A stretch of DNA of 63,911 bases, filler included, from Octopus bimaculoides (GCF_001194135.2; 8 parts of 7 records of this genome joined end to end with filler, not necessarily neighbours in it); one strand, 5' to 3'. Shown: positions 1 through 63,911, counted from the first letter of the whole stretch. The notes: generated by a model from the letters alone, not told the origin. Numbers and translations are program-made.

Positions 1-199
1 GTGTGAAATGTGAAAATGGAAGTTTTTCAAACGAAGAATTCACCCCTAAATGGGGGAAATCTCGCCTAACCGACTAGCTCCGCAAGAACCTAGTCGGCTT
101 GGCTACAACAATATATAAAATTTAAAACAGATTTCAAAAGATTTCCGGGTAAAAACGGCAACAACTTACAGAGCTTCGGGAGACACGTCCATCCGCTTG

Positions 200-600
200 A
201 ATAATAATAATAATAATAATGTCATCGAAAAATACCTTAGGAATGAGAACCCAGGTTCGAAACTTCCCCAAGACACCTGATGAAGGCTTGGGGGTATATC
301 AGACGAAACGTTGTGTCAACAACAAACAAGATGAGGACAAATATGCGTCAATTGTAAATGATGTACATAATCCCGCATCTCTTAAATATAGAACTGTATT
401 ATCTGATATCCGTCAAATGTAAATAACTGTATTATCAAATATATAAACTATTTTATGAATAAATAAATAAATAAATACTTAAATATTTATCAAATATATA
501 AACTGTATTATATCAAATAAATAAACTGTATTATAAATAAACTGTATTATCAAATAACTGTATTATCAAATATCCGTCAAATGTAAATAATAAACATATT
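200..600 (+). mobile_element. 3' part of (AAT)n/hammerhead SINE-like element, followed by tandem AACTGTATTATCAAAT-type repeats
   Basis: 200-320 aligns closely with 32723-32880 (AACATCGAAAAATACCTTAGGAATGAGAACCCAGGTTC...GACACCTGATGAAGGCT). TATCCGTCAAATGTAAATAA recurs at about 407 and 571. Confidence 0.75.
272..317 (+). ncRNA. Minimal type I hammerhead ribozyme motif (stem II degenerate)
   Basis: GACAC-CTGATGA-A-GGCTTG...CAGAC-GAAA-CGTT-GTGTC. Catalytic boxes CUGAnGA and GAAA are intact; stem I GACAC/GTGTC is perfect. Confidence 0.55.
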
Positions 601-771
601 TTTTTGTTATACTTTTACTGAAAAAAAAAAATGACCGGTGAAAAATGTGATTTTATGATTTATTTTACACGTGAATTTAGTCTTTTCTATGACTTAGAAA
701 AAATTTTTCAGAAGAAAGATAAGCAAAACATGGAAAAAATTCAGAAATATGTTTTGATGTCGATGTGTCAT

Positions 772-970
772 TTATCTTTTATCTTTTACTTGTTTCAGTC
801 ATTGGACTGCGGCCGTGGTGGGGCACCGCTATGAAGAGTTTTAACAGAATGAATCGATCCCAGTACTTAATTTTTTTGTTCCATCCGTCTCTTCTTGCCG
901 AACCGCTAAGTTACAGGAACGTATGCACACATTGATTGTTAAGCAGTAGTGGGGGCCAGACGCAAAGACA
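772..970 (-). mobile_element. CORE-type tRNA SINE (family B, OR2-like), 3' half
   Basis: Reverse complement of the family tail GCATGGCCGCAGTCAAATGACTGAAACAAGTAAAAG, seen in many copies in this window. Confidence 0.7.
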
Positions 971-980
971 CGCGCGCGCA

Positions 981-1011
<31 letters not shown>

Positions 1012-1522
1012 GTACAAACACACGCACGCACACACACGCACACACACACACACACNNNNNNNNNNNNNNNNNNNNNNNNNNNNNNNNNNNNNNNNNNNNN
1101 NNNNNNNNNNNNNNNNNNNNNNNNNNNNNNNNNNNNNNNNNNNNNNNNNNNNNNNNNNNNNNNNNNNNNNNNNNNNNNNNNNNNNNNNNNNNNNNNNNNN
1201 NNNNNNNNNNNNNNNNNNNNNNNNNNNNNNNNNNNNNNNNNNNNNNNNNNNNNNNNNNNNNNNNNNNNNNNNNNNNNNNNNNNNNNNNNNNNNNNNNNNN
1301 NNNNNNNNNNNNNNNNNNNNNNNNNNNNNNNNNNNATATATATATATATATATATATATATATACTAGACTACCCATGACCCGTTGGGTCACCGGAATAC
1401 TCTGAGTTTCCAGTAACAGAGTTTTGTTTCGTGGTTTTTTTTCCTTTTCCATGTTATTTCGTATACTTTCAATGATTGTGACATCGAAATCACGCGTAAA
1501 CGGCTCCTATCCCCAGAAAAGG

Positions 1523-1641
1523 AAAGATTTGGCTGCTATTTCTTACACACCCTGCTACCACGTAACAGGCCTTTCGGGTTCTTTATCGCAAGTAGTTGTT
1601 ACGTGGTAGCAGGGTGTGCTAGAAATAGCAGCGAAATCTTT
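1523..1641. repeat. 45-bp inverted repeat (hairpin or short MITE-like palindrome)
   Basis: Arms 1523-1567 and 1597-1641 are complementary with 3 mismatches; 29-nt loop. Confidence 0.85.
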
Positions 1642-2270
1642 GAATGCGAGACACGTTGAATGCACTCGAAAAAACCTATAGCAAAAAAGAAACTATTTCA
1701 CACCGAGGTTACGAACGGGTCTTTTACGAAATATTTACCGTATTTTTAAAGTCATTTTCACTTTAGAATATTTTTTAAATATGCCAAAAAAATTTTTGTT
1801 TGAAAATAGTTTTAAAAAACATTAAAATATTGTCTGTTTAATAAAACTAAAATATAGATACTTACTGTACAAACACCTTACATTTTTGAAATCACATTCA
1901 CTTAAAAATATTTCTAAATGATTAAAATATTGTGTTTAACAAAAGCGAAAATAGAAACATTTACTATAATAAAAAGAACTCGTATTTTTTCGTTGTCAAG
2001 TCACTGTATCTATTCGAAAGATAAGAATTTCTTCCCTTTCGGGATTAAGGTTATTTTCAGAATATTTTCCTATTATGCACCATTTATACCCGAAAATCTC
2101 TAATATCTCTAAAACTACTTGTCCGGTTTACGCAAAACTTGTTTTATTTCGTTCGTATTAACATTTCAGGGTAAACTTAATTCATAGTTTTTTCCCATTA
2201 TGCGCCAGTTTGGCTGGATAACATTGCAAGCAAGCAAGCAAGATTCAAACTGACTTTTAATGTATTATAA

Positions 2271-2432
2271 ATATACGTGGAGCTTCTTTCAGTTTCCCTC
2301 TACCAAATCCACTCACAAGGCTTTGAGCGGCCCGAGGCTATAGTAGAAGATATTTATCCAAAGTGCCACGCAGTGGGACTGAACCCAGGACTGTGAGATT
2401 GGGAAGCAAACTCCTTATCACACAGCTATGCC
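2271..2432 (-). mobile_element. SINE family B, 5' half
   Basis: Reverse complement of GTTCAGTCCCACTGCGTGGCAC...CCTTGTGAGTGGATTTGGTAG...GAAACTGAAAGAAGC. Confidence 0.8.
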
Positions 2433-2624
2433 AATACATCACCAAATGATTTATGATTAAGACTAATATCTTTTCCAGCATGTGAAACTCATCATCTGAG
2501 GAAATTTTTTATAAGTCTTATTAAAATGATTTCGTTTTATAAGAGACCATCTAGCTATGTTTTCACCTTCCAATAACGACATATGAGTAAACATTTATGC
2601 GAGCATGTATACGAGCAACGTCTA

Positions 2625-3003
2625 AGAGCATGCCTGTGTGTTTAAGAAACTCACTTTGCAAACATGTAACTTCGAGTTCAGTCTCACAGCAGAACAACCT
2701 GGGCAGGTGTCTTTCTATTATAGCTCCGGGCTGACAAATGCCTTGTGAACGAACTTGATAGACGAAAACTGCATATGTCTGTGTATTAATATACGTATGT
2801 GCTGTATGTGTGTCTTTGAGATTGTACTCTCACCACTACTTGACAACTGATGTTTGTTTATGTCTTCGTAAATTAGCGGCTCGATAATAGCAAAAGATAC
2901 AATCAGTACAAGACTTTAAAAATGAGTACTGGATTCAATCTCTTCAAACCCTTCAAGGCAGTGATTCAGCATGTCCGAAGTCCAATGACTGAAACAAATA
3001 AAG
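2625..3003 (+). mobile_element. SINE family B, diverged full-length copy
   Basis: tRNA-like head, CTGGGCAGGTGTC core, TG-rich middle, AATGACTGAAACAAATAAAAG tail. Confidence 0.75.
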
Positions 3004-3019
3004 TATAGATATCCCTCGT

Positions 3020-4080
3020 GACTATGCAATAGAAACGATAAAATTCTGGTTGGAAAATTTCGCAGAAGAATTGCCCGAACATTTAAGAGGTACTTGATAT
3101 TTGAAGAATTAAGTTTTTTTTTCCTCCAAAAGACTAGTTAAGGTTTGATATTAACTATTACTGAGAAAAGTTCAGAACCACCATGTTGACCAAAATAGCC
3201 CCAACTTAGGCAAATTAAGTTACACGATATTTTAAATCACAATGTATCAAGAAGTGCTACAAAAATACGGAAACTTTCCATCTATATTTTAGATATAACT
3301 GGAAAAAATTCTAGACAATCTCGTCACTTTTGGAAATTAGATGAAGTTAAATGAAATTAAATGAATTTAAAATATTACCTAATTGAATAAATAATATTTA
3401 ATTCACAGTGGAATAGAGTCAACACTCGAACGTTACAAACCGACTTACTTGAAACAATATCTACTCTTTACTCCGTGTCACCCGAAGCGCACTAGAAAAG
3501 GTATTCCAACTAATCTAGCCAATAGAATATTCACAGTTGTGTCCGATATACGACTTCAAGAACTTAAAAATATACTCATTAACAGACATTATCTACCATC
3601 CTCAATAGATTATGGAATGCACCGAGTTGAGACAGTTGATATTTTGATACTGAAACAGGTAATGGAAAATATCATACTTAAATAAAAAAAATTCTATCAT
3701 ACATTTTTACTCATAATCCTAGAAACGACGAAGCTTAGAATATTATTTTTTTTAAATGTTCAAAATGTACCGATGCAAACACCAATTCTTGATAAAAACG
3801 ATAAAATAAAAGAGTAGTGACAAATACCAAATTACATTTAACATCAAAAGAACCAACAATTATGAAACGTGGGGGATCCAAATGTAGAGTATATTTTAAC
3901 TTATGTGTAGGATCACTTTAAACAAAGACTTTGTTTCAAATTAAAGAATGGAAACCTACGGTATGGCGGACAGAATTATATAGAACAAACAGGAATAGCA
4001 TAAGAAATGGAATGGCATTACATCGATAAGAAATTTCATCCCCCGGTTAGAGAGAAATATCTCTTAATAAACTTATAAAT
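3020..4080 (+). mobile_element. Decayed Penelope-like element (RT thumb and endonuclease region)
   Basis: PTNLANRIFTVVSD...RLQELKNILINRHY resembles Penelope RT C-terminal helices; many stops and frameshifts. Confidence 0.55.
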
Positions 4081-4149
4081 ACATGCGCTGGTAATCGATG
4101 AAAAGCCCCTGCGGTACTTCTTCCGACTCTTTACATTCTGAGTTCCAGA

Positions 4150-4300
4150 CACTTTCCGTCTACCAATTTCACTCACAAAGCATTGATTAGTCTGAAGCTA
4201 CAGTGAAAGACACGACACTTGCACACGTTGTCATGCAGTGGGATTGAACTCGAAATCACGTGGCTGCAAAGCGAGCTTCGTATCCATACAGCCAAGCCTT
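4150..4300 (-). mobile_element. SINE family B, 5' half
   Basis: ATTTCACTCACAAAGCATTG...CAGTGGGATTGAACTC...CATACAGCCAAGCC matches the family head on the minus strand. Confidence 0.7.
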
Positions 4301-4656
4301 TATATATGTATGTATGTGTGTGTGTGTGTGTAAAGAGAGAGAGAGAAGAGATGAGGTGAGAATGGGTGAGATGAGAGAGAAACACAAAGAGTTGAAAATG
4401 TCTTTTCGAAAGTATGTATAGCAATGAATTGAAAGCTAACAAGTAAACAAATAAATAAAAAGAACAGAAAATCAGTTAATAATAGAGAAAGGGGATTAAC
4501 TCCGTGTACTGTGTTTTTCGCACTCGGTTTCTAAGCCGTGTAAAGTATATCAGAAATACAAACAATTCTTTTAACATTAATACATAACTAATATACAACA
4601 ATGGCTTGCTTCAAGATGTTAATCCCTTGGGGGCTGACATGACTACTACTATTACT

Positions 4657-4704
<48 letters not shown>

Positions 4705-4939
4705 AAGACGACGACGACGACGACAAGACGAATTGTCTTCTTAGCAAGTTAATTCTTGATATTAAAAATGTAGCCTAGCTCCATTCAACTTTTCATCTTT
4801 CGGTAAGCTACGGTTTATGCGTAAAACGGAATATAATAAAAATGTGAATTATATGTTAAATGAATGAGTTACGTGCAAGATGTTGCTGAAACAGAAGTAC
4901 TTCTTTCACATACATCCATACAGAGTGATATCATTAATT

Positions 4940-5170
4940 TCAGGTGCAGGCATGGCTGTGTGGTTAAGGGACTCACTTTGGGACCGTATAGTTTCGAGAG
5001 TTCAGTCCCACTGCGCGGCACCTCGGGCAGGTGTCTTCCATTATAGCGCCGGACCAACCAATGCGTCGTGAGTGAATTTTATTAAACAGAAACTATGTGG
5101 AAACACGTTGTGTGTATGTGTGTGTGTGTGTCTGTCTGTCTGGCTGGCTGTCTGTCTGTCTGTGTCTTTG
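4940..5170 (+). mobile_element. SINE family B, 5' half
   Basis: GGCATGGCTGTGTGGTTAAG...GTTCAGTCCCACTGCGCGGCACCTCGGGCAGGTGTC. Confidence 0.8.
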
Positions 5171-5249
5171 ATGATGTCTAATAAAAAAAAAACTTCTTAG
5201 TTTTCGGCATTATTAGTACTTCGTCATTGATTTCGTGTACTGTCCACAA

Positions 5250-6380
5250 TTTTCTCAGAATTCTTCCATATGCCCACTTCTCAAAGGTTTTTAATCTGTT
5301 TCGTTAATACTTTTATTAATGTCCATATTTCGGTTCCATACATTTAAGAGGATCATTCATAATACTTTAATCAGTTTTTTGGGGTCTTTTTTTTTTTTTT
5401 TTACTAGTTTCGATATTAATATTTGTTGATGTTGCTATAATGCTTGACATATTTTTTTTCATATGACTTTCTAACGATCACAATCCTTTTGATTTCTGCT
5501 TCACATTTCCCGTTTGCTAATTGCATAAAGCTTAGCTATATAATTTTTAGAGTCTGTTCAACTTGATTCTCCTTTGTTGTAAAATGTATTTTTGCTAGTG
5601 GTTGCTTCTTGCTGATAACCATTGATTTTGTTTTCATTACATTAATTTCTGTTCCATAGAATGTTCCTTTGTCATAAACTGTAGTTACAAGCAATAGCAT
5701 AGCTGGAGTTTGTGCCACCTGAGCAACCCCAGCCCTATACAGGCTTCTATAACAGACCGTAAAGTCCAACCGCATAAAAGTGGGCAGACACACTTGATAC
5801 TTCTCCAGCTACGTGACTGATTACAAGTTTCTGTAGTTCATTTCTGTTGAAAGTTAGCAAGGTAGTTGTTGGCACTCCGTCGCTTTCGACGTCGAGGGTT
5901 CCAGTTGATCCGATCAACAGAACAGCCTGCTCGTGAAATTAACGTGCAAGTGGCTGAGCACTCCACAGACACGTTTACCTTTAACGTAGTTCTCGTGGAT
6001 ATTCAGCATGACACAGTGTGACAAGGCTGGCCCTTTGAATTACAGGCACAACAGAAAGAGGAAGTAAGAGTGAAAGAAAGTTGTGGTGAAAGAGTACAGC
6101 AGGATTCGCCACCATCCCTTGCCGGAGCCTCGTGGAGCTTTAGGTGTTTTCGCTTAATAAACACACACAACGTCCGGTTTGGGAATCGAAACCGCGATCC
6201 TATGACCGCGAGTCCGCTACCTTAACCACTAGGCCATTGCGCCTCCACAGTAAGGTAGTATCGTCTGCATATATAGACTGCTGATATTCATATCACCAAT
6301 TGACTCTTCTGGCTTGCCTTCTATAATGTTTCTCTGAAGTTTGTTTTCAGTGCATTGCTTAAATAGAAAATATACAGATT
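5250..6380 (-). mobile_element. Decayed RTE-like non-LTR reverse transcriptase fragment, interrupted by a SINE
   Basis: Minus-strand TAT GCA GAC GAT AC = YADDT at about 6258-6271; downstream INVMKTKSMVISKK. Confidence 0.7.
5867..6248 (-). mobile_element. tRNA-derived SINE family C, full length, with 8-bp target-site duplication
   Basis: Head GTGGAGGCGCAATGGCCTAGTGGTTAAGG...GGTTTCGATTCCC carries A and B boxes. Direct repeat AAGGTAGT at 5859-5866 and 6252-6259. Second copy at 22395-22705. Confidence 0.85.
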
Positions 6381-6391
6381 TTCCCGACTTT

Positions 6392-6608
6392 TACGGGAGG
6401 ATACTGACAAGTCCCTGGTTTTTAGAGTATCGCGAAAAGCCTGGTTGGAAGCCAAACCTTCTGAGTTCATTTACAAGCCTTGGAAAAACTGAACGACTGC
6501 TGCAATAAGTGTGTGAATCTGAGAGGGGAATATGTTGAATAAAATCATTAACTGATCCTCCCTATTTTCTTTTGCCCAAAGCCAGGAACTTTTCAGTACT
6601 GCCTCGTA
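6392..6608 (+). mobile_element. Mariner-type internally deleted element (MITE)
   Basis: TA-flanked TIRs CGGGAGGATACTGACAAGTCCCTGG / CCAGGAACTTTTCAGTACTGCCTCG; residual transposase C-terminus ...CNKCVNLRGEYVE-stop. Confidence 0.8.
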
Positions 6609-6859
6609 AGTTTAAATTCTGCTGGCTTTTCCCCGTTCAGTTCTTATAACTGTTGTTTACTTTCAATAGGTCTGCGTCATTATTTGGATGGAGGCTTTTA
6701 TCACACATTCGATCATCTTTACATGTTTTATTCTGTCACATACATTGGTATTGCCTATAAAGTACATATAAATATTGTTGTATTTCGGGCCGGTCATTTT
6801 TTTTTTACCAAATAAACACACGCACTGTATATTTGTTCTTCATTCGTTTATTATTGTTC

Positions 6860-7430
6860 TTTTTTTTTCTCATTTTGTTATTCTAACTCATGTCCATTGT
6901 CTGGAAGTCCTTCGTCACAATTCTGTGACCTCTTCAGCCACACTTTTCGTTTTCGTGTGTGCTCTTGCTCCACTTACTCCATTCTGTTCTTGTTAGAAGT
7001 ACACCTCTGGCCTCTTCAGCGACAGAATAGTTGTTGCTTAATAGATTGTTACTGAGTTTGATCATTTCTTCGTGGTGGGTATCACTTAAACTCACTGCTC
7101 GATGTTTTAGGCACTGAGCAATCCCTCTCTTTACATTGTATGGATGGTGGGAGTTGAAGTTGAGGTATCGTCTGGTGAAGGTCGGCTTGCGGTATACGGA
7201 TGTCCTGAATCCATACTTGGTGTGTGTTATTAATATGTCCAGGAATGCTAGCTGATTGTCTTTTTCTTTTTCCATTGTGAACAGTATGGATGGCTTCATT
7301 GAGTTCACATGATCTAACAGCACTTGGACATCTTCCTGGTAGGGACAGAGTGTGAAGGTGTCATCAACATATCGCAGCTATAGAGTTGGTTTTAGTGGTG
7401 TTAATCCTAAAGCCAAATTCTCAAAGGATA
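6860..7430 (-). mobile_element. Penelope-like RT fragment
   Basis: LRYVDDTF, LAFLDILI and TSVYRKPTFTRRYLNFNSHHP motifs. Confidence 0.85.
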
Positions 7431-7440
7431 AGGATTAACA

Positions 7441-7470
7441 CCGCGCTCTTAACCGTTACGCCATATGCCC
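7441..7470 (-). mobile_element. Truncated tRNA-like head of the hammerhead SINE family
   Basis: Reverse complement GGGCATATGGCGTAACGGTTAAGAGCGCGG matches 32648-32677 at 25/30. Confidence 0.6.
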
Positions 7471-7589
7471 GTGGGCACTTATGGAGTGAATTTTAGCGCT
7501 TATAAATCTAATATTCTCCTATCCTTCTTTAATACCAGTTCCCATATGCTGTTCATATCTACACTCGGTCTGCTTAGGAAGTTAATGTG

Positions 7590-7831
7590 TCCTAGCATAA
7601 GAGCTGTTTCTTTTAGTTTTCGTATTTTCCAGTGGTGTTCTCTGTCTTGACAACTGGTGTTGGTGTGTTTACGTCCCTGTAACTTATCAGTTCGGCAAAA
7701 TAGACTGATAGAAGAAATAGTAGGCTTGCAAAGAGTAAGTCCTGGTGTCGATTTCTTTGACCAAAAGACCCCTTTAAGGCGGTGCTCCAGCATGGCCGCA
7801 CTCAAATGACTGAAACAAGCAAACGAATAAA

Positions 7832-7835
<4 letters not shown>
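7590..7835 (+). mobile_element. SINE family B, 3' half
   Basis: GGTGTGTTTACGTCCCTGTAACTT...GGCGGTGCTCCAGCATGGCCGCACTCAAATGACTGAAAC. Confidence 0.8.
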
Positions 7836-7904
<69 letters not shown>

Positions 7905-8309
7905 ATATATGTACATATATATATATATGGCAGAGCCGATCCTGACCAGATTGAAACGCAGAAACTTAAAAGAGACGAAACTGAATACTAAGTGACATTC
8001 AGACCCGTTGCTTTACCGTTTGTGGCAGCTATTTTACCGCCCATTAATCAACGTCAGAGAAAACTCTTAAAATATCGGATCTGAAGGTTCCCGAACATCA
8101 GACAATAATATTCACTGTCTGAATTTTACTGTCGTGAACATATCCTGTAATTTTGAAATATATAAGATGAAAAACATGAAAGTTTTTACGTAGAAATAAC
8201 ATTGTCTGCCTCTTGTAGAAATGTGTGAGAAAATAAATATTCAAATATGTGCATATATTTAGGAATCTAAATTTGTTTGTTTGTATGTGTTTGTGTATGC
8301 GGGGCTGAG

Positions 8310-8649
8310 TGTAGACGTGTGCGTGTGTGTGTGCATGTGTGCATGTGTGTGTGTGTGTGTGTGTGTGCATGTGTAGTGTGTGTGTGTATTTATTTAAATG
8401 ATTCAGTTTTAATGTGAAAGTATGGGTGTCCCTTTATCTCTCTCCTCTTTACTTGTGTGTTTGTGTGTGTGTATATATTACATATATATATATTACATCT
8501 TTACATGTGTGTATATATATATATGTGTGTATATATGTATATATATATATATATGTATTTGTGTGTATGTGTGTGTGTGTGTATATATACACATATGTAT
8601 ATATGTTTAAATGCATGTATATATGTATGTATATATATATATATGTATG

Positions 8650-8714
<65 letters not shown>

Positions 8715-8876
8715 TACATATATATGTATTACATTTTTATATGTGAGTATATATATGTGTGTGTGTATATATATATGTATATATATATGTATGTATTTTG
8801 TGTATATAGGTGTGTGTGTATACGCATATGTATGTATGTTTATATGTATGTATATATGTATGTATGTTTGAGTGTA

Positions 8877-8907
<31 letters not shown>
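8310..8907. repeat. (TG)n/(TA)n compound microsatellite
   Basis: Direct inspection; source of the YI/VC ORFs. Confidence 0.95.
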
Positions 8908-9495
8908 NNNNNNNNNNNNNNNNNNNNNNNNNNNNNNNNNNNNNNNNNNNNNNNNNNNNNNNNNNNNNNNNNNNNNNNNNNNNNNNNNNNNNNNNNNNNN
9001 NNNNNNNNNNNNNNNNNNNNNNNNNNNNNNNNNNNNNNNNNNNNNNNNNNNNNNNNNNNNNNNNNNNNNNNNNNNNNNNNNNNNNNNNNNNNNNNNNNNN
9101 NNNNNNNNNNNNNNNNNNNNNNNNNNNNNNNNNNNNNNNNNNNNNNNNNNNNNNNNNNNNNNNNNNNNNNNNNNNNNNNNNNNNNNNNNNNNNNNNNNNN
9201 NNNNNNNNNNNNNNNNNNNNNNNNNNNNNNNNNNNNNNNNNNNNNNNNNNNNNNNNNNNNNNNNNNNNNNNNNNNNNNNNNNNNNNNNNNNNNNNNNNNN
9301 NNNNNNNNNNNNNNNNNNNNNNNNNNNNNNNNNNNNNNNNNNNNNNNNNNNNNNNNNNNNNNNNNNNNNNNNNNNNNNNNNNNNNNNNNNNNNNNNNNNN
9401 NNNNNNNNNNNNNNNNNNNNNNNNNNNNNNNNNNNNNNNNNNNNNNNNNNNNNNNNNNNNNNNNNNNNNNNNNNNNNNNNNNNNNNNNNNNNNNN

Positions 9496-9656
9496 CTGCT
9501 GCTGCTGCTGCTGCTGCTACTGTTAGTATTATTGTTGTTGTTGTTGTTGTTGTTGTTAATGTTGCTGTTGTTGTTGTGGTTGTTAATGTTGCTGTTGTTG
9601 TTATTATTATTGTTGTTCTTGTTATCGTCATCATCACCATTTTATTATCATTGTAG

Positions 9657-9738
<82 letters not shown>

Positions 9739-10867
9739 GTCACCATCGTTTTAACAATAGAGCAATTCTAGCGTCCACATTCAGTGTTAGCTCTTTACCG
9801 TTTCTTGCTAATACACACCAACTTTGATGTCATACATTGTCCATCGATCAATTTTCGAAGATACGATTCTTACTAACCGTTCATGATTATCTTTCTCCTC
9901 TGAGAGCGAGACTTTATTTTTCCTGTCCAGACTATATATTACACCAAAATCTGAGCAAATGCCAATTCGATATATCTATGCACAGTTTTCTTCCATTCTT
10001 TTGTACATTCTTCTAAGAAAATTAACTCCAAATTCCCACGGCTAAGTTCTTTGTAATATATGTTTGTGTGACTTCATGAATATTAGATGAAGGCTCCAAA
10101 ATATTTTGCCAAATATTTTTTTATTTTATTTTTCCGTTTCTTTTCTGTTCTTCATTTCTTTTGTTGTCTTTCGTTATTTTTTTTTCTTTTGTTGTTATTG
10201 TTTTATTTTGTGGGTGTTTTTTTTTTTTCGCTCTCATCTTCTCGTCTCACTTTTACAGTTTCTCAGCTTTTTAGGGGTGAGTTTGTTTTTTTTTAATTTT
10301 TTTTTTTTGGCATTTTTCATATGAGCTTTTATTAATTTTTGTTTTTATTTTTTTATTTTTTTATTTCTTCTTTCTTTTTTTCTTTCCTTTTCTTCTTTAT
10401 TCTTTCTCTTTCATTCTTTCTCCTTCTCTTCTTTCTTCATCGTCGTCGTCTCACCATTATCATTATCATTGTCATCATCATTATTACTATCACCATCATC
10501 AACATCATTATCATAATTGTCATCATCACCACCACCACCGACAACAACTTCTTCATCATCATCATCATCATCCTCACCTTCTTCTTCTTCTTCTTCTTCT
10601 TCTTCTTCTTCATCACCTTCTTCTTCTTCTTCTTCTTCTTCTTCTTCATCACCTTCTTCTTCTTCTTCTTCATCATGATCATCATCATCACCTTCTTCTT
10701 CTTCATCATCATCATCTTCTTCTTCTTCTTCTTCATCTTCTTCTTCTTCTTCTTCTTCTTTTTCTTCTTCTTCATCATCATCATCTTCTTCTTCTTCTTC
10801 TTCTTCATCTTCTTCTTCTTCTTCTTCTTCTTCTTCTTCATCATCATCATCTTCTTCTTCTTCTTCT

Positions 10868-10898
<31 letters not shown>

Positions 10899-11553
10899 TC
10901 TTCTTCTTCTTCTTCTTCTTCTTCTTCTTCTTCTTCTTCTTCTTCTTCTTCTTCTTCTTCTACTTCTTCTTCTCCTTCTTCTTTNNNNNNNNNNNNNNNN
11001 NNNNNNNNNNNNNNNNNNNNNNNNNNNNNNNNNNNNNNNNNNNNNNNNNNNNNNNNNNNNNNNNNNNNNNNNNNNNNNNNNNNNNNNNNNNNNNNNNNNN
11101 NNNNNNNNNNNNNNNNNNNNNNNNNNNNNNNNNNNNNNNNNNNNNNNNNNNNNNNNNNNNNNNNNNNNNNNNNNNNNNNNNNNNNNNNNNNNNNNNNNNN
11201 NNNNNNNNNNNNNNNNNNNNNNNNNNNNNNNNNNNNNNNNNNNNNNNNNNNNNNNNNNNNNNNNNNNNNNNNNNNNNNNNNNNNNNNNNNNNNNNNNNNN
11301 NNNNNNNNNNNNNNNNNNNNNNNNNNNNNNNNNNNNNNNNNNNNNNNNNNNNNNNNNNNNNNNNNNNNNNNNNNNNNNNNNNNNNNNNNNNNNNNNNNNN
11401 NNNNNNNNNNNNNNNNNNNNNNNNNNNNNNNNNNNNNNNNNNNNNNNNNNNNNNNNNNNNNNNNNNNNNNNNNNNNNNNNNNNNNNNNNNNNNNNNNNNN
11501 NNNNNNNNNNNTCATCTTCTTCTTCTTCTTCTTCTTCTTCTTCTTCTTCTTCT

Positions 11554-11584
<31 letters not shown>

Positions 11585-12266
11585 TCTTCTTCTTCTTCTT
11601 CTTCTTCTTCTTCTTCTTCTTCTTCTTCTTCTTCTTCTACTTCTTCTTCTCCTTCTTCTTTTCTTTCTTTTTCTTCTCTTTCCTCTTTCATTCGAATTGG
11701 CAAGCAATAACTTCACTTTATGACAAAAACTATCATTTTCTTTCTCTTTGTTGTAACTGTGTATAGTTATTGCTATTCCACAATAATTTTTTTTCGTTTT
11801 TGTTTTTCATCTTCCTTCGTCTGTCTGTCTGTCTTTGTTATTGTTAGTCTTAATAGAACCATCACTGTTGTTGTTGTTGTCCACGTTACTGCTGTCATTG
11901 TCGTCTTCGTCGTCATCGTCATAGTCATCGTCTTCGTCGTCATCGTCATAATCATCGTCTTCATCGTTGCTCTTGTTGTTATGAAACAAAATATGCGTTG
12001 GCAGAAACGGTGGGGTACCAGCAACGAGACACGCTACCGTAGTTTGATCTCCTTCTAGACTTACTAGAAATAGCAGCCGCATGTACTTCAAATTACCTTC
12101 TTTAAAAGAGGAAACGACACATCAGATTTCAGCCCAAGATGTCTGGGGGGGGGGGGGAAATGTGGTGGTTATGCTAGGAATGGTTTTGATCTTACGTTTG
12201 CTTAATTTGGAAGGATCTCAGGCTAAACATCAGCAACACCTACAACTACTGCTACTACTACAACTA

Positions 12267-12299
<33 letters not shown>

Positions 12300-12390
12300 A
12301 TGATGGTGGTGATGATGATGATGATGACGACGACGACGATGACGATGATGATGATGNNNNNNNNNNAGGAGGAGGAGGAGGAGGAGGATG
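9496..12390. repeat. Trinucleotide microsatellite mosaic (CTG, GTT, ATT, ATC, TTC, GTC, GAT), interrupted by gaps
   Basis: Direct inspection; source of the poly-I/F/L/S/M ORFs. Confidence 0.9.
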
Positions 12391-12825
12391 CAATTTTTAG
12401 CCTCGATTCTCCGCATTCAGGTATCATATCTTTCTTTATTGGAGTGACATTGTTTTTTCGCTTTTCATGTCTCTTAAGTTCAGTAAAAAATATTTCTTGG
12501 CAGTAAACAAGAGTTGGTTTGATGGGTACTTCATCGGTCTCGACGATGAGCATTCAGATGTTTCGTCAATGAGATTCCTATGTGTGAAACTAACGTACCA
12601 GCGGCTGAATATTCCGTAGACGTGTGTACCCATAACGCTGTTCCGAAGTTGAACCACTGTGTCACTGTATGAAATAGTAGGGCATTTGAATTGCTGGTAC
12701 AATCCAGAGTGAATGAGAAGAATTGAACACCCCTCCCCAGGGGGGTGGGATTGGTACTTAATTTATCGATTTCAAAGTTTGACACAAGGTCAGAAAATTC
12801 GCGGGGTGGGGTTAGTCAATTACAT

Positions 12826-13092
12826 CAGGGGTTTTCAAACTTTTTGACTTGCGGACCCCTTTATATTTCAGGCTTTACCATAGGGACCCCCTTATAAACG
12901 CTTATGAAATTTATACATAAATATTTGCTTAAAATAACATATATTTTTACATTTATTTATTTAACGGTATTTAACAAATAGGTTTATTGTCAATTAAAAG
13001 ATTTCGATTAAAAAACATATATAAAATCAAATTGCCCATAAAAAGTATTTGTTGTCCACGAACCCCCTGTCTTGTCCTTGCGGACCCCCTGT
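12826..13092 (+). mobile_element. hAT-like non-autonomous DNA element, left part (rest in gap)
   Basis: Terminus CAGGGGTTTTCAAACTTTTT; internal GCGGACCCC repeats; interrupts a SINE family A fragment. Confidence 0.5.
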
Positions 13093-13801
13093 NNNNNNNN
13101 NNNNNNNNNNNNNNNNNNNNNNNNNNNNNNNNNNNNNNNNNNNNNNNNNNNNNNNNNNNNNNNNNNNNNNNNNNNNNNNNNNNNNNNNNNNNNNNNNNNN
13201 NNNNNNNNNNNNNNNNNNNNNNNNNNNNNNNNNNNNNNNNNNNNNNNNNNNNNNNNNNNNNNNNNNNNNNNNNNNNNNNNNNNNNNNNNNNNNNNNNNNN
13301 NNNNNNNNNNNNNNNNNNNNNNNNNNNNNNNNNNNNNNNNNNNNNNNNNNNNNNNNNNNNNNNNNNNNNNNNNNNNNNNNNNNNNNNNNNNNNNNNNNNN
13401 NNNNNNNNNNNNNNNNNNNNNNNNNNNNNNNNNNNNNNNNNNNNNNNNNNNNNNNNNNNNNNNNNNNNNNNNNNNNNNNNNNNNNNNNNNNNNNNNNNNN
13501 NNNNNNNNNNNNNNNNNNNNNNNNNNNNNNNNNNNNNNNNNNNNNNNNNNNNNNNNNNNNNNNNNNNNNNNNNNNNNNNNNNNNNNNNNNNNNNNNNNNN
13601 NNNNNNNNNNNNNNNNNNNNNNNNNNNNNNNNNNNNNNNNNNNNNNNNNNNNNNNNNNNNNNNNNNNNNNNNNNNNNNNNNNNNNNNNNNNNNNNNNNNN
13701 NNNNNNNNNNNNNNNNNNNNNNNNNNNNNNNNNNNNNNNNNNNNNNNNNNNNNNGGTGGTGGTTGTGGTGGTGGTGGTGGTGGTGATGATGATGATGATA
13801 G

Positions 13802-13850
<49 letters not shown>

Positions 13851-14364
13851 GATGATGATATGTCAGATAAAATTAACCTTGGTTGGATTTGAACTCAGAT
13901 TGCAGAGACATGGAACGAATAGGAGAAGGTACTCTAATGATTCTATCCAACTCTAATGATCCTACCAAATTCGCCAAAGCTATCAGTTATTTCTTCTGGA
14001 TTTTTTGCATTTTAAGTTCCAAGGTAGATGTGGGAAACTTGTCTTTTCCTGGAGAAACAAGATGGTATCTTATAAAAAAAATTCAAAGAAGGTATAAACT
14101 CTCCGATTAAAATTCAGTTACAAGCTTATCGCTTGTGAAGGAAGTCACCGGGAAGGTCATAGTTCAACCTTATGGTAGAAGGAAAGAAATTTACGACAAA
14201 CTGAGTGAAGTGAGAGAAAGAAGCAGAAAGTATCTTCTACCTGAAGATACAAACGTTTTACAAGTTCAATGAACAAGTAGATAATCGATTGACTATCAAG
14301 TCGGGCATTCTGCTTTTGTGTTTGGTTAGTAAAAAACAACACATGATATCGTTATGAGGATAGT

Positions 14365-14790
14365 GTAAGGCGGCGAGATGGCAGAATCGTTAGCACGCCG
14401 GGCGAAATGCTTAGTAGCAGCATTTTGTCTGCTGTTACGTTCTGAGTTCAAATTCCGCTGAGGTCGACTTTGCCTTTCATCCTTTCGGGGTTGATAAATT
14501 AAGTACCAGTTGCGCACTGGGGTCAATGTAATCGATTTATCCCTTTGTTTGTCCTTGTTTGTCCCCTCCATGTTTAGACCCTTGTGAGCAATAAAGAAAT
14601 AAGAAACGTTAGCATACCGAACAAAATATTTAGCAGCGTTTCTTCCGGTTTTATATTCTGAATATTCAAATTCCGCCTTGTATTTCATTCCTTCGGAGGT
14701 CGATAAAATAAGTACGAATTGAGCATTAGGGTCGTTGTAATCAATTTCCCCTGCCCATCAGAATTGCAGGCCTTGTACCAAAATTAGAAA
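14365..14790 (+). mobile_element. tRNA-derived SINE family A, full copy plus a partial second copy
   Basis: GGCGAGATGGCAGAATCGTTAGCACGCCGGGCGAAATGCTTAG...GTTCTGAGTTCAAATTCC...GATAAATTAAGTACCAG. Confidence 0.85.
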
Positions 14791-15369
14791 GTGTTATGAG
14801 GAAAGTGTGACGTGAGGACAGATTAATCTCAGCGTTTCTTGCAGAGCCGATTATCGGAGATAATGAGGTACTTGTAGCTTATTTCATGACATTTAGAAGA
14901 AGTGTCTAAACACTATAAGAAGAGACATTGTTTCCAGTGTCGAGTTCTAAGCATCTTACGTTCTGACTGTAGGTGGGATGACGCAGCTGGTTATTTATCG
15001 AACACAAGAGAAACAATACGAAAGGTGTTTTATTATGTTGTATTACACACAGCTGAAAAGGGCTCTGTGTAGCACTATAAAATAGACATAAAGTCTATGA
15101 AACTAATCTCTCCTTGCTAATTCACTTTAAGTAAACGAATGAATGGTAGAGAATTAGATTCAATTGTTTTATAATTATAAATTCCTTCGGAAAATGTTAG
15201 TATTGTATTTCGCAAAATAGAATAAATTATTTTGCTGTCAAATGTTTCTTCTTCACAACAGAATTCATGTCACGTTGCTCACTTTTTTGTTTTTTTAATT
15301 CAATAATTGCCAATGATATCCATCAATGATTTCCCTGGATTCTACATTCTTCCATCTATCTTCTCCAAC

Positions 15370-15900
15370 TACTATTCCTTAGAGGTTCGTGGAGGTACAA
15401 TCCTCAGGCACCTCCTCCATAAGGTCAAACCAGAAGCAACAGTCGTTAGACTTTCTGACTAGATTCCCAAGCGTTTCTAACCGAGACTACGAGTATCATC
15501 CACGAGTCTCATTCTTAGTCTTCCCCTAAGTTTCCTTCAGCTTGGCTAGGCTTCAAGAACCCGTCTTGCAATTCTTTCTTGCAGCATTCTAATCATATCT
15601 CTATAATGCTGGAGCTGTGACCACCTCCCCATTCGTGGAAGTAGCGACTCGACTGGAGAGACTCTCTGATCTCTGAACAACGCGACCTGTCAAGAAACGT
15701 TACTCCAAAAATCCTTCGGAGGAACCACATTTCGGCCGCTTCTATTATACAGTTTTAACATGAAACCGAAATTAGCATCAGTCCCAGCGAGCTAGTTGAA
15801 TCTGTTGCTCTTTTTCAGCCTCAAATTGATGTTTACAATGTCTAATACAATTTTTATGCTGATAATCTTGGCAGCTCATTCATAATAGTTAAACAGCGTC
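15370..15900 (-). mobile_element. Decayed RTE-type LINE 3' region
   Basis: Minus-strand translation WFLRRIFGVT...SEIRESLQ...GKLRGRLRMR resembles RTE ORF C-termini. Confidence 0.55.
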
Positions 15901-16864
15901 TGCACTCATTGTTATAACAAAATGTGTGTCCCTGAGAAGTGTTCTTAATTGAGATTCATTAAATATTCCTCCTCCTTCTCGTCNNNNNNNNNNNNNNNNN
16001 NNNNNNNNNNNNNNNNNNNNNNNNNNNNNNNNNNNNNNNNNNNNNNNNNNNNNNNNNNNNNNNNNNNNNNNNNNNNNNNNNNNNNNNNNNNNNNNNNNNN
16101 NNNNNNNNNNNNNNNNNNNNNNNNNNNNNNNNNNNNNNNNNNNNNNNNNNNNNNNNNNNNNNNNNNNNNNNNNNNNNNNNNNNNNNNNNNNNNNNNNNNN
16201 NNNNNNNNNNNNNNNNNNNNNNNNNNNNNNNNNNNNNNNNNNNNNNNNNNNNNNNNNNNNNNNNNNNNNNNNNNNNNNNNNNNNNNNNNNNNNNNNNNNN
16301 NNNNNNNNNNNNNNNNNNNNNNNNNNNNNNNNNNNNNNNNNNNNNNNNNNNNNNNNNNNNNNNNNNNNNNNNNNNNNNNNNNNNNNNNNNNNNNNNNNNN
16401 NNNNNNNNNNNNNNNNNNNNNNNNNNNNNNNNNNNNNNNNNNNNNNNNNNNNNNNNNNNNNNNNNNNNNNNNNNNNNNNNNNNNNNNNNNNNNNNNNNNN
16501 NNNNNNNNNNNNNNNNNNNNNNNNNNNNNNNNNNNNNNNNNNNNNNNNNNNNNNNNNNNNNNNNNNNNNNNNNNNNNNNNNNNNNNNNNNNNNNNNNNNN
16601 NNNNNNNNNNNNNNNNNNNNNNNNNNNNNNNNNNNNNNNNNNNNNNNNNNNNNNNNNNNNNNNNNNNNNNNNNNNNNNNNNNNNNNNNNNNNNNNNNNNN
16701 NNNNNNNNNNNNNNNNNNNNNNNNNNNNNNNNNNNNNNNNNNNNNNNNNNNNNNNNNNNNNNNNNNNNNNNNNNNNNNNNNNNNNNNNNNNNNNNNNNNN
16801 NNNNNNNNNNNNNNNNNNNNNNNNNNNNNNNNNNNNNNNNNNNNNNNNNNNNNNNNNNNNNNNN

Positions 16865-16934
<70 letters not shown>

Positions 16935-17199
16935 CTCTCTTTCTTTCTCTCTCACTCACACAAACAAACACACACACACTTTTACACCACCTCTCACTCA
17001 TTACACCTCCACCTCTCTAACTAACTGAAGTATAACGGGCGAACGAACAACAATATTATCATAAAGATAGATAAAGAAAATATTGAAATTAATATTTCCG
17101 GAAATATATGTTAACAACGTTTACAAGACATTCCAAAGAGGCCTTTCCCGAACCGTAGACTTATAAAGTTGCTTTACCGGATTCTTACGATCACTCTTT

Positions 17200-17425
17200 A
17201 CTATATGTATGTTTGTATGTATGTATGTATGTATGTATGTATGTATGTATGTATGTATGTATGTATGTATATAGCTTCCATTTTTTTAATTATTATAAAT
17301 CTTCCACTGAGGAGGGAGACGGTTTCCAACAAAGATACAAGGCTCTATTTTGGGGATGTGGTTAACACAGACAAATTCACATCTGGAACTTGAGAAAAGT
17401 CTTGCATATTTTTACTATTCCACTC
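17200..17425 (-). mobile_element. 3' end of an R4/Dong-clade LINE with (CATA)n tail
   Basis: Reverse complement aligns with 30690-30846, from the ORF end GCAAGA.TTTTCTCAAGTTC through CCTTGTATCTTTGTTGGAAACC and CCTCAGTGGAAGATTTATAAT. Confidence 0.8.
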
Positions 17426-17544
17426 ACAGATTGCACTTGTAATGTAGGAATTAGCCGGTCGATTTCTCTTTCTGAAAATCCCAGATTTTCCTTTAAGCAT
17501 TTATTAACCACATACTATGTATGTATGTATGTATGTATTCTTTT

Positions 17545-17972
17545 ATTCGTTTATTTTTTTACTTCTTTCAGTCATTTGACAGCGGCCATGCTGGAGCACC
17601 GCCTTGAGCTTTAAGTCCAACAGCATTAAGTCCAACAAATCGACCCGAGGAGTTATATCTTAAGCCTAGTACTTATTTTATCGGTGTCTTTTTGCCGGAC
17701 CACTAATTTACGGGGACGTAAACACACCATCACCGGTTTTCAAGAGGTGATGGGTCAACAAACATAGACACAAAGACACAGACACATAGATATGTGTGTG
17801 TGTGTGTGTGTGTCTACGACGGGCTTCTTTCAGTTTCCGTCTACCAATCCACTCACACGGCTTTGGTCAGCTTGAGGCTAAAGTAGAAGACTCCTGCCCA
17901 AGATGCCACGCAGTGGGACTAAACCCGGACTCACTTGGCTGAGAAGCAAGCTTCTTACCACACAGCTACACC
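17545..17972 (-). mobile_element. SINE family B, full length
   Basis: Head, core and tail all present on the minus strand. Confidence 0.85.
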
Positions 17973-19394
17973 TCATATATGTGTGTGTGTATGTATATAG
18001 GTATAATATACTATATTGCATATATATANNNNNNNNNNNNNNNNNNNNNNNNNNNNNNNNNNNNNNNNNNNNNNNNNNNNNNNNNNNNNNNNNNNNNNNN
18101 NNNNNNNNNNNNNNNNNNNNNNNNNNNNNNNNTATATATATATATATATATATATCGCACATATGTATATACGTATACATACACATTTTATACCTGTGTA
18201 TGTGTGCATGCGTGTCCGTATGTGTATGTTTAAGACAAATATCTGTGTAATAGTTGTACTTATGTATAACAAAATATTTCTGTTGTCACCATGGTAATTG
18301 AAAAATGGTGTACTTCCTTTTCGTATATTTCTTAATTTGTCTTCGTTATTATACTATAATTTTCTAAGATATAATTTCGCCTTAGTTTCATAGATTTTCA
18401 CACGTAAATCGCTTGTCCATAATGGTTTAATTTATTATTTGTTGGTTTTCTACGTTTTTAGTTTTTCGTTTCCTCGCTCAAACACTTTCAAATTAAAAAG
18501 TAACGTTGTGTATATATGAGTATGTGTCTATAGTCTATAAATGTACGTCTCTCGTTTCCTCTCTCTCTCTCTCTTTCTCACTCTTTCTCTATCTATCTAT
18601 ATATACATACACACACACATATATATCTTTATATATACACATATATATATNNNNNNNNNNNNNNNNNNNNNNNNNNNNNNNNNNNNNNNNNNNNNNNNNN
18701 NNNNNNNNNNNNNNNNNNNNNNNNNNNNNNNNNNNNNNNNNNNNNNNNNNAAGGACAAAATGGTAAACAAGGTGCAACAAACAAACAGGCCACATAGAAA
18801 TGTGGCCTGCTTGTTTACCATTTTTGTCCTTGTTCTTTTGCCACGTCATGTAGCCAGTTATGTATCTATATGTACATGTAGATGAACGTATATACATACA
18901 TGTACATATATATGCATATACTCATATATTGTTTATATATATATATATATGCATACATACATAAACACACGTATGCGCTTATGTGCGAGCTTCTATCTCA
19001 GTAATTTATAAGTAACGATCAAGTTATTATTTCAAACCGCAATTTACCAGATACAAACCAAAACTAACAATTGAAGCTAACTATGAATTAAAACCAAATA
19101 CAGTTAAGAATCCCTTATCCGAAATTCCTAGTACAGAAAATGTCGAAGGTTTCTAGGTTTTCGGATTTCGGGGTATCCATTTTCGTTTTATAATGTTGCT
19201 TACACATATACCCTATATGTAGTTTTATATAAAATTATAATAGATTTTTTTCATACATAATACCATCAGAAAGGTAAGATATCAGTCTCCACTTATGATA
19301 TCATGTTCTGATTAAAAGTTTGAAGTATATGCACGTCATTTACCGTTTATTCTTTACAATACTGGAATTAGGCTTTATGTATGGTAAAAAAAAA

Positions 19395-19727
19395 AAAAAG
19401 CATAGAACGTGATTACAGACAAAGCCAAAATATATATATTTATATTTTACTCAAATATATCTACTAATTTTTTCAGTTCTCATAACCACTTGAACACTAT
19501 TTATCATTAGCAGGATAGGTGTAGGTTTTCCCCCAAGTGTCTTGCACCCATTAGTCAACTCTCTTCACCCTTTCAAAACACACAGGGTGACCACTTTTCA
19601 TTTTATCAATGCGGTGTTTGTAATAAAATAAATCAGTGAAATAAATCGTTTTTAATGGATTGAACTCGAAGTAGATAAAACTACAAATAAAACTATGTAA
19701 AAAGCATAGAACGTGATTACAGACAAA
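19395..19727 (+). repeat. 275-bp copy of 27390-27664, flanked by a 29-bp direct repeat
   Basis: 19424-19698 equals 27390-27664 except one substitution. AAAAAGCATAGAACGTGATTACAGACAAA at 19395-19423 and 19699-19727. Confidence 0.95.
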
Positions 19728-20109
19728 TAAAATGAAAACTGAAAATGTCAGCATTTTATATTTAAGGTTATGTACAAGTAATGACGCTACAAAACGAAAA
19801 AATGCTTGGTCACTGCTTACAAACTTGAGGATAATGCATCCCCAGACATTACAGCTGCGTCAGGTTCGAGAAATTTCGATGACAGACCTATTTCAACTGT
19901 GTTCACTATCGGTAGTTGAATGAAAAGCTGGAATATCATAACGTGTCATAATGCTCAAATAACCTATACTTGGTGGAACTTTCCAAGTACTTTGTGGAAT
20001 TTTCCATTTGGAGCTTATTATGTCGGCATTCCAAAAACTTTCAAAGGTTTTCGGATTTCGGAATTTCGGTTTTTTAATTGCACTATTATATATTGTTCAT
20101 GGGTATATA

Positions 20110-20142
<33 letters not shown>

Positions 20143-20876
20143 NNNNNNNNNNNNNNNNNNNNNNNNNNNNNNNNNNNNNNNNNNNNNNNNNNNNNNNNNN
20201 NNNNNNNNNNNNNNNNNNNNNNNNNNNNNNNNNNNNNNNNNNNNNNNNNNNNNNNNNNNNNNNNNNNNNNNNNNNNNNNNNNNNNNNNNNNNNNNNNNNN
20301 NNNNNNNNNNNNNNNNNNNNNNNNNNNNNNNNNNNNNNNNNNNNNNNNNNNNNNNNNNNNNNNNNNNNNNNNNNNNNNNNNNNNNNNNNNNNNNNNNNNN
20401 NNNNNNNNNNNNNNNNNNNNNNNNNNNNNNNNNNNNNNNNNNNNNNNNNNNNNNNNNNNNNNNNNNNNNNNNNNNNNNNNNNNNNNNNNNNNNNNNNNNN
20501 NNNNNNNNNNNNNNNNNNNNNNNNNNNNNNNNNNNNNNNNNNNNNNNNNNNNNNNNNNNNNNNNNNNNNNNNNNNNNNNNNNNNNNNNNNNNNNNNNNNN
20601 NNNNNNNNNNNNNNNNNNNNNNNNNNNNNNNNNNNNNNNNNNNNNNNNNNNNNNNNNNNNNNNNNNNNNNNNNNNNNNNNNNNNNNNNNNNNNNNNNNNN
20701 NNNNNNNNNNNNNNNNNNNNNNNNNNNNNNNNNNNNNNNNNNNNNNNNNNNNNNNNNNNNNNNNNNNNNNNNNNNNNNNNNNNNNNNNNNNNNNNNNNNN
20801 NNNNNNNNNNNNNNNNNNNNNNNNNNNNNNNNNNNNNNNNNNNNNNNNNNNNNNNNNNNNNNNNNNNNNNNNNNNN

Positions 20877-20909
<33 letters not shown>

Positions 20910-21751
20910 GATACGTACAAAAACTAGCAACCGAAGGTGACTCTACACTGTGACTTCACCTGGAAGAAACTGCGGTGAAATCTTCACTCAAATCACAAGT
21001 TATCTTCAAAAAGCTGGGTTGTCTTTGATGAAAATAAATCCGTTCCATATTAAACAGTAACAAGATCACTTAGTTTTGTATATAAAAACATGGCAGCTCT
21101 TCAATTTTTCAGCTGCATCACAAGTTCAGCGATATTATATTCTTTTAATGTTGTTTAGAGCCTTAGGCTGTTTTGTAACCATAGATTCCAGTGGGTGTCA
21201 TTCATTTCTCTGTGTAGCGATATTTGCAGTATCACACATACATATAAAAATACATACGTGCTCTCACTCTCTCTCGCACACACTCTCTCTCTCTCCTCTC
21301 TTTCTCTCTCTCTCCTTTCCATATATGTGTGTGTATGCGTGTGCATGTATATATAATTATGTGGGGGTGCATGCTTGTAAGTAGGTAGGTAGATAGATAG
21401 GTAGGTAGGTAGGTAGGTAGGTAGGTAGGCATGTACGTAAGTACGAGAGAACGTACGTGCGTACGTAGGTGTAAGTGTGTGTACTTTATTCCTTTATATG
21501 TTCCAGCCCAAAAGCTTGTGGCCATACTGGAGCAACGCCATTTTCATCACCTTTTCAATGGACGTTTTTATATAGTTGGATTTTGGTTTTATATAGTTGG
21601 ATTTTGGCATCTAGGTCATTCCGTAGATGTTTAGTACTTACGTAGGCATGTATGTATGTATGTATGTATTATGCATGCATGTATGTATGCATGTATGTAA
21701 ATAGGTATATCGCTCTGAATATCAACAGAATAGATATTCATCTATCTCCCC

Positions 21752-21792
<41 letters not shown>

Positions 21793-21957
21793 ACACACAC
21801 ACACTCTATGCGCGTGCATAGAAGCGTATAAGAAGCATGTATATGCTATAGAAAATTTATTAGTTATATGTACGTATGCATGCATGCATGTATGTATTAT
21901 GTATATATGTATAGTATTCGAGCATCTATATTAGAATATTTATAAGTGATACACACA

Positions 21958-22000
<43 letters not shown>

Positions 22001-22394
22001 TAGGTAAGTATTATATTTATGTATATGTTTATAAGTATGTGTGTATGCTCGTGTGTGTTGCACACGTGGGAGAAAGAACACTCAACACATGTTATAGAAT
22101 ATNNNNNNNNNNNNNNNNNNNNNNNNNNNNNNNNNNNNNNNNNNNNNNNNNNNNNNNNNNNNNNNNNNNNNNNNNNNNNNNNNNNNNNNNNNNNNNNNNN
22201 NNNNNNNNNNNNNNNNNNNNNNNNNNNNNNNNNNNNNNNNNNNNNNNNNNNNNNNNNNNNNNNNNNNNNNNNNNNNNNNNNNNNNNNNNNNNNNNNNNNN
22301 NNNNNNNNNNNNNNNNNNNNNNNNNNNNNNNNNNNNNNNNNNNNNNNNNNNNNNNNNNNNNNNNNNNNNNNNNNNNNNNNNNNNNNNNNNNNNN

Positions 22395-22705
22395 ATTAAC
22401 GCGCAAGTGGCTGAGAACTCCACAGACACGTGTACCCTTAACGTAGGTCTCGGGGATATTCAGCGTGACACAGTGTGACAAGGCTGACCCTTTGAACCAC
22501 AGGCACAACAGAAACGGGATGTAAGAGTGAGAGAAAGTTGTGGTGAAAGAGTACAGCAGGGTTCGCAACCATCCCCTGCCGGAGCCTCGTGGAGCTTTAG
22601 GTGTTTTCGCTCAATAAACACTCACAACGCCCTGTCTGGGAATCGAAACCGCGATCCTATGACCGCGAGTCCGCTGCCCTAACCACTGGGCCATTGCGCC
22701 TCCAC
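22395..22705 (-). mobile_element. SINE family C (3' end in gap)
   Basis: High similarity to 5940-6248. Confidence 0.85.
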
Positions 22706-23137
22706 TTTTCCCATTATAATCAATACAGAATACACTAATATAGCCCAACAATCTGGCGGTGCGCAAACTGTTTTGCTCGAATTAGTTACATTCACGCTTC
22801 AGAATACACAAGTAAAGCAGCTAACATTTGAAGATTATCGTATCGATAAAATTATCAGTAACAATTAAATCAAAAACAATTCTACTAATGATAAAGCTAC
22901 TTACACAATATTTCACACAATTCATTTTATAATCAACGTTATAGGCTGGTGAATACAGCGAAGCTTTTACCTTAAACGAACTGCATGTTACACAAATTTC
23001 AATATTACTGCACAATAAGCTGCGGAACGTCTACAAAACAAAAGCCTTTGATTCCAGTTTAAAATCGTTACACAATTGCGGACACTATTTATCCTTCAAT
23101 AGCGAAACGAATTTTACATCGCTTGAGTAATAGACTA

Positions 23138-23315
23138 ATCGCTTCTCAGCCTTTTGACCAAAATCGAAGTATTGTATCTGCTCCTATCACTTTAATATTT
23201 GATATGTTCCTAATATGGAGCCTTCAATATTAAACTGATTTTTCTTTTTTGTTCTTCGGCGAAGATTTACTTTACTTCGGCTGACCTGATATAGTAGTAT
23301 ATGCACAATTTCAAA
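23138..23315 (+). pseudogene. U2: U2 snRNA pseudogene, copy 1
   Basis: ATCGCTTCTCAGCCTTTTGACC 5' end. Branch-point pairing region mutated (GTATTGTA), Sm site TGATTTTTCT, stem III partly deleted. Confidence 0.85.
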
Positions 23316-23620
23316 CACTTTACACTTACTCATTTCAAGATTAATAAAATAACTAATAAGCACACAAAAATTCATAGAATGCCTGCAACTACCTTTAAAA
23401 TTAACACTTATCTAATAGTGATTAATTTATTACACTAGATTTGACAGAATTCATTCTAAAATCAAAGCTATTACTCATATGTACAGCGAAGCGTCTAACT
23501 TGTACTTATTGAGAGTCATACAAATTTCACAATGTCTTTACAATATAATCTTCGATGGACATCTACAAGATAAAAGCAGGAAAAAATTAATTACAAGTAT
23601 AAACCCATCTAACTCGTTTA

Positions 23621-23805
23621 ATCGCTTCTCAACCTTTTTGGCTAAGATCAAAATGTAGTATTTGTTCTTATTGGCTTAATATCTGATATGATCCTTTTAT
23701 GAGACCATCGATATTAAACTAATTTTTTAAATATTTGCGGCTAAGATTTTGGAGCTTGCTCGACCCCTGTCTGGGACTAACCTAGTATTGCAGTATGTTT
23801 AGGTG
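23621..23805 (+). ncRNA. U2: Divergent U2 snRNA gene or pseudogene, copy 2
   Basis: U2 5' end, GTAGTA branch-point recognition sequence, stem IIa, GGAGCTTGCTC, stem IV loop TATTGCAGTA. Sm site variant AATTTTTTA. Confidence 0.85.
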
Positions 23806-24253
23806 CGTGTGTGTGTGTGTACATATATATACATATATATANNNNNNNNNNNNNNNNNNNNNNNNNNNNNNNNNNNNNNNNNNNNNNNNNNNNNNNNNNN
23901 NNNNNNNNNNNNNNNNNNNNNNNNNNNNNNNNNNNNNNNNNNNNNNNNNNNNNNNNNNNNNNNNNNNNNNNNNNNNNNNNNNNNNNNNNNNNNNNNNNNN
24001 NNNNNNNNNNNNNNNNNNNNNNNNNNNNNNNNNNNNNNNNNNNNNNNNNNNNNNNNNNNNNNNNNNNNNNNNNNNNNNNNNNNNNNNNNNNNNNNNNNNN
24101 NNNNNNNNNNNNNNNNNNNNNNNNNNNNNNNNNNNNNNNNNNNNNNNNNNNNNNNNNNNNNNNNNNNNNNNNNNNNNNNNNNNNNNNNNNNNNNNNNNNN
24201 NNNNNNNNNNNNNNNNNNNNNNNNNNNNNNNNNNNNNNNNNNNNNNNNNNNNN

Positions 24254-24315
<62 letters not shown>

Positions 24316-24609
24316 ACACACACACGTATGTATATATACCAGTATAATCCAATTCAGCGAGCCACATTATTCATCTTGGTCAGCCATTTACAATTATTTC
24401 ACACATCTCTACACTCGAAACTTCAAAGCTAAAATAATATTTTACGCAAACATATTGTTTCATTTTTCATTTCCCATCATAATCCTCTCACAATATAATA
24501 CCTTAGCGCCATAGTCGTTGAGTCGCACAAAATTCCTTGCACTAATTAGACAGCAAATTTTTCACATTTCACAAGACGCACGTTGGCCCACATTTCATTA
24601 TTGCAGTGA

Positions 24610-24930
24610 TGAAAGGCGGTGAGCTGGCAGAGTCGTTAGCACGCCGGGCAAAATGCTAAGCGGTATTTCGTCTGTTTTCGTGTTCTGAGTTCAAATGCCA
24701 CCGGGGGTCGACTTTGCCTTTCATTCTTTCGGAGTCGATAAATTAAGTACCAGTTACGCACTGGGGTCGATGTAATCGACTAGTCCCCTCACCAAAATTT
24801 CAGACCTTGTTACGCACTGATTACATCGACCCCAGTGCGTAACAAGGCCTGAAATTTAGGTGAGGGGAATCGACTAGACCCCTCACCAAAATTTCAGGCC
24901 TTGTGCCTATAGCAGAAAGGATTATTGCAG
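24610..24930 (+). mobile_element. SINE family A with internal fold-back rearrangement
   Basis: Family head at about 24615; inverted and direct duplications at 24753-24905. Confidence 0.85.
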
Positions 24931-24974
24931 TGATGATCAATTCAAATCGTAACGCTCGGCAATGGATTTTATAG

Positions 24975-25195
24975 TCGGAAACTCAAAGAAGCCTGTAGTA
25001 TATATGTGTGTGTGTATACTTGTCCTCCACCATCGTTTGACAACCGGTGTTGATTTGTTTATGCTCCCGTAACATTAGCGGTTCGGAAAAAGAGACCAAT
25101 GAAACAAGTACCAAGCTTTAAAATAAATACTGGCGTCGGTTTGTTCTACTAAACGTCTCAATGCAGTGCCCCAGCATGACCACAGTCCAATGACT
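24975..25195 (+). mobile_element. SINE family B, 3' part
   Basis: GGAAACTCAAAGAAGCC...GACAACCGGTG...CAGCATGACCACAGTCCAATGAC. Confidence 0.7.
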
Positions 25196-25330
25196 TTACA
25201 ATTAATTGCTGTTGTTTCCATACAAACACGCGCGCGCACAGGCACGTGCAAGCACACACACACACACACACACACACTAATCATTCTTCAACAGTGAAAC
25301 ATTTTATATCGCCCGTGTAGTAATCATTTT

Positions 25331-25371
25331 ATTGCCTCTCGGTCTTTTGGCTAAGATCAAAGCATAGTATC
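25331..25371 (+). pseudogene. U2: Truncated U2 (first ~40 nt), part of a local tandem duplication
   Basis: ATTGCCTCTCGGTCTTTTGGCTAAGATCAAAGCATAGTATC. Confidence 0.85.
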
Positions 25372-25391
25372 GCCCGTATGATAATTATCAT

Positions 25392-25583
25392 ATCGCTTCT
25401 CGGTCTTTCAGCCAAGATCAAAAGTGTAGTATCTTGTTATTAGCTTTATATCCGATATATTCCTAATTTGGCGAACTTCGATATTAAACTGATTTTTGAT
25501 TACCGCCGATGTGTTGGAGCTTGCTCTAACTTTGCCACGAGTAGACCTGATTGATATTGCAGGACATCCAGGTGTTTGGTTAC
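25392..25583 (+). ncRNA. U2: Divergent U2 snRNA gene or pseudogene, copy 3
   Basis: U2 5' end, GTGTAGTATC, canonical Sm site GATTTTTGA, GGAGCTTGCTC, stem IV CCTG...CAGG with a 4-nt insertion. Confidence 0.85.
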
Positions 25584-26940
25584 GTAACAGAGATATGAAT
25601 AAAAGATAAATTACACTGAAAATTTTTCCAAACTTTCTCAAACTAATAACGCCATAATCAGATCGCATGCCGTATTTCTCAATTTTGAACTCTGACACTG
25701 TTCAAGCAACTTTCAACTACCAAACAACAATATATGCTTATTACCAGCGTCAATGAATTTCATAACTTCATCTCAGTCATTTTACACTCCTCTACAAGTC
25801 TGAAAAGAACCTTTACTTATTATTCAGTCCCCATAGTAATCCAAATACAATATCATACTTTAGCACAATCTGTGTAGCTTCGCATGAAATGCTTTACTCT
25901 CAGTCAATTGGCATTATATTCCCATTTCAAAATATGCAGTGTGGCTACTTTACATTGCATTATTGCAGAGTCGATAAAAAAATAATCAGTAAAATATGGG
26001 CAATATTCATAGAATGTTTGCTAATTTTCCGAAAATAAATATTTTTCTACAAGTGATAAATTAACCACTCAATATTTGTCATAACTATCAGAAAAAAAAA
26101 ATGACAGAGAGAGAACAGCTCATAAATATAGCAAAGCTTCTACCTCTTCAGTGGGCATCTACAAAATANNNNNNNNNNNNNNNNNNNNNNNNNNNNNNNN
26201 NNNNNNNNNNNNNNNNNNNNNNNNNNNNNNNNNNNNNNNNNNNCTTTCTCAAACTAATAACGCCATAATCAGATCGCATGCCGTATTTCTCAATTTTGAA
26301 CTCTGACACTGTTCAAGCAACTTTCAACTACCAAACAACAATATATGCTTATTACCAGCGTCAATGAATTTCATAACTTCATCTCAGTCATTTTACACTC
26401 CTCTACAAGTCTGAAAAGAACCTTTACTTATTATTCAGTCCCCATAGTAATCCAAATACAATATCATACTTTAGCACAATCTGTGTAGCTTCGCATGAAA
26501 TGCTTTACTCTCAGTCAATTGGCATTATATTCCCATTTCAAAATATGCAGTGTGGCTACTTTACATTGCATTATTGCAGAGTCGATAAAAAAAATAATCA
26601 GTAAAATATGGGCAATATTCATAGAATGTTTGCTAATTTTCCGAAAATAAATATTTTTCTACAAGTGATAAATTAACCACTCAATATTTGTCATAACTAT
26701 CAGAAAAAAAAAATGACAGAGAGAGAACAGCTCATAAATATAGCAAAGCTTCTACCTCTTCAGTGGGCATCTACAAAATAAACGTATGAAAGCAGATTAT
26801 TAATTATAGATCAAAGGAAAATATTTCTGATTTTACAACCGTTGAACTTAATTAATTTCAGGTATTTTTTTCTCGAAACACACGTCATTCAGCCTCCAGT
26901 TGCTTATCACATCTTATATCGGCCATGTAACACTCGTTTT

Positions 26941-27130
26941 ATCGCTTCTCGGCCTTTTGGCTAAGATCAAAGTGTAGTATATGATATTATCAGATTAATA
27001 TTTGATGTGTTCCTAATATTGGAACATCGATATTAAACTGTTTTTCTATTACTGGCGAAGGTGTTGGAGCTTGCTCTCCCTTTTCTACGTGTGGACATGT
27101 TATTGCAGTAAGGATAGGATTTAACCCACC
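26941..27130 (+). ncRNA. U2: Divergent U2 snRNA gene or pseudogene, copy 4
   Basis: ATCGCTTCTCGGCCTTTTGGCTAAGATCAAAGTGTAGTAT is the canonical metazoan U2 5' end. Stems IIa and IIb pair; Sm site altered (TGTTTTTCT). Confidence 0.9.
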
Positions 27131-28767
27131 TCCGCAACGGAAATATATACAGAAAACAAAATTAGAAGGAATATTTTTCCAAATCTTGTCAAACTAATAA
27201 CCACTCATTCGAATCCCAAACAATAATTCTCAAACATCATCTATGTTTCCTTAAACTTTCACCTGCGACAAACAATTTTCCCCAATCAAACACTACAGAT
27301 ATATATCATCAGCATCAACAAACCAGACTATTTCATCTCAACCAGCCAACTACTATTATTTTACACACCTCTGCCCTCGATTCAACAAAGCCAAAATATA
27401 TATATTTATATTTTACTCAAATATATCTACTAATTTTTTCAGTTCTCATAACCACTTGAACACTATTTATCATTAGCAGGATAGTTGTAGGTTTTCCCCC
27501 AAGTGTCTTGCACCCATTAGTCAACTCTCTTCACCCTTTCAAAACACACAGGGTGACCACTTTTCATTTTATCAATGCGGTGTTTGTAATAAAATAAATC
27601 AGTGAAATAAATCGTTTTTAATGGATTGAACTCGAAGTAGATAAAACTACAAATAAAACTATGTAAATATTAGGTTTAAACACCCCAGGCAGCCTTCGAC
27701 TTTTTCTATCCAAAAGAGGTTTTGACGCAATATTTACACGTCATTGTCTATTGTTTTATTTACTTGCAGTTCAATCGTTAAAAACTATTTCACGTTTTCT
27801 CGAAGTTTGTAAATTCTTTTGACGTAAATAAGTCAGTAATATGAATAACATTCATAGAATTGTGTAAATTCCCATAAATTATACCTTTTTTAAGTACTAA
27901 ATGTAATACTCGAAATTTGTCATGACTAATTTTTTAGATTATTTACGGCAGCTCGTAAATGTCAGTGATTCTCTAAGACTGTATATCTTGAATTTCACAG
28001 AAAATTTCAAACTTTCATTGCAATATATATAATTGCTCGGAAATGTATTCATCGATAGACATCTACAATACAAAGGCAGGAAAACATTAGATCTGTGCAT
28101 ATATATTTCCTATGAAGTTAATTCCCCATTCCACATCCATGCACCTTATTAATAGTAGATAACATCCACAAAACAAATAGCATTCATTTCACAACTACAT
28201 CTCTCTATCATTCTTCTGATGGAGGAATAGCACCCGGAACCGCAAAACTCTTTCGCTTCTTTCTAAACGTTAAACTAATATAATGTTTCTTAAAACTTGT
28301 TTCTCCTGTATTCTACACACACATACATATATATATACACACACATATAAATAAATGTACAAAAATATATACATATATATGCATATGTATATATATATAT
28401 ATGTGTGTGTGTGTGGTGCATGTGGTGTGTATGCGTGTGGTGTGTGTGCGTCCACTTAAAAATGTATGTTGTTTTAGAACACAGAATACTGCGTTGGTGA
28501 CCATGAGAGAACATCTCATATTGACTTGTGGCGCATATAAACACTCTTGATTATGTTCCGTTAACGATTTACACAAAATTGCTTTTATGCATCACAAGTC
28601 CATATCAGACACATACACACACACACGCATACACACACACACACATACACACACATGCACATGTACACGCACGCACGCACACACATACGCATACACACAC
28701 ACATACACACACACACATACGCACGCACATGTACACGCACACACGCGCGCGCACTCCATAGATATCA

Positions 28768-29010
28768 AAATCCTGGGAACTTTCACAGAAACAGTGATGT
28801 TGACAGGCTCTACCTAAGAAGAAATGAAGGTGGTAGAGGCCTGAGATCAGTGCAGATGGCCTTCGAATGCCGTATGGTATCACTCAGGCAGCACCTGCTG
28901 AACAACAACAGCAAAAATAAATATATAAATGCAGTGCTGAAAAGTGAAGTGAGCAACAATGTACGATTTGGCAGTGAGCTCCTGAAGAAACACTCTCTAC
29001 CTGATGATCT
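28768..29010 (+). mobile_element. R4/Dong-clade LINE fragment (post-RT region)
   Basis: [23 protein letters not shown] motif. Confidence 0.8.
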
Positions 29011-29019
29011 GATTTTTTA

Positions 29020-29935
29020 TTACCTATGCGGGCTAACATAGAGGGGAAAATACAATGTGATTGGGGTCACATACAATCGAATGATATAAAATGTTCATGT
29101 ACAATGAAATCGAATGAATTACAACACAATAAATTACAAGCAATAAATTACAAACAATAAATCCCAAACAATAAATCACAAACCACAAACAATAAATCAC
29201 ACGATGAGGTGTTCAAAACAGGTATGCTCCGAGCCCTGTCTTTAGCACCGACTTACTGGTAGTCACTCAATCGTGCTCACGCAGGGCCTTTCACCCCCAA
29301 CATGCGTACTACACGCGTCCATCGTTTTTTTAAATTCACTCTCTGACAAACACCTCATTTCCAGCCCCACCTTCATTTTCAAGGGAAAAGTGAACATTTT
29401 CACGAGGTCGAGGCTGGAGACGCAGGTATATGTTACGATACCTTTCATTCTCGACTTCCAAATCACTTCTCTCGCAATTGCTACTACTACGAGAAAACAA
29501 TTCTTACCTTCTTTCGTCAAGAAATCCGGCGGGTTAATTTTTACAATTGACTCAGACGATAGCTGTATTCTTCTTCCATCAGACAATAGTTGTTCCGCAT
29601 AAACCCATATTTCTGAAATACCCGGACACTGAACAATAGCGTGCAGGACGGTTTCCACGCCCTGCCCGCATCTTGGACAGGCCGTCGGCCCAGGGTGGCC
29701 GTGTCTCATGGCTTTATCCCGAACGAGTAGGGCTCTGCGGTAACACTGCCAGGCCAAAGACTTTTGGAAGTTATCCAGTGTCTTCGGCCCGAACGTTCTT
29801 CGGAACAGGCTGTCCAGCTGGTTATCATCGAGACCCAGCGTCCTTCCCAGGGCATCGTCATTTCCAGCCTCTTCCTGATGATCTATACAGCCCCAAAACA
29901 GCTGGGTTCTCTTACCTCAGAGAAGACCTGGGGGG
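29020..29935 (-). mobile_element. Tx1/L1-clade LINE 3' fragment nested in the R4-clade element
   Basis: CPRCGQGVETVLHAIVQC zinc knuckle and AREVIWKSR; AT-rich repetitive tail at about 29100-29200. Confidence 0.65.
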
Positions 29936-29939
29936 GCGG

Positions 29940-30846
29940 AAGCATTCAGCATACAAAAAAAAAAGACAATGCATGGGGAAGTTTCCCGGAAGCTCGAAGA
30001 AGACAGTAGAATTGACACAAAGCGCTGCCTCTCTTGGAACAAGACCACTACATCACATTACACTTTAAAGGCTATGCGTTTTCAATCCAGGAACAGGATA
30101 TTGTCACAAAGTACCTGGTGAACAAGAGAGACAGTGACGCTCTTGTAGTCCCAATGTGCAACCGCATGTGTATGCTATGTCATGTTTCTGTGGAAGACAT
30201 CACGCATGTGATTAGCAACTGTCCTAAAATGTCATCACGGTACTACCTCCCTATGCGGCACGATGTTGTCGATAAAACAATTTACAATGCCACCCGCAAA
30301 GAAGACTGTCCTCAAATAAACTTAGAAAATCCCTCTGCTATGGAACACATATATAAACACCAACTCAAAGAATACTGGTGGAATATTCCCATCAAAATTT
30401 CTGTTAAATGTAAACATAACAGGCCGGATATTGTTGTTTGGGACAGTCGGGCAAAGGTATATACCATCATAGAGGTCAGCTGCCCTGGAGATGTAAATAT
30501 CTCTTTGAAAATCAAAGAAAAAGAGGATATCTATGGACAACTCCTTCGAAACCTTCAGCTTCTATGTCCAGACTATGAATTCATATTCATACCAATAATA
30601 ATTGGAGCACTAGGTTTTGTTAGTAAATGCTTAAAGGAGAATCTGGATGAACTGGGATTTTTAGAAAGAGAAACTGACTGGCTCTGTGCATGGAACAGTA
30701 AAAATGTGCAAGATTTTTCTCAAGTTCTAAACGGGAATTTGTCCGTTAACTACATCCCAAAGAGGGATCCTTGTATCTTTGTTGGAAACCGGCTTCCTCC
30801 TCAGTGGAAGATTTATAATTAAGAAATAGAAGAGACATACATACAT
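29940..30846 (+). mobile_element. R4/Dong-clade LINE C-terminus (CCHC plus restriction-like endonuclease), 3' UTR and (CATA)3
   Basis: CMLCHVSVEDITHVISNC, RHD, NRPDIVVWD...IIEVSCP, IPIIIGALG. Confidence 0.85.
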
Positions 30847-30899
30847 AACTATTCTTTGGGGAAAACCACTGGATGATAATGTCTTATCCTATTCGATTG

Positions 30900-31880
30900 T
30901 CCCAGATTTCAAACAGGACGAGAAATCGTTGCCAATGAATCTACCTCTCATCTCAAATTATTTGAGAGAGTGGTGAAATCTCGAGTAACTCACTTTCGCG
31001 AAAGTAACAACCTGCATATTCTCTACCAGCTGGAATCTGCAATGGCAGAGACTGCCTGTCACAACTCCTGCTTCACTTTAATGGCATGCTAAAGGCTCTG
31101 GGAGAGGTCTCCAGGTTCCAGTGCAGATGTCATATACCTAGACTTCAGCAAGGTTGACCACAGCATCCTATTAAAGAAACTATCCTACATTCGAGACCGA
31201 GGGAAACTTAAAGCGGATTGAACGTTTAATGATGAACAGAACCCAGCATGTAATGATCGATGATGTTCCATCAAACTCAGCAAGTTATCAGTGGAGTTCT
31301 ACAAGGCACTGTATCAGGACTACTCCTTTACATTATTTACATCAATGATATCATGACTTCATCGAATACAGCAGCATTAGAATTTTTGCAGATGACTAAG
31401 CTTCTGAAGATCGTCGACAGGGTAGGAGATAGGGCAACTCTCCATTCGGATCTGCTCGGGCAATGCTGATGAAATATGTTCCACGTCATGCAGATGATGT
31501 AGCGTTCACGGCAGCGTTGGAGAGGATAAAGTTTGAGCTTTTCTAGTCGACGCCAATAATCAAGGCCTGTCATGCCATCTATCTTTTTTGTAATTGCCCT
31601 TTGAGCTGCTTTAATTTTCATGATACTTTGTTTCGTGTGGTTAGACCACAGTAAACAAACAGTATTCAAGGTGGGGTCGGGCAAAAGTGGAGAAGAGAAG
31701 GATAATGGTGTGGATATCTCTCGACTGGAAAGTTTTGAGAATCCGGGAACACATTTTGCGGGCCATGTCAACTTTGCTGTTTATATGAGCCGCCCAGCTT
31801 ATGTTGTTGTCCACAAATGCTCCCAACTCTCTGATGTTGTTGGATGCCATGAGAGTTTCATCTGAAGGGAGGGAGTATGG
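30900..31880. mobile_element. CR1/L2-type RT remnant with the 3' half inverted
   Basis: Plus strand: YLDFSK and SGVLQGTVSGLLLYIIYIND. Minus strand: ELGAFVDNNISW, RPHLEYC, QRAITKKI...LQRCRERY. Confidence 0.8.
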
Positions 31881-31902
31881 GAGTTTCAGAGTATCTTCTT
31901 TT

Positions 31903-31950
<48 letters not shown>

Positions 31951-32050
31951 NNNNNNNNNNNNNNNNNNNNNNNNNNNNNNNNNNNNNNNNNNNNTTAATT
32001 AATTAANNNNNNNNNNNNNNNNNNNNNNNNNNNNNNNNNNNNNNNNNNNN
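31951..32050. other. Artificial scaffold-join spacer 1
   Basis: 44 N + TTAATTAATTAA (31995-32006) + 44 N. Confidence 0.95.
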
Positions 32051-32216
32051 TAGGAGGGGCGGGAGGCAAGATCACGTGGTAAAACCTTGACCTTGGGTAG
32101 CTTTTTAGATATATATACATATATTTACATATACCTATGTATGTATGTATGTAAGTATATATATATATATATATATAAAGACGCATATACATACTCCCGC
32201 ATTCACAAACGAGCCT

Positions 32217-32247
<31 letters not shown>

Positions 32248-32401
32248 AGCACACACGCATACATACATGTATACATATGTAAACAAACATAATCTGTCTT
32301 ATCTCTTAGCTATCTTTTGCTATGTGCGCNNNNNNNNNNACAAACATAATCTGTCTTATCTCTTAGCTATCTTTTGCTATGTGCGCGCGCGTGTGTGTAT
32401 A

Positions 32402-32454
<53 letters not shown>

Positions 32455-32647
32455 GTATATATATGTGTGTATAAATGCATAGAATACGCACTTTCAAACA
32501 CAGACACACTCACTCAGTCACTCATTCTCTCAGTTATAACGACACACGCATGCGCACGGGGAAGATTGTCAGTGACTTCGAAGTTTCGACGATAGCAACT
32601 CCGTCGGACTGTCATTAGCGGCCCCACCCACAACCAAGCAACACTTC

Positions 32648-32719
32648 GGGCATGTGGCGTAGTGGTTAAAGGCGCGGGCTACTAACCCTAAGATTCCGAA
32701 TTCGATTCCAGGCAGTGAG

Positions 32720-32786
<67 letters not shown>

Positions 32787-32880
32787 TCGAAAAATACCTT
32801 AGGAATGAGAACCCAGGTTCAAAATTTCCTCAAGACACCTGATGAAGGCTGGAGGGTATATCAGCCGAAACGTTGTTAAC
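32648..32880 (+). mobile_element. tRNA-headed SINE-like element with central (AAT)n and 3' hammerhead motif
   Basis: A box TGGCGTAGTGG, B box GAATTCGATTCC, (AAT)n at about 32723-32782, hammerhead core at 32834-32876. Confidence 0.8.
32834..32876 (+). ncRNA. Minimal type I hammerhead ribozyme motif (stem II perfect, stem I shortened)
   Basis: GACAC-CTGATGA-A-GGCTG-GAGGGTATAT-CAGCC-GAAA-CGTT-GT. Confidence 0.6.
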
Positions 32881-32913
32881 AAAAGGATACATACATACAT
32901 ACATACATACATA

Positions 32914-32955
<42 letters not shown>

Positions 32956-33609
32956 TGCATGTGTGTGGGTGTTCTTGGATGTAATCGTCTCGTAGGATTC
33001 TCGATGTGATAGTCTGCTTTGAAACTAATACAAAGTTGTTATTGTATGTTTTAGAAGACTCACTCTGGAATCGCTCTACAAATGGTTGTTGTTAGCTCAT
33101 TTGTTTATTAATCGTTTTGTCAAAACCTTTCGTTCCACCTCTGTAACCGTCTCAATGAACTCTTTTCAAAAGAGAACTAAGAATGTACAAGAAAAATGCT
33201 TTGACTGATCGATTTATAAGAAAGAAACCTGAACTACAAACAATGCGTTTATTTCTAATGCTTGAGTAACTCTCCATAATTTCAACATGATGTATCTATC
33301 TATCTAGCTAGCTAGCTTTTTGTCTGTCTATCTATCTATTTATCTATCCGTCTTTCTGTCTATCTATCCAGATATGTGCGTGTGTGTATATATATATATA
33401 TATACGCACGCACATATATTACGTAGTGTTCTTATAGCGACAGTGATGTTCATTGTGAGATATTGTGTGGTGGTTATGGTAGTGTTGGTTGGTAGTGTAA
33501 CGATAGTAGCGGTGCTGGTGGTAGTAGCGGTACTGATGGTGGTGGTGGTGGCAATGGGTGTTTATAGATATTGTTTTTGTTGTCATCGTTGGCAAAATTA
33601 AATGTTCTG

Positions 33610-33971
33610 CAGAATATCGTCAACCTTTACGTTCTGAGTTCAAATTTTGCCGAGGTCGATTTTTGCCTTTCAATCATATCGGGGTCGATAGAATACGTAC
33701 CAGTTGAGCACTGGGGTTGACGTAACCGATTTGCACACTCCCCACCGAAATTGCTGGCTGCAAGAAAGACAGCGAGCCGGCAGAATCGTTAGCATCCCGG
33801 GCGAAATGCTTCGCCACACTTTCGTCCTTCCTTACGTTCTGAGTTCAAATTCCGCCGAGGTGAACTGTGCCTGTCATCCTTTCGAGGTCGATAAATTAAG
33901 TACCTGTGAAACACCTAGGATCGATGGAATCGACTTATCCGCTCCCCCAAATTTTCGGCCTTGTGCCTATA
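33610..33971 (+). mobile_element. Two tandem SINE family A copies
   Basis: Repeated GTTCTGAGTTCAAATT...GAGGT...GATA.A.TA.GTACC. Confidence 0.8.
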
Positions 33972-34177
33972 CAGTAATCCCTAACCATATCGCGGTTCAC
34001 CTATCGCGCACTCAGCACATCGCGGATTTTTCTGGCTAACATAAGTGAATTCATATCGCGGACTCCTCAGTATATCACGGATTTCTGCGGCCGATAGGTA
34101 TTTATATTTTTTTAGGTTTTAATTATTTCTGTGTGAGGTTTTGGAACGTAACAACCGCAATAGTCGAGGGATTACTG
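33972..34177 (+). mobile_element. pogo/Tigger-like MITE with TA duplication
   Basis: TIRs CAGTAATCCCT...GCGGTT / AACCGC...AGGGATTACTG; TA at 33970-33971 and 34178-34179; second copy ends at 53408. Confidence 0.8.
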
Positions 34178-34192
34178 TAGCAGAAAGGATTA

Positions 34193-34242
<50 letters not shown>

Positions 34243-34254
34243 TTATCATTATGC

Positions 34255-34425
34255 TGAGCGGTATTTCGTCTGTCTTTACGCTCTGAGTTCAAATTCCGCG
34301 GAGGTCGACTTTACCTTTCATCCTTTCGGAGTCGATAAATTAAGTACCAGTTGCGTACTGGAGTCGATCTAATCGACTGGTCCCCTCCCCCAAAAATTTA
34401 GGGCCTTGTGCCTAGAGTAGAAAAG

Positions 34426-34430
<5 letters not shown>
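34255..34430 (+). mobile_element. SINE family A, 5'-truncated
   Basis: Family core and CCTTGTGCCTAGAGTAGAAAAG tail. Confidence 0.8.
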
Positions 34431-34480
<50 letters not shown>

Positions 34481-34521
34481 CTGATGGTTTTAACCCCTCA
34501 CCAAACATTCCTACATACATA

Positions 34522-34621
34522 NNNNNNNNNNNNNNNNNNNNNNNNNNNNNNNNNNNNNNNNNNNNTTAATTAATTAANNNNNNNNNNNNNNNNNNNNNNN
34601 NNNNNNNNNNNNNNNNNNNNN
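34522..34621. other. Artificial scaffold-join spacer 2
   Basis: 44 N + TTAATTAATTAA (34566-34577) + 44 N. Confidence 0.95.
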
Positions 34622-34629
34622 GTATGTAT

Positions 34630-34797
34630 ATAGGCGAAGGAGTGGCTGTGTGGTAAGTAGCTTGCTTACCAACCACATGGTTCCGGGTTCAGTCCCACTG
34701 CGTGGCACCTTGGGCAAGTGTCTTCTACTATAGCCTCTGGCTAACCAAAGCCTTGTGAGTGGATTTGGTAGATGGAAACTGAAAGAAGCCCGTCGTA

Positions 34798-34800
<3 letters not shown>
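34630..34800 (+). mobile_element. SINE family B, 5' half
   Basis: GGAGTGGCTGTGTGGTAAGTAGC...GTGGCACCTTGGGCAAGTG. Confidence 0.85.
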
Positions 34801-34834
<34 letters not shown>

Positions 34835-36289
34835 CAATCAGTTCATTCAGAATTGGTTAGATGTTATTTCGGCAGATCAAAGATCAGCTATTATTCAATC
34901 AGTCTTTTCTAGACTCAGAAGCATAGTTCCTTGGGAAAATAAATGTTTTTGTTTTTTCTTATTTTCTTAGAAAATTCTATTGACTATTTCATAAATTCAG
35001 AATTGTTTGATCTTTTTTTTTTTTTTTTTTTAGATATTAAATTTTAGTATTTCATTATTTAGAAATAAGCATTTCAAGGGTGGTGTCAACACCATTTTAC
35101 TTCCAAACAAATAAAATATCATTATTACGTTTTTATTCTTCAATAATGTTTTGATATTCTTTCTGATAAAATATTGAAATGTATGAATGTATGTTGTTTT
35201 TTTTATTTATTTATTTATTTATTTATTGTTTTGTTTTGTATCTGATTCAAATATTTAGATAACAGCTGACAACATTAAGATGTCTTAGATTTTGATGTGC
35301 TTGATAGAAAATTTTAAAGTTAGTGACATCACATTATGTTGATAAATGTATGTTTAATTTATGTTGCTAGTCATTTTATTATTTTATTAGCTGTATAAAT
35401 TAATTTTAATTTTTAGATTTTAGTAATGTCATAAAATGCAAAATTCAAGAAAATAAAATAGATTATCTCCATATGACATTAAAAAATTTGCTTATATTTT
35501 TGTAATTTTTATTTCTTTTCATTTCTAACTGTATTTAGAATGTCTTTTGTTTTTTGGGTTTTTTTTAACAGTTGCAGATATAATACACGTATAGATACAA
35601 TACATACATACATATTTATTTACTGCACCTCTATGAACAACAGAGGAACAAAAATATCTTCCAAAACACATGCACACACACACACACACACACAAAACAT
35701 TATTGCATATAGTTGTATAAAAGCAGGTGACTATTACCTCTAAATTGATGTAAACACATTCAAATAGAAAAACATTTCATAATTTCCATAAATTCCTGAG
35801 TCGATACACATCCAAACTCTCATTTATCCTTAAGATCTGGAAATGAAACTGAAGAAATTATCCTAAGTTATTATATTAAATGTTTCAAAATTGTTAGGTG
35901 TCAGGCAAACTGATAGACGAATGCCATCAGGTCTAACCAACACTGAAAGTATTCTCTCTTATTCCTAAACTCCATGTCTATCGTTATTGTTAAAACTATT
36001 CATACTTGATATATTCGTGCTGAAGAGCAACAGAAGTGTGGAGTTGTAAAAATTTAACAACGTATGAAGTGAATAACTGCTCGTAATCGCCCGTTTATAT
36101 AAAAATGGTGGGAAAGCTCATTAAAAGCACTACATTTTAAGTCTGAAAAACTCCCTCCCCCCTTTTTTTTCTCTTTCTACATTCCAAAAAAAAAAAATAT
36201 TTATTCAAATAATTTGGAGACTTATTGTTTTCTAAGGAATGTTTTGTGATATTTCTTTTATCCAAGTTTTTCCTAATCCTGCTTTTCAG

Positions 36290-36361
36290 TTGCTTACAAC
36301 TGTGAGGAATCGACAATGTCATCGAGTTCAAAGGGCTCGTCATATCAATATGACTATCCAG
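36290..36361 (+). CDS. Scm: Candidate start exon (E1) of the Scm-like gene; ATG at 36316, MSSSSKGSSYQYDYP-G
   Basis: Acceptor TTTTCCTAATCCTGCTTTTCAG, A at -3 of the ATG, donor CAG|GTTAGT. Phase 1 matches E2 and gives G-TFNW. No homology support. Confidence 0.5.
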
Positions 36362-36951
36362 GTTAGTATTGGTATAAGAAGCAAGTTTGTTCACATTCTT
36401 AATAATATTAGCTTCAGTAAAACGGTACTGAATGATATTTGTTCATTCTTGTAGTTTATTTAATCACAAAAACACTAGAATACAACAAAAAAAAAAATAT
36501 ATACGTATCTATACTTGAAGAACGGTTAAGGAAATTATAACTTCTGTATAATATCCAACATTTGCATGTGTATGTATGCAAGTGTGTGAGCTTGTGTCTG
36601 TGTGTGTGTGTGTGTGCGTAATATACCTAACTCACACTAGAACAAGGAAACTGATGGAGACCGTATTTACGCATTCTTGAAATTGATGGACATTAAACAT
36701 CCAAGAAGCTACCAGCATCATCATCATCGTTGTTTTTGCATCTACTTTCTCCATGTTGGGTTCAATAAAATTTCTCTGAGGTAGTGTGAAACTGTCCATT
36801 CTTGTTTTCATGAAAGCTACTTCAATCTCTGGTCTTCATGCGTTGTTTCACCGATTGTGGAACCTAAACAAATATCTCTGCCGCTTTGCCCATCTCCAAG
36901 CAGTGTCAGGTCAGTGCAAAGGCACATATAGACATACACACATATATGCAC

Positions 36952-37023
<72 letters not shown>

Positions 37024-37124
37024 AGAGAAAAAACATCGGTGGGAACTTGGTATTCCTTTACTACATTTGTTAAATAGCTTTCAGTATTTGGTAATTAATT
37101 AATTAATTAATTAGTTAGTCTGCC

Positions 37125-37280
37125 AGGCATATTTCATCTGTCTTTACATTCTAAGTTCAAATTCCGACTTTGCCTTTCATCATCCCGGGGTCGGTAAAAT
37201 AAGTACCAGCCAAGCACTGAGGTCAAGGTACTCAGCTAACCCCTCCTTTTGAAATTGCTGGCCTTGTGCCTAGTATAAAC
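37125..37280 (+). mobile_element. SINE family A fragment between ~22-bp direct repeats
   Basis: CAGT(A/G)TTTGGTAATTAATTAAT at 37082 and 37281. Confidence 0.6.
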
Positions 37281-37644
37281 CAGTGTTTGGTAATTAATTA
37301 ATGATGTCGCACCATGAATGCAATCCCTAGGTGCAACTTACAGGTGCAGCATGCATGATCAAAACCAGACACCTCCTCAGACGGAGACAGTGATGTCATT
37401 AATTAATTCCAGCTACTGAAATATATGTAACATATAGAAATAACGTAGTGCCGAGTTCAATCTCATGGTTTTCTTTTCTCTCATTATTGAATTGCTCTTT
37501 ATATTACATTATAGCCCCTTTTTTTAGATCACATACAACCCTTTAAGATCATGCAACAGTGGGAGTTTAATGTGATTACTCGTAGGAATCACAACCTAAA
37601 TGGTAAAATTGTCAAACACTGAGTGCCTTAATTCCCTCTTATAT

Positions 37645-37800
37645 ATATGATGGGCTTCCATACAGTTTCCATCTATCAAATTTCACTCAAAAGCATTGGT
37701 CAATCCAAGGTTACAATAGAAGACACTTGCCCAAGGTGCTACACAGTGGAGCTGAACCCAAAAGCACATGATTACAAAACCGACTTATTAACTACTCACC
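37645..37800 (-). mobile_element. SINE family B, 5' half
   Basis: TTTCACTCAAAAGCATTGG...GACACTTGCCCAAGGTGCTACACAGTGG. Confidence 0.7.
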
Positions 37801-38069
37801 CTTACTGGCTCCTATCTAACTGCTACATTTTTATTTTTGTGTATGTATTTTTTAATTAACGAAATTAAGAAATTTTGTTAATGTATTTTCTGATTAATTT
37901 GTTCTAATTTTTTTTTCCTCCCTTATAATTTTTTTATAATTACTATGACTCTGGGACATAATGAAGCTCACCACTTCAATCTATATATTATTTACTCTTC
38001 TGTATTTCTGACAGTAAGGAATTCTAAAATAATAAGGACCAATCGAACAGTTGTGTAATATTTGCTCTT

Positions 38070-38104
<35 letters not shown>

Positions 38105-38271
38105 CATTTTTTTAAAAATTACTCCTTGGACCTGTGACAAAATATGTCATCAGCTCTAACATTACTTAATTATAAATACAGCAACTGTATCATTTAAAAC
38201 TGGTTGCTCATACTTAATTGCATTCACTCTGTTGTGCTGTAATTTTCTTTTTTTTTTTTTTTTAATTAATC

Positions 38272-38307
<36 letters not shown>

Positions 38308-40959
38308 CTATATTGTTTGTCTAATGACTTAATGAATTCTGACATTAGCACAAGGTCGAACATTAAGAGGAAATAGTTGCTTGAGTTGAGGTCAGACATC
38401 CCATCCCTGGTGCTTTATCTGTCAACACTGGGTGTAGAGAGGAACGAGACTAAAATGCTACAAAGTGTTTAGTCTTACTTCTGAAATTTCTCTCAGCTCC
38501 ATCTTTCGTAAGGACATGGCTAAACCATTTTAAATGAAAAAATATATAATCAAGGAGCATCTTTTCATTTGTCTTTCTTGTATGTCTGTGTACATATGAG
38601 AAATTGATATGAAAAAAAAAAGGCTTATATTATCCTTTCCTGTTGAATAAGTACAGGGAGTCCTAGAATAAAGTGATCAAATTGTAGGAAACGTTTAGCT
38701 TCTTGCCAGCATAGGAAATGGATATTAAATGATGATGATGAATGTTATACATAATTTTAAGTATTTGATCAATTTTTTATTGTGTTTGAGCGAGAGAAAA
38801 GTTGCTTGTAAATGCTTTTAGAAACTCTTTACTTGTAGATAGAATTTATGTGTGATGCATCACAGTTAAATCAGAAATGGTTTTGGCTTTTGGTGCTGGC
38901 CTTGGTCAAGGATGTTTTTTTTGTTTGTTTTTGAAAAACTAGTTTAGGGAAGTAAATCTTGCACTATTACATAATAATCTACACCTTTATATTTATGAGT
39001 AAATATCTCTCAAATATATATCACATGCACTTTATACTCCTTGCGCACACACACACACACACATACACACACATGCTTGTTCACTTTAAAATTGTTATAT
39101 ATTTTCTTTATTTGCAATCTGAATAAAATTAGCTTTCAAACAGCCTCTAGTTTACATAATAGGAACATATTTGGCTTTGAATGTATTGTTGTTTTGTTAT
39201 CATGGCATGAGAAAATATTTTTTATGCAGTACAATGTCCATTTACTAAAAAAAACCCTGATATTTCTTAAATAAAACTAGCAAAAACCTAGATCTTTTAC
39301 ACTCAATGAATATCATTCTCTTTATTTTGAAGGTATGACACCACAATTAACTTTACCGTTAAGCATTTTTTTTAATATTCCCAAAAAATTCATTAATATA
39401 TTTTCCATATACTTACATTCTAATCCAATCTTAAATGGGTTTTGTCATGTCTACTTTGTTTTTATGATTATCTGCCATCTGTTCACAGCACGTCTTTATT
39501 TCATTTTCATCCAATATCTTTCCAATTTTACCATTGTTTTGAACACTTCTTTGCAGCCTTTCTCTATTATTTAAACTGGCCAACTATTACACCTGTTTTA
39601 TGGTCAAGCTGGCCAGATCTGGCATCACATACCTACCCTACAATGTCATTCTAAAAATATGCAATCACATCATTGAAATCTTAAAGGTATAGGACAATAC
39701 CTGAGTAATTCAAATTAATGTGAATCACATTTGAAAAAGTAATCTAAAAATGAAAGGGTCAAACTGGCCATACCTGGTCAAAAATAGTCTACTCATTTTA
39801 TGTTCAGACTGGCCAGATCTGACCTCTCCCACCTACCTCCTTGCATTATCCTACAAAATATAAACACATTGAAATCTTGAAGCTATGAGATAATGTATGA
39901 TAAAATATAAAACATCGTGAATAAATAAGCATTGAATGCTATAGGGATAAATTTTTATACTGACGTAAATGAATTCAGATCTCAGTACTTTCTTCTACAA
40001 ACTCCATCCACATTAAGCTATCAATAATTCTTTATACAGCTGTCTTCATCCATACGTATCACGTGCCCATCAGTGCAGTCTTCACTCTTGCTCATTACGT
40101 CTGATTCTTCTTGTTTTCAGTTTCCCTCTCAACACATTTCCACTTTGTCGTATATACACACACTGATTTTGCACCACACCCAGTGAATCATGCTTACTCT
40201 ATTTTCTAGTCTTCACAATTCCTCTACAGTACATTTGTGTGTGTAAGGCGGCGAGCTGACAGAATCATTAGCATGCCAAGCGAAATGCTTAGCAGTATTT
40301 CGTCTGCTGCTATGTTCTGAGTTCAAATTCTTGGTCTACTGCTAGGTCTCCTGCAGTTTGGCTTCTCTCAAAGAATCCATTTACTGGAACTTTGACCTTT
40401 CAGTGTGGAGAAGTAGCAGTTCAACCTGGAGGGGCTTCCTGATCTCTGAGTTACACATCCTGTTGAGTCATGTTACTCCAGGGATCCTTTTGAGGGACCC
40501 CATTTTCACAGTTGTACTCATTCAGTCCTTACTCAACATTTGGATTATGATTTCCATTAAAAAAAAATAAAAATTGAACTCAGCTAATCTACGCTGATAT
40601 AGTTGTTTTTCGCTAACTGAGATTTCAGTAAACTGAAGACGACTTACAACTGTTATCCCTTTAAAGCNNNNNNNNNNNNNNNNNNNNNNNNNNNNNNNNN
40701 NNNNNNNNNNNNNNNNNNNNNNNNNNNNNNNNNNNNNNNNNNNNNNNNNNNNNNNNNNNNNNNNNNNNNNNNNNNNNNNNNNNNNNNNNNNNNNNNNNNN
40801 NNNNNNNNNNNNNNNNNNNNNNNNNNNNNNNNNNNNNNNNNNNNNNNNNNNNNNNNNNNNNNNNNNNNNNNNNNNNNNNNNNNNNNNNNNNNNNNNNNNN
40901 NNNNNNNNNNNNNNNNNNNNNNNNNNNNNNNNNNNNNNNTATATATATATATATATGCA

Positions 40960-41352
40960 TGCGCAGGAGTGGCTGTGTGGCAAGAAGCTTGCTTCCCAAC
41001 CACATGGTTCTGGGTTCAGTCCCACTGCATGGCACCTTCGGCAAGTGTCTCCTACTATAGCCTCAGGCCAATCAATGCCTTGTGAGTGGATTTGGTAGAT
41101 GGAAACTGAAAGAAGCCCGTCATCTATATATATATGTGTGTGTATGTGTATATTTGTGTCTCTGTGTTTGTCCCCCCACCGTCACTTGACAACCGATGTT
41201 GGTGTGTTTACGTCACCGTAACTTAGCGGTTCATCAATAGAGACCGATAGAATAAGTGCTCGGCTTACAAAGAATAAGTCCTCAGGTCGAATTGTTCTAC
41301 TAAAGGCAGTGCTCCAGCATGGCCGCAGTCAAATGACTGAAAGAGGTAAAAG
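40960..41352 (+). mobile_element. SINE family B, full length
   Basis: Head, core and tail present. Confidence 0.85.
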
Positions 41353-41618
41353 AATATATATTTAATGGAATAATATGGTGGAATACATTAAGCTGTTAGA
41401 ACTCTCTGTGGTTGCCTTTAGACTCAAAATGTCCAACAGTTATTGTAATGTAAAGAATGTATTATGAGAAACGTAGAAACAAGAACGATGACCATCTGAC
41501 CTTGTGTAATGTGGTGGTTGTGTATGTCAGATGGGTTTCACTCAGCTTGAAGTATGTAAAAATTTGATGAAGTGTTGATGTCATTTTGAATAAATATATT
41601 TCTATCTTTCAATTCCAG

Positions 41619-41689
41619 GGACATTCAATTGGGAAGATTACATGAAAGAAACTGGTTCACAAGCAGCTCCTGCATCTTGTTTTAAACAA
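41619..41689 (+). CDS. Scm: Scm/SCMH1-like Polycomb MBT protein, exon E2 (TFNWEDYMKETGSQAAPASCFKQ)
   Basis: AG acceptor 41617-41618, GTAAG donor at 41690; MBT N-terminal arm motif F.W..Y..ETGS.AAP..CFKQ; not in the ORF track. Confidence 0.9.
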
Positions 41690-41772
41690 GTAAGATAATT
41701 TTACTAATGGTAATAATATTACTAACAATAACTAACGACAGTTATTACTAATTGATTTTAGTAATGATGCCA

Positions 41773-42235
41773 TGGTGGCAAGCAAGCAGATTCGTTACTG
41801 CACCAGGGAAAATGCTTTGCGGGATTTCTGTCAATTTTATGTTCTGAGTTCAAATGCCACCAAGAGTCAGTAAAATAAGTACCAGCTGGACACTGGGTTG
41901 ATGTAATCAACTTACCCCCCTCCCACCGAAATTGCTGGCCTTGTGCCAAAATTTCAAAACAATGTTACTAATGATATCATAAAAGATGATGTTATTAAAG
42001 TACCAGTTGAGTACTGAGATCGATGTAATTGATTTACTCCCTCCCCTTGAACTTACTGGCCTTGTGCCAAAATTTGAAATCAATACGGCTAACAATAATA
42101 TTGGGTTGTCCGACTTTGCCTTTCATCCTTTGTGTCGATAAATTAAGTACCAGTTGCATACTGGAGTCAATCTAATTGACTGACCCTCCTCCCCCTCCCT
42201 CAAAATTTGGGCCTTATGCCTAGAGCAGAAAAGAA
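41773..42235 (+). mobile_element. Cluster of partial SINE family A copies in the intron
   Basis: Three repeats of AAGTACCAG...GATGTAAT...GGCCTTGTGCC. Confidence 0.7.
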
Positions 42236-42337
42236 TATTCTTTAAGTTCTCTTCATTTTCTTTTTGCAATCAAAATTTTTCTTCATTTGGTTTTCTGGTT
42301 TTGGCAGAAAATTCTAATTCATTTAAATACAATTTGA

Positions 42338-42670
<333 letters not shown>

Positions 42671-42764
42671 TAGGGTTTTGTAGCGTTAGGACATAACTTT
42701 TGACTGTATAATTAAATTTCATTGCCATTCCTGTAACGATGTTAATTATTCACCAAAATAAAGT

Positions 42765-42880
42765 GAAGGCATGTGGCTTAGTGGTTAGGGTATTCAGCTT
42801 ACGTTTGTAAGGTCGCAAGTTCGATTCCCAGTGGTGGGTTGTGTCCTTGAGCAAGACACTTTATTTCATGTTGCTCCAGT
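42765..42880 (+). mobile_element. Other tRNA-headed SINE fragment
   Basis: GGCATGTGGCTTAGTGGTTAGGG...GTTCGATTCCC...TGTGTCCTTGAGCAAGACAC. Confidence 0.6.
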
Positions 42881-43104
42881 AATGAATTGCACCTGTAATT
42901 GAAATAAAAACCAGCATTATTAAGTTTCTTACTGCTTCACTTAGGTGTTACTGTTTTGGTTTAAACTCAACAGTAGACTTTGATCAATGTCTTCTTGGTT
43001 TGTTTATTAGTGGCCTTAAGCTAGCGATATCATTATCACATGATTATTGTGTGTGTTATATCCAAAAATATAATCTAATCTATTACATTATATGCAATGT
43101 TCTT

Positions 43105-43365
43105 AAGGCGGTAAGCTGCCAGAAACGTTAGCATGCCGGGCAAAATGCTAAGCGGTATTTTGTCTGTCTTTATGTTCTGAGTTCAAACTCCGCCATGTTC
43201 GACTTTGTCTTTCATCTTTTTGGGGTCGATAAATTAAGTACCAGTCGCGTACTGAAATGAATCTAATTGACTGACCCCTACCCCAAAATTTTGGGAATTG
43301 ATAAATTAAGTACCAGTTGCATACTGGTGATCGATCTTGGGCCTTGTGTCTAGAGTAGAAAAGAT
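43105..43365 (+). mobile_element. SINE family A with internal duplication
   Basis: GGCGGTAAGCTGCCAGAAACGTTAGC head; GATAAATTAAGTACCAG occurs twice. Confidence 0.75.
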
Positions 43366-43748
43366 TGTATGCAATGTTCTTGATCAGCACTTGTCATTAT
43401 TTAATGAAAAGGTTGTTAATAGCATTGTGTATGTCTGAAAAGAAAGACAATATCATTGTTATTTCAAAAATTTATTTCCTACGGTTGTTTCAATTATCCA
43501 CACATCATTACAATTATATAATTATACAAGATATAATAATCCTATTTTTGAAGATATTTTAAAAAAATATATACTTTTTGTATTTTGTGGAATCAGTTGA
43601 GCATCAGATGAATGTCCTTATGTTTTGTCTTCAATCCCAACAGAGCACAAATTTACTTATGTCTCTCCAGAATCATTAATATATACTAGTCCAGTACTTG
43701 GGTCAATTTAACTTTTTTACATCCTTCAGAGTTTCTGGCTTTTTACAT

Positions 43749-44160
43749 ATCATCATCATCATCATCATCGTTTAACGTCCGCCTTCCATGCTAGCATGGG
43801 TTGGATGATTTGACTGAGGACTGGTGAAACCGGATGGCAACACCAGGCTCCAATCTAATTTGGCAGAGTTTCTACAGCTGGATGCCCTTCCTAACGCCAA
43901 CCACTCAGAGAGTGTAGTGGGTGCTTTTACGTGTCACCCGCACGAAAACGGCCACGCTCGAAATGGTGTCTTTTATGTGCCACCCGCACAAGAGCCAGTC
44001 CAGGGGCACTGGCAACGATCTCGCTCGAAAACCCTACAAGGCCAGTCAGGCAGTACTGGCAACGGTCATGCTCAGGATGGTACATCTTATGTGCCACCCG
44101 CACAAGAGCCAGTCCAGGGGCCCTGGCAACGATCTCACTTGGCTTGCCGGGTCTTCTCAG
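43749..44160 (-). mobile_element. SINE-like element (family D) with RTE-type 3' tail, (GAT)n end and ~70-bp internal subrepeats
   Basis: GGATGCCCTTCCTAACGCCAACC segment; about 90% similar by eye to the reverse complement of 46730-46912. Confidence 0.8.
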
Positions 44161-44480
44161 GAAATAATTTTTATTTACTAGAATCCTATATTTGATTAGA
44201 TATTTCAGTTCAATACCCAGTTGTTTCCAATAAAATGGATTTTTCTACACATTTGTTGTGTAAAAATCCTTTAAGTACTCAACTGAGATTTTATATTTTG
44301 ACAAAATTTTAATCAAGATTCTTATACACAAAATACACATTTGTGATTTTTTTTTCTTTTTAAACGCTTATTAACTGAAATGTTTCTTTGTATCTACTTT
44401 TTTGTTAACTGTAAGGTGGGTGCGCAGGTGGATTAAACCCTAATATCTATGTCATTAATGTTTTTTTTGTCTGAAAACAG

Positions 44481-44569
44481 GTTTTCGGATGAATGCATCA
44501 TCATGGCCAATATTTTTACAGAAGACTTTAAATGGGGCTGAAATTGCCCCGGAAAAATGTTTCAAATCA
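44481..44569 (+). CDS. Scm: Scm/SCMH1-like exon E4 (G-FRMNASSWPIFLQKTLNGAEIAPEKCFKS)
   Basis: ACAG acceptor, GTAGGT donor, phase 1 to 0; matches the inter-MBT segment of Scm-family proteins. Confidence 0.95.
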
Positions 44570-44754
44570 GTAGGTGTAAAATTTTTTTTATCATCATCAT
44601 CATCATTATCATCACTGTCATCACCATTATCGTTATCATCACCATCACACTATAATTGTCACCACTATCACCTTCCTCATATTTTGGAGGATTTTTCCCC
44701 ACCAAATTAGTGTTTAGTTCTGGTAAGTGTGATGGGATCAGTGGTTAATCTACT

Positions 44755-44930
44755 GATTGACTTTGCCTTTCATCCTTTCGGGGTCGATAAATTAAGTACC
44801 AGTTGCATACTGGGGTCGATCTAATCAACTTAACTCCNNNNNNNNNNCATACTGGGGTCGATCTAATCAACTTAACTCCCCCCCCCCCCAAAAAAAAATT
44901 TGGGGCCTTGTACCTAGAGTAGAAAAGAAT
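44755..44930 (+). mobile_element. SINE family A, 3' part, spanning a 10-N gap with a duplicated overlap
   Basis: CATACTGGGGTCGATCTAATCAACTTAACTCC on both sides of the gap. Confidence 0.75.
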
Positions 44931-45799
44931 ATTTGTTGTTTGGAATTTAGGAAGATTTTCTTCTAGTCACCCTTAACATATGAGACTGCAATAATTAACC
45001 TGTCATGAGACACATGATATCACATAAATTGTATTAACCTTGGTTACATTCATTTTGGAGTAAGTGAAGAACTCTAATGTAAGGGAGGTAACTCTAATCC
45101 CTTCTTCATTACAGGACTGGCCTTTTTGACTGGAATAGTTTTCAGTACCACTATGTCTTACTGCACTTTTAGTACCATCACCTCTGGATACCCTTCCGAG
45201 TACCATCACTTCTGGGTACCCTTTTAATATCATTAATTTTACTATCATTATTGTTTTTATAATTGGTTTTTCATGTCCTCAATTAAATGGGCTTGAAATA
45301 TTGCTTCTTCCATGATTTTTTGAATTTCTAATTATTTCCAATACTGTTGAATTTCCTTAGTCCTTGGCTTCCTCCTGAAATTAACCATCATTGATTAAAA
45401 ATTCTAAATAGATACCATATTAGATGGCATGGCCATATTAGACACACTCCATTTTCAGCAGTGCATATTCAGGTAAAAATGTTTTTCGTGTATCGAAGAA
45501 GCAAGGCCCAACTTCATATATAGGACACAGGGTCATTTTTTGAGATATCTGTTTTGGACAAAAAGTGTGTCTTATTTGCCATCAAATTTGATTGGTCCCT
45601 CCCTTGCTTCAACTCTGCAACCCTTGTCATACTGACATGACCTCGCTAGTCTTATTCTTTTCTGTCATCACTATCACAGGAAGTGCTTTGAAGAACATTC
45701 TCTTAGTTCCGAATCACTTTGTGCCAATTCACCTGACTTGAAACTCAGTGTCTTCATCCAAATGCTGTTGTGCTTATACAAATAACTCTCTTTACTCTT

Positions 45800-46057
45800 T
45801 TACTTGTTTCAGTCATTTGACTGCGGCCATGCTAGAACACCGCCTTTTAGTCGAGCAAATCGACCCCAGGACTTATTCTTTGTAAGCCTAGTTCTTATTC
45901 TATCGGTCTCGTTTGCTAAACCGCTCAGTTACGGGGACGTAAACACACCAGCATCGGTTGTCAAGCAATGGTGGGGGGAACAAATACAGACACACAAACA
46001 TATACACACACATACATGTGGTTGGTAAGCAAGCTACTTACCACACAGCCACTCCTC
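45800..46057 (-). mobile_element. SINE family B, internally deleted
   Basis: Tail at 45803 and head remnant GTTGGTAAGCAAGCTACTTACCACACAGCCACTCC at about 46021-46055. Confidence 0.8.
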
Positions 46058-46127
46058 ACAATTAATTAAAATAAAGATGTATTTCAACAGAAATATGGTA
46101 ACATAAGTGTTAAAGTTACTGATATAA

Positions 46128-46520
46128 GCATAGGTGTGGCTTTGTGGTAAGAAGTTTGCTTGCCAACTACATGGTTCTTGGTTCAGAACTGTGTAGCACC
46201 TCGGGCAGGTGTCTTCTACTATAACCTCAGGCTGACCAAAGCCTTGTGAGTGGATTTAGCAGACGGAAACTGAAATATATTTATATATGTATGTAGGTGT
46301 ATGTGGATGTAAGTATCTTTGTGTTTATCCCCAAACACTGCTTGACAACCGGTGTTGGTGTGTTTATGTTCCTGTAACTTAGCAGTTTGACAAAAGAGAC
46401 TGATAGAATAAGTACCAACCCTTATTAAAAAAAAATAAGTACTGGGGTTGATTTGTCTGACTAAAATTCTTCAAGGCAGTGCCCTAGCATGGCTGCAGTC
46501 TAATGATGGAAAGAAGTAAA
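46128..46520 (+). mobile_element. SINE family B, full length
   Basis: Head, core and tail present. Confidence 0.8.
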
Positions 46521-46524
46521 AAAT

Positions 46525-46922
46525 AAAATGTGATGGCACATGTACCAGTGGAGCACCGTCCAAGCGTGGTCGTTACCAGAGCAGCTGTCTGGCTTCTGTG
46601 CCGGTGGCACGTAAATAGCACCATTTGAGCGTGATTGTTCCCATCGTTGCCAGTGCCGCTGGACTGGCACTTGTGCAGGTGGCACGTAAAATACACCATT
46701 TCGAGCGTGGCCGTTGCAAGTACTGCCTGACTGGTCTTCGTGCCGGTGGCACATAAAAGCACCCACTACATTCTCGGAGTGGTTGGCGTTAGGAAGGGCA
46801 TCCAGCTGTAGAAACTCTGCCAAATCAGATTGGAACCTGGTGCAGCCATCTGGTTCACCAGTCCTCAGTCAAATCGTCCAACCCATGCTAGCATGGAAAG
46901 CAGACGTTAAACAATGATGATA

Positions 46923-46950
<28 letters not shown>
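46525..46950 (+). mobile_element. SINE-like family D copy
   Basis: Subrepeats TGCCGGTGGCACGTAAA; tail GGTTGGCGTTAGGAAGGGCATCC...GTTAAACAATGATGAT. Confidence 0.8.
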
Positions 46951-46953
<3 letters not shown>

Positions 46954-47087
46954 GCTCCGTAAAATTTGTTCCATTAAAAACCAGAATTGATATTTTTCTG
47001 TTATGATTGAACACTCTTTCTGCTTCTGTGTCTCTTAATGGTTTATAAATATAAAGTTAAAATTAAAATTTTTGATTAAATTTTTAG

Positions 47088-47462
<375 letters not shown>

Positions 47463-48199
47463 TAATCTAATTTGTAATTACCATTCTACACTCATCGATT
47501 AGTAAGCTGAATATTAATTTCTAACAAACACAAATTAAATTGTCATTAAATTCCAGTATAGTTAAACAAATATTTAGTGAAAAAATAGTGGATTTTAAAA
47601 TATATAAAAAAGACAATTTTTCAAATGAACACCTTGGTGAACATATTTTGATAATAGTGGGATTAACAGATTCTGAGTAATAAATTACTTTTGGTTAACG
47701 AATTACTTGACTGACCAACTACTATAGTTTTATAGTATTAAAGTATTTGACTCTTAGTAATCTGAAAATAAATATATGATATTCATTTTACCAAGATTAA
47801 GTTTATGCTTTTAACCCAGAATAATTGTTTCCATCTATTTTTATTTTCGCTGGAGAAAGAATATTGGAGGAGAAATATTTCCAATCACAGCTTCAGTTAT
47901 TTCATCTTGTTATTTCTAATTATTATAGGGTCCCGTCCCTCCCTTCTGCTTAACATTTAATATGTTAACAGTGTCTGCCCTTCTTTCTTTCACCCTTTAG
48001 TATTTAAACCAGCCATATTCAGCCCTGATATTCTACCTGTTTTATGCTCAAAACAGCCAGATCCAGACTCACACACCTACTCTACAGTGTTAGATAATAA
48101 AAAAAAAAAGTTACTGTCACATCATTGAACTCTCAAATCTACGAGATAATATACAGTTGAGTCAAAACAATGTGAATAAATAAGAATTGCATTTGACAG

Positions 48200-48312
48200 A
48201 ATGGTTCAGTCCCACTGCGTGGCATCTTGGGCAAGTGTCTTCTACTATAGCCTCGGGCCGACCAAAGCCTTGTGAGTGGATTTGGTAGACGGAAACCGAG
48301 AGAAGCCCGTCG

Positions 48313-48355
<43 letters not shown>

Positions 48356-48562
48356 ATATATTTGTGTGTCTGTGTTTGTCCCCCCAACATTGCTTGACAA
48401 CCGATCTTGGTGTGTTTACGTCCTTACGTAACTGAGCAGTTCAGCAAAAGAGACCGATAGCATAAGTACTAGGCTTACAAAGAATAAGTCCTGGGGTCGA
48501 TTTGCTTGACTAAAGGCGGTGCTCCAGCATGGCCGCAGTCAAATGACTGAAACAAGTAAAAG
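48200..48562 (+). mobile_element. SINE family B, 5'-truncated, well conserved
   Basis: Core and tail close to the family consensus seen in this window. Confidence 0.85.
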
Positions 48563-48662
48563 NNNNNNNNNNNNNNNNNNNNNNNNNNNNNNNNNNNNNN
48601 NNNNNNTTAATTAATTAANNNNNNNNNNNNNNNNNNNNNNNNNNNNNNNNNNNNNNNNNNNN
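48563..48662. other. Artificial scaffold-join spacer 3
   Basis: 44 N + TTAATTAATTAA (48607-48618) + 44 N. Confidence 0.95.
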
Positions 48663-49100
48663 TATATATATATACACATGCATAATTATATATGTAGGCA
48701 TGTGTGTGCGCGCATGTGAGTTGAAATTGGTGTATATTTACAAAAAGTCAGAAATGATCCACAAATGATTTCATTGTCGAGAATTTCTATGATGGACCTC
48801 ATCCTTGTTAAAATTTTCATAAATGTCATATGTGAAAGTCTCATTTCTTCAGTAACTCTCAGCTATTTAAATGTATATGTGTTCGTGTATGATTTCTATT
48901 TCTCCAGTTTTTCCGCAACCATATGCATAAACGTGTGAGTGTACATGTATGTGTGTGTGTGTGTGTATATCCATATAGTTATATATGTAAGTATGTCTAC
49001 GTATAAAAATTATATATATATGGGCGTGTGCGTATATATGTGCGTATATATGTATGTAGGAGCTCCAAGACATATATATATATATATGCACGCAGACACG

Positions 49101-49149
<49 letters not shown>

Positions 49150-49847
49150 NNNNNNNNNNNNNNNNNNNNNNNNNNNNNNNNNNNNNNNNNNNNNNNNNNN
49201 NNNNNNNNNNNNNNNNNNNNNNNNNNNNNNNNNNNNNNNNNNNNNNNNNNNNNNNNNNNNNNNNNNNNNNNNNNNNNNNNNNNNNNNNNNNNNNNNNNNN
49301 NNNNNNNNNNNNNNNNNNNNNNNNNNNNNNNNNNNNNNNNNNNNNNNNNNNNNNNNNNNNNNNNNNNNNNNNNNNNNNNNNNNNNNNNNNNNNNNNNNNN
49401 NNNNNNNNNNNNNNNNNNNNNNNNNNNNNNNNNNNNNNNNNNNNNNNNNNNNNNNNNNNNNNNNNNNNNNNNNNNNNNNNNNNNNNNNNNNNNNNNNNNN
49501 NNNNNNNNNNNNNNNNNNNNNNNNNNNNNNNNNNNNNNNNNNNNNNNNNNNNNNNNNNNNNNNNNNNNNNNNNNNNNNNNNNNNNNNNNNNNNNNNNNNN
49601 NNNNNNNNNNNNNNNNNNNNNNNNNNNNNNNNNNNNNNNNNNNNNNNNNNNNNNNNNNNNNNNNNNNNNNNNNNNNNNNNNNNNNNNNNNNNNNNNNNNN
49701 NNNNNNNNNNNNNNNNNNNNNNNNNNNNNNNNNNNNNNNNNNNNNNNNNNNNNNNNNNNNNNNNNNNNNNNNNNNNNNNNNNNNNNNNNNNNNNNNNNNN
49801 NNNNNNNNNNNNNNNNNNNNNNNNNNNNNNNNNNNNNNNNNNNNNNN

Positions 49848-49897
<50 letters not shown>

Positions 49898-51084
49898 GTT
49901 TAATTTCTTCACACACATGCACACACGTATACATATATATATGTATATACATATGTGTGTGTGTATATATATGTATATACATACGTGCATACATAGTTTA
50001 AAAATACTCTGAGATAATACTACTGGAAGCTTACATTTTTACATATATATTTGGAGTTTTATTGAATATATATATATATATATTTACATATATATATATA
50101 ATTTGGATTTAACCCATGTCGCTCCAAACTTTGTCGCGATGCATGTGGCCTAACGTGTCTACCTCGGAACAGGATTACCTAGGTAAGCCCCTTTTATGTT
50201 GTTTTTACTCTTTTTTTTTGTTCTTTTTTTAATTTTTTTTATTAAAATGGGTTTTACCCACACACACGGAAAAAAATAAAAGAATATAATTATTTGTTGA
50301 TGACGTTATTTAAAATATGTCTGCCCCTTACTTCAAACATGCACTCTATCCACTTTGATTTTTACATTTTACTTAGATTTCCTGATGTAACTATCGGTCA
50401 TATATGAAAAACCCGAATCGATATAAATACATATACTAACGGCTATGGTTCAAAGGTTTCATTTCGTTGTCTCTCGTCAGTCTAGAAGTAGCTACCAAAC
50501 CTCCCTCAAATCCCTGCCTACTCTTTTATGAACTGACACACTGGATAATATATTACGGAGTACACAGCTACTGGAAGGGGTGCGAAGCTCATAAGATGCC
50601 ATTAATCATACGTCTGCTCGTTCAAAAGTAACGTAGGGCTAAATGCTAACCCCACCACCACCACCACCACCACAACAACAACAACAACAACAACAACAAT
50701 AATAACAGCGATTATAACAACAATAACAACTCTATTTTATGCCCTAACTAAACATATAATAAATTATTTACTTTTAATTTAGCTGCAAGTAAGCCGTAAC
50801 TGAGCGGACATGATCACAAGCATTCCATCCGTAACAATTCGGTCTTTTTTAGGACAATAGAACGTGATTTAAAAGAAATTACGTTGCTGTATTTAGGGGA
50901 TCGAGCAAAGCAATCAAATAGAAGTGCTTTCAGGATTCAAAAAATGTTATTTGTTTAACAGAGCATCAGTTGTTGTTTAGTCTCGAGTCTACCCTAAATT
51001 GACTAACTACGTTGAAATACTTCCCGCGCGTGACCATCTTGCACTTTTCTATATTTATCACATCATTATTCAAAGTATCGTTCA

Positions 51085-51184
51085 NNNNNNNNNNNNNNNN
51101 NNNNNNNNNNNNNNNNNNNNNNNNNNNNTTAATTAATTAANNNNNNNNNNNNNNNNNNNNNNNNNNNNNNNNNNNNNNNNNNNN
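51085..51184. other. Artificial scaffold-join spacer 4
   Basis: 44 N + TTAATTAATTAA (51129-51140) + 44 N. Confidence 0.95.
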
Positions 51185-51219
<35 letters not shown>

Positions 51220-51739
51220 CCTGTCTTTCTCTGTCACCTTCCTCCCACTAAGGCGGTATCATTCTTTTTCGCGTTGCCTTCGTCCGGACAGGTCACGATT
51301 TTCTGTCCTCCTCGCTCTAAACCCTCCCATGTTTATAGTCCTTTGGGACAGTTTTTTTCCTTCTTCGCGTTACCCATTTTTGTCTTGTCTTGCAACCCTA
51401 AGGCTTTTTTTTTTAATGTATATGTATTATTATCATTTTAATTGTTGTCTTCGTGTGGCTTTAAGCTTTTATTCTGTTTATTGTTTTGTCCTTCGTCCGT
51501 CCACTAACGGTCTTGTTTCGAGCCCGTCTCGTTTTGTTATGTTTTGGTCCCATTCTCGGCAAGTTTCTTGCCGGTACCTCCAGAGTGGAAACAATATTAT
51601 CAATAGTGGCCGAAATTGCGCTTGACCCTCTGACCGATAACTGAAGGGGAGTTGGTGACCTACTGTGTTTTCCGTTCGTCTGTGCATTTAGTATATGTTC
51701 GTATGTTTATTTACAACACGTTTTTTTAAAAATTATATA

Positions 51740-52696
51740 CAGGGATTGGACAAAATAATAGAAACATCTTAAAATTTCTAACAAATTTATTTTTAAATGG
51801 GATAGGACCGCTTTTGGCAGTAATTACAGCTTGAATTCTACGAGGTATGAACTCATACAAAGTTTGAATTGTTTCCAAAGGAATTTTTGTCCATTCTTCA
51901 GCTAAAACGGTCTCCAGTTCTTATAGTGATGATGATGGAGGATATCAACTTCTTACTTGTTTTTCTAAAATGCACCATAAATGTTAAAAAATAATGAGAT
52001 CTGGGGACTGTGGTGGCCAGATAAGATGTTCAACTTCACTAGAATGTTCCTCGTGCCATTCAGTAACAACTTTAGCTCTGTGAACTGGTGCATTATCGTC
52101 CTGAAAGATCGCGTTTCTCTCTGGAAACAGTTCCGCAACCATAGGATGAATTTGATCAGATAGAATGCTTAAATAGTCTTGACTATTAATTCTGCCATGA
52201 AGGGAAACTGTTGGGCCGGCGGATTTCCAAGATATTGCTCCCCCACCACTAGATCATTACAGATCCTCCTCCATGTTTAACAGTTCGAAGAAGGCAGTCT
52301 AGGTTAAATGCCTCTTTTGGTTGTCTCCACACAGTGGTCAGAAATAAAGTAAAAGATGACTCGTCTGAGAAAATAATATTCTTCCACTGCTCTAGGGAAC
52401 AATTCTGTAGGTTTTTATTCCACTCTAAACGCTTTGCAATGTTTGTTTCTGAAAGAAGTGATTTTCTGATTGCAGCCCTCCCATGAAATCCGGCTTTGTG
52501 CAGCTCCCGGCGAACAGATTTTGTGGAAACTGGGCTCTTGTGGTGGTCATTAAGCTCCGTAGTAATTTTGGGAGCTGTACTTTTGTGATCCTTTCTAACA
52601 ATTTGCGTAAGAGTCCGACAGTCGCTATCTGAAAGGTTTGGTTTTCTTCCGGAGTTTTGTTTCGACGAGGAGGTTTTTCCCTCTTTCTCAAGGGTT
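51740..52696 (-). mobile_element. Decayed Tc1-like transposon, 3' part (5' part in gap)
   Basis: TA-flanked terminus CAGGGATTGGACAAAATAATAGAAAC; minus-strand IIFSDESSF, TVKHGGGSVM and QSPDL motifs. Confidence 0.8.
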
Positions 52697-53298
52697 NNNN
52701 NNNNNNNNNNNNNNNNNNNNNNNNNNNNNNNNNNNNNNNNNNNNNNNNNNNNNNNNNNNNNNNNNNNNNNNNNNNNNNNNNNNNNNNNNNNNNNNNNNNN
52801 NNNNNNNNNNNNNNNNNNNNNNNNNNNNNNNNNNNNNNNNNNNNNNNNNNNNNNNNNNNNNNNNNNNNNNNNNNNNNNNNNNNNNNNNNNNNNNNNNNNN
52901 NNNNNNNNNNNNNNNNNNNNNNNNNNNNNNNNNNNNNNNNNNNNNNNNNNNNNNNNNNNNNNNNNNNNNNNNNNNNNNNNNNNNNNNNNNNNNNNNNNNN
53001 NNNNNNNNNNNNNNNNNNNNNNNNNNNNNNNNNNNNNNNNNNNNNNNNNNNNNNNNNNNNNNNNNNNNNNNNNNNNNNNNNNNNNNNNNNNNNNNNNNNN
53101 NNNNNNNNNNNNNNNNNNNNNNNNNNNNNNNNNNNNNNNNNNNNNNNNNNNNNNNNNNNNNNNNNNNNNNNNNNNNNNNNNNNNNNNNNNNNNNNNNNNN
53201 NNNNNNNNNNNNNNNNNNNNNNNNNNNNNNNNNNNNNNNNNNNNNNNNNNNNNNNNNNNNNNNNNNNNNNNNNNNNNNNNNNNNNNNNNNNNNNNNNN

Positions 53299-53408
53299 AG
53301 TATATTGCGGGTTTCTGCAACCGATAAGTATTTATATTTATTTAGATTTTAATTTTTTTCTGTGAGAGGTTTTGGAACGTAACACCCGCGATAGCCGAGG
53401 GATTGCTG
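53299..53408 (+). mobile_element. pogo-like MITE, right end
   Basis: Matches 34070-34177; ends GAGGGATTGCTG-TA. Confidence 0.75.
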
Positions 53409-53414
53409 TATATA

Positions 53415-53750
53415 TAGGCGCAAGCGTGGCTATGTGGTAAGAAGCTTGCTTCGCAGCCACATTGTTCCGGTTTCAGTCCCACTGCCTGGCATCGTGGGCA
53501 AGTGTCTTCTACTATGGCCACGGTGAATTTGGCTGACTGAAACTGAAAGAAGCCCGTCGTATATATACATATAGATATATGTGTGTGCATGTATATATTT
53601 GTGTGTGTGCCTTTATGTCTGTGTTTATCCCCACCCCCACCCCACCATCACCGCATGACAACCGCTGTTGGTGTGCTTACATCCCCGTAACATTAGCGGT
53701 TTGGCAAAATGTGGCGAATACGATAAATACTAGGCTTAAAAATATATATA
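53415..53750 (+). mobile_element. SINE family B
   Basis: GGCGCAAGCGTGGCTATGTGGTAAGAAGC head and core. Confidence 0.8.
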
Positions 53751-53905
53751 TAAACTAAGTCCTGAGTCGTTTCTAGCTTTGTTGTCAAAGTTCTTTCGTT
53801 ATACATCATGTGATCTCTTCAACGATTTTCTATTCTACGTGTCTCCTCTTGTTCTGCTTATACCAAATGAAATAAGTGGCAAAATATAATCATCCCCAAA
53901 TGTAA

Positions 53906-53959
<54 letters not shown>

Positions 53960-54588
53960 NNNNNNNNNNNNNNNNNNNNNNNNNNNNNNNNNNNNNNNNN
54001 NNNNNNNNNNNNNNNNNNNNNNNNNNNNNNNNNNNNNNNNNNNNNNNNNNNNNNNNNNNNNNNNNNNNNNNNNNNNNNNNNNNNNNNNNNNNNNNNNNNN
54101 NNNNNNNNNNNNNNNNNNNNNNNNNNNNNNNNNNNNNNNNNNNNNNNNNNNNNNNNNNNNNNNNNNNNNNNNNNNNNNNNNNNNNNNNNNNNNNNNNNNN
54201 NNNNNNNNNNNNNNNNNNNNNNNNNNNNNNNNNNNNNNNNNNNNNNNNNNNNNNNNNNNNNNNNNNNNNNNNNNNNNNNNNNNNNNNNNNNNNNNNNNNN
54301 NNNNNNNNNNNNNNNNNNNNNNNNNNNNNNNNNNNNNNNNNNNNNNNNNNNNNNNNNNNNNNNNNNNNNNNNNNNNNNNNNNNNNNNNNNNNNNNNNNNN
54401 NNNNNNNNNNNNNNNNNNNNNNNNNNNNNNNNNNNNNNNNNNNNNNNNNNNNNNNNNNNNNNNNNNNNNNNNNNNNNNNNNNNNNNNNNNNNNNNNNNNN
54501 NNNNNNNNNNNNNNNNNNNNNNNNNNNNNNNNNNNNNNNNNNNNNNNNNNNNNNNNNNNNNNNNNNNNNNNNNNNNNNNNNNNNNNNN

Positions 54589-54652
<64 letters not shown>

Positions 54653-54729
54653 AAAGCAAGGAGGTGGGGGAATCGCACTTCACCCCCTACAAGGGGAATT
54701 ACAAACATTTAGACATATATAGACACAAT

Positions 54730-56050
54730 TTGGAAATTTCCCCGTAAATGCAAACAAAACCTTCGTAGAAGAAAAGGAAGCCTCACTAACACTGAAGAAT
54801 GACAATTCAATCATCCTAAAAGAAACCGATAAAGGAGGAGTGATAGTAATCATGGACAAAGACTACTATAAAGATAAAATATTGGAAATTCTAACAGACC
54901 AAATCTACTACAAGGAAGAACCAAGACACTCGGAAAAAAATAATGAGTAAAATCAATACACTAATTAATGAATACCAAGATTCCTCCACAGCCAAAGAGA
55001 AGGATTATTTATGCAACTCTGTAATCAAAGAGAACAATCTCTACGGATTGCCCATAATTCACAAAAACCTCGAAATACAGAGAGCCATAAATGAGCAGAA
55101 GAACCAATACATAAAAATACTAAGACCTACTGACTTTAAACTGAGACCAATAGTTGCTGGACTTCAAAGTATCAACACAACAACCGAGTCACTTTTTGGA
55201 CATAGTCCTAAAATCTTTATGTCCATTAATACCCAGTTATATACGGGACGGCATAGATTTCCTCCAGCATATTCCACTCACTGTCCCAGAAGGTATTATA
55301 CTTACAAGCTTTGATGTCACCAATCTTTATATCAATATAACTCACACTTTGGGCCTGGAAGCAGTCAAACACTGGGTAGAGAAATATAGATGAATGAACG
55401 CTTCAAAACTGATTTCATCGCCAAGGCCACACACCTGTTACTAGAAGAAAACATCTTTAAATTCGATAATAAAACATATCGACAGTACGGCTATGGGGAC
55501 GAGGTTTCTGTTGTAAATGTGGAGTTGAGTATTTTTTATGTTAATATCCAGGAATGGTAAATCATTGCAACTGGATTCTGTCGTGAATTTGATGGATGGG
55601 TGAAGTGTGTTGAGTATATTATTAAATATTTGTAGGTCTTCATTTGATTTGTCCCAAACGATGAAGCAGTCATCGAGGAGGCGTTTCCACTTTTTTATAA
55701 CGTGTTTCTTGTTATCCTGATTAAAACCTCTCTTTATTTCCTCATAAAGCTTTTCTTCCAAGTATCTCATGACTAGGTTAGCGTATGAAGGTGCAAACCG
55801 CGTCCCCAACTGCAAAGAAAATTACATTGGCGAAACAAACAATACCCTCTGCAAACGTGCAAGAATCCACAGACAACACATCCGACAAGAGGAATTGTGC
55901 AAGATTCCACTGAACAAGAATCTAGAAATATACGGTGGAGGTAAGTTCAAAATCTTTCCCTTTTACAAATGTTCTATAGATGACTCAAAATTCCGAAAGC
56001 AATGGAGCTACACTTCATCAAAAAATTCTCTCCAAAATTAAAGAGAAGCA
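54730..56050 (+). mobile_element. Decayed Penelope-like element (RT plus GIY-YIG endonuclease) with an internal inversion
   Basis: KETDKGGVIVIMDK, LYGLPIIHK, LRPIV, SFDVTNLY; inverted GTRFAPSYANL...RLLDDCF; CPNCKENYIGET. Confidence 0.9.
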
Positions 56051-56938
56051 GAACTATATTTTTATTATATATATATAACAAAGGGATTTTGACAACTGTT
56101 GTTCTTATAGAACTTACATATAGCCGAGAAAGAATACTAGAACTATTTTACCACTGATTAGGAAAGCTATCTAATGTAGCTACTTGGCAAAGTAATTCGT
56201 GGAAAAGATCTCTCCTGAATTCTATTATCCAAGCAAGAAAAAGAAAAATGAATCTTACAAAAAGATGAAAGATATGAAAAAAATTATATTTAAGCAGGCT
56301 CTGCTATATTATATAATTTATATCCTACAGAGTGGCTTCCAGCTAAATATACAATATACGCACAAAACTTATTTATGAGATTTGATTAAATGTACATAGA
56401 GAATTGATTGAATTATAAACAGTTCCAAATTAATTATTTATATTCTGACTTTATTTTCCGAATTTATGACCATTGTACTAATATTTACTGCTTGTTCATG
56501 CAAAACTTAGAATTACACAGACTATGGAACTTGGCTATACAGTGTAAGGGAATAAACATTTTCATAGGACTTTGAACTCCTTTTTATTTTTCAGGGATGA
56601 CTGCACCCTCCCCACTTTTCTTATTTCTTCCATCCTACTTCCTAAAATTGACATCTTTGAAAGGTCACTAGCCCTTGTAAGAAAGCGTGTTTTTTGTGAG
56701 AAAATATGTTGATAGGTAAACAATGGAAAGAAAAAAGAAAGGAGAACGAAAAAATGCTTTGTAATGAAATTTCAATAAATTCACCATATCAAATTGAAAA
56801 GAAACTTCTCACTCTATCTCTCTCTCTCTCTTTCTCTCTCTTTTTCTATCTCTCTATCTGTCACCATCCTTTATTATCATTTTTTTCTCCTCTTTCTTTA
56901 TTGTCCTGAAACCTCTTTCTATCTAGCTATTCCCCACC

Positions 56939-57038
56939 NNNNNNNNNNNNNNNNNNNNNNNNNNNNNNNNNNNNNNNNNNNNTTAATTAATTAANNNNNN
57001 NNNNNNNNNNNNNNNNNNNNNNNNNNNNNNNNNNNNNN
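56939..57038. other. Artificial scaffold-join spacer 5
   Basis: 44 N + TTAATTAATTAA (56983-56994) + 44 N. Confidence 0.95.
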
Positions 57039-57443
57039 ATTTATATAAATGAGGATAAGATCAATATTGAAAACATCGATTTTATCAAGTGGCCAGCATG
57101 GGAATAAAAACCATCAAAGGTAATAATTATTTAAAATTATAATTTAGGGTATCTAAGAGACACCACCACACACTGAAAATAGCAGTCAAAGCTTGTCTCT
57201 AAAACCACAATAAATGTTAATATAGCGCCAAGAGAGAAGACGAAGAGACAAAATAAACTAGCAAAAATTACTGGATAATTCCAGATCTCGGATTTCTGGC
57301 TCTGCATAAGAAATGCTTTGCCTCATCAGTGGAATATACACTGAAAAGCACATAAATACAAATATATATATATATATATATACATCATACGATATACTTA
57401 CATATACGAACGTATACATACATATATATGCATGTATGCACAC

Positions 57444-57592
57444 GGCCAGTTTATATTTCCCGCCTGGTCAGAATATATTACCGCAGTAAATATAACGAGG
57501 AAGTAAATATATAAATATATTTACTGCGGTGATGGTGATATATTCTGACCATATCGCACGAGGAGTTTTTAGGCAGGCAATGGAAACTGGTC
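57444..57592. repeat. Imperfect palindrome or MITE-like hairpin
   Basis: GGTCAGAATATAT/ATATATTCTGACC and ACCGCAGTAAATATA/TATATTTACTGCGGT arms. Confidence 0.7.
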
Positions 57593-58079
57593 GTCTGCAT
57601 ACGTGCATATATATGTATGTATACATTCGTATATGTAAGTATATTGTATGTTGTATGTATATATATATATATATNNNNNNNNNNNNNNNNNNNNNNNNNN
57701 NNNNNNNNNNNNNNNNNNNNNNNNNNNNNNNNNNNNNNNNNNNNNNNNNNNNNNNNNNNNNNNNNNNNNNNNNNNNNNNNNNNNNNNNNNNNNNNNNNNN
57801 NNNNNNNNNNNNNNNNNNNNNNNNNNNNNNNNNNNNNNNNNNNNNNNNNNNNNNNNNNNNNNNNNNNNNNNNNNNNNNNNNNNNNNNNNNNNNNNNNNNN
57901 NNNNNNNNNNNNNNNNNNNNNNNNNNNNNNNNNNNNNNNNNNNNNNNNNNNNNNNNNNNNNNNNNNNNNNNNNNNNNNNNNNNNNNNNNNNNNNNNNNNN
58001 NNNNNNNNNNNNNNNNNNNNNNNNNNNNNNNNNNNNNNNNNCGTTTCTGCCAGCTCGCCTATACACACATAATATGTGC

Positions 58080-58307
58080 TATTTCTTTACTACCCACAAG
58101 GGGCTACACACAGAGGGGACAAACAAGGACAGACAAACGGATTAAGTCGATTATATCGACCCCAGTGCGTAACTGGTAATTATTTAATCGACCCCGAAAG
58201 GACGAAAGGCAAAGTCGACCTCGGTGGAATTCGAACTCGGAACGTAGCGGCAGACGAAATACCGCTAAGCATTTCGCCTGGTGTGCTAACGTTTCTGCCA
58301 GCTCGCC
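58080..58307 (-). mobile_element. SINE family A, full length
   Basis: Reverse complement of the family consensus; flanked by direct repeats. Confidence 0.9.
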
Positions 58308-58724
58308 TATACACACATAATATGTGCGCGCGCACACACACATATATATATTTGACATCACTCGAGAAAAATTTTTGATTGAGACAGAGAATATAAACAT
58401 GTGTACTTACATTCTGTGTCTAAATTAAACGTCCTTTTCGATTGATGCCAAATGTTTTTTTATTTTTTTATTTCTTACTTCATTCTATACCTACTCGTTC
58501 AAGAAGAGACTACTTCTAACCACCTCTGATAAGCAATCTCAACATCACACTTTTGTAGTTCAAACCGGAGGTTTTGTGGTAAATCAAACTGAGCACTTAT
58601 GTTACATATCTATTACATTGCGTTAGTAACGAAAATTCCTTGTGTATTCTGTGTACACACAAACACACACACACACACACACACGCACCCCACACCCCCA
58701 CAGCCACACCCACGCACGCACGCA

Positions 58725-59020
58725 GTCTACGTCACAGTTGACATGGAAATTATGTGTGCTTGTTAGTATTTTTCGGGTTTTCACATCAATGGATCGGATT
58801 TTATCAAGCGCCCAATCAAGCAGCCCAAATGTTGGTATGAGTACTGACACTGCAAACACATTGTGGGTCACTGTTTTGTTGAATACAGAGTTCTGAGGTC
58901 CAAATTTTCTTTATTCGGCTGTAATATTCTTTAGTGACATTGTAAGATATGCTTTCATCCAGCCCTAGATACTTGTAACATTCCTCGTCAGATATATAGG
59001 AAATCATTGATGGAAATGTT
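58725..59020 (-). mobile_element. R4/Dong-clade LINE fragment
   Basis: YKYLGLDE, VTKEYYSRIKKIWTSEL, FAVSVLIPTFGLLDW, IDVKTRKILT..NFH. Confidence 0.8.
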
Positions 59021-59154
59021 GCTACTCTGGTTTATAGTTTTCTCCCTTTTCATAACCATATAACAACATTTATTCAGACCAAACTTCAACCTTACATCCT
59101 TTGAGAATGTTGTAACTAGGTCAAAGCTCTTTTTCATCTCATGTATATTTTTTG

Positions 59155-59155
59155 C

Positions 59156-59186
<31 letters not shown>

Positions 59187-59270
59187 TGTATGTATGTTCT
59201 TATTTTTAATTATTTGAGACAGTGAAGTGTCGTTGCTAACAAAGATACAAAGCTCCATTGTTCGAAAACA
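59155..59270 (-). mobile_element. Diverged 3' end of the R4-clade family with (CATA)n tail
   Basis: Reverse complement TTGTATCTTTGTTAGCAAC...ATAATTAAAAATAAGAACATACATAC. Confidence 0.55.
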
Positions 59271-59408
59271 GATATAAAAAACAATGTTAACCTCGCGCGC
59301 GCGTATGTATGTATGTATGTATGTATGTATGTATGTATGTATGTATGTGTATCTGTATATGTATATGTATGCGTTTATCTATAAATTTAACAAGTAACCT
59401 GTTTGTAT

Positions 59409-59439
<31 letters not shown>

Positions 59440-59448
59440 AATATATAT

Positions 59449-59548
59449 NNNNNNNNNNNNNNNNNNNNNNNNNNNNNNNNNNNNNNNNNNNNTTAATTAA
59501 TTAANNNNNNNNNNNNNNNNNNNNNNNNNNNNNNNNNNNNNNNNNNNN
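59449..59548. other. Artificial scaffold-join spacer 6
   Basis: 44 N + TTAATTAATTAA (59493-59504) + 44 N. Confidence 0.95.
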
Positions 59549-60429
59549 CCTTAGGTATAATAAAAAAATATTCAGACAAATACATAACAAAAACGCCATC
59601 TTATTTAACAATAAAAAATATTAAAAAATAAAATTCCTAAAAAAGGCGAGCCAAGAAACCTCACACATTCTGGGCACCCTGATCGCCAAAGAGCACGTCA
59701 TTTCCTCTGCCTACAGACGCATACTCAGCGTACGCCCATTCACATGGACTATCCTCGCCCCATTCACCTACTTTTCAGCAAAAATACTGGTGTGGAAGTA
59801 GCACTTCCCTATCCATCCTCACTTCTTTTTCAAGTGGAACTTGAAAAAGTTGATGAGGGCGTAGTTAAAGAAGAAAGTATGTTTTCAGTCCTTTTAACTT
59901 CGTCCACTATACAACCTCTTTCGTCATAGCCACAAGACAAAGGAAACTGCCTGCCTTTTCAGCCAGATCCGCCCTACACTCGACAACAGTTGTAGAGCTT
60001 ATCTCAAACCGGCAGAGCTCCCAGGAATTTCTGAAGATTTTTCACTGGCCCTGGCTCGAAAGTCCTCTGGAAAAGACTAGCTAATTGATCTCCCCGATGC
60101 CCAGAGTTTCCTCGAAGGTGTCGTCGCTCTTGAACGACGCTAGTCCGTTATAGAACTACAAGGTGGAACTTGCTCGACTTGGCAGAAGCCGATGAGAACT
60201 TGGTGATACTTCAGGTGCCAAGCATCAAGTCTCGGTCTACGCTTAATTCAGGACAGCAGCTCCGTCAAAATGGGTAGTTAGTAATTGCATCAATGGGTAA
60301 GTAATCATGTCAGCAGTTACCGGCATTTCGTAGAATTCCGTATTTTAGCCGAAAGCGGCGGAATGCGATCGAGGTAGGAGATAAACCCCACCACCACCAC
60401 CACCACCAAAAAAAAACACTCCCTTCTCT

Positions 60430-62745
60430 GACCAGGCTGACGAGACATGAAGAAAGTGCGGAGTGGCTAACAAAGGTGGAAAGACAACTTGCAACTGTAC
60501 CACGACAAAAGGACGTCAGAATTAATCTATATACAATGAGACAGAAGTTTTTAAAAAATAACAAATTGGAAAGGACCAGGCCCGGATGGAGTACAAGACG
60601 AACTTCACGCAGTTGCATGAAAGGATCGCTAAGCAACTAGATGACTGCCTTCAGCAAGGTCACGTCCCTGCTCGGATGACAAGTGGACGAACGCTGCTAC
60701 GCCTCTGGGATCCCTTGAAAGGGAACTTGACATCAAATTTTCAACCTATAACCTGTTTGCCACTAATGTGAAAGCTTATGCCTAATATATTGGCGGAAAA
60801 GTTATACAACCATCTAGAAAGTAACAATCTACTTCTAGAAGAATAGAAAGGATGCAGGAAACAAAGTAGGACAACAAAAGATCACTTATTAGTTGATAAA
60901 ATGATAATTAGAAATTGTAGACACAGATTGATGAGACTGAATGTAGCATGGCTAGATTACAACAAAGTATATGACATGGTCCTAATTATCATTAGTAAAA
61001 CAATGAGCATGTTTAGAATAGCAAAATACATGGAGAAAATACTTAATGAAAGTATGAAACATTGGAATACTGAAGAGATCGGAGGAAAATAAAAATTCAG
61101 AAAAGTGAACATAAGATGTGGAATATTCCGAGGTGATAGCTTATCTCCATTACTATTCGTATTGTCCATATACCGCTCACTATGATACTATGAAAAGTTA
61201 AAATCGCTTACGATTTGGGAAAAGGAAATGGTCAGATAAATTATCTTCTTTTCATGGATGATATAAAGGCTTATGCGAAAAATGAGAAACAGCTTGAAAG
61301 TTTTGTACATACTATCCACATTTTCTCAAATGATGCAGGTATGGAATTTGGGATAAAAAAGTGTGCTATATTGAAAATGAAACGAGGAAGATTTGGAAGA
61401 ATCCAGGGAATTGAAATGCCAAACGAGCAAACAACGAGAGCGGTTGAAAAAGGTATAAGTAATTGAGAAGCAGACAAAATAAAAAATAAAGAAATGAAAC
61501 AAATTACCAGTGGAGAGTACACCAGAAGAGTAAGAAAATTATCGCAGTCAAAGCTAAATTCAAAAAAATTTATTGAAGCAATAAATTCAAGAACAGTAGT
61601 CTTAATCAGATATGGAGCTGGAATTATAAACTGAAACTTGACAGAAAAACTTGGAAGTTGTATACGATGTATGGAGCCCACCATGCGAAAGCTGATATCA
61701 ACTGGCTGTACTTGAGGAGAGACCAGGGTGGAAGAGGCTTAATAGCAGTAAAAGAATATATAGAGATGGAAAGAAAAAGTCTAGTAGAGTATTTACAGAG
61801 CAGCACAGAAAAATTACTAAAGACAGTTAATATAGAACAGGTGATGAAGCGCGTAATAGGAGAAAAGGACAAGAATGAAATACAGAGAGAACACGTAAGA
61901 CAGATCGAAGAGAAACCTCTGCTTGGCTAATTTTGGAGAGTCACTGAAGACGTACGTGGAACAAAATCCTGGTCTTCGTTTAAAAAGGGGCAATTAAAAA
62001 AAGAAAGAGAGTCTAATTATAGCAGTTCAAAACCAAGCAATAATCAACAAACAACTCGAGAAAAAATATATATGAAGAGAATCTGTCACAAAAATGTAGA
62101 GCCCTGGAACGAGACAATCGCACACATTGTAGCAGAATCCCCCAAGATGGCACAGGAAGAATATTAAAAAAACGGAGGTACGACCAGGTTGTAAAAGCTT
62201 TTCACTAGAAATTGTGCCAGAAATGGGGAATTGAAGCTGGAAACACATGATACAATCATCGAGTCGAAAGAGTACTAGAGTTGGAGAAATGTAAGATTTT
62301 GTAGAACTTTCCAATTCATACGGACAAGAAGATAAAAAACAATAGACCAGATATTACAATCATAGATAAAGAAAAGCGAATGTGCTTACTTATCGACCCG
62401 TCATGCCCATTTGATTCTGGGATCATAAAGAAAGAGGAAGAAAACAAAGAAATACAATCCCATAAAATTTGAAATAGGAAGAATTTGGAGCATGCGAACA
62501 GTAAAAATCGTGCCTATAATATGGTGCGCTGGAAAGAGTAATCCAAAATATAGACAAATGGCTGAGAGAGATTGAAATAGAATGCCCGGACTGAACGTTT
62601 GTCTCTTAGGGGCAGCAAGGATTATCAGGAGGGTCCTAAGCACTTGAAAGACTGCAGAAATCTTGTGGATATATAAGGTTACAGGTAGTAACCCGTTATC
62701 CACATAATCCCTACAAGGAATAAGGTCGAACTTCATCAAAACTAA

Positions 62746-62785
<40 letters not shown>
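60430..62785 (+). mobile_element. Decayed R4/Dong-like LINE (RT, CCHC, REL endonuclease) ending in (TAA)n
   Basis: GPDG, NFQPITCLP, WLDYNKVYDMV, GIFRGDSLSPLLF, LLFMDDIK, LRRDQGGRGL, NRPDI, IDPSCPFD; (TAA)n from about 62747. Confidence 0.9.
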
Positions 62786-62885
62786 NNNNNNNNNNNNNNN
62801 NNNNNNNNNNNNNNNNNNNNNNNNNNNNNTTAATTAATTAANNNNNNNNNNNNNNNNNNNNNNNNNNNNNNNNNNNNNNNNNNNN
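62786..62885. other. Artificial scaffold-join spacer 7
   Basis: 44 N + TTAATTAATTAA (62830-62841) + 44 N. Confidence 0.95.
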
Positions 62886-63127
62886 ACATACATACATACA
62901 TCCATACATCCATACATACATCCATACATACATACATACATACATCCATCCATACATCCATCCATACATACATCCATACATCCATCCATACATACATACA
63001 TACATACATACATCCATACATACATACATACATACATCCATACATACATCCATACATACATACATCCATACATACATACATACATACATACATACATACA
63101 TACATACATACATACATACATACATAC
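62886..63127. repeat. (CATA/CATC)n tetranucleotide mosaic
   Basis: Direct inspection; source of the MYVC/MDVW ORFs. Confidence 0.95.
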
Positions 63128-63646
63128 ACTCCTATACACATGCATGCAAGCATAAAAATACGCACGCATTTACTATATATTATCGTAAAGGTTTGTTGAA
63201 GCAATTTTCGTCAACCATCTTTTTTGAAGAGAGAGTTATTTTTATATTTTCACAACTTTTTCAACTGAAACAAAAAAAAACGGCAAAAGTGTTTTATTGT
63301 AAAATTAAACGTACGAATTTGGCGTAAAAAACATGTCAGCCACCGAAGGAACTTAAGAAAGTGTTAGAAGAATCGTGAATGAAACTAGAAAAATGCTACG
63401 AAGGAAATAGAGCCGTGTTTTCGTGTGGAGCTCTTCTTCCGGTTTGAGATGACATTGCTAACTTTCAATTAGACAGTATTTCCTGTTTCAGGAGATGCAG
63501 TGAAATCGCTACAGTATATGAACTAAGCATGTATGTGAAATAATGTTCCTCGGGCCAACTGCAAGGTGCCCCGCAGAGCCCTATTAGCAAACGAAATTCT
63601 ATCAGATGCCTCAAAGCTTTGACATATTTTCTCATAGCCACCAGTC

Positions 63647-63697
<51 letters not shown>

Positions 63698-63841
63698 TAC
63701 ATATATGGGTGTGTGTCTCTATGTGAGTATTCGCGTGTTTGTATGCGTATTCTAAATGTGCATGCGTACATGCACGCATATATATAAATACATATATATG
63801 TATAGCTATATATACACACATATATATATACATATATATAC

Positions 63842-63891
<50 letters not shown>

Positions 63892-63911
63892 AGGGAGAGA
63901 GAGAAGGAGGG

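What the first reader, a model, noticed from the sequence alone, without database searches (positions are those of the whole stretch)
23138..27130. Unannotated tandem cluster of four divergent U2 snRNA copies plus a truncated one
Seen: U2-like sequences start at 23138, 23621, 25331 (partial), 25392 and 26941, all on the + strand, and are invisible to the ORF track. The copies differ substantially from each other, unlike homogenised U2 arrays, yet several keep GUAGUA, stem IIa, GGAGCUUGCUC and the stem IV loop UAUUGCAG. Known: variant snRNAs are expressed tissue-specifically in vertebrates and insects. Inference: this is a birth-and-death U2 locus that may contain expressed variant U2s.
Basis: partly seen in the sequence, partly recalled or inferred. 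Interest (0 to 1): 0.7.

Follow-up and report, generated by a model that had tools for sequence, protein, structure and literature searches.

The report
Decayed tandem array of U2 pseudogenes
The window really holds four U2 spliceosomal RNA copies and one fragment in a row, but they look like an old duplicated gene cluster that has been decaying at about the neutral rate, which is an ordinary kind of genomic relic and not a set of working variant genes.

Summary
Rfam U2 (RF00004) hits lie on the + strand at 26941-27134 (123 bits), 23621-23817 (90), 25392-25588 (80) and 23138-23290 (58). A 5' fragment lies at 25331-25371. The copies share diverged upstream and downstream spacers, so they arose by DNA-level tandem duplication and not by retroposition.

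Nothing indicates working genes. Canonical U2s from other eukaryotes score 169-194 bits. Each copy carries 6-12 changes in a 67-nt 5' domain that is letter-identical in 54 of 95 reference U2 stretches. Each has 14-21% private changes, about the rate of the spacers. The 3' domains no longer fold into stem-loops III/IV. Stem retention fits random substitution. G+C has dropped to near the piece-wide background. Only copy 3 keeps an AUUUUUG Sm site, and its upstream region is displaced by a 61-nt duplication.

Copy 4 is the least damaged: its nt 1-40 are perfect. But it has lost the invariant CUGUUCU block, the Sm site and a stable 3' domain.

Gap 2 is flanked by a 537-bp duplicate at 99.8% identity and is probably a scaffolding artefact, so the true copy 3-copy 4 spacing is about 938 bp. 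Gap 1 lies in a microsatellite outside any copy.

Verdict: a dead, non-homogenised U2 array. The birth-and-death reading is partly supported. The expressed-variant reading is unsupported but not excluded. Interest is low.

The parts
22706..23137 (+). Spacer upstream of copy 1. It holds the distal upstream blocks (CAGCGAAGC..., ...TCTACAAAACAAAAGC) and the proximal upstream block.
   Evidence: 22881-23045 matches 23411-23577 at 69.8% over 169 nt. The proximal ~60 nt align with those of the fragment and of copy 4 at 66-71%.
23138..23305 (+). U2 copy 1: the most heavily decayed pseudogene. The branch-point sequence is mutated (GUAUUGUA), the U6-pairing region is mutated (AAAAUCGAA), the apex of stem-loop III is deleted, and the 3' end is degenerate.
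   Evidence: Rfam U2 58.3 bits. nhmmer profile positions 1-175. 12 substitutions in the canonical 67-nt 5' domain. Stem-loop I keeps 4 of 7 pairs.
23306..23620 (+). Short spacer between copies 1 and 2. Its distal block GGACATCTACAAGATAAAAGCAGG lies at -64 to -41 of copy 2, because the proximal upstream block is mostly deleted.
   Evidence: 23542-23589 matches 28042-28089 at 83%.
23621..23817 (+). U2 copy 2: pseudogene. GUAGUA, stem IIa and the stem-loop IV loop are kept. Stem-loop III is broken (8 of 13 pairs), the Sm site has no 3' G (AAUUUUUUAA), and the 3' tail runs into a (GT)n microsatellite.
   Evidence: Rfam 89.5 bits. 6 substitutions and 1 indel in the 5' 67 nt. The 3' domain folds at -18.1 kcal/mol, z +0.85, and is not a stem-loop III/IV fold.
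23803..24336 (.). (TG)n(TA)n microsatellite, assembly gap 1 (23842-24253, N) and (AC)n microsatellite.
   Evidence: The gap is outside every U2 body.
24340..24612 (+). Spacer remnant of unit 2, homologous to the spacers after copies 3 and 4.
   Evidence: 24370-24477 matches 27332-27449 at 70%. 24462-24606 matches 25819-25968 at 66%.
24613..24920 (+). SINE-like insertion into the spacer of unit 2, flanked by a 16-nt target-site duplication ATTATTGCAGTGATGA (24597-24612 and 24921-24936).
   Evidence: duplication. 24610-24787 matches 14364-14543 at 83%.
25299..25330 (+). Proximal upstream block of unit 3, which now sits in front of the truncated copy.
   Evidence: 25299-25370 matches 26909-26980 at 83% over 72 nt.
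25331..25371 (+). Truncated U2 fragment (nt 1 to about 39). It is the left copy of a 61-nt tandem duplication spanning -23 to +38 of copy 3.
   Evidence: nhmmer E 1.4e-8. 25307-25371 matches 25368-25433 at 78.8%. 5 of 39 changes against the canonical sequence. It shares C13U with copy 3.
25392..25588 (+). U2 copy 3: pseudogene. It is the only copy with a canonical Sm site (GAUUUUUGA). It has a 2-nt deletion just 3' of GUAGUA, GCU>GCC in the segment that pairs with the U6 AGC triad, an extra A, and a 4-nt insertion in stem-loop IV. Its upstream region is displaced by the 61-nt duplication.
   Evidence: Rfam 79.8 bits. 8 substitutions and 2 indels in the 5' 67 nt. ATTTTTG occurs only at 25492 within the finding's range. 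The 3' domain folds at -21.3 kcal/mol, z -0.3.
25589..26168 (+). Spacer after copy 3. Its first ~60 nt are homologous to the spacer after copy 4.
   Evidence: 25391-25650 matches 26940-27201 at 72.8% over 268 nt, running straight from the body into the flank.
26169..26780 (.). Gap 2 (26169-26243) plus a duplicate of 25633-26168. This is a probable scaffolding artefact that should collapse, removing 611 bp.
   Evidence: 537 bp at 99.8%, with repeat edges that coincide with both gap edges.
26781..26940 (+). Upstream region of copy 4. The proximal block lies at about -63 to -1. The distal block (GGGCATCTACAAAATAAAC, about 26757-26775) lies about 165-185 nt upstream, just before this part.
26941..27134 (+). 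U2 copy 4: the least decayed copy. Nt 1-40 are canonical, covering the 5' end, stem-loop I, the U6-pairing region and GUAGUA. But CUGUUCU has become AUGAUAU, the Sm site is GUUUUUC, and the 3' domain is unstable.
   Evidence: Rfam 123.4 bits, against 169-194 for canonical U2. All 6 substitutions in the 5' 67 nt fall in nt 41-67. The branchpoint-interacting stem-loop is not formed. The 3' domain folds at -16 kcal/mol, z +1.5.
27135..28160 (+). Spacer after copy 4. It ends in the upstream blocks of a further unit (28042-28089), which no U2 body follows. This is the right end of the array.
   Evidence: Homology blocks. No U2 profile hit beyond 27132. A microsatellite starts at about 28305.

Best explanation
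This locus is a relic tandem array of U2 snRNA genes. An ancestral U2 gene was canonical in its 5' domain, since at every one of the first 67 positions at least one copy still has the canonical base. It was amplified together with its spacer by unequal crossing-over or replication slippage into at least five head-to-tail units. The longest surviving unit is about 0.94 kb. After amplification the units were neither homogenised by concerted evolution nor kept by purifying selection. Each one accumulated its own substitutions, indels, a 61-nt micro-duplication, a SINE insertion and microsatellite expansions at about the rate of the spacers. All five U2-derived segments are therefore most probably pseudogenes that contribute nothing to splicing. 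The working U2 genes of this genome must lie elsewhere. Shown: the copies, their shared flanks, their lesions, the loss of fold stability, the equality of body and spacer divergence, and the artefactual duplicate at gap 2. Inferred: the amplification mechanism, the lack of function and the lack of transcription.
For: (1) The copies are real and head-to-tail on one strand. (2) Upstream and downstream spacers are homologous between units at 66-83% identity in the alignable stretches. The copy 3/copy 4 alignment runs straight from the body into the 3' flank at an unchanged 73%. This shows DNA-level duplication. (3) Yardstick: 17 full-length U2s on eukaryotic metagenome contigs score 169-194 bits, against 123, 90, 80 and 58 here. 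(4) Against a 67-nt 5' domain carried letter for letter by 54 of 95 reference U2 stretches, the copies show 12, 6+1 indel, 8+2 indels and 6 changes, and the fragment shows 5 of 39. There are 8-10 mismatches at the 72 most conserved Rfam model positions. (5) Over 153 columns where the four closest canonical U2s agree, each copy has 18-26% derived states, of which about 6 are common to all. That leaves 14-21% private changes with no pair grouping, a star-like pattern. This is about half the pairwise spacer divergence of 17-34%, which is the neutral expectation. (6) The 3' domains fold at -9 to -21 kcal/mol, no better than shuffles (z -0.3 to +1.5), and not into stem-loops III/IV. Two canonical controls fold into exactly stem-loops III+IV at -35 and -34 kcal/mol. 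(7) The number of intact pairs is what random substitution gives. (8) G+C is 35-40%, against a median of 48% in canonical U2. That is near the 36% of the whole piece, with spacers at 28-31%. (9) A canonical Sm site is present only in copy 3. The CTGTTCT block 3' of the branch-point sequence is present in about 85 of 95 reference U2s and absent from all copies here. In copy 4 its loss abolishes the predicted branchpoint-interacting stem-loop. (10) The 61-nt duplication puts U2-derived sequence at -24 to -61 of copy 3. Copy 2 has lost the proximal upstream block that copies 1 and 4 and the fragment share.
Against: Copy 4 keeps nt 1-40 with no change at all while carrying 6 changes in nt 41-67. 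A clean run of at least 40 nt has a chance of about 0.02 by my combinatorial estimate. Its stems are retained slightly better than random (40 of 45 pairs, p 0.05-0.17). This could mean constraint, late death or a partial gene conversion. Among copies 2-4 the most conserved model positions differ less (16-19%) than the other positions (27-39%). The bodies are alignable end to end, whereas only about a third of the spacers are. So some purifying selection after the duplication is likely, and not all copies were 'born dead'. Neither the species' canonical U2 nor its snRNA promoter motif could be retrieved, so promoter integrity is untested. Human U2 genes labelled as pseudogenes, including truncated ones, are detectably transcribed at low level (PMC8457000).
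Confidence: 0.8

Rival explanations
1. Copy 4, alone or with copy 3, is a transcribed variant U2 snRNA. It would enter a variant U2 snRNP or act as a competitor or decoy through its intact 5' 40 nt. The other copies are dead.
For: Copy 4 has a perfect 5' end, stem-loop I, U6-pairing region and GUAGUA. Stems I, IIa, IIb and III are nearly intact at 31 of 33 pairs. The stem-loop IV loop UAUUGCAGUA is kept. The clean 40-nt run has a chance of about 0.02. Divergent and even truncated U2 variants are expressed, and some enter snRNPs, in human cells (PMC8457000).
Against: It scores 123 bits against at least 169 for canonical U2. Three substitutions fall in the invariant CUGUUCU block, and the branchpoint-interacting stem-loop is lost. 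The Sm site GUUUUUC lacks both flanking purines. Sm-site deviations correlate with poor Sm association in human variants. The 3' domain is thermodynamically no better than random. G+C has decayed. Overall private divergence is about 15%, the same as copy 3 and the spacers. Copy 3's upstream region is displaced by 61 nt.
Confidence: 0.12
2. The copies are retroposed U2 pseudogenes or U2-headed SINEs (SINEU-like) that happened to insert near each other.
For: U1/U2-derived SINE and LINE heads exist in other animals (mentioned in PMC4758252). The region is rich in SINEs and retroelement fragments.
Against: Upstream sequences, which a retroposed RNA copy would not carry, are homologous between units. 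So are the downstream spacers, in the same order. There are no A-rich tails or target-site duplications around the U2 bodies. All copies are on one strand and start at U2 nt 1.
Confidence: 0.03
3. The cluster, or its apparent divergence, is an assembly artefact, for example collapsed or mis-joined reads from a homogeneous U2 array.
For: The piece has 12 gaps. Gap 2 is flanked by an artefactual duplicate.
Against: The artefact duplicates spacer only, not a U2 body. The four bodies differ at 25-32% of positions and by indels. That is far beyond sequencing error or allelic variation. Each is embedded in its own contiguous, distinct flanks.
Confidence: 0.03

Closest known systems
snRNA pseudogene clusters and 'orphon' remnants of tandem snRNA arrays, for example the human clustered U1 pseudogenes that keep flanking homology to the true genes, and the many RNU2-nP loci (own knowledge; RNU2 variants and pseudogenes are surveyed in PMC8457000)
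   Same: DNA-level duplicates that carry flanking sequence, have diverged from the canonical gene, carry lesions in functional motifs and are not homogenised. Some are 5' fragments or 3' truncated.
   Different: Here five U2-derived segments sit head to tail within about 4 kb. Units have diverged by 20-32%, with a star-like pattern. It is in a mollusc-like, AT-rich, SINE-rich genome, and the species could not be verified with these tools.
Homogenised tandem U2 gene arrays, such as the human RNU2 6.1-kb repeat and the sea urchin, Xenopus and fish U2 snDNA repeats (own knowledge; a fish example is in PMC3464664, listed)
   Same: Head-to-tail, same-strand repeats consisting of a U2 gene plus spacer. 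The ancestral unit is under 1 kb, as in sea urchin and Xenopus.
   Different: Those arrays are kept near-identical by concerted evolution and are the working genes. Here the units are 68-80% identical, of unequal length (484 bp, about 1.77 kb including gap 1 and a SINE, and about 938 bp), and damaged.
Developmentally or tissue-regulated snRNA isoforms, as in Drosophila, Xenopus, mouse, human and Bombyx (PMC4291461, PMC8457000)
   Same: Multiple non-identical U2 genes within one genome.
   Different: Own knowledge: functional isoforms usually differ by a few nucleotides and keep the invariant single-stranded motifs, the Sm site and stable stem-loops. The copies here differ at 14-21% of positions, including invariant ones, and have lost 3' fold stability.

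Membership tests
U2 spliceosomal RNA (Rfam RF00004), sequence/structure homology | Covariance-model score at or above the gathering threshold (46 bits) over the full model | tested here: met
   123.4, 89.5, 79.8 and 58.3 bits, all over model positions 1-192. The fragment at 25331-25371 is found only by an nhmmer profile.
Functional U2 snRNA gene | Score and sequence in the range of bona fide U2 genes | tested here: not met
   17 canonical U2s from eukaryotic metagenome contigs score 169-194 bits. The best copy here scores 123.4.
Functional U2 snRNA gene | Invariant 5' domain: the 5' end, stem-loop I, the U6-pairing GCUAAGAUC, the branch-point sequence GUAGUA, the CUGUUCU block and stem IIa | tested here: not met
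   There are 6-12 substitutions and up to 2 indels per copy in a 67-mer that is exact in 54 of 95 reference U2s. Copy 4 meets it for nt 1-40 only. CTGTTCT is absent from all copies.
Functional U2 snRNA gene | Sm site RAU(4-6)GR between stem IIb and stem-loop III | tested here: not met
   AUUUUUG is present only in copy 3 (25492). Copy 1 has AUUUUUC, copy 2 AUUUUUUA and copy 4 GUUUUUC.
Functional U2 snRNA gene | Stable stem-loops III and IV, which form the U2A'/U2B'' binding platform | tested here: not met
   The minimum-energy folds of the 3' domains are not stem-loops III/IV. Energies are -9 to -21 kcal/mol with z at or above -0.3. Controls L056 and L087 fold into stem-loops III+IV at -35 and -34 kcal/mol. 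The loop sequence UAUUGCAG is kept in copies 2-4.
Functional U2 snRNA gene | Pol II snRNA promoter (proximal sequence element at a fixed distance of about -40 to -65) and a 3' box | not testable with these tools
   No bona fide snRNA gene of this species was available to define the motif. There is no similarity to the upstream regions of 103 reference U2 loci. Indirect evidence: upstream block spacing differs in every unit, and copy 3's upstream region is displaced by 61 nt.
Functional U2 snRNA gene | Transcription, TMG cap and Sm association | not testable with these tools
   No expression data are accessible.
Homogenised (concertedly evolving) tandem U2 array | Head-to-tail units on one strand that share gene plus spacer | tested here: met
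Homogenised (concertedly evolving) tandem U2 array | Near-identical units of constant length | tested here: not met
   Bodies are 68-75% identical in global alignment and 73-80% in HSPs. Start-to-start spacings are 483, 1771 and 1549 bp, the last becoming 938 bp after collapsing the artefact.
Retroposed snRNA pseudogene / SINEU-type element | No homology upstream of nt 1, an A-rich or truncated 3' end, target-site duplication, and dispersed insertion | tested here: not met
   Upstream and downstream flanks are homologous between units. There are no A-tails or target-site duplications at the U2 bodies.

The most novel reading that the evidence does not exclude
Copy 4 (26941-27134) is a living variant U2. 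It would have a canonical U6- and branch-site-pairing 5' end, a rewritten segment 3' of the branch-point sequence with no branchpoint-interacting stem-loop, and an unusual Sm site. It would be transcribed in particular tissues and would either form a variant snRNP with altered branch-site or SF3 interactions, or act as a decoy for U6 or branch sites. The array would then be a true birth-and-death locus that still feeds spliceosome diversity.
Probability: 0.06. Interest if true: 0.55.

Novelty: new member of a known kind. Interest (0 to 1): 0.15.

Why it matters
As it stands it matters little for biology. It is one more example showing that snRNA gene families leave decaying duplicates behind, and that not every tandem snRNA array is kept homogeneous.

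It has practical value for annotation. These four Rfam hits should be flagged as U2 pseudogenes and not counted as U2 genes. The 611 bp around gap 2 should be collapsed.

It also offers a small natural experiment. Five copies of one RNA gene have decayed independently from a known, canonical starting sequence. That gives a local estimate of the neutral substitution spectrum and of indel, SINE and microsatellite turnover in this genome.

Only if copy 4 proved to be expressed and assembled into snRNPs would it bear on the open question of whether variant spliceosomes exist outside vertebrates and insects.

Tried and rejected
1. I tried to fetch a better assembly or an orthologous locus through exact-protein look-ups of two retroelement ORFs in the window (30034-30822 +, 29263-29757 -). 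Neither is on record.

2. I looked for a cephalopod-type canonical U2 among more than 120 metagenome loci carrying GGCTAAGATCAAAGTGTAGTAT. None shares the stem IIb sequence of these copies. The loci served only as a general yardstick.

3. I first suspected that the extra A in GAUCAAAGUGUAGUA, present in all copies, was a shared defect. I rejected this because the same form is common in other eukaryotes.

4. I looked for promoter similarity between the upstream regions here and 103 reference U2 upstream regions. Only chance 10-11-mers turned up.

5. I searched for further degenerate U2 bodies, for example after the upstream block at 28042-28089, with an nhmmer profile at maximum sensitivity. 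None was found.

6. I searched for other snRNA, 5S or tRNA genes linked to the array. Nothing reached the Rfam gathering threshold, and ARAGORN found no tRNA. The sub-threshold miRNA-family hits sit on microsatellites and inverted repeats and I take them as chance.

7. Literature on octopus or cephalopod U2 genes: none found. One search failed on a term that was too short. Yan & Ares 1996, on the invariant sequences bordering the branch-point region, is not held. Only its citation was seen.

8. I looked for a grouping of copies by shared derived states to reconstruct the order of duplication. There is no signal and the pattern is star-like.


Full report
OBSERVATION. Rfam cmscan at gathering threshold over 1-31950 returns exactly four matches. 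All are to U2 (RF00004), all are on the + strand, and all span model positions 1-192. They lie at 26941-27134 (123.4 bits; 'copy 4'), 23621-23817 (89.5; 'copy 2'), 25392-25588 (79.8; 'copy 3') and 23138-23290 (58.3; 'copy 1', with the stem-loop III/IV part skipped). A permissive run adds only sub-threshold miRNA-family hits on microsatellites and inverted repeats. An nhmmer profile of the four copies also finds the truncated piece at 25332-25371 (E 1.4e-8), extends copy 1 to 23305, and finds no other U2-like sequence in the piece. The copies are only 68-75% identical to each other.

GAPS. The 536 bases before gap 2 (25633-26168) equal the 537 bases after it (26244-26780), apart from one homopolymer base. 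The left copy ends at the last base before the gap and the right copy starts at the first base after it. This is what two overlapping contig ends look like when a scaffolder puts a gap between them. I therefore treat 26169-26780 as artefactual, which makes the real start-to-start distance of copies 3 and 4 about 938 bp instead of 1549. A real 611-bp tandem duplication is not strictly excluded. Gap 1 (23842-24253) lies between a (TG)n(TA)n run that begins inside the 3' tail of copy 2 and an (AC)n run. It interrupts no U2 body. The spacer block after it (24370-24477) matches the block about 200 nt downstream of copy 4, so the order is consistent across the gap. Its content is unknown.

ANATOMY. 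The copies are not isolated insertions. Upstream of copies 1 and 2 lie homologous blocks: 22881-23045 matches 23411-23577 at 70%. The proximal 60-70 nt upstream of copy 1, of the fragment and of copy 4 align at 66-71%. The alignment of copies 3 and 4 runs straight from the body into 60 nt of 3' flank at an unchanged 73%. Further spacer blocks recur in order after copies 2, 3 and 4 at 66-74%. A last set of upstream blocks at 28042-28089 (83% to 23542-23589) is followed by no U2 body. So this is a head-to-tail array of at least five units made by DNA-level duplication of gene plus spacer. The best-preserved unit is about 0.94 kb.

The array was later disrupted in several ways:
- a deletion of the proximal upstream block in unit 2;
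- a 61-nt tandem duplication of -23 to +38 of copy 3, which created the truncated copy and placed U2-derived sequence at -24 to -61 of copy 3;
- a 308-bp SINE-like insertion at 24613-24920 with a 16-nt target-site duplication;
- microsatellites.

ARE ANY OF THEM WORKING GENES? I used eukaryotic U2 genes found on metagenome contigs as a yardstick. Seventeen full-length ones score 169-194 bits, which is 46 bits or more above the best copy here. The extra A in GAUCAAAGUGUAGUA, present in all copies here, is common among those genes and is not a defect.

A 67-nt 5' domain (5' end to stem IIa) is letter-identical in 54 of 95 reference stretches. Against it the lesions are as follows:
- copy 1 has 12 substitutions;
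- copy 2 has 6 substitutions and an insertion;
- copy 3 has 8 substitutions and two indels, including a 2-nt deletion just 3' of GUAGUA;
- copy 4 has 6 substitutions;
- the fragment has 5 changes in 39 nt.

At every one of these 67 positions at least one copy keeps the canonical base, so the founder was canonical. The CTGTTCT block 3' of the branch-point sequence is present in about 85 of 95 references and in none of the copies. The importance of the invariant sequences bordering the branch-point region is the subject of Yan & Ares 1996. I could see only its citation, so what it shows is my own knowledge. In copy 4 the three changes in this block abolish the predicted branchpoint-interacting stem-loop that the canonical and human sequences form. 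A canonical Sm site AUUUUUG survives only in copy 3.

The 3' domains of all four copies fold at -9 to -21 kcal/mol. That is no better than dinucleotide shuffles (z -0.3 to +1.5), and the folds are not stem-loops III/IV. Two canonical controls fold exactly into stem-loops III+IV at -35 and -34 kcal/mol. The number of intact consensus pairs is 32, 37 and 40 of 45 in copies 2, 3 and 4. This is what random substitutions from a paired ancestor give, with the fraction of simulations reaching the observed value at 0.29-0.62, 0.19-0.45 and 0.05-0.17. G+C is 35-40%, against a median of 48% in canonical U2. That is near the 36% of the whole piece, with spacers at 28-31%.

RATE. Over 153 columns where the four closest canonical U2s agree, the copies carry 18-26% derived states. 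About six are common to all and are probably lineage-specific features of the founder. The rest, 14-21% per copy, are private, and no pair of copies groups together. Spacer identity in the alignable HSPs is 66-83%, which is 17-34% pairwise divergence or about 9-17% per lineage, and two thirds of the spacer is no longer alignable. So the bodies have changed about as fast as the non-coding spacer.

Three observations point to some constraint at some time. Among copies 2-4, the most conserved model positions differ less (16-19%) than the others (27-39%). The bodies remain alignable end to end. Copy 4 has no change at all in nt 1-40, which by my combinatorial estimate has a chance of about 0.02. 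I read these as signs of a period of function after the duplication, or of a partial gene conversion of copy 4. I do not read them as evidence of present function, given copy 4's other lesions.

MECHANISM AND VERDICT. The best explanation is a U2 gene array that was amplified from a canonical gene, escaped homogenisation and selection, and is decaying. All five segments are pseudogenes (confidence about 0.8).

Rivals:
- Copy 4, possibly with copy 3, is an expressed variant (about 0.12). This cannot be excluded, because even truncated and divergent human U2 'pseudogenes' are weakly transcribed and some enter snRNPs (PMC8457000). Sm-site deviations in that study correlate with poor Sm association.
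- Retroposed or SINEU-like copies (about 0.03). This is contradicted by the shared flanks.
- An assembly artefact (about 0.03). This applies only to the duplicate at gap 2.

COMPARISON WITH WHAT IS KNOWN. The locus resembles clustered snRNA pseudogenes that retain flanking homology, and it resembles dead remnants of tandem U2 arrays. It fails the defining feature of the working arrays, which is near-identical units. It also fails several defining features of a functional U2 gene; these are listed in the membership table. No paper on cephalopod U2 genes was found. The kind is well known and this particular locus is apparently undescribed, so I class it as a new member of a known kind with low interest. 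The source organism could not be verified with the tools available.

LIMITS. No expression data, no other locus of the same genome and no orthologous locus could be reached. The promoter element of this lineage is unknown. The ancestor used for the rate estimates is a proxy built from unrelated eukaryotes. The run statistic for copy 4 is post hoc.

Noticed in passing
window 19399-19727, compared with 27385-27667: A 283-bp piece of the spacer downstream of U2 copy 4 recurs 99.6% identical about 8 kb upstream. There it is bracketed by two copies of a 25-nt direct repeat AGCATAGAACGTGATTACAGACAAA (19399-19423 and 19703-19727). It looks like a recent templated insertion with a long target duplication, or a mis-assembly near a gap.
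   Followed up: partly
window 24597-24936: A 308-bp SINE-like element (24613-24920) with a perfect 16-nt target-site duplication ATTATTGCAGTGATGA. A related copy lies at 14364-14543 (83%). Its 3' part holds an internal inverted and direct rearrangement (24774-24810 matches 24868-24904 at 95%), which draws a sub-threshold Rfam MIR1120 hit of 51 bits against a threshold of 86.
   Followed up: partly
window 22395-22705 and 5938-6248: Two copies of another repeat at 92% identity over 311 bp. By eye it looks like a tRNA-derived SINE on the minus strand. One copy abuts the left side of the U2 array and a gap. ARAGORN calls no tRNA in the piece.
   Followed up: no
window 27609-27671 and 27729-27790: An inverted repeat at 76% identity over about 63 nt inside the spacer after copy 4. 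It could be the ends of a small MITE-like insertion.
   Followed up: no
window 6934-7323 (-), 28655-31916 (both strands): Open reading frames that look like retroelement fragments. I judged this by eye only. No protein search was run on them apart from two exact-match look-ups that found nothing.
   Followed up: no
window 1-31950: There are twelve assembly gaps in 32 kb, most of them flanked by microsatellites. The piece is a low-contiguity draft, so distances across gaps should not be trusted.
   Followed up: partly
L003 1-2834 (metagenome contig Ga0222713_10060925); also L034, L026, L021, L067, L038 and L049: Several eukaryotic metagenome contigs fetched as yardsticks carry compact mixed clusters of small-RNA genes. 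L003 has U2, U6, U4, U5, U1 and 5S rRNA on one strand within 2.8 kb. Others link U2 with U1, U5, 5S or tRNAs. This contrasts with the U2-only array here.
   Followed up: no
L004 1845-2066, L010 902-1015, L013 1450-1539: Among the yardstick loci, three U2 matches score only 55-89 bits despite an exact 22-nt match around the branch-point sequence. These are probably U2 pseudogenes or fragments in other eukaryotes, with scores in the same range as copies 1-3 here.
   Followed up: no
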